Below are positions 1 through 29,333 of a DNA stretch of 29,333 nucleotides, piece by piece. The position numbers and the translations under genes were made by a program. The notes beneath the pieces are model-generated. The model was not told the origin of the DNA. It searched no databases and was given only the letters and a program-made list of their open reading frames with translations. The DNA comes from Promethearchaeota archaeon. GTDB taxonomy: Archaea > Asgardarchaeota > Lokiarchaeia > Sigyniarchaeales > SOKP01. Within the stretch, counting starts at the first letter, position 1, and the number at the start of each line of letters is the position of its first letter. Location: positions 4,447 to 33,779 of the forward strand of contig JBHLOC010000050.1 of the NCBI GenBank assembly GCA_048940925.1, in the 5' to 3' direction.

Positions 1-3
1 AAC

Positions 4-720
4 TTAATTAGCTAATGTTAAAATACTTATATAGAGAAAAATAAGTGAAATTATAGCAATAAGGATGGATAATTGCCCAACTGCATCAATCCCTATTTTA
101 ACTGTAAGAGTTTTCTTACCTGATTTTAAATCAGCCTCATAATCACCGACATCTTGATATGGAACGAGTGCAAATACGAGTAGAAATGCGAATAAAACAA
201 AACAAATGGTTGAAAATGTAACAACCCAACCTTGCCCCATATAAACCCATAACAATGCCATAGAATACGCGAATGCAGGACCAAATTCATGACCTAAGGA
301 GATCTTTTCTGTAATATAATTTGATGTTATAATCACTATAGCTATTGGAATAATAATATAAATTAGTTGCCAAACTAAAAACACATGTAGAATTGCTAAT
401 CCGAAAGAGATAGTAGTCAAGATTCTTCCTACAATCTGAAGTGGTTTTACTTGTAAAATTCCTTCTCGAATTACTCCAACCCCGCCAGATTCAACATCAT
501 AACCAGCAAGCCAATCTGATGCTTCATCTCGAAAATGAACACCAACTCCCGCTAATATTATGGTCAAAAATGATAATACGAGAAAAGGAATATGTATATG
601 GTTTTTAGAAGATGTAATCCCAACAATAATTCCCCCAATACCTAAGAGTACGTATGAGACTAAGAATTTAGGTCTAAGTGCTTTAATCCATCCAATTACT
701 TGTTGTGTTTTAGTCACCAT
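4..720 (-). CDS. UbiA-family prenyltransferase (MenA-like), short
   Basis: N-terminal ALRP motif; first Asp-rich motif RDEASDWLAGYD; second motif YQDVGDYEADLKSGKKTL; multiple TM helices. 238 aa, ends one helix after motif 2. Confidence 0.85.
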   Translation of the reverse strand: MVTKTQQVIGWIKALRPKFLVSYVLLGIGGIIVGITSSKNHIHIPFLVLSFLTIILAGVGVHFRDEASDWLAGYDVESGGVGVIREGILQVKPLQIVGRILTTISFGLAILHVFLVWQLIYIIIPIAIVIITSNYITEKISLGHEFGPAFAYSMALLWVYMGQGWVVTFSTICFVLFAFLLVFALVPYQDVGDYEADLKSGKKTLTVKIGIDAVGQLSILIAIISLIFLYISILTLAN

Positions 721-926
721 AATAGTTTTTGCGATAAATAAAATTATCTTAAATATATAACTAAAGATTAGTTGTATGAATCTAATTGAATTTTTTATAT
801 TTTTCCTAATAAATTATAATAAATTGAAGTAGCACAAAGCCTATAATTTTATAGCTTTATATTTAATTTTATTTATATATATTCCTCATTTGAATAATAG
901 GAAATATTACTATAAAATATACATTA

Positions 927-2150
927 ATGGATCATAAAGTATTAATTGTTGGTGCTGGACCAGTAGGACTATTATTAGCGAATCTATTAGGTTCAAAAAA
1001 TATTGAAACCTTAATTTTAGAAAAAGAATTAATCAGAAAACCTTGGTCGAAAGCTATTGGCATTACTCCTCCTTCTTTAGAAATACTAAAGCAGTTGAAT
1101 CTAACCCAATTATTTATTAAAAATGGTATTAAAGGAATAAGAGCAATCTTTTTTGGAACTAAAATCCGCTTGGGTGCATTAAAAATAAAGAAAACATCTT
1201 CAAAATTTCCATTTATTCTTTCTCTATCACAGAAAATCACAGAAAAAATATTAGAAAGTAATTTAAAAAAATTTTCTTGTGTAACCTTATTACGGGGGTA
1301 TCGAGTTTTAGATGTAAGACCAAGCTCTGAAAATTATTTGGTGAAATGCTATTCTGCTCAAAATTCAAAAGAGATTACTTTCTACTCTGAGTTCGTATGT
1401 GCATGTGATGGTGAAAAATCAGATATCCGAAAAAGAGTCAATATACCCTTTATGGGATATTATTATAAACCAACTTTTATTATGGGAGATTATGTTGATA
1501 AATCTCTTTTTAAACAAGATGCAGTCCTCTGGTTTACTAAAAAAGGAAGTGTTGAGTCTTTTCCATTACCAAATAAAGAAAGAAGGTGGGTTATTCAAAC
1601 CACAAAGTTTATTAAAGAACCAAAAAAAGGATTCTTGGAAAAAACAATATACGAACGTACAAAGATCAGGTTAGATGAAAATGATAGAATTTCTCAGAAT
1701 TCTTTTGGGGTGCAAAGATTTTTAGCTAAATCTTATTGGAGAAATAAAATATTCTTGTGTGGAGATGCTGCCCATACTATGTCCCCTATTGGAGGTCAAG
1801 GAATGAATACAGGTTTTGCTGACGCTGAATTTTTAGCATATGTAATTTCATCTTATTTAAATAATCCCGAATTGAATCTTAAAGTTCTAGCCTATAAGTA
1901 TGAATATTATCGGAAAATTGCTGCGAAATCTGCTACTTTAAGAGCAGATTTAGGAATGAGAGTTGGAACTGCTCGAAATTTTATTATATCAGTAATAAGA
2001 TCAGCAATTTTAGTAATATTACTTAAAATACCTATTTCTCGCATATTAATTCCCTATTTCACAATGTCAAATATTCCAAATAACCGCCTTGGTCGAGTTC
2101 TTCAAAAAGAGGCTATAATTAAATCTGCTTTAATGATAAAAAAAGATTAA
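927..2150 (+). CDS. FAD-dependent monooxygenase (group A flavoprotein hydroxylase, FAD_binding_3 / UbiH-PHBH-like)
   Basis: GAGPVG Rossmann motif, CDGEKS DG motif, GDAAHTMSPIGGQGMNTGFADA GD motif. Confidence 0.92.
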   Translation: MDHKVLIVGAGPVGLLLANLLGSKNIETLILEKELIRKPWSKAIGITPPSLEILKQLNLTQLFIKNGIKGIRAIFFGTKIRLGALKIKKTSSKFPFILSLSQKITEKILESNLKKFSCVTLLRGYRVLDVRPSSENYLVKCYSAQNSKEITFYSEFVCACDGEKSDIRKRVNIPFMGYYYKPTFIMGDYVDKSLFKQDAVLWFTKKGSVESFPLPNKERRWVIQTTKFIKEPKKGFLEKTIYERTKIRLDENDRISQNSFGVQRFLAKSYWRNKIFLCGDAAHTMSPIGGQGMNTGFADAEFLAYVISSYLNNPELNLKVLAYKYEYYRKIAAKSATLRADLGMRVGTARNFIISVIRSAILVILLKIPISRILIPYFTMSNIPNNRLGRVLQKEAIIKSALMIKKD

Positions 2151-2173
2151 ATTAACGAAAAGATCATAAGGAA

Positions 2174-2728
2174 TTAATTTGGAAATGCAATACATTTCAA
2201 TGTTTTTCCAATTAAACCCAGTAAACCAGCACAAACAACACATAATAAACTAATGATCAGGAGAGGAATTAAAATTGTTTCAGTCAACAAAAAGAAACTA
2301 ATTACTCCTATTGAAATTGCCAAAGCTAGCAAAACTGACCCTATTATCATTTTCTTTACATGTTGAGCAGTAACAATTCGCTTAAATCGGATCCTTCCAT
2401 CAAATATCCCACTTATAAGAGTTAAAAAGACAAAAATTGGTAAAGATACATTCAGAATATCAATAGTATTCAGAATTTCATCTCTAAAGAATGATGGAAA
2501 TGTCAATGTTAATAGTGTCAGAATAAAAGAAAAAACACTAAATCCTACTGTGAAATGGGTTAAAATGGGATGAATCTCTAGATCTAAGATCTTTTTACGC
2601 TTTTCTGAAACTTTTTCTTTATAGGGTTCAAAAGCCGTTTTTGGAACTCCGCATGCTGGGCACTTCTCTCCCAATTTACTTTCCTTTATAATAAATCCGC
2701 AAACTTTGCATCTTAATAATTGCACCAT
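2174..2728 (-). CDS. Rubredoxin-like domain fused to a 4-TM DUF2231-like membrane domain
   Basis: CKVCG...CPACG.PKTAFEP rubredoxin signature, then HPILTHF and four hydrophobic helices. Confidence 0.8.
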   Translation of the reverse strand: MVQLLRCKVCGFIIKESKLGEKCPACGVPKTAFEPYKEKVSEKRKKILDLEIHPILTHFTVGFSVFSFILTLLTLTFPSFFRDEILNTIDILNVSLPIFVFLTLISGIFDGRIRFKRIVTAQHVKKMIIGSVLLALAISIGVISFFLLTETILIPLLIISLLCVVCAGLLGLIGKTLKCIAFPN

Positions 2729-2750
2729 AATTACCTATTATGAGGTACCA

Positions 2751-2760
2751 TTTTATAAAA
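2751..2760 (-). promoter_or_regulatory. Archaeal TATA box for the rubredoxin-fusion gene (probably a leaderless or short-leader mRNA)
   Basis: TTTTATAAAA lies 23-32 nt upstream of the ATG at 2728, preceded by an A-rich BRE-like stretch. Confidence 0.5.
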
Positions 2761-2952
2761 TTATTGCTTTTAAAAATTAGATCTTATCCTACAAATCATA
2801 ATTGTGAATTACTAATTAGAAAAGATAATATAATGATATACCTTGAACTAATATCTCATATCTTTTTTAGTTGCCATCTAACTTGAATATTTGCCTTCTA
2901 TTAGCTGAGATTTAGTTATTTAAATATATATCTTTCTCAATAGTCTAATAAC

Positions 2953-2994
2953 CTTATCAGTTAGTAATTTGGTATCTTCTTACTATATGATAAG
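2953..2994 (-). terminator. Stem-loop just 3' of the cydA-like gene
   Basis: CTTATCA/TGATAAG and TAGTAA/TTACTA stems (13 bp, 2x2 internal loop, 12-nt loop), 27 nt past the stop at 3022. Function not established. Confidence 0.35.
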
Positions 2995-3021
2995 TTTAGG
3001 TTCTTACTTTATGATACAATA

Positions 3022-4689
3022 TTAGGAAATAGTTTCATTTTTTTTATCAGGGTTTACTGAATATAATTGTTCCATCTCTTCAGGATGATGAGCAGTAACT
3101 TTAGAAGTGAACCAAAATACTGCTATAATAGTTATCATTATCAACCCAAAAACGATAAAAAGACGATCAATTGCAATTGGAGTAGGATGTGTACTAGACC
3201 CCGCAACAGGTAAAATTCCAAATATTGCATATGGAGCCCGGCTAGATTCTCTAACATATCCCATAACAATAACAATAAACATTCCAATTATTCCTGTAAG
3301 AATTCCAGCATACCTAGAAACACTTGAAAGTTTTCCCCATTCTCCTTCTTTCATTTTCTTTAGCATCTTTACATCTATAGCAACAATTAAAATCCCTATG
3401 ATCATCAAAATTAATAGAGCAATATATTTTATACCCATAATGCCAAGGGGATTGAAGACAGAATTAGATTCAAATTCAAAAGAATCACCTAACCATGAAG
3501 GTTGTACTAAGAAAAAAGCACATATCGCACTAATGATAAGAAACCGATCAAATAATTTCTTATATTTTGCATTTTCTTCTCGATTAAGGATTTCTTCCTT
3601 TCTATCGATATAATATACAAGAATAATTAAAAATAGTGCTGATATGAGGGCTACGACAAGTAACATCTCCCATGCTCTAGGTCCATGCATCATCATCTGA
3701 AAAGCGGGATTGACAGAATAAAATAATTGATTTACATATAATAAACCTAATATTGGTTGAAAAACAAGCCCAAATAGACCCCACATCATACCCCAAGATC
3801 CAACCCAATCCCAATATTTTTTGGAGGCAATATCTGGTCGATCTTTGTAATGAAACATTGCTAAAAGAATAAGTATGAAACCAAATACAGAGATTGCTGC
3901 AGCAAAACGATGAAATGTCAAAATCCAAGTAGTAGGATTAAACCACCATGATATTAAATCATTTGTTGACATAGTAATAATTCCATCACTTCCAAATGTA
4001 ATCGTAGGAGTTCCAGGAGTTAACATCCCTGCTGCTACCATATTAATAAATAAAGTCTGAAAAAATACAGTTATGGCATAACCATAACCAAGAATTTGGT
4101 GATATTTAGTTTTTATTTTATCCCATGAAAACCAATATGTATAAAGAAAAAAAACCTCTAAAAAGAATGCAATGAGTTCTAAAAATAGAGGCCACCAATA
4201 AATATGAAAGAGAATAGATGCCAGATTGGGTACAAAGACTATAAAAAGAAGTATGCCTCCAGTAGCAAATGTTGTTCCAAGACTAAATAACATTACATTA
4301 AATAATGTTATAGATCGCGATAATCGATTAAATCTACTTGTTCCATTTTTGATATAAAGTGACTCAGAAGTTACGGCAACCCAAGATCCTCCTAGATGTA
4401 GATTTGCATATAAAACATGTGATAACATTAAGAAAGCAATTGCTATAGAACGCCCATAAATACCAAAAAATTCCTGAAGTGGTAAGTCTGATTCATATTG
4501 ATCAGGGAGGTTATCAACAGGAGGCATTATTTGAGTTGAAGATATTAATCCTCCTTGAAGTGGAACAAATACAAATGATAGTATTATGAGATATATAGCG
4601 AAACCTAAGATAATAATAAGTAATTTCTTTTCTTTAATTTTTTCTATAACTTTCTTTTTTAATGGTGGGTTTTCTACATCATCTTTCAT
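3022..4689 (-). CDS. Cytochrome bd oxidase subunit I (CydA)-like membrane heme protein, non-canonical (OR-N/OR-C type)
   Basis: SHVLYA (His19 equivalent), ELIAFFLE (Glu99/107-like), HRFAAA (His186), LGIMGIK (Met393-like), MGYVRESSRAPY (variant of GWxxxExGRQPW). QPxKLAAxE Q-loop motif absent. SD-like GAGGT upstream. Confidence 0.82.
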   Translation of the reverse strand: MKDDVENPPLKKKVIEKIKEKKLLIIILGFAIYLIILSFVFVPLQGGLISSTQIMPPVDNLPDQYESDLPLQEFFGIYGRSIAIAFLMLSHVLYANLHLGGSWVAVTSESLYIKNGTSRFNRLSRSITLFNVMLFSLGTTFATGGILLFIVFVPNLASILFHIYWWPLFLELIAFFLEVFFLYTYWFSWDKIKTKYHQILGYGYAITVFFQTLFINMVAAGMLTPGTPTITFGSDGIITMSTNDLISWWFNPTTWILTFHRFAAAISVFGFILILLAMFHYKDRPDIASKKYWDWVGSWGMMWGLFGLVFQPILGLLYVNQLFYSVNPAFQMMMHGPRAWEMLLVVALISALFLIILVYYIDRKEEILNREENAKYKKLFDRFLIISAICAFFLVQPSWLGDSFEFESNSVFNPLGIMGIKYIALLILMIIGILIVAIDVKMLKKMKEGEWGKLSSVSRYAGILTGIIGMFIVIVMGYVRESSRAPYAIFGILPVAGSSTHPTPIAIDRLFIVFGLIMITIIAVFWFTSKVTAHHPEEMEQLYSVNPDKKNETIS

Positions 4690-4934
4690 TAAAAAGAACC
4701 TCTAAATAATAAAAATATTCACTTTATTAATATATAAATTTTTCTTTATAACCCATTTTAGCCAATTATTATTTGCTACTTGATTTAATCCTTAAAGCTA
4801 TTTAATAAAATTTTTGATTTTTAAATTTTTAATTTTAAATTCTATAACCTAAATCTTTTTTTATTTTAACTCTCTTTATATATCGTTTATAGATAGCTTT
4901 AAGAATTTGAAGTTAAAATGAGAAAAACGATAAA

Positions 4935-5537
4935 ATGGTTATAGTCATAGATACTTTAGATAAAATATTTGTAAATAGTCCATTGAAGAAATTTATGCAA
5001 AAGTACTTTGAAATGAAAATTTTTAAAAAATTGTTAAAATCTCATAATATTCACATAGCGAATAAAACTATTTTAGATGCCGGATGCGGTTCTGGGTTCG
5101 GTTTAAAATTAATTCAAAAAGAATTTCATCCCTTAAACTTATACGGTTTTGATATCCTACCCGAGCAAGTAATAAAAGCTCAAAAAAAGAATTTGGATGC
5201 GAGGATCTCTATTGGAGATATTAGAAACATAAAATTTCCAGAAATGAAATTTGATGTGGTATTTGTTTTCACCGTTCTCCATCACATTCCTCAATATCCA
5301 AAAGCCTTGAAAGAAATTAGTAGAGTCCTAAAACCAGGAGGTTTTCTTCTAATTGACGAACTAAATAAAAGATTACTTGACTTTTTTGAGAAGTTTTTAG
5401 GTGTTAAGCATCCAAAAAAATCAAGATTCCAGTGGTTTGAATTTTATAGAGCTATTAAAAAGGCTAAAATGAAAATAATTGATATGAAGACATTTACTAT
5501 TGGTTTTGGGTTTTTCCTATGTCAAAAGAAGATTTAA
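4935..5537 (+). CDS. Class I SAM-dependent methyltransferase (Methyltransf_11, UbiE/MenG-like)
   Basis: LDAGCGSG motif I, FDVV motif II, VLHHI, RVLKPGG. Confidence 0.9.
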   Translation: MVIVIDTLDKIFVNSPLKKFMQKYFEMKIFKKLLKSHNIHIANKTILDAGCGSGFGLKLIQKEFHPLNLYGFDILPEQVIKAQKKNLDARISIGDIRNIKFPEMKFDVVFVFTVLHHIPQYPKALKEISRVLKPGGFLLIDELNKRLLDFFEKFLGVKHPKKSRFQWFEFYRAIKKAKMKIIDMKTFTIGFGFFLCQKKI

Positions 5538-5631
5538 AAATTTAAACTCAAAATTTAATAATGATTAATATACAAATAATTATTATTAATTAATGATAAA
5601 AATAAGTAAATATTAAAGAGGGGTTATTGGA

Positions 5632-5883
5632 TTGTTATTTTTCTATGACGAACCTGGATTTGATGAAGGTTTAGGTGCTTTAATTTTAGGATCACCTGTA
5701 ATTATTGGATTAATTGTATTAGGTTATTTTATTCTTGGTGCTATTTTGGCATTTTGGTCTTATAGAAACGCAAAACAGAGAAAGATGAAATATAAATATT
5801 GGTTGATAGCAATTCTTCTTACGGGATTTATTGGTTATTTAGTTTATATGACCGTTAGAGATCCTATGCCATTAAAACAATAA
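5632..5883 (+). CDS. Small membrane protein (PLDc_N-like)
   Basis: TTG start after GAGGGG; hydrophobic helices with the W.Y.NA..R and W...ILL.GFIG.LVY pattern. Confidence 0.65.
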   Translation: MLFFYDEPGFDEGLGALILGSPVIIGLIVLGYFILGAILAFWSYRNAKQRKMKYKYWLIAILLTGFIGYLVYMTVRDPMPLKQ

Positions 5884-5947
5884 ATTTAAATTTCAAATCG
5901 TTTATCGAAATTATATTTGTGCTTACAATTAAATTTGAATAAAGAAA

Positions 5948-6952
5948 ATGATAAATTTATTCAAAGAGATATCGATGATAAAACATAACCGCAATTATTT
6001 CTTATGGATTATCTTTATTTGGTTTATCATATTCGATTCACTTATATTTTCTTCAATTTCGCTAAATCTTAAAATAGAAACCCAAGAATTATCTCCTAGA
6101 ATGACCAATTCTTGGATAATTAATAATCAGATCCACATTAAAGATAATTGGTCAGAGAGTGAAGCAATTTACGAGTTTATTACAGGATCTGGTACATTTA
6201 ATAACCCTTATAAAATTGAAAACATCACTATTAATAATCATAGGAGTAATGGTGACGCTATTATTATAGAAAATTCATTAGATTACTTTATGATTAGAAA
6301 TTGTATAATAAAAAGTTCTGGAGCTATAATAACCGATACTGAAATTAAAATCATTAATTCCACTAAAGGAACTGTAATAAATAACACAATTCTTTCCAAT
6401 GTGGGATATGGAATACACTTGATTAAAAGTTATAATAATTCAGTTTTAGAAAATGCTATTAGCAATAATACTTATATTGGTATTGGATTAAATGAGAGTT
6501 ATAATAACTTTATCAACCTTAACAAAGTAAATTTTCACGGAAGAGACACTGTAAATGGATTTGGTATAGTATTAGTAAATAGTCATAATAATAGTATATT
6601 GCGTAATATTGCTTCGCATAATACCGGAATTGGAATTCTCTTATATAATAGTAGTTATAATAATGTATCTATAAATGTTGCAAATAATAATTATCTAGGG
6701 CTCCATTTAAGTCAAAATTCAAATTATAACACCATTATGGGAAATAACCTTAAAGGCAATAAATATTGTTATACTGTAGATGATGATTCTGAAGGGAATG
6801 TTATTGAAAGCAATGATTGTGGTTCTGTCAAATTTGAGTATTTTTTCTTTCTTGCCTCATTTGGTGTTGTTTTCGCTCTAACTTTAATTGGAGTGATTAT
6901 TTTTATAAGGAAACGTAGAAAGTTTAAAAAAGGAAAAAATGAATTAAAATAA
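5948..6952 (+). CDS. Membrane-anchored parallel beta-helix protein (NosD/CASH-like)
   Basis: N-terminal hydrophobic segment, GSGTFNNPYKIENITI cap, repeated GIxLxxSxNNxIxxN units, C-terminal TM helix plus RKRRK. Start may be the second ATG at 5975. Confidence 0.85.
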   Translation: MINLFKEISMIKHNRNYFLWIIFIWFIIFDSLIFSSISLNLKIETQELSPRMTNSWIINNQIHIKDNWSESEAIYEFITGSGTFNNPYKIENITINNHRSNGDAIIIENSLDYFMIRNCIIKSSGAIITDTEIKIINSTKGTVINNTILSNVGYGIHLIKSYNNSVLENAISNNTYIGIGLNESYNNFINLNKVNFHGRDTVNGFGIVLVNSHNNSILRNIASHNTGIGILLYNSSYNNVSINVANNNYLGLHLSQNSNYNTIMGNNLKGNKYCYTVDDDSEGNVIESNDCGSVKFEYFFFLASFGVVFALTLIGVIIFIRKRRKFKKGKNELK

Positions 6953-7056
6953 TATCATAAGGCATTTTATTTAATCCACTTATTAAAATAGGAGATAAAT
7001 ACTTTTTTATTATTTTTTAAACTATCTTAATAAAAAAATTAGTTGCTATAGTATTT

Positions 7057-8517
7057 ATGTATAATAAGATCCTTGTTGCTTTAGACGGTTCAATATATTC
7101 GGAAATTGCAATAAATATTGCATTAAAAGTTGCTGAAAGTTCAGATTCAAGTACTTTATATGGATGCCATGTGTATGCTTCAAAAATGCATAAATTTAGA
7201 TTTAGTGAAATGGAAACTGGGCTACCAGAGAGATACCAAAATCCTGAAAAGCTAAGTTATTTAAGAAATACACATGAAGATCTAATAACAGATGGGATGC
7301 ACTTAATTTCAGATGCTTATTTGGCTCCATTAATCAATAAGGCTCTAGAAAAGAATCTGAAGGTGGAAGGTATAACTCCAGAAGGTAGGAATTATTCTAA
7401 ACTTATTGAAATTATAACTCGGATAAAACCTGATTTAATAATTTTAGGAGGTTGGGGTCATGGTAAAGAAGACGAATATATTCTTGGAAGTTTAACTCAG
7501 CGGATCCTATTACATAATATAAAATCAGATTTACTCATTATAAAGAGACCTATGGTCTTTAAATATAATCCTATTGTTGTAGGCATTGATGGAAGTTTAA
7601 ATTCGTATGTTGCTTTAACACGGGCAATTAACTTTGCGAATATTTATAACACTACTATTGATGCTATCGCAGTATACGACCCATATTTTCATTCAGGGGT
7701 CTTTAAAACAATCGCAGATGTATTATCTATAGAAGCTCAGAAAAGGTTTAATTTTACAGCACAAGAGAAAATTCATGATGAGATAATAGATAAAGGATTA
7801 GAGAAATTATATTTGGAAGGTTTAAAGAAAGCACAATTAATTGCGGAATCGAAAAATATTCCACTAAATATAAACGTTCTAACAGGAAAAGTATACAAAA
7901 AAATTATTGAGTACTCTAATCTTAAGAATTCTGATTTGATAGTTCTTGGAAGATGGGGATTGCATAAAGAAGATATTTCTTTAGTAGGATCTCATGCATT
8001 TAACTGTGCGAACTTAAGTAAAACTAATGTTCTTATTGTAATTCCTTCTCAACAGAAATTAAGTATCCCAGAACTAAGAACTTCAGATATCAAACCTATC
8101 AAATGGAAACCAGAAGCAGAAAAAATGGCTGAAAAAATTCCCGTTTTTGTTAGAAATATGGCTAAAAAAATGATAGAGGATTATGCTAGAGAAAGGGGTT
8201 TCTCAGAAGTTATACCAGAACTTGTAGAGGAAATGGCAAATAAATTTGGTATGGAAGCTAGAGAGAATTCAATTAAAGATATTCAGAACGAGACTATTGA
8301 AGTTTCTCGAGATAAAAGCAAGATCCCAAAAGCTGAAAAGGTAACATTTCATAAAATTAAGAGGTTGGCTCCCAATTTTCATAAAAATATATTGAAAAGT
8401 AAAATAAGAGGAGAGATTTTAGAAGAAGGTCAAATCATCCTAGTTTATGAAGTTAAAAAGATATTACCAGAATCACCAGCTTTTATAACAGAAGATACAG
8501 AATTAGAGTTTAGATAA
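7057..8517 (+). CDS. Tandem universal stress protein fused to a PCP_red-like domain and a small C-terminal CDC48_2-like domain
   Basis: Two USP domains (ILVALDGS...GGWG...LGS and IVVGIDGS...GRWG...VGS); WKPEAEKMAEKIPVFVRNMAKKMIEDYARERG matches the ChlB/BchB C-terminal PCP_red pattern; tail YEVKKILPESPAFITEDTELEF. Confidence 0.85.
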   Translation: MYNKILVALDGSIYSEIAINIALKVAESSDSSTLYGCHVYASKMHKFRFSEMETGLPERYQNPEKLSYLRNTHEDLITDGMHLISDAYLAPLINKALEKNLKVEGITPEGRNYSKLIEIITRIKPDLIILGGWGHGKEDEYILGSLTQRILLHNIKSDLLIIKRPMVFKYNPIVVGIDGSLNSYVALTRAINFANIYNTTIDAIAVYDPYFHSGVFKTIADVLSIEAQKRFNFTAQEKIHDEIIDKGLEKLYLEGLKKAQLIAESKNIPLNINVLTGKVYKKIIEYSNLKNSDLIVLGRWGLHKEDISLVGSHAFNCANLSKTNVLIVIPSQQKLSIPELRTSDIKPIKWKPEAEKMAEKIPVFVRNMAKKMIEDYARERGFSEVIPELVEEMANKFGMEARENSIKDIQNETIEVSRDKSKIPKAEKVTFHKIKRLAPNFHKNILKSKIRGEILEEGQIILVYEVKKILPESPAFITEDTELEFR

Positions 8518-8518
8518 T

Positions 8519-9490
8519 ATGGCTGCAATTATTCATTTGGATAATATCTGGGAGAAATATCATAAAAGTATAGATTTTGCACTTAAAGATATCTCTCTTA
8601 CTTTTTATAAAGGAGAAATTCACGTTATCTTAGGACCAAATGGATCTGGAAAATCAACCTTATTAAAAATCCTTGCACATTTATTACCCACTTCAAAAGG
8701 AAAAATTAAATATCTCGATAGTCAGTTAAAAAAATCAAATAATGAGTTTAAAAGAGAAATAGGGGTCTTATTCGACCACACTGCTCATTGGGATCAGCTA
8801 ACTGGATATGAAAATGCTTGGTTTTTTGCAAGTTCCTATGGAATACATCATGATGATATTAATTCTCAGCTTGAATATTATTTTAAATGGATTAATTTAT
8901 GGGATAAAAAGGATGATCCTGTAAAAACATATTCTTACGGTATGCGTAGGAAATTAGCTTTAATAGAAGCTTTAGTTCATTATCCTAAGATTTTACTCTT
9001 TGATGAGCCTTCTATGGGTTTGGATTATCATTCCCGAATAATATTGTATTCTACATTAAAAAAATTGGCATTAGAGGGGATAACCATTATCATAACTTCC
9101 AATGATGTGAATGAGGCTGCATTTTTAGCAAATAAAGTTAGCATGTTAAGTAATGGAAAACTTATAGCTTCAGGAAATCCTGGAAAGTTAATGGAATCAT
9201 TAAAACTTTATATTAGAATTGAACTTAGACTTACTTTACCCATTCCATTAGATGGATTAAAAAAAATTGAGAATATAGAAGAAATAGAAGTTGAGAACAA
9301 CAGTCAAAATAATGATTTTATCATCATTATTTTAGCCAAACCTCAGAAAATTTCCAATTATTCAATAATATTAGCGGATATTGTAAATGAAATCGTAAGT
9401 AAAAATGGACAAATAAAATTTATAGATATTAAAAGTCCTAATCTTGGAGATCTATTTTTAAAATTAAAAGGAGAAGAATATGTACCCTAA
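8519..9490 (+). CDS. ABC transporter ATP-binding subunit (ABC-2/DrrA type)
   Basis: Walker A GPNGSGKST, signature YSYGM, Walker B LLFDEP. H-loop reads ITSND rather than TSH. Starts 1 nt after the USP stop. Confidence 0.93.
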   Translation: MAAIIHLDNIWEKYHKSIDFALKDISLTFYKGEIHVILGPNGSGKSTLLKILAHLLPTSKGKIKYLDSQLKKSNNEFKREIGVLFDHTAHWDQLTGYENAWFFASSYGIHHDDINSQLEYYFKWINLWDKKDDPVKTYSYGMRRKLALIEALVHYPKILLFDEPSMGLDYHSRIILYSTLKKLALEGITIIITSNDVNEAAFLANKVSMLSNGKLIASGNPGKLMESLKLYIRIELRLTLPIPLDGLKKIENIEEIEVENNSQNNDFIIIILAKPQKISNYSIILADIVNEIVSKNGQIKFIDIKSPNLGDLFLKLKGEEYVP

Positions 9491-10178
9491 TAATTTTTGG
9501 CAAATAGAATTTATAGAGATATTAAATAACAAGAAAAATTTAATTATTAAATTAATTTTACCCTTAATTCTTACATTTCCTTTAATAATTCCAGGAATGG
9601 CCTTAAATGTAAAGTCTAGTTTTTTCACCCTGATAATAATCTTCATCTCAACTTTTGGTTCTGCTGTAAGGTTAATCCAATTAAAAGAAAATAAAATAAT
9701 TGAAAAGTTGGCGGTACTTCCTATTAAAAGTTACCGATTAATTTTTGATTACCTTTTTGCAAGTGTATTAATAGACTGTATTAAATTAAGCATACCTTTA
9801 ATATTGCTACTTATTTTTAACTTAAATACTTTTCAAATACTTGCGTTGTTCTGGGTTGTAATTAATTTCATTATATCAATTATTTTTGCGAATTGTCTTG
9901 GAATTATTGTAGCTATTTTAGCAAGTTCATCAGGAGAAGTTCATCTATATTCTATCATAACTGTATTAGGAATTTCAGTCATCTCTGGCATATTTTTTAT
10001 TCCTTTACCCTATTTCCTTAACATTATACCCTTATTAATGCCTTTTTATTATTTTTTAAATTCCCTTAAATCTTTCTGGGAGGGAACCTTAGGTTTTTCG
10101 ATATTTCCTCTAATAATAGTGATTATAATTACTTTTATAATCTTTTTAATCTCTTCTAGGTTATTTCGTTTTAAATAA
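9480..10178 (+). CDS. ABC-2 type permease
   Basis: Six TM helices, KENKIIEKLAVLP (RExGxLxxLxxxP-like), LMPFYY. Overlaps the ATPase gene by 11 nt. Confidence 0.85.
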   Translation: MYPNNFWQIEFIEILNNKKNLIIKLILPLILTFPLIIPGMALNVKSSFFTLIIIFISTFGSAVRLIQLKENKIIEKLAVLPIKSYRLIFDYLFASVLIDCIKLSIPLILLLIFNLNTFQILALFWVVINFIISIIFANCLGIIVAILASSSGEVHLYSIITVLGISVISGIFFIPLPYFLNIIPLLMPFYYFLNSLKSFWEGTLGFSIFPLIIVIIITFIIFLISSRLFRFK

Positions 10179-10338
10179 AAATTAACTTTAGTAAAAAATA
10201 GTGAGATCCATTGAATTAAAGTACTTTGATAAAAGAAACAAAGAAAAGAACAAATGAAAAATCCCAAGTTTAAATAAAATTTGAAAAATTAAATTATTTT
10301 ATAATATAATAAAATTTAAACTAAAAATAGAGAAAATT

Positions 10339-11034
10339 ATGGAATTAGAATATGATATTTTTCTTGAGAATGAGCAAGTAAAAATTGAGTATCATAATGG
10401 AAAGTCTATCGAATATGAACTTCAACCATTACCACATCAGTTCTTACAATGGCAATCAGAAGCGAGATTAAAAATGTATGAACAAATACAATTAGGAGGG
10501 GTAAATTCAGTCAAAACTCTTCCAGCACACCTTCCTGTATTAGCAACACAATCGAATAAAAACCAATTCGTCAATTTAGCCACAAAAGGGTTGGGTTTAT
10601 TACCAAAGAAGAATAAAGTCCACGAATTCCTTAATTTATTTATAGAAACAAAAAATTTGTGTAATTCTCAACCATGGGAAAGCACAATCAAAAAACGTAT
10701 GGAAACTGTTATAAAATATTATAAAAATCTAAACAATTTTGATCCCTATTTTTTAGGAGGTTTAGAAATATTTGAAGGAACAACTTTTAAAAACATTGCA
10801 AGAAACCCTCTCGTATCATTACTATATACTGGAACAGCGCCAAAATTTTTAAGCTTCCAAATTCATGGAATTATTAAAATTATTCAAAATGAAAATCTTT
10901 ATTATCAATTTTTATTATCTGCAAGAGAATTGTTCGCTTTTGACTCCTTTCACGTAATTCAAAGTAGTTATCCCTTCGGGTACTTATTTTATATCGTTAA
11001 TATTAAGGAAAAGACACCTTTTTCAAGGAAATGA
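10339..11034 (+). CDS. Pyridoxamine 5'-phosphate oxidase-like split-barrel protein (flavin or heme binding)
   Basis: TTFKNIARNPLVSLLY...SFQIHG matches the PNPOx-like T..N+..NP.VSLL pattern. Confidence 0.65.
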   Translation: MELEYDIFLENEQVKIEYHNGKSIEYELQPLPHQFLQWQSEARLKMYEQIQLGGVNSVKTLPAHLPVLATQSNKNQFVNLATKGLGLLPKKNKVHEFLNLFIETKNLCNSQPWESTIKKRMETVIKYYKNLNNFDPYFLGGLEIFEGTTFKNIARNPLVSLLYTGTAPKFLSFQIHGIIKIIQNENLYYQFLLSARELFAFDSFHVIQSSYPFGYLFYIVNIKEKTPFSRK

Positions 11035-11683
11035 TTATAAAAAAATTATATCTTTTATATATTAAGAAAAATTGGATTAAATCCTTTTTTTAAAGGTTTC
11101 AATTTTAAATTAGATAAATAAAATTAGATTTATTATCAATTTAATTAATTATTTTATCAATTTAATCTAATATATCATAGAATCAAAGTTAAAGTTACAC
11201 GCACACTGTAGCATAAAATTTTACAATGATTTTCATTTTGGAATTAATGGTAGTATACAGATGTACGAAATTTTATTAATAGAGACAATCCCCTTTTCAA
11301 AAGAAGAAATATCTGATAGTATATGATTTGTTACTTAGATTCATAAGGGGTTTATTATTTTTATTATTTAATTTCATTTTGTAATAAAATAACGATGATT
11401 TCACGCATTTATTTAGTAAATTCAAAAATAATTTAATTATTTAATAATCATTTATTTGAATTAGGTATCAACGTAACCGGCTCTATTTTATAATCTTCAA
11501 TCTTATTGAAATCTAATTTTTTTGTGTAGATTTAATCCCCTCCTATTGGAATGGTTATAAATCTTTATCAAATATTTAATAAAAATGGTTTAAATGCTAC
11601 ATAAAGATATAAATTACTTAAATTCTATGATAATTTATAACGTTAAATATAGAAATCTATAAAAATATAAGGAGTTGATCTAT

Positions 11684-12481
11684 TTGGCTGAAGAATGTAA
11701 AAATTTAGAAAAAAAAGCTAAAGAATTAGAGATAGAAAATGTAGATGAAGCAATTAAAATTTATAAACAAGCTGCTGAATGTTATATTAAAATTGATAAA
11801 CCAAAAAATAGAAATAGTTGTTTAGAAAAAGTAGCAAAATTAATTAGAGAAAACGCAAAATCAATCGATGATCCTGTTGAAGCATTCGAAATATTTAAAT
11901 CTGCGTCAGAAGTTTACACTCAAATTAGTAAACAAGCTGAATCAGAAAAGGTAATGAATGAAGCTAATAAAAAATTAATAGACTCTGCAAAAAATTTAAG
12001 AGCAGAAGCAAAAAAAATTGAAGATCCTGATTTTGCAGAACTAAAATTTGCAAAAGCTTCTGAATATGCGTCTCAGGGGAACGACGATGGGTTGAGTAAA
12101 GCATGTTGGAATGATTCTGGGGATCAATTTAGAAAAAAAGCAGCGGAAATTGAAGATCCAAGAGAAGCTTTGGAAATTTTTAAACATGCTATAGAAAATT
12201 ACATAAAAGGTGGAAGTGAAGAACTAAAAAATAAGTCCTTTACAGAAGCAGCAGATAAATTTAATAAGAATGCTAATGACATTGAAAAATCGAAAAAAAA
12301 TTTAATATTAGCAATTGACAGCCATGTTCAAGCAGCTACTCTCTATAAAGCTGCGAATTTAGACGAAAAATCAGACGATTTAACAAATAAAATAAATGAT
12401 TTATGTGAATTTATTGGTATGCCATTAAAAGAAATAACAAAATACTTAAATTCTCAGGATATAACGGCGATCTCTATTTAA
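11684..12481 (+). CDS. Alpha-helical solenoid repeat protein, SNAP (NSF attachment protein)/TPR-like
   Basis: Five ~44-51 aa repeats (I[ED]DPxEAxxxFxxAxxxY). Start moved from 11675 to TTG 11684 because the SD-like GGAGTTGA (11671-11678) overlaps the first TTG. Confidence 0.65.
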   Translation: MAEECKNLEKKAKELEIENVDEAIKIYKQAAECYIKIDKPKNRNSCLEKVAKLIRENAKSIDDPVEAFEIFKSASEVYTQISKQAESEKVMNEANKKLIDSAKNLRAEAKKIEDPDFAELKFAKASEYASQGNDDGLSKACWNDSGDQFRKKAAEIEDPREALEIFKHAIENYIKGGSEELKNKSFTEAADKFNKNANDIEKSKKNLILAIDSHVQAATLYKAANLDEKSDDLTNKINDLCEFIGMPLKEITKYLNSQDITAISI

Positions 12482-12710
12482 ATTTTAAAAATTGTGGTGT
12501 TTAAATATTTACATCACTCTCATCTTTAAATATCGAATCTAAGTTAAATTAAATTAAAGTGAACACTATGGATTCGATAAGAAATTTCAAATAATGATCG
12601 GAAACTTGACTTATAAAGTATTTTTAATTCAAGTTGTTTATTTATTGAATCAACTCTAAATAAAAATTAACTCTTTTTGTGGAGTTAATGGGAAAGTAGG
12701 TTTAAGTAAG

Positions 12711-13397
12711 ATGAAAAGAATTGGTATTTTAGGTGGTATGTCATATGAATCTACCATAAAGTATTATGATTTAATTCTCCAAAAATATTATGATAAGTTC
12801 AATGATTATAATTACCCTGAAATCATAATATTTAGTTTAAATTTTCAGAAAGTAATTGACTTTGAATTAGGTAAAGATAAACAGAAATATATTGAATATC
12901 TCATGAGTGGAATTACAGCACTAGAAAATGCTGGTGTAAACTATATTATAATGGCTGCAAACTCACCTCATGTGGTATATGAAGATTTGGTGAAACTCTC
13001 AAAAGTACCAATATTAAGTATTATAAAAGCTACCTTAAAGAAAGCACAAAAAGAGAATATGCAGAAATTACTTCTATTAGGGATAAGATTTACAATGCAA
13101 TCCACATTTTACCAAGATTATGCCATGGAGTTAGGTATAGATGTGATTACGCCATCGGATGATGAGCAAGATAAAATAAATAAGATTATTTTTGATGAAT
13201 TAGTTTTAGGATTCTTTAAACAAGCATCTAAGAATACATTATTACAAATTATTAATAAATACAAAATAGATGGAGTAATCTTAGGGTGTACGGAATTACC
13301 TCTAATTTTAAATCAAAACGATACAAAAGTAAGGTTGCTTGATACTGTTGAACTTCATGTAGAAGCTGCGTTAAATTATCATTTTTCTTTGGAATGA
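12711..13397 (+). CDS. Aspartate/glutamate racemase family (RacX/YgeA-like)
   Basis: IGILGGMS.EST..YY, LGIRFTM, ILGCTELP; first catalytic motif reads MAANSPH. Confidence 0.92.
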   Translation: MKRIGILGGMSYESTIKYYDLILQKYYDKFNDYNYPEIIIFSLNFQKVIDFELGKDKQKYIEYLMSGITALENAGVNYIIMAANSPHVVYEDLVKLSKVPILSIIKATLKKAQKENMQKLLLLGIRFTMQSTFYQDYAMELGIDVITPSDDEQDKINKIIFDELVLGFFKQASKNTLLQIINKYKIDGVILGCTELPLILNQNDTKVRLLDTVELHVEAALNYHFSLE

Positions 13398-13518
13398 TTA
13401 GTTGTAAGTTTTTTTAACTTGCAAGTGCTATTTATAATAATTAAGCTTGGATGGTAATTAGATTATAAGCCGATTAACTAATGTAAAATTCAAAGATCTT
13501 GCTCCCATTGTATTAGTA

Positions 13519-15726
13519 ATGGTATTGTTATTTATTTCAATTGCATGTGCATATATGCTTATTCCAAGTTATGCAACAATAAAAGAAGAATTCAATATCC
13601 CACAAGCACTAATAGCAATACCTGATGCATTTTTTATATTAATCAGTGCCCTATTTGCATTGCTCTGGGGATATTGGGCAGATAGAGTTGACAGAGGGAA
13701 AGTATTACTAGTAGGAGCGTTTTCATGGACAGTTGGAATGTTACTAACAGCGTTTTCGACGACATATTTAATGTTAGTGATCTCAAGAGTGTCCAGTGGA
13801 GCAGGATTAGGATGTGTGTTACCCGTGGGGTATTCTATTATTTCAGATGCTATTCCTGCTGAAGAAAGATCTGGATGGTTTGGAACACTAGCAATTTTAA
13901 GTTCTCTATCGAATGGAGCTGGGCAAGGACTTTCTTCTTTTTTAGGTCCAATTTTCGGTTGGAGATTTCCATTTTATCTCTTTGCGGGTATAAGTATAGG
14001 TGTTATTTTCATACTTTTTTTCGTTAAAATCCCTAAACGGGGAGCTAGCGAGAATGAACTTTTAGATTTAATGGAATTAGATTTGGAATATAGTTATCGA
14101 ATTTCAAAGGAAGATTTATCAATAATTATAAGAAAAAAAACCAACCTATATTTAACAATACAGGGATTTTTCTCAATCATACCAGGTACTGTTTTAGTTT
14201 ATTTTACAACATCAATGTTGATGCTCCAATTTTTTAATCAAATACCAACAGAAATACGACTTCAAACGGCTACTATATTTGCTGGTATGATAGGCATTGG
14301 TTATCTTCTTGGGAATGCTGTCTTTGCACGTTTAGGAGATGTTTTATTTCGACGTAATAAAAAGAATAGAGCTAGATTGGCGACTATATGCTTAATATTA
14401 TCAATTCCTTTTGCGATTGTTCTACTTATTTCATTGCATCCTATTAATATAAATAAGCTCAATATCATATATCCAGAACCAATTCCCACAGACAAAATTT
14501 GGTTGTATATTTTTCGAACTATTGGTGAAATTTTTGTTGCATATCCAAATTACATTGTTTTCTTAGTTTTCGCTTTAACGGCTTCCATGCTTGGGGCAGG
14601 ACCAGTTGCGAATAGGAATGCTGTCATGATAGACGTTAATATGCCTGAACATAAAGGAACTGCTGCTTCGTTTTTAAAACTTTCAGAGCAAATAAGTAAG
14701 GGTGTAACTCTCCTACTTTCTTATACATTAATTTCTTTATTAGGAAGTATATTCAATATGTTATTTTTTACCGTGTTTTTCTGGTTTCCAGCAGCGATTC
14801 TATGGTATTTTGCAAGTAAAAACGTAGAAAAAGATATGGCTTACAAATCAAGAATCTTATCTGAAAGAAAACAAATTAGTTTAATTGACTATATTTTTGA
14901 ACTAGAAATCCAAATGGATAGAGCGATTCAAAAAGTTCAAGATTCTAAATATTATATTCAAAGTGATGAAAAGAAATTCAATAAATTACTTAGCGATGCA
15001 TTGATTATTTTCAAATTCTGTGAATATGAAGGGGAATCTCGAAGTATTACTGAAGTAGAGAAAAAGGCACATATCTTTTATCTACGAGTTTTATTAATAA
15101 GGCAAGAAGCTCATAGAATTTTTAAGAAATTATCAGATGAGAATTTAGAGCCCAAGGAAATAGCACCGTTAAAAAATGAATTAAAGCAAATTTATTATAA
15201 AATCGGTGAATGGGAGAAAAGTACTTATGGAAAAATACAAACTTATTATGAAGACGCATATTTAAAAATTGTCGAGGCAAGGATAAATCAGAAACAAGAT
15301 TTAATAAAAGCATTGTTCAAAATATCTGAGGCAATAAGAGTTTATGAACGGGTAAAATACCTACTAAATGAAAGACTTGAAGTTGTTATTGAAAAATCCA
15401 ATTTGTCTGATGATGAATCAATAGTACGAGATAAAGAACAAGAATTGTTTAATAAATGTTCTAAAGCTTTAAATGCAACACTAAAATTACAAGAAGAAAT
15501 AAAATTTGCATTGAATCAATTAAAGGAAGTAGGAATTCAACGAGAAGATTTAAGTAAGTTTTCTGATCTCAGTCAAGAATATAATGTTGATCTTTATGAA
15601 GTGATTCTTGACACATTTCAGGACGATAAGAAAAGACAAAAAGCACTTATTGGACCCTTAGAAAAAATTGATGATATTTTTAACCAATATGATAAATGGA
15701 AAGAAACAGAATTTAAGGTTTTTTAA
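13519..15726 (+). CDS. MFS transporter (Spinster-like) fused to a ~300 aa cytoplasmic helical domain
   Basis: Motif A WGYWADRVDR, RVSSGAGLG, ISDAIPAEERS, DVNMPEHKGTA; a long charged helical tail follows from about 14820. Confidence 0.88.
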   Translation: MVLLFISIACAYMLIPSYATIKEEFNIPQALIAIPDAFFILISALFALLWGYWADRVDRGKVLLVGAFSWTVGMLLTAFSTTYLMLVISRVSSGAGLGCVLPVGYSIISDAIPAEERSGWFGTLAILSSLSNGAGQGLSSFLGPIFGWRFPFYLFAGISIGVIFILFFVKIPKRGASENELLDLMELDLEYSYRISKEDLSIIIRKKTNLYLTIQGFFSIIPGTVLVYFTTSMLMLQFFNQIPTEIRLQTATIFAGMIGIGYLLGNAVFARLGDVLFRRNKKNRARLATICLILSIPFAIVLLISLHPININKLNIIYPEPIPTDKIWLYIFRTIGEIFVAYPNYIVFLVFALTASMLGAGPVANRNAVMIDVNMPEHKGTAASFLKLSEQISKGVTLLLSYTLISLLGSIFNMLFFTVFFWFPAAILWYFASKNVEKDMAYKSRILSERKQISLIDYIFELEIQMDRAIQKVQDSKYYIQSDEKKFNKLLSDALIIFKFCEYEGESRSITEVEKKAHIFYLRVLLIRQEAHRIFKKLSDENLEPKEIAPLKNELKQIYYKIGEWEKSTYGKIQTYYEDAYLKIVEARINQKQDLIKALFKISEAIRVYERVKYLLNERLEVVIEKSNLSDDESIVRDKEQELFNKCSKALNATLKLQEEIKFALNQLKEVGIQREDLSKFSDLSQEYNVDLYEVILDTFQDDKKRQKALIGPLEKIDDIFNQYDKWKETEFKVF

Positions 15727-15735
15727 GAAATTTTA

Positions 15736-16002
15736 TTAATTTCTAAATTCTGCTTGTAATAGCTCCAGCATCTCACTTCTTTCTGCTTCAGAAAGCTTAC
15801 TTGGTTTTTTGCCTTTATTATGAACATAATCAGGATATTCCTGATTAAAGCATAAATTAATTAAAAAAAGTAAACAATTTCTAACTCTTAATGCATTAGA
15901 TATTTCGCTTTCTAGATCTTTCATTAACTCAATCAAAATTTTGTATTTACTCACCTCACTATTGGTGGATGCCTTTAAGATTTTATCGTAACAATCTTCC
16001 AT
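15736..16002 (-). CDS. Hypothetical protein
   Basis: 88 aa ORF with protein-like composition, convergent with the MFS gene. Confidence 0.6.
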   Translation of the reverse strand: MEDCYDKILKASTNSEVSKYKILIELMKDLESEISNALRVRNCLLFLINLCFNQEYPDYVHNKGKKPSKLSEAERSEMLELLQAEFRN

Positions 16003-16257
16003 TTTTATAATGAAAATTATAACTTGATCTATATTATCTCTACATCTTAAGCAGTTACATAGAGAATAATATATTTATAAGTATCTTTTGTCTTTTTTTT
16101 CCTATGAGAAAATGTATTTTCCTGTTTTTCCCATGAAAAAAACTATATTTTTAGATATAGTAAACTCTTTTTAGTGAAAAATAACAAGATTCAAAGAACC
16201 TATCAGACAACTCTATTGTTGCTTAAATAATTATTCTACAATAACTATATGAAGAAG

Positions 16258-16539
16258 TTACCGATAACGAGGTAGAATTTCTAAAAAAATTATACCCATT
16301 TTTCTTGGAAATATCCCTACTCTGTCTCCATCTTTAATACTCTTATCTAATTTACACAAATTTCCATTTACAAAAATATGACTAATTTCCTCTTCATTGA
16401 TGTTAAAATTCTCAAGAATATCTAAAATAGTGCTCAAATTATTACATTTAATCTCTAATGTTTTAGGTATTCCATTATCTTCATCTTCTAAAGATATTTT
16501 TCTTTTTAAATCGCCATAAAACTTCACAATTATTGACAT
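16258..16539 (-). CDS. MoaD/ThiS (SAMP-like) beta-grasp protein without C-terminal GG
   Basis: VKFYGDL start, IFVNG, IKDGDRVGIFP; GAGGT SD upstream. Confidence 0.85.
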   Translation of the reverse strand: MSIIVKFYGDLKRKISLEDEDNGIPKTLEIKCNNLSTILDILENFNINEEEISHIFVNGNLCKLDKSIKDGDRVGIFPRKMGIIFLEILPRYR

Positions 16540-16705
16540 ATTTTTTACCTCTTGAAAATAAAAATCTAAGTTTTTTCTATTTAATAAAGTAGAAATCTAG
16601 TTAGTTGAGTCAATAGATTTTCTCTTCAATAAGCTAACAAGTTAGAAGAAATTTAAATATATATTTTATATATTAAAAATCAGTCTTAAATTTAGTATTT
16701 TAAAA

Positions 16706-17254
16706 TTAAATTTCGACACTCTGAACAAAAGTATCAATTGACTGCTCTAAATCTATAATATCTTCTACTCCCTTTATTTCAGCACTTGCAATTTTGCCTA
16801 AAAACTCCTTTAATAATTTTTCTTTTGTTTTATCAGTCGGGAATAGTAGGGAAGCCTTGTAATGCTCCCAGTCGAGGATATTAGAGAATATTAAAAATAA
16901 AACTTCAACATGGGAATAATCAACGAGAGATTGTAATTTTTCTTTAGTTATCATTATTTTTGTGTGATCTGTGTAAAATTGTGAAAGATCATCATAATAA
17001 TTCGTAATACGGGCAATGTTATCAAGCTGCGCATTTAATGCTGCTTGATTAATAGGACTATCCTCATCTCTATATAATATATCGAAGTATTTCATTATGA
17101 AATCTTTCAATTTCTGTAGTTTTGTCTGGAAAACACGGGTCTTTACTATGCGTTCGAACATTGGAGAAGCAAGATCTTGGTAAAAACGAAGTTCAAACTT
17201 GACAATATCTAATATATCGAAGAAGAGCTCGCGTAGATCTATGATCTCAGACAT
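16706..17254 (-). CDS. Hypothetical helical protein
   Basis: Long open frame. ATG at 17254 (MSEII) is preceded by a GGTGA SD and is preferred to the GTG at 17281. Confidence 0.7.
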   Translation of the reverse strand: MSEIIDLRELFFDILDIVKFELRFYQDLASPMFERIVKTRVFQTKLQKLKDFIMKYFDILYRDEDSPINQAALNAQLDNIARITNYYDDLSQFYTDHTKIMITKEKLQSLVDYSHVEVLFLIFSNILDWEHYKASLLFPTDKTKEKLLKEFLGKIASAEIKGVEDIIDLEQSIDTFVQSVEI

Positions 17255-17429
17255 TTTCTCACCAATTTGGTTAATCTCCACAGATTATAGAATGAATCAA
17301 CCCATATTATGGTCTTTTTTTAAAAAAATTTATAATTACAATTTTAAATAAATTTTAAAATATTTATATTTTTATATTTCAAATCTAAATGCTTGTTAAA
17401 TCTTTAACAAAACCATTCTTAATAAAAGG

Positions 17430-17589
17430 TTAAGGAAATTCTTCTGGAGTACTACTTTTTTTATTCATTTTTCTCAACTTCTCATAGCACTCCGCACAAT
17501 ACCATGTTTTGCGCACAAGATTAAATATCATATCCTTATTAGATTTAAAACACATTGGACAGAGTAGAATAGAAACCCTTAGAGATCAC
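17430..17589 (-). pseudogene. Frameshifted small CxxC...CxxC zinc-finger gene
   Basis: Frame reads SLRVSILLCPMCFKSNKDMIFNLVRKTWYCAECYEKLRKMNKKSSTPEEFP* with no in-frame start before the first Cys. A GTG at 17589 joins it if one G is removed from AAGGGTT. Confidence 0.55.
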
Positions 17590-17920
17590 TCAATCCCCCA
17601 ATATTCCTCGTCTAATTCCTTGTTTAACTTTCGATATTTTTCATCATCATAGAAATCGTCATTTTTCATTCCCCTTTCTTCCTCCCTTAATTTCCATTCC
17701 TTGTCATTTTAAAAATTCTGCGTAAAAAAAAAATTTCAATCAATAGAAGTATATGGGTTTTTTCTTTATCATTTTTGCACGATCTTCATCTTCCTCAGGA
17801 TTATACTTATCACTTTAGTTTTTTAAACAATTCTTTGTCATAATCTCGTTCTTTAATTTCACTGACCCATGTTGCCTAGCAAAAAATCTTTTTGGAAGTA
17901 AGTGAGTCCCAATAATCATA
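17586..17920 (-). pseudogene. Degenerate gene remnant (acidic, charged protein)
   Basis: Protein-like segments ATWVSEIKERDYDKELFKKL, SDKYNPEEDEDRAKMIKKKPIYFY and NDKEWKLREEERGMKNDDFYDDEKYRKLNKELDEEYWGIE*, broken by stops and frame changes near A/T runs. Confidence 0.45.
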
Positions 17921-17971
17921 TATAGAATTAGTAAAAAAAATTTTATTCTCAATAGGAGGTCTAATATCAGA

Positions 17972-18958
17972 TCAAATTCTTAAGGGAAACGTTCGATCAG
18001 GAATAACAGGTTCAATTTGTTTCGAATTTACTCTAAATCTTTCTTTTTTCTTCATCAATTTTTTAAAAGAAATTCCTTGGATATGAATTTTAACAATTCG
18101 AATAGGACAACGAATCATAAAACCCAAATTATTTCTTGGAGATCTCCGTAATTTTAAGAAATCAGAGAAAAAATGTATAGCATTTTTATGAAATCTTGAT
18201 TTTTCAAAAGATATAAACCTATTGGTAATATTTTTAAGATTTTCTGTGTCTCTAAAGCAATAATAATTTGAGGCTTTCAGGGACCACTTTATTGCTTCTA
18301 ATTGATATTTAATAGGTTTAAACCTTTTAAATTGAGAAATGACAATTGAAAAGAAAGAAATCATCAAGTTCATAACCATACTTTTGAACATTTCGAGAAA
18401 AGTAATTTGAATTTTCGGTCTGATTTGACTTCTTAAATCTTCACCAAAAAGAATAGTACTGTTTATTAGAACATTTCCTAATACAATATTACGAGGCGCG
18501 AACATACCTGAAAATACTTTATTTACCCTGAATATTTTATGGAACGCAGCTTCTTCCCAATATTTCCTCTTTGTAAGAAAATGACTCACAAAGATTCCTG
18601 TTGACTGCTGAAGAACTCCCAAGACTTTTGTACTAAGTTTTGTATCAAATTCTCTAAAATTATGTTTTATCTCAAGAGCAATAAAATATCTCTCAATTTC
18701 CTTAATATGATGATTTGATACTCTATCTTTGAAAATAATTAGCAAATCGCAATCTGAAACAGGTGTAGCTTCATGATTTTTTACTCTCTGGCTACCAAAT
18801 AAAAGGATAGATAGAATTTTATTAATACCAATTTCTCTATTAATCAAATTGATGATATCCTTAATGTAATTCCGTGATTGTTGATCTATACCTTTTAAAT
18901 GCCCTGAAATCTTATCTTTGATTTCTTTAGATGTGCATATTATATCTATCTCTTGCAA
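17972..18958 (-). CDS. Pol-beta superfamily nucleotidyltransferase with C-terminal helical domain
   Basis: ILLFGSQ...SDCDLLII (hG[GS]...DxD) motif; TTG start. Confidence 0.8.
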   Translation of the reverse strand: MQEIDIICTSKEIKDKISGHLKGIDQQSRNYIKDIINLINREIGINKILSILLFGSQRVKNHEATPVSDCDLLIIFKDRVSNHHIKEIERYFIALEIKHNFREFDTKLSTKVLGVLQQSTGIFVSHFLTKRKYWEEAAFHKIFRVNKVFSGMFAPRNIVLGNVLINSTILFGEDLRSQIRPKIQITFLEMFKSMVMNLMISFFSIVISQFKRFKPIKYQLEAIKWSLKASNYYCFRDTENLKNITNRFISFEKSRFHKNAIHFFSDFLKLRRSPRNNLGFMIRCPIRIVKIHIQGISFKKLMKKKERFRVNSKQIEPVIPDRTFPLRI

Positions 18959-19099
18959 ATTTAATCAATAAGGCAACTATGATGATATCTATAAAGTTTT
19001 TTAATTTTTTATTTTCTATATTTTCTATATAGAATAATTAATAAAATAAAAATATTAGATATAAATAAATATTTTAAAATTTTTTTGATCTGTTATTAC

Positions 19100-21115
19100 T
19101 TATTTATCTAGATTATAAGCTGTTTCAAATCCCTCATGAATCGCTTCAATCATCATTCGAGGTTCTTTACAATCTCCTATTTTATACATCTTAAATGAAG
19201 GATTAGTTGCTTCAATTTCATCATATAAATCAGTATTTGGTTTAGCTCCTGTTGCTAGGATAAATGTATCAATATTTTCTAATGATTTCTTTTCACCTTC
19301 TACTTCATAATCTATAATTTTGCCTTCAAATTTAGTAATATTCGCGCTGGTGATTCTTTTTATTCCCAATTTCATAGTGTGACCGATCATAAAACCGCGA
19401 GTAGTTCTCCCCAGATTTGTCCCTAATTTCGGAAGTTTATCGATGATTGTTACATCTCTATTTCCTCTAAGCCATTTAGCAAGAACTTCTTCTTGAGGCA
19501 TTAAATTATAGAAACTGATAAATCGTGCTATCTCTGAATCTAATCTGCCTAATTCAGCAACCCATATCGCGGTTTCCATACCAACTGCAGAACCACCCAC
19601 AACAACGACATTTCTTCCGACATGATAATCCCCGGTAAGGACATCATGAGCAGAATAAATGGTACTCCCAAGACTCCCATCAATTCCTGGAATATCAGGA
19701 ATGTCGTACTTAATTCCTGTAGCAAATATAACCGCATCTGGATTATATTCATTAATTTTCTCTAAAGTTGCTTCAGTACCTAATTGTAAATCAATATTAC
19801 GGTATTTAATTTGAGCCTTGTAATAGTTAATAACTTCAATGATATCTTTCCGTCCCGGTGGAACCCATGCTATATTTGCTTGTCCCCCTATTTCTTCATT
19901 TTTCTCCAAAATCGTAACATCATGACCTAATAGTGTTGCTACACGAGCAGCTTCTAATCCCGCGGGGCCACTTCCAATGATCACTACTTTCATTGGAGAT
20001 TTTGTTTTCTGATTAAGGTTTATTTCACCTTCACGTGAAGCCATATAATTTCGCATACATTCAACTGACCTACCAGTAAAAATATGGTCGAAACAGCCTT
20101 GATTGCAGCCTACACACTTCCTAATATCCCATAGCTTATTTTCTTTCGCCTTGTTAGGTAAATATGCATCAGCAATAAGCCCTCTTCCCATACAGATGGC
20201 ATCTGCCCATTCATTTCTTAGAATTTGTTCTGCAAGGATTGGATCGTTAATTCTGTTAGCAGAAAATACTGGAGATTTAACATTTCTTTTCACATTTTCA
20301 GCTAAATATGCATATGCTCCAGGAGGTACCATCATAGGAAGTTGAGGAATTCTAGTTTCATGCCATCCACCAGTCACATTTATATAATCAACTCCTGCTT
20401 CATCATAATATTTCACAAAAACAGCAGTTTCTTTATATGTATTAGAGCCTGGAACAAAGTCATCTCCTGCCACTCGAATTCCTACTAAAATTTCCTTTCC
20501 TACTCTGTCTTTAACAAGATTTATTAATTCCAAAGGGTATCTAAGACGATTTTCTAAGGATCCCCCATATTCATCTGTTCGCTTATTAGTCATCTCACTA
20601 AGGAATTGATTTATAAGATATCCTGCTGATCCTAATAACTCTACTCCATCAAAACCAGCTTCTCTTACCCTTTCCGCAGCAAGTGCATGATTTTCTTGAA
20701 CCTCTTTTATTTCATCAATTGTTAATTCTTTTGGAACCCTCCTTGTTAAATTTGACATAACTGCTGAAGAAGAAACCATACCTGGCATTCCTGAATATGC
20801 TCCAGCATGGTATAATTGAACTATTGTCTTAGCTCCATGCTTATGCATTCTTTCAGCAAATCTAGTATAGTTTGGGATATATTTATCATCATCAATTGAC
20901 AACATTGTTGGACCTCCTCCTCTTGCTTCTACAGCACATCCGCCGAGAATGATAAGTCCAACACCACCTTTAGCCCTTTCTTCATAGAAATTAATAGTTT
21001 TATCATTTACAGTTCTATCAGGAGAATAATTAAGTGCCATAGCTGGCATTACAATTCTATTACGAATTTCTAAATCTCTTAATTTTAGTGGTTCAAAAAG
21101 TTTTACAAACTTCAT
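19100..21115 (-). CDS. fadH: 2,4-dienoyl-CoA reductase (NADPH), OYE-type FMN/4Fe-4S/FAD enzyme
   Basis: RNRIVMPAM, GFDGVELLGSAGYLINQFLS..TNKRTDEYGGS, GGWHETRIP (catalytic Tyr and His as in FadH), CVGCNQGC...C cluster, GSGPAG FAD motif. Confidence 0.88.
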   Translation of the reverse strand: MKFVKLFEPLKLRDLEIRNRIVMPAMALNYSPDRTVNDKTINFYEERAKGGVGLIILGGCAVEARGGGPTMLSIDDDKYIPNYTRFAERMHKHGAKTIVQLYHAGAYSGMPGMVSSSAVMSNLTRRVPKELTIDEIKEVQENHALAAERVREAGFDGVELLGSAGYLINQFLSEMTNKRTDEYGGSLENRLRYPLELINLVKDRVGKEILVGIRVAGDDFVPGSNTYKETAVFVKYYDEAGVDYINVTGGWHETRIPQLPMMVPPGAYAYLAENVKRNVKSPVFSANRINDPILAEQILRNEWADAICMGRGLIADAYLPNKAKENKLWDIRKCVGCNQGCFDHIFTGRSVECMRNYMASREGEINLNQKTKSPMKVVIIGSGPAGLEAARVATLLGHDVTILEKNEEIGGQANIAWVPPGRKDIIEVINYYKAQIKYRNIDLQLGTEATLEKINEYNPDAVIFATGIKYDIPDIPGIDGSLGSTIYSAHDVLTGDYHVGRNVVVVGGSAVGMETAIWVAELGRLDSEIARFISFYNLMPQEEVLAKWLRGNRDVTIIDKLPKLGTNLGRTTRGFMIGHTMKLGIKRITSANITKFEGKIIDYEVEGEKKSLENIDTFILATGAKPNTDLYDEIEATNPSFKMYKIGDCKEPRMMIEAIHEGFETAYNLDK

Positions 21116-21237
21116 AATTTAGATATTCTCTATTTTAAATTTTAGATAATAGTACAATTGAATTAAATTACTAATTTTAAATTTTTCAAAAAAAAGTAGA
21201 AAGAATAAATTGGAGTTTAAGTATAATATATGACACT

Positions 21238-22029
21238 TTAGCGAAAATAAGAGTCTGTCCCTCTGTCTTCTTGTGGTGGTTTCATGAACTGATCCGCTTG
21301 TTTTTTAAAGGATTCAAATATATGTTCCATTTCTTCAATTTTCTCATTTAATTTACTAAAATCCATCTTTATTGAAAAGTAGTCTTTTAGTAAAGAGACC
21401 AGGGCTTTTGACGAACGAGGATCCAAAGTCATCATCGGTAAAGGTAAAGTTTCTGCTAAAAGACAAATCCCAGGCGCGAAATTATTATTACCTGCATATG
21501 CAGGTAAAATACCATTTGCTCCTGAAATATAACCTCCTTCATATATTTTAGTATTATCAAATTCAAGGAAAGATTGAACTAACTCTTGATCTGTGCCACA
21601 AACGTAAACTAATGGATCATCATGAACTATATCAGAGATCATGGCTCCAGTGCTTACATACATTTTAATACTTCCCCCTGTAATTCTATGCATTTCTTCA
21701 CAAAAGACCTTCGAAAACTCGAACACACCTTCGGGCGACTGTGGTTGATAACTTGCTGTTAAAATAAAAAAATCATTACTTTTTTCACTTTCTCTTGACT
21801 TGTAATATAACTTTGCTGTCGGAAGACTTAGATCACCCTTCTCAACTGTAGCTTTTGGAGGAAAGTCAAAACAATGAAAAGTAATAAATTCTTTAGCATC
21901 AATTGAATCCTTAATTGACGTAATAGCTAATTTAGCTACTAAAGCTATTCCTGGCCATCCTATTAAAACAACAGGATTATTAATATTTTCTGCCTCTAAA
22001 TCAAAATGTTTTTCTATATTTATATGCAT
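21238..22029 (-). CDS. PAC2-family proteasome assembly chaperone
   Basis: GWPGIALVAKLA, QPQSPEG, ISGANGIL, CLLAET, DPRSSKAL; C-terminus SYFR. Confidence 0.88.
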   Translation of the reverse strand: MHINIEKHFDLEAENINNPVVLIGWPGIALVAKLAITSIKDSIDAKEFITFHCFDFPPKATVEKGDLSLPTAKLYYKSRESEKSNDFFILTASYQPQSPEGVFEFSKVFCEEMHRITGGSIKMYVSTGAMISDIVHDDPLVYVCGTDQELVQSFLEFDNTKIYEGGYISGANGILPAYAGNNNFAPGICLLAETLPLPMMTLDPRSSKALVSLLKDYFSIKMDFSKLNEKIEEMEHIFESFKKQADQFMKPPQEDRGTDSYFR

Positions 22030-22047
22030 TGTATATTAAATTAATTA

Positions 22048-23142
22048 TCATTCTTTATCAATAAATGAGAGATTTTCCCCACAATTGGGACAAAACTTTT
22101 TAGGGGTTTTTATCAAATATCCACAGAAAGGACAATAAAATTGACTTTCGATTTGCGATTCTGGTGATGGTAAAGGGCTTTTTACTTCACTTTTTTCTTG
22201 AATTTCCTGTAAAGGTTTTTGATATGGTTCTCGGTATATCTCCCTTACGGGATAATATCTTGTTTGGTATTTATATCCTAAATCTTTCTTAGCTTTTGAA
22301 GAAGAGAATAATGATGTTAATAAACAAATAAAGAGAGGAGCTAATATAATATCTATGAGGTTTATGAGAATTTGATATAGTATTAGCATCCCAAAGTTTC
22401 TTGTTTCAGGATTTAACCATGAATCATGTAATGAAGTGAAATCGTCAATATTAGTATTTATGGCAAATTCTATGATTAAATTGTAAATAAACCCAATTAT
22501 GAATATAATAATAAAGTTAATTATAAAAACTCCAATTATTTTCCAGAAGGAGCCTTTAGCAATTGCTCGAGCTTCTGAAACAGGACTTTGAATATCTTCC
22601 ATATTATAAGTAAATACTAGAAAAATATAAAAACCAAAAATAATAATAGCTGGAATAAATATTATTCCTCCTATCGGCAAAAGAATCCCTATAAAAAGAA
22701 TTGGAAAGAATATCTTCTTATTGAACGCTGATTTAAATGAATCCCCAAATCTTTCGTCTGTCCACATTTGTCTTTTATATACAAAATTACTGACTGAACA
22801 CATAGCTATCGTTATGACTAGAGCACCAATTAGGTTTTGGAGAAAAAGAAGTGCAAAACTCAGTATAAGATAATTCATTAATAAATTCATCTCACTTGCT
22901 GTTGGTTCTACATTTTCTAATAATTTATCGATAATTCCAGAAGTTGTAATACCTAAAGAATTTATATAGAGTCTAAAATCAGTTAATATAAAAATATTGA
23001 GAACTATTAATATAATCTGGAAGAATGCAAGAGGTAAAATTAATACCTTATAATTTTGGCGAAATAACTTAAACCCATCCGTGATTATTTCGCCAAAACG
23101 TCTATTTGCTAATCTGATTAATCTATCTTCACTATTAGCCAT
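22048..23142 (-). CDS. Multi-pass membrane protein with C-terminal double zinc ribbon
   Basis: FGEIITDGFKLFRQNY start, 5-6 TM helices, CPFCG...CPNCG tail. Confidence 0.8.
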   Translation of the reverse strand: MANSEDRLIRLANRRFGEIITDGFKLFRQNYKVLILPLAFFQIILIVLNIFILTDFRLYINSLGITTSGIIDKLLENVEPTASEMNLLMNYLILSFALLFLQNLIGALVITIAMCSVSNFVYKRQMWTDERFGDSFKSAFNKKIFFPILFIGILLPIGGIIFIPAIIIFGFYIFLVFTYNMEDIQSPVSEARAIAKGSFWKIIGVFIINFIIIFIIGFIYNLIIEFAINTNIDDFTSLHDSWLNPETRNFGMLILYQILINLIDIILAPLFICLLTSLFSSSKAKKDLGYKYQTRYYPVREIYREPYQKPLQEIQEKSEVKSPLPSPESQIESQFYCPFCGYLIKTPKKFCPNCGENLSFIDKE

Positions 23143-23255
23143 AACAAAAAAAGTAGTTTTTTACATAAAAATATAATTATACGAATACATCATTACAATA
23201 AAAGTAATTTTTTCAAATAAGTATTATTTTCATAAATTTTATTATACATCAATAT

Positions 23256-25169
23256 ATGCGTGTGGAAAAACAACCAACTCGTCAAATTCCTGGTTTTATA
23301 TCTTATTTGGAGTTATTTTCATCGAAATATTTAGCATATTGTCTATTTTTTATAATCCCTCTTACTCTTGGTTTATTATCACTTACATTTAATACTTTAT
23401 TCCATGGATATTTTGATTTCTTTCACTTTATTCGATATTTTGTATTCTTTTTATTGCTGTCAGGATCTGGAACTGTATTTTCTATTCTTTTTTATTCTAA
23501 AAGATCTCCAATTTTACGATTACCTCCAAAAGGATGGGCATTACAAATTAATGTATATTTTTGTGCAATTATGGGATTAACATATATTTTTGGCAAAATA
23601 TTAGCAATAGTTCTGAATAATTCGACATTTCAAGAAGTCTTTTTCATACTAGGTGCTATTCTTTCTTATATTGTAGCATTTGTAGTTTATTTTTCGTTTA
23701 CTACGGTCGGTAGACCTGGCTACTTAATATTAGCTCTTGTTCAACCTGTGGTGGCTATTACTCTCTATAGCGTATATAAATATTGGTGGGATTATCCCCT
23801 GCCTAATGTGATCACTAACTCTCTTTTTTTCTTTATGAGAGCTATGATTTTTTTAGTAGTATGCGCTCTTCTATTTGCTATTCCTTACAGAAAAGGATTA
23901 TTTCAAGTTAGTAATGTGTATAAAGAAGCAACTGGAATGGGAGGATATCCTTTTATTAGAGCATTTATCCTTTCAATGATGACAGATGGCAATGATGAAT
24001 TAATTGAAGAATATTTCGATAGAGTGGGTATTAAATCAAAAGTAAAAATTCAATATTTATTCATTCGTGGTCTAGAATCTAATAAGATAAAAGGATTATT
24101 CATCATTCCTCATGTTCACTTTGGTCCTTTCAAAACTTGTGGTTCATCAGATTTACCTGAATATATTTATAAATCATTTGATTATATTCCAGGAACCACA
24201 GTTTATCATACAACAAATGACCATACTCAAAATTTAACAACTCAAAGATATGTTGAACAAATTACTAAGAGAATTAAACAAGATATTCATGAAGTACAAT
24301 CCATTAATAATACAATTTGGATTAAAGAAATAACAGATTTTAATCGAAAAATTTCAAACTCTGCAAAATTAATTGGTATGGAAGTTGCAAATGTCCCAAT
24401 AGTTTTCATAACGAGACATCCGCTCCCTTCTGACGATATTGAAGCAGACGTAGGAGAGGAAATCAGAGAAATAGCTATTGCTAATAATTACGAAGATATT
24501 GTTATTATCGACTCTCATAATGCTATCATTGGAGATGAAATCTTGATTAAAAAAAATTCTATTGAAGCTCAAGATTTAATTGATGTCTCAAGAAAGTACA
24601 TTAAAAGTAAGAAAATCCATAATAACCAAAAAGCTCAGATGTTATACGGCGTAGCGAAAGACATAATGGAAGAATATTCAGAAAAAGAGGGTATAGGCTT
24701 TGGCGGGATTGTTGTTCATTTATTTAGAAATGTCAATACTGATCAAAAAACAGCATTAATACATTTCGATAGTAATAATGCTTTTGTAGACATCCGATCA
24801 TATATTTTAAATATGTTACAAAATAGAGGAATAGAACGAGGAGAAATTACGACATCCGATTCTCACACTGTTGCAAGACAATTTTCAAATAGAGGATATT
24901 CACCTCTTGGGGATAAGATTAAAATTGATTTTATACTTGATAAAATATCACATTTGATTGATAAAGCTGAGAATGATTTAGAACCCGTAGAGTTTTATTA
25001 CAAAGAGTCACAAGAAGATGTAAAAATTTGGGGAGATCCCTCTTACTTTAATGCAATATTAGATACATTAAAAGAATGCATTAAGGTATCTCAAAGTTTA
25101 TTAACAATCAGTTTAATAGCTCCAACGTTCTTCTCATTAATTCTATTGATCTTTTTCTATACCATCTAA
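23256..25169 (+). CDS. DUF2070 family membrane protein (predicted ceramidase-superfamily lipid hydrolase)
   Basis: N-terminal TM bundle; HVHFGPF...GSS, H...H, IDSHN, DSNN, TSDSH motifs; C-terminal TM helix. Confidence 0.88.
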   Translation: MRVEKQPTRQIPGFISYLELFSSKYLAYCLFFIIPLTLGLLSLTFNTLFHGYFDFFHFIRYFVFFLLLSGSGTVFSILFYSKRSPILRLPPKGWALQINVYFCAIMGLTYIFGKILAIVLNNSTFQEVFFILGAILSYIVAFVVYFSFTTVGRPGYLILALVQPVVAITLYSVYKYWWDYPLPNVITNSLFFFMRAMIFLVVCALLFAIPYRKGLFQVSNVYKEATGMGGYPFIRAFILSMMTDGNDELIEEYFDRVGIKSKVKIQYLFIRGLESNKIKGLFIIPHVHFGPFKTCGSSDLPEYIYKSFDYIPGTTVYHTTNDHTQNLTTQRYVEQITKRIKQDIHEVQSINNTIWIKEITDFNRKISNSAKLIGMEVANVPIVFITRHPLPSDDIEADVGEEIREIAIANNYEDIVIIDSHNAIIGDEILIKKNSIEAQDLIDVSRKYIKSKKIHNNQKAQMLYGVAKDIMEEYSEKEGIGFGGIVVHLFRNVNTDQKTALIHFDSNNAFVDIRSYILNMLQNRGIERGEITTSDSHTVARQFSNRGYSPLGDKIKIDFILDKISHLIDKAENDLEPVEFYYKESQEDVKIWGDPSYFNAILDTLKECIKVSQSLLTISLIAPTFFSLILLIFFYTI

Positions 25170-25276
25170 ATGAACTTAAACATTCTTTACATATTTTTTT
25201 CAAAATTTATATAATTCCGTCTCTTAATTTTTACTTATACAAACAAATAAAAACAAAAATGAGATCAAGATAAGAA

Positions 25277-26002
25277 ATGAGTTTAACCTCCTTAGATTAT
25301 GTTAATGGGATATTCAGCATGATTTTTGTTTTTATATCAATAATTGTTGGTGTTATAATCCTTTCTAAGTATTTTAGGTATAGAGAGAGAACTTACCTCT
25401 ATATAGGGAGTACATGGATGTTTTTATCAAGTAGTTGGTGGCCATCCTGTATTTCCTTCTTGGTTGCGCTAAATAACGGTGTTGGAATAACTGCTGAGCT
25501 CTATTTTTTAATTGGAAATATTTTCGTGCCTCTTGCAATTGTACTTTGGCTTTTAGGATTCACAGAGTTTCTCTATTCTGAAAAACGCAAACAAATTCTA
25601 ATAATTACTGGAATTTATGGATTATTATATGAAATCTTATTCCTTGTATTCCTCTTCATTAACCCAGATATAATAGGGGAGTTAAATCCACCTGTTGACG
25701 TCAATTATCAATCTTTTACAATTTTCTTTCTTTTGTCTTTTCTAGCGATTGTAGTAATTACAGGAGTATTATTTGCTCGTTTGTCTTTACAATCTGAAGA
25801 TCCCGAAGTAAAACTAAAAGGAAAATTATTGATAGTTGCTTATATTGCTTTCACGATAGGTGCATTATTAGATTCTGCAATTCCTTTAAATGCAGTGCTT
25901 ATAATTTTTACACGATTAATATTAATTGCGAGTGCGCTTTTTTGGTACGGTGGGTTTATACTTCCAAGTTGGATGAGAAAAGTATTTCTAAAGAAAAATT
26001 AA
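25277..26002 (+). CDS. Stand-alone seven-TM membrane protein
   Basis: Seven hydrophobic segments with basic cytoplasmic loops and no soluble output domain. Confidence 0.8.
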   Translation: MSLTSLDYVNGIFSMIFVFISIIVGVIILSKYFRYRERTYLYIGSTWMFLSSSWWPSCISFLVALNNGVGITAELYFLIGNIFVPLAIVLWLLGFTEFLYSEKRKQILIITGIYGLLYEILFLVFLFINPDIIGELNPPVDVNYQSFTIFFLLSFLAIVVITGVLFARLSLQSEDPEVKLKGKLLIVAYIAFTIGALLDSAIPLNAVLIIFTRLILIASALFWYGGFILPSWMRKVFLKKN

Positions 26003-26200
26003 ATGCTTCTATTTTTTTTTATTACAGAATATATTGAATTATTAAGGATCTTAAGGTATAAGGGAATCTTAATTCAATACATTTAGGAGAAGATAAAATC
26101 AAAAAAAATCTAAAATAAAAATGGAGTTAAAATCCTCATTTTTCCCTTTTAAATAGTAGTTTATGCTATGAAAGAAAATTTTAAACTTGTAAATCCTTTC

Positions 26201-26758
26201 TTATATGAATTTTATGTTTTTATATCCTTTATCTTCAAGAATTTTAGATAATAAAACTCTAAATACTAAATCTACATTCTCTCCTGTTTTTGATGAACAT
26301 TCAATATATTTAAAGAATTTATATGAATTCATTATGTCTAACACTTCATCTTTTTTACAAACCCTTTGTTGTTCAAGGTCTAGTTTACTACCAACCATTA
26401 TGAGAGGTATGTATCTAATTGTCTTCCCAAATTCTGGAAGCCAATCCTTTAAAGCAATTAAACTTTCATAATTAGTAAGATCAAACATAAAAATTCCTCC
26501 AGCTGAACCTTGAGCATATTTTGATATCAGGAATCTAAACCTATTATGACCACCAAAATCCCATACTTGAAGCGTTATTGTTCCATTCTCTAACTCTAAG
26601 TATTTAATATGAATTGATACCCCAAGAGTCGCTTGTATATTGTCATGAAAAATATTTGTGATATAACGATCTGCCAATGTTGTCTTTCCAACTCCTTTAT
26701 CCCCGAAAATACTAATCTTGTATGATAATTTTAGGTCTTCTTTTCTAATTCCTTCCAT
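26201..26758 (-). CDS. Rab-like small GTPase
   Basis: G1 GDKGVGKT, G2 TLGV, G3 WDFGGH, G4 SKLD, G5 CSSK; RabF-like TLQVW, RFRFL, FMFDLT. Confidence 0.92.
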   Translation of the reverse strand: MEGIRKEDLKLSYKISIFGDKGVGKTTLADRYITNIFHDNIQATLGVSIHIKYLELENGTITLQVWDFGGHNRFRFLISKYAQGSAGGIFMFDLTNYESLIALKDWLPEFGKTIRYIPLIMVGSKLDLEQQRVCKKDEVLDIMNSYKFFKYIECSSKTGENVDLVFRVLLSKILEDKGYKNIKFI

Positions 26759-26837
26759 CTTTAAATAAATGTTATTTTATATATGAATATTAGGGTATAA
26801 GATCTAATTAAGTATACTCTATAATAAAACCTTATTC

Positions 26838-27371
26838 TTATATCCATTTAATCGCTTCATCATAATCCATAAATACAGAAACCTTATATGCCTTAAATCC
26901 ATTTATCCGAGACTTAGTTGCATCGTTAATTTTATTAAACAAGCTTGCTACTTTTTTCTATTTTTAGAATGTCAATGACATCCATTACTTATCCATTTTC
27001 TATTTTTAAGTAATACTATTAAGCACTTTCTTGGAAGGTTTCTAGTCTGATCTAATATTAATAATGAAATTCAAACATATATAATTTACAATATTGTATT
27101 TTCCCTTATTAATCTCATCGAATAACTCCATATAAAGATCATAAAAAGAATAATCTAATTTGTCTCGATCATCTTCATAAACATCTCCTTTCTAATCCAA
27201 AATTTCTTTATAATCTTCTTGAATTCGGTAAAATATCCTAGAATGAATAAATCTTGGTAATTTAGGATAATTTTCTAATACTTTTCAAATATGAGATTTA
27301 GGAGTAGAATGTTCATACTCCTTATTTTCGATAAAATCTCTTGATAATACTTAGATATTATCCTGATTCAT
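26838..27371 (-). pseudogene. Decayed gene(s); 3' end resembles a SpoIIAA/STAS-SEC14-like C-terminus
   Basis: One frame from ATG 27371 gives long protein-like stretches (KVLENYPKLPRFIHSRIFYRIQEDYKEILD; KGDVYEDDRDKLDYSFYDLYMELFDEINKG) cut by TAA, TGA and TAG, ending YKVSVFMDYDEAIKWI*. Confidence 0.5.
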
Positions 27372-27425
27372 ATTCTCTATTTATTCATTTTTTCTTAGTT
27401 AGTCAGTATAGATGTCAAAATTAAT

Positions 27426-27947
27426 ATGTTAAGTTCTGAAATAGATAAACTTGTGAAAATTTCGTTAGTCGGTTTTCCAGCAACAGGTAAAACAACTATG
27501 GCGAAACTTTTATCAGAGAATACAATAGATAGATTTTATATACCAACACATGGATTAGATTTAAAAACAGTAAAATTCGATGATTATTTCCTTAGAGTTT
27601 GGGATTTAGGTGGTCAATCTTCGTATCTTAAGACTTATTCTAAAGATTATTTATTAGGTTCAGATTTAATATTTGTAGTTACAGATTCAACACCACGAAA
27701 CGTGTTAAATTCAAGGGAACTCATAAACTATGCCTGTCATTTTGTAGGTGAAGAATGTCCAATTATAGCTATTGCCAATAAGCAAGATTTAAATGACGGA
27801 CGTATGAATGCAAAAAGAGTTGAAGATCTTTTACATGTAAAAACGTATGGGCTTACTGCAATCGATCCAGCAGAACGTTTGAAATTACTTAACATTATTA
27901 AAAAAGAATTAGAACAAATAGCAATTAGGAGGGGATTATTAGAATGA
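27426..27947 (+). CDS. Arf-related small GTPase
   Basis: G1 GFPATGKT, G2 PTHG, G3 WDLGGQ, G4 ANKQDL; spacing matches Arf PTIGFN...VWDVGGQ. Confidence 0.9.
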   Translation: MLSSEIDKLVKISLVGFPATGKTTMAKLLSENTIDRFYIPTHGLDLKTVKFDDYFLRVWDLGGQSSYLKTYSKDYLLGSDLIFVVTDSTPRNVLNSRELINYACHFVGEECPIIAIANKQDLNDGRMNAKRVEDLLHVKTYGLTAIDPAERLKLLNIIKKELEQIAIRRGLLE

Positions 27948-28501
27948 ATTTTAGTGAGAATGAATTATTTGGTGCCGCTTTAATTGGATTTGATATGATA
28001 GATGGACCATTTCTCAAATGGAAAAAAGAATATAATAATACCAAAGTTGGTGTAAATTTAGATGATTTCGCTATGAATTTTTATTTAGCATTTCGAGGTG
28101 GTAACCAAGGCTCTAAAAAACCACGAGCAATATTATATGACAAATTCTATATTGTGGCGTTTCCACAAGACTTAGAATTATGTTGCCTTTTCATGAAACC
28201 ACATGGAATTGATGAAAGTATTAAACAATTGAATCAAATTGCATCAAGAATTATCACAGAAATGGATAATGAAGAAATAGAGGCTAAAGAAACTGAGGAT
28301 TCTGATGTAGATACTGTGGAAGAAATTATGCGATTAATTCCAAATTTATTAAGTGAAACCAAGATGACTACTCCAGAATTAAGGCGATATTTTAAGCTAA
28401 GTAATTCTCAAATTTGGAAAATTATGTCAGAATTGGAAAATTCACAAAAAATCAAGAGAGCAGGAAAAAAAGGACGCTCCGTTTCTTGGACAGCTTGTTA
28501 A
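27944..28501 (+). CDS. Longin/uDENN-like domain + acidic linker + winged helix-turn-helix
   Basis: N-terminal AALIGFDMIDGPFLKW (FDxxxGP beta hairpin); linker DNEEIEAKETEDSDVD; C-terminal MTTPELRRYFKLSNSQIWKIMSELENSQKIKR...W. ATGA overlap with the GTPase gene. Confidence 0.65.
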   Translation: MNFSENELFGAALIGFDMIDGPFLKWKKEYNNTKVGVNLDDFAMNFYLAFRGGNQGSKKPRAILYDKFYIVAFPQDLELCCLFMKPHGIDESIKQLNQIASRIITEMDNEEIEAKETEDSDVDTVEEIMRLIPNLLSETKMTTPELRRYFKLSNSQIWKIMSELENSQKIKRAGKKGRSVSWTAC

Positions 28502-28521
28502 AATAAATTTTATTTCTTTTT

Positions 28522-29331
28522 TTATCTTGTTCTATGAACCCAGTTTTTTAATTTTGTGAAGTATCGTGAAAACATAATATAACAGATATCAGGTAATTCC
28601 TTATCAAGATTATTCACTGTGATGTATCGGAGTATATGGTTAATTAAGAAAATCCCAATCAATTCTATATGATAGCTATTTATATTTTTAATTAAATTCT
28701 CCCCTGAGAATATAATATCTAAACCCGCACCTTTATGCCAAATAGTTTCTATAAAAATCTTCGGAAATACCTCTTTTTTTATTCTCCATCCTTCAGTAAG
28801 TTTCCATACTTTAGCTCCTAGAAAGGTCTCAAGATTTTCTTTATCCTCCTCTTTTAATAATTCGAAAGGTTTTGCCCTCTGTAATAGTACTTTTTTCATT
28901 AAATCAGATTTAGAATCATAACTCTGTTCAAATAGATCTTGGGTTTTCAATTTTCTTTCAATTAAATTCATTACTATATCAATATAAGTAGCACTATCTT
29001 CACCTGGAACCCAAGTAACCCTTTCTCCTGAAAAATAAAATTTAAATTCAGCTTCAATGTCATCTCCAAATTCATTACCAAAATAAGAGTAAGCCATATG
29101 AATATTTACTTCAGGAAACATATCAATAGTTATTGTCCAGTCTTCACTGAACCCAATGTTTTCAATCCTAGCTCCAAGATTTTCCTCAATAATTTGTTTT
29201 AATCGCTTTATATCAATTCCTGTAAATAGAGGAATTTTAGCATTACTAATATCTTCAAGCTCTTTTTCATGTGGTCCTCGGACACCAGTAGCATCAATCT
29301 GTCCTATTGTCCAATATTTTCTTTTTGACAT
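28522..29331 (-). CDS. Hypothetical protein with internal duplication (DUF3786-like fold)
   Basis: Halves align: LGARI...W.I..DMFPEVNI...FYFSGE and LGAKV...W.I..EVFPKIFI...IIFSGE. Start is at the window edge. Confidence 0.6.
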   Translation of the reverse strand: MSKRKYWTIGQIDATGVRGPHEKELEDISNAKIPLFTGIDIKRLKQIIEENLGARIENIGFSEDWTITIDMFPEVNIHMAYSYFGNEFGDDIEAEFKFYFSGERVTWVPGEDSATYIDIVMNLIERKLKTQDLFEQSYDSKSDLMKKVLLQRAKPFELLKEEDKENLETFLGAKVWKLTEGWRIKKEVFPKIFIETIWHKGAGLDIIFSGENLIKNINSYHIELIGIFLINHILRYITVNNLDKELPDICYIMFSRYFTKLKNWVHRTR

Positions 29332-29333
29332 AA

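Follow-up and report, generated by a model that had tools for sequence, protein, structure and literature searches.

Roadblock/longin domains are partners of small GTPases, as in MglB, Ragulator, TRAPP and Mon1-Ccz1. In GAP longins, an invariant GP hairpin is a characteristic feature (PMC12290439). The ArfL GTPases are an Asgard-specific group that is not directly related to eukaryotic Arf (bioRxiv 2024.02.28.582541), and no function of ArfL is reported in the literature searched. Among archaeal division genes, ftsZ and sepF are under CdrS control (PMC8406309), and the aCcr1-box has been likened to the CdrS motif by its authors (PMC9976878; PMC9976892). For Asgard archaea, a division role of FtsZ is inferred (PMC7617429). 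Here, we describe a two-gene operon of Lokiarchaeia that joins an ArfL GTPase to a partner with a longin-like and a winged-helix domain, and that shares an upstream array with ftsZ, sepF, RHH and Rag genes.

The window, that is, the whole stretch of 29,333 nucleotides analysed, comes from a genome of Lokiarchaeia, in agreement with the Promethearchaeota names on its homologues. Both genes of the operon lie on the plus strand, with the limits given by the first-pass annotation: the GTPase at 27426-27947 (173 aa) and its partner at 27944-28501 (185 aa). The translational coupling proposed there is visible in the sequence as an ATGA start/stop overlap (27944-27947, plus strand). In addition, a Shine-Dalgarno sequence for the partner, AGGAGGGG, lies inside the 3' end of the GTPase gene (27927-27934, plus strand), coded by the final Arg-Arg-Gly codons. 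Four-nucleotide overlaps are ordinary by themselves, being found between 56 of the 2377 co-directional neighbours in this genome. Across the loci compared, the gap between GTPase and partner is at most 49 nt in all, the 4-nt overlap recurs in 31 of 55, and most have a purine-rich counterpart of the partner's Shine-Dalgarno sequence.

Upstream of the operon, the window contains genes for a DUF2070 membrane protein and a 7-TM-like protein (23256-26002). Many genera of the family have DUF2070 next to the operon, and only some have the 7-TM gene there; a general trio of 7-TM protein, GTPase and partner was rejected, since the 7-TM gene was found at only three of the other loci examined and DUF2070 often abuts the operon directly. 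Just upstream of the operon, 26201-27343 holds a minus-strand Rab-like GTPase gene, which is not adjacent to the operon in relatives, and a spacer of about 580 nt that lacks a long ORF and has no match among the proteins of this genome. On the other side, a convergent gene (28522-29331) encodes a 269-aa protein that matches nothing in Pfam or NCBIfam; this gene neighbours the pair at most loci within the family, not beyond.

The partner is present in 58 out of 61 relatives, with essentially one copy per genome, and is single-copy in nearly all Lokiarchaeia. At the level of the phylum, it occurs in all Lokiarchaeia families sampled and in seven other families; in three large families, 44, 21 and 19 genomes, which are incomplete, gave no match to the partner profile. 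A profile search of 1.8 billion proteins returned 28 hits, all of them family members or fragments except one repeat artefact. Synteny across Asgard genomes, one of the checks proposed for the pair, shows it to be conserved: the GTPase is encoded directly upstream of the partner in 75/75 loci (55/55 and 20/20) of Lokiarchaeia and three further families. Adjacent pairs are found in P. syntrophicum (QEE16608/QEE16607), L. ossiferum (UYP48675) and H. repetitus. Thirteen distant homologues, mostly from Jordarchaeia, consist of the N-terminal domain and a basic tail only and have no adjacent GTPase. In both Jordarchaeia genomes checked, a stand-alone GTPase of the same type is encoded elsewhere, so that the stand-alone GxP GTPase and the partner co-occur even where they are unlinked. 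A 262-aa fusion of GTPase and partner was discarded as an artefact of a 949-bp contig.

Several neighbours of the pair were seen in other genomes. In two families, 12 of 13 loci have, divergent from the operon, a gene for a CxxCxxCC-domain protein and after it a small Mrr-like gene (L043:5184-6545 and equivalents). The Mrr-like protein differs from a typical restriction enzyme in being conserved and present as a single copy. A gene combining a PF0610-like HTH with a zinc ribbon is divergent from the pair or from a lone partner in two distant families (L054:4861-5202 and L056:3491-3814). About 8 kb separate the pair from cdrS-ftsZ in one distant family (L326, G100 C5).

The GTPase (27426-27947) matches Pfam Arf (E 3.9e-18) and has intact G1-G4 motifs, namely G1 GFPATGKT, a Ras-like switch I YxPT, G3 WDLGGQ and G4 NKQD. 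Its P-loop (27471-27494, plus strand) contains Pro18 at the position of Ras Gly12, a residue invariant in 28 paired GTPases and mostly missing from longin-fused ArfL paralogues. The term Arf-like, as first applied to this protein, did not survive in the sense of kinship with Arf proper. Its MK-D1 orthologue, WP_147663483.1, assigned by synteny and tree, is listed as ArfL in a published tree-based table, and there is no conserved N-terminal amphipathic helix, the N-terminal extension being unconserved and only 3-7 residues long in several orthologues. The protein is an ArfL GTPase; it has no place in the clade of ArfR and eukaryotic Arf. Most other ArfL proteins seen carry an N-terminal domain of 105-150 aa that is longin-like in look (an Atlas lead of 0.83 only). 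The paired GTPases are stand-alone and form a GxP group in the tree, where support (92/75) is not firm and a long-branch Rag is drawn in. That they stand alone while most other ArfL proteins are fused to a longin-like domain indirectly supports the partner as a longin in trans. This genome has 101 GTPase-like hits. A further stand-alone ArfL-like GTPase is encoded immediately downstream of the gene for EF-1alpha (L092:1672-2151, G000 C76), with an array upstream and no usual start codon ahead of its P-loop.

The N-terminal domain of the partner (residues 1-107; 27944-28264, plus strand) is modelled as a truncated roadblock/longin fold with an FD-x3-GP hairpin and one long C-terminal helix. The GFDMIDGP hairpin lies at residues 15-22, as noticed earlier, and D17, G21, P22 and P60 are invariant in 65 aligned sequences. 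The order of elements suggested from hydrophobicity, beta-beta-alpha-beta-beta-beta-alpha followed by linker and winged helix, is also that of the model (pLDDT 81). When residues 1-113 were compared with known structures by VIA, the top 50 matches were all of roadblock, longin or profilin type (Z 5.5-8.3, rmsd 2.3-5.7 A over 65-84 residues), and Foldseek and Atlas searches agree. These Z values are middling, so the case for the fold rests on the unanimity of the match list. We therefore place the modelled domain, with its five-stranded antiparallel sheet and flanking helices, in the roadblock/longin/profilin superfamily; Pfam, NCBIfam and PDB sequence searches with it found no family. The long helix after the last strand is left unaligned, which suggests that it may be a dimer helix. 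A predicted complex of the GTPase (with GTP and Mg) and residues 1-113 of the partner scored 0.08 with a mark of 0.32 and was weighed neither way.

Membership in the uDENN/NPRL2/FLCN family, which the first-pass annotation had suggested from the hairpin, is not borne out. Pfam and PDB sequence searches gave no hits, and the partner profile aligns with the FLCN-type GP longins of this same genome at the hairpin only (hhalign probability 2%, 26 columns). The C9orf72-SMCR8 match (Z 6.3) ranks below the roadblocks, an Atlas cluster bearing NPR2 reaches a TM-score of 0.54, and neither an NPRL2 nor an FLCN chain is among the top VIA rows. No cDENN/dDENN module follows the longin-like domain, the 185-aa partner continuing with linker and winged helix only. 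The GP motif at the beta1-beta2 hairpin is present, whereas the long beta4-beta5 loop with a universal arginine is replaced in the model by a two-residue turn at codon 75 (28166-28168, plus strand). The earlier remark that the PQDL turn has no Arg is correct for this genome, where codon 75 encodes Gln, and incorrect in general: Arg occupies position 75 in 109 of 182 homologues (60%) and Lys in 57 (31%), the other 16 having Gln, His, Glu, Asn, Asp or Val. The MK-D1 partner has Arg75. The conclusion that an NPRL2/FLCN-style arginine finger is not evident stands nonetheless, since the turn has two residues and Arg75 is not invariant. With its invariant GP and variable residue 75, the partner thus shares the motif and lacks a universal arginine finger. 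Eleven FLCN-type GP longins are encoded in this genome, most with the long ARG loop. Two with an Arg loop are G000 C48:17046-18095 and C34:55117-56160, the former fused to a Rab/Ras-like GTPase and a candidate GAP-GTPase fusion.

An acidic, variable linker (residues 108-123; 28265-28312, plus strand) connects the two domains of the partner. As described from the sequence, it is rich in acidic residues (nine, against one basic), and it has the lowest pLDDT of the model. The remainder (residues 124-185; 28313-28501, plus strand) is a winged helix-turn-helix with 12 basic and 6 acidic residues. In agreement with the wHTH-like end first proposed, residues 121-185 match winged helices only (Z up to 10.4, rmsd about 2 A), and the model gives the three-helix bundle, beta wing and basic surface of a winged-helix domain. 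By sequence, the domain is similar to an Lrs14-like regulator (E 9e-4), and HTH families pass the cut-off in distant orthologues; the partner of this genome itself matches nothing in Pfam. Matches of the winged helix include the ArsR/MarR/DeoR type, and the top structural ones include the non-regulators Z-alpha, SelB and RPA2. Residues of the recognition helix and wing are near-invariant in 149 close homologues; between families, the recognition helix differs wholly. The C-terminal module itself varies with lineage, being a winged helix in Lokiarchaeia, an HhH-like domain in two families (called by eye, with no Pfam hit) and a run of Arg in Baldrarchaeia. No cognate site or operator was found for the winged helix, which probably binds DNA.

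The first-pass annotation overlooked an upstream array, which connects the operon with ftsZ and sepF. This operator-like array of 11-bp periodicity occupies 27333-27372, with a core at 27344-27372 and a degenerate unit from 27333, and stops some 55 nt short of the GTPase start codon. Each unit consists of the dyad-symmetric R-T-A-W-T-A-Y and four variable bases. When 43 loci from beyond the genus were searched de novo by Gibbs sampling, 7 of 8 runs converged, with a score of 901 as against 423-433 for shuffled sequences, and the array is present in all 30 loci of the genus. With the resulting matrix, trained only on loci of the GTPase-partner operon, 27344-27370 of the window outscores every other site of the 4.8-Mb genome, at 25.6 bits. 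The array is not a general promoter element, since 0.9% of genes reach 10 bits, the threshold used for a site (a three-unit array). Genome-wide, the excess is modest when set against a fair permuted control (6 versus a permuted mean of 1.8 and a maximum of 4). GTPase genes as a class showed no general enrichment of upstream arrays (p 0.87), and no array was detected at the pair in Baldrarchaeia.

Genes for FtsZ, SepF, an RHH protein, a Rag GTPase, longins and an Mrr-like protein are among those with the next-best arrays. A three-unit array scoring at least 10 bits precedes 29/29 ftsZ, 28/29 longin and 27/29 Rag GTPase orthologues, as well as 25/30 members of the RHH family (down to 26% identity) and 14/29 Mrr-like genes; sepF mostly has a two-unit form (17/28). 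Other genes in the same loci, used as a control, had it in 1 of 196 cases. These counts are not independent, because the candidates were picked from one genome and the orthologues are kin. Conservation at ftsZ is higher in core columns (0.86) than in spacers (0.53), and a second ftsZ, unused in training, ranks 14 of 3889 genes. No array was found at Snf7 and actin genes. Among distant ftsZ loci, 11 of 30 have a site at p <=0.03, where about one is expected, and 19, MK-D1 included, have none detected; tubulin-like genes gave 0/9. The Rag (RagGtr) and Mrr-like genes are on other contigs here and lie within about 8 kb of the operon in 9 and 6, respectively, of 13 loci of two other families, MK-D1 included, where the neighbouring Rag is WP_147663476. 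A short histone-like ORF (G000 C33:593-796) has a weak array some 230 nt upstream.

An inverted repeat, CGTGAAA-N6-TTTCACG, was also noticed in about eight intergenic gaps of this genome (G000 C43:14346, C48:17015, C52:830, C58:8900, C3:52844, C34:56286, C40:146063 and C54:27778). In four of these gaps it comes straight after the 11-bp array; two of the four lie between convergent genes, where a role in a promoter is not apparent. The repeat could be the site of a second factor, a small RNA or a chromosome-positioning site.

Several lines of evidence bear on what binds the array. The unit RTAWTAY is the core of the aCcr1-box (compared with PMC9976878). The array precedes ftsZ in families without a detected partner (f9, f12, f17 and f22) and partner genes without a winged helix, and it is unchanged where the recognition helix differs. 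On these grounds, an RHH protein is the likelier binder, and probably the actual one; this genome has 11 RHH genes, several of them CdrS-type by eye. In other Asgard families, 2 of 9 cdrS-ftsZ pairs are directly preceded by a significant array. The same observations make it highly improbable that the winged helix itself occupies the array, with the partner as a GTPase-gated master regulator of ftsZ, sepF and its own operon, although the best array of the genome stands before this very operon and tandem winged helices can bind 11-bp repeats, as PhoB does. DNA upstream of 27426, first put forward as an EMSA target for the partner, is not supported in that role, as the conserved element there is probably bound by an RHH protein and not by this winged helix.

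Our preferred reading, which we hold tentatively, is a GTPase-to-DNA switch whose genes are expressed alongside those for division; in it, the state of ArfL would be read by the longin-like domain and would control the engagement of DNA by the winged helix. A CdrS/aCcr1-type RHH protein on the array would switch on the operon together with ftsZ and sepF, and we infer a cell-cycle timing of the operon. The ArfL GTPase would cycle between GTP and GDP. The longin-like domain of the partner, an in-trans version of what is fused in cis in most other ArfL proteins, would bind a single nucleotide state of ArfL, with its long helix probably making it a dimer; this binding would control the winged helix, a putative second-tier regulator. 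Direct contact between GTPase and partner seems slightly favoured, and nucleotide control of DNA binding is a possibility to which we give distinctly less credence. That the two proteins are co-regulated and physically independent would suit the unlinked genes of Jordarchaeia, but it is very improbable in view of the tight coupling in every locus of several families, a fold typical of GTPase partners and the co-occurrence of the two proteins even when unlinked. A spatial switch is unlikely, in our estimation: much as in MglA/MglB, a longin-like dimer would regulate or anchor the GTPase, and the basic C-terminus would tether the complex to the nucleoid or an anionic surface, helping to place or time the FtsZ ring. 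The interchangeable C-termini (winged helix, HhH-like domain, poly-Arg or basic helix) suggest non-specific tethering, and the wholly different recognition helices between families, the MglB and roadblock matches and the array common to the operon, ftsZ and sepF fit as well. However, near-invariant surface residues of the recognition helix within the main family, and matches of ArsR/MarR/DeoR type, speak against it. A pre-eukaryotic GAP similar to GATOR1/FLCN, in which the GP longin would stimulate hydrolysis on ArfL or Rag via Arg75 and the winged helix would be structural, is decidedly unlikely. It can call on the invariant hairpin of GAP longins, the Arg at residue 75 in most homologues and RagGtr, which has the array too and lies near the pair in MK-D1; yet 40% of homologues lack that Arg, the turn has two residues where FLCN-type longins encoded by the same genome have a long ARG loop, a DENN module is absent and C9orf72-SMCR8 is outranked by roadblocks. 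Moreover, a Pro occupies the Ras-12 position of the GTPase, where in Ras it blocks GAP stimulation.

Asgard genomes encode about 100 small GTPases each, with almost no assigned roles. The array picks out a handful of small GTPases as co-regulated with ftsZ and sepF, which gives ArfL a first functional context and yields a short list of testable parts in the cultured species P. syntrophicum and L. ossiferum (accessions above). If the GTPase also gates the winged helix, the pair would be a direct GTPase-to-DNA switch made from eukaryotic-signature parts. The broadest form of the proposal is an Asgard division regulon of CdrS/aCcr1 type that includes ArfL, Rag, longins and this pair as a transcription factor under direct control of a Ras-superfamily GTPase; signalling by GTPases would then have been tied to cytokinesis before the first eukaryotes. 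Taken whole, this proposal is somewhat unlikely. Literature searches, incomplete in coverage, found no paper on the GTPase-partner pair or on an Asgard regulon of such kind. The parts are of known kinds, and their combination and the link to division genes appear to be new.

Among described systems, MglA/MglB operons likewise pair a small GTPase with a roadblock-superfamily partner in two genes (MglB Z 7.4). However, they differ in gene order, GTPase class and partner topology, and MglB has no DNA-binding domain. The GTPase resembles other ArfL proteins (bioRxiv 2024.02.28.582541) in its ArfL-listed orthologue, Arf-like WDxGGQ and Asgard-only distribution; the paired clade is stand-alone with an invariant P-loop Pro, whereas most others carry an N-terminal longin-like domain. 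With the GP-motif GAP longins (NPRL2/GATOR1, FLCN, SMCR8/C9orf72 and Asgard relatives; PMC12290439; bioRxiv 2020.10.19.343400), the partner has in common a longin-type order of strands and helices and an F-D-x3-G-P hairpin between the first two strands. In contrast to them, it lacks the long ARG loop, the invariant Arg, the last longin helix and the DENN module, its profile similarity is confined to the hairpin, and a tail of nucleic-acid-binding type is fused to it. One-component regulators of the CodY and CRP type also consist of a sensor domain, a long helix and a winged helix, and were weak Foldseek matches of the whole model (E ~1e-3). The likeness is one of architecture only (TM-scores about 0.26), and the input here would be a GTPase protein and not a small ligand. 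Finally, as with CdrS of Halobacteria (PMC8406309, PMC7439475) and the aCcr1-box of Sulfolobales (PMC9976878, PMC9976892), a dyad core (RTAWTAY/GTATTA), a box of GTA-W-TAC type, stands upstream of ftsZ, sepF and RHH genes, well upstream of the start as CdrS sites do, in a genome that encodes CdrS-like RHH proteins. What sets the Asgard array apart is that two to three units are phased at 11 bp, that its binder is a predicted one, and that genes for ArfL and Rag GTPases and for longin proteins are among those marked.
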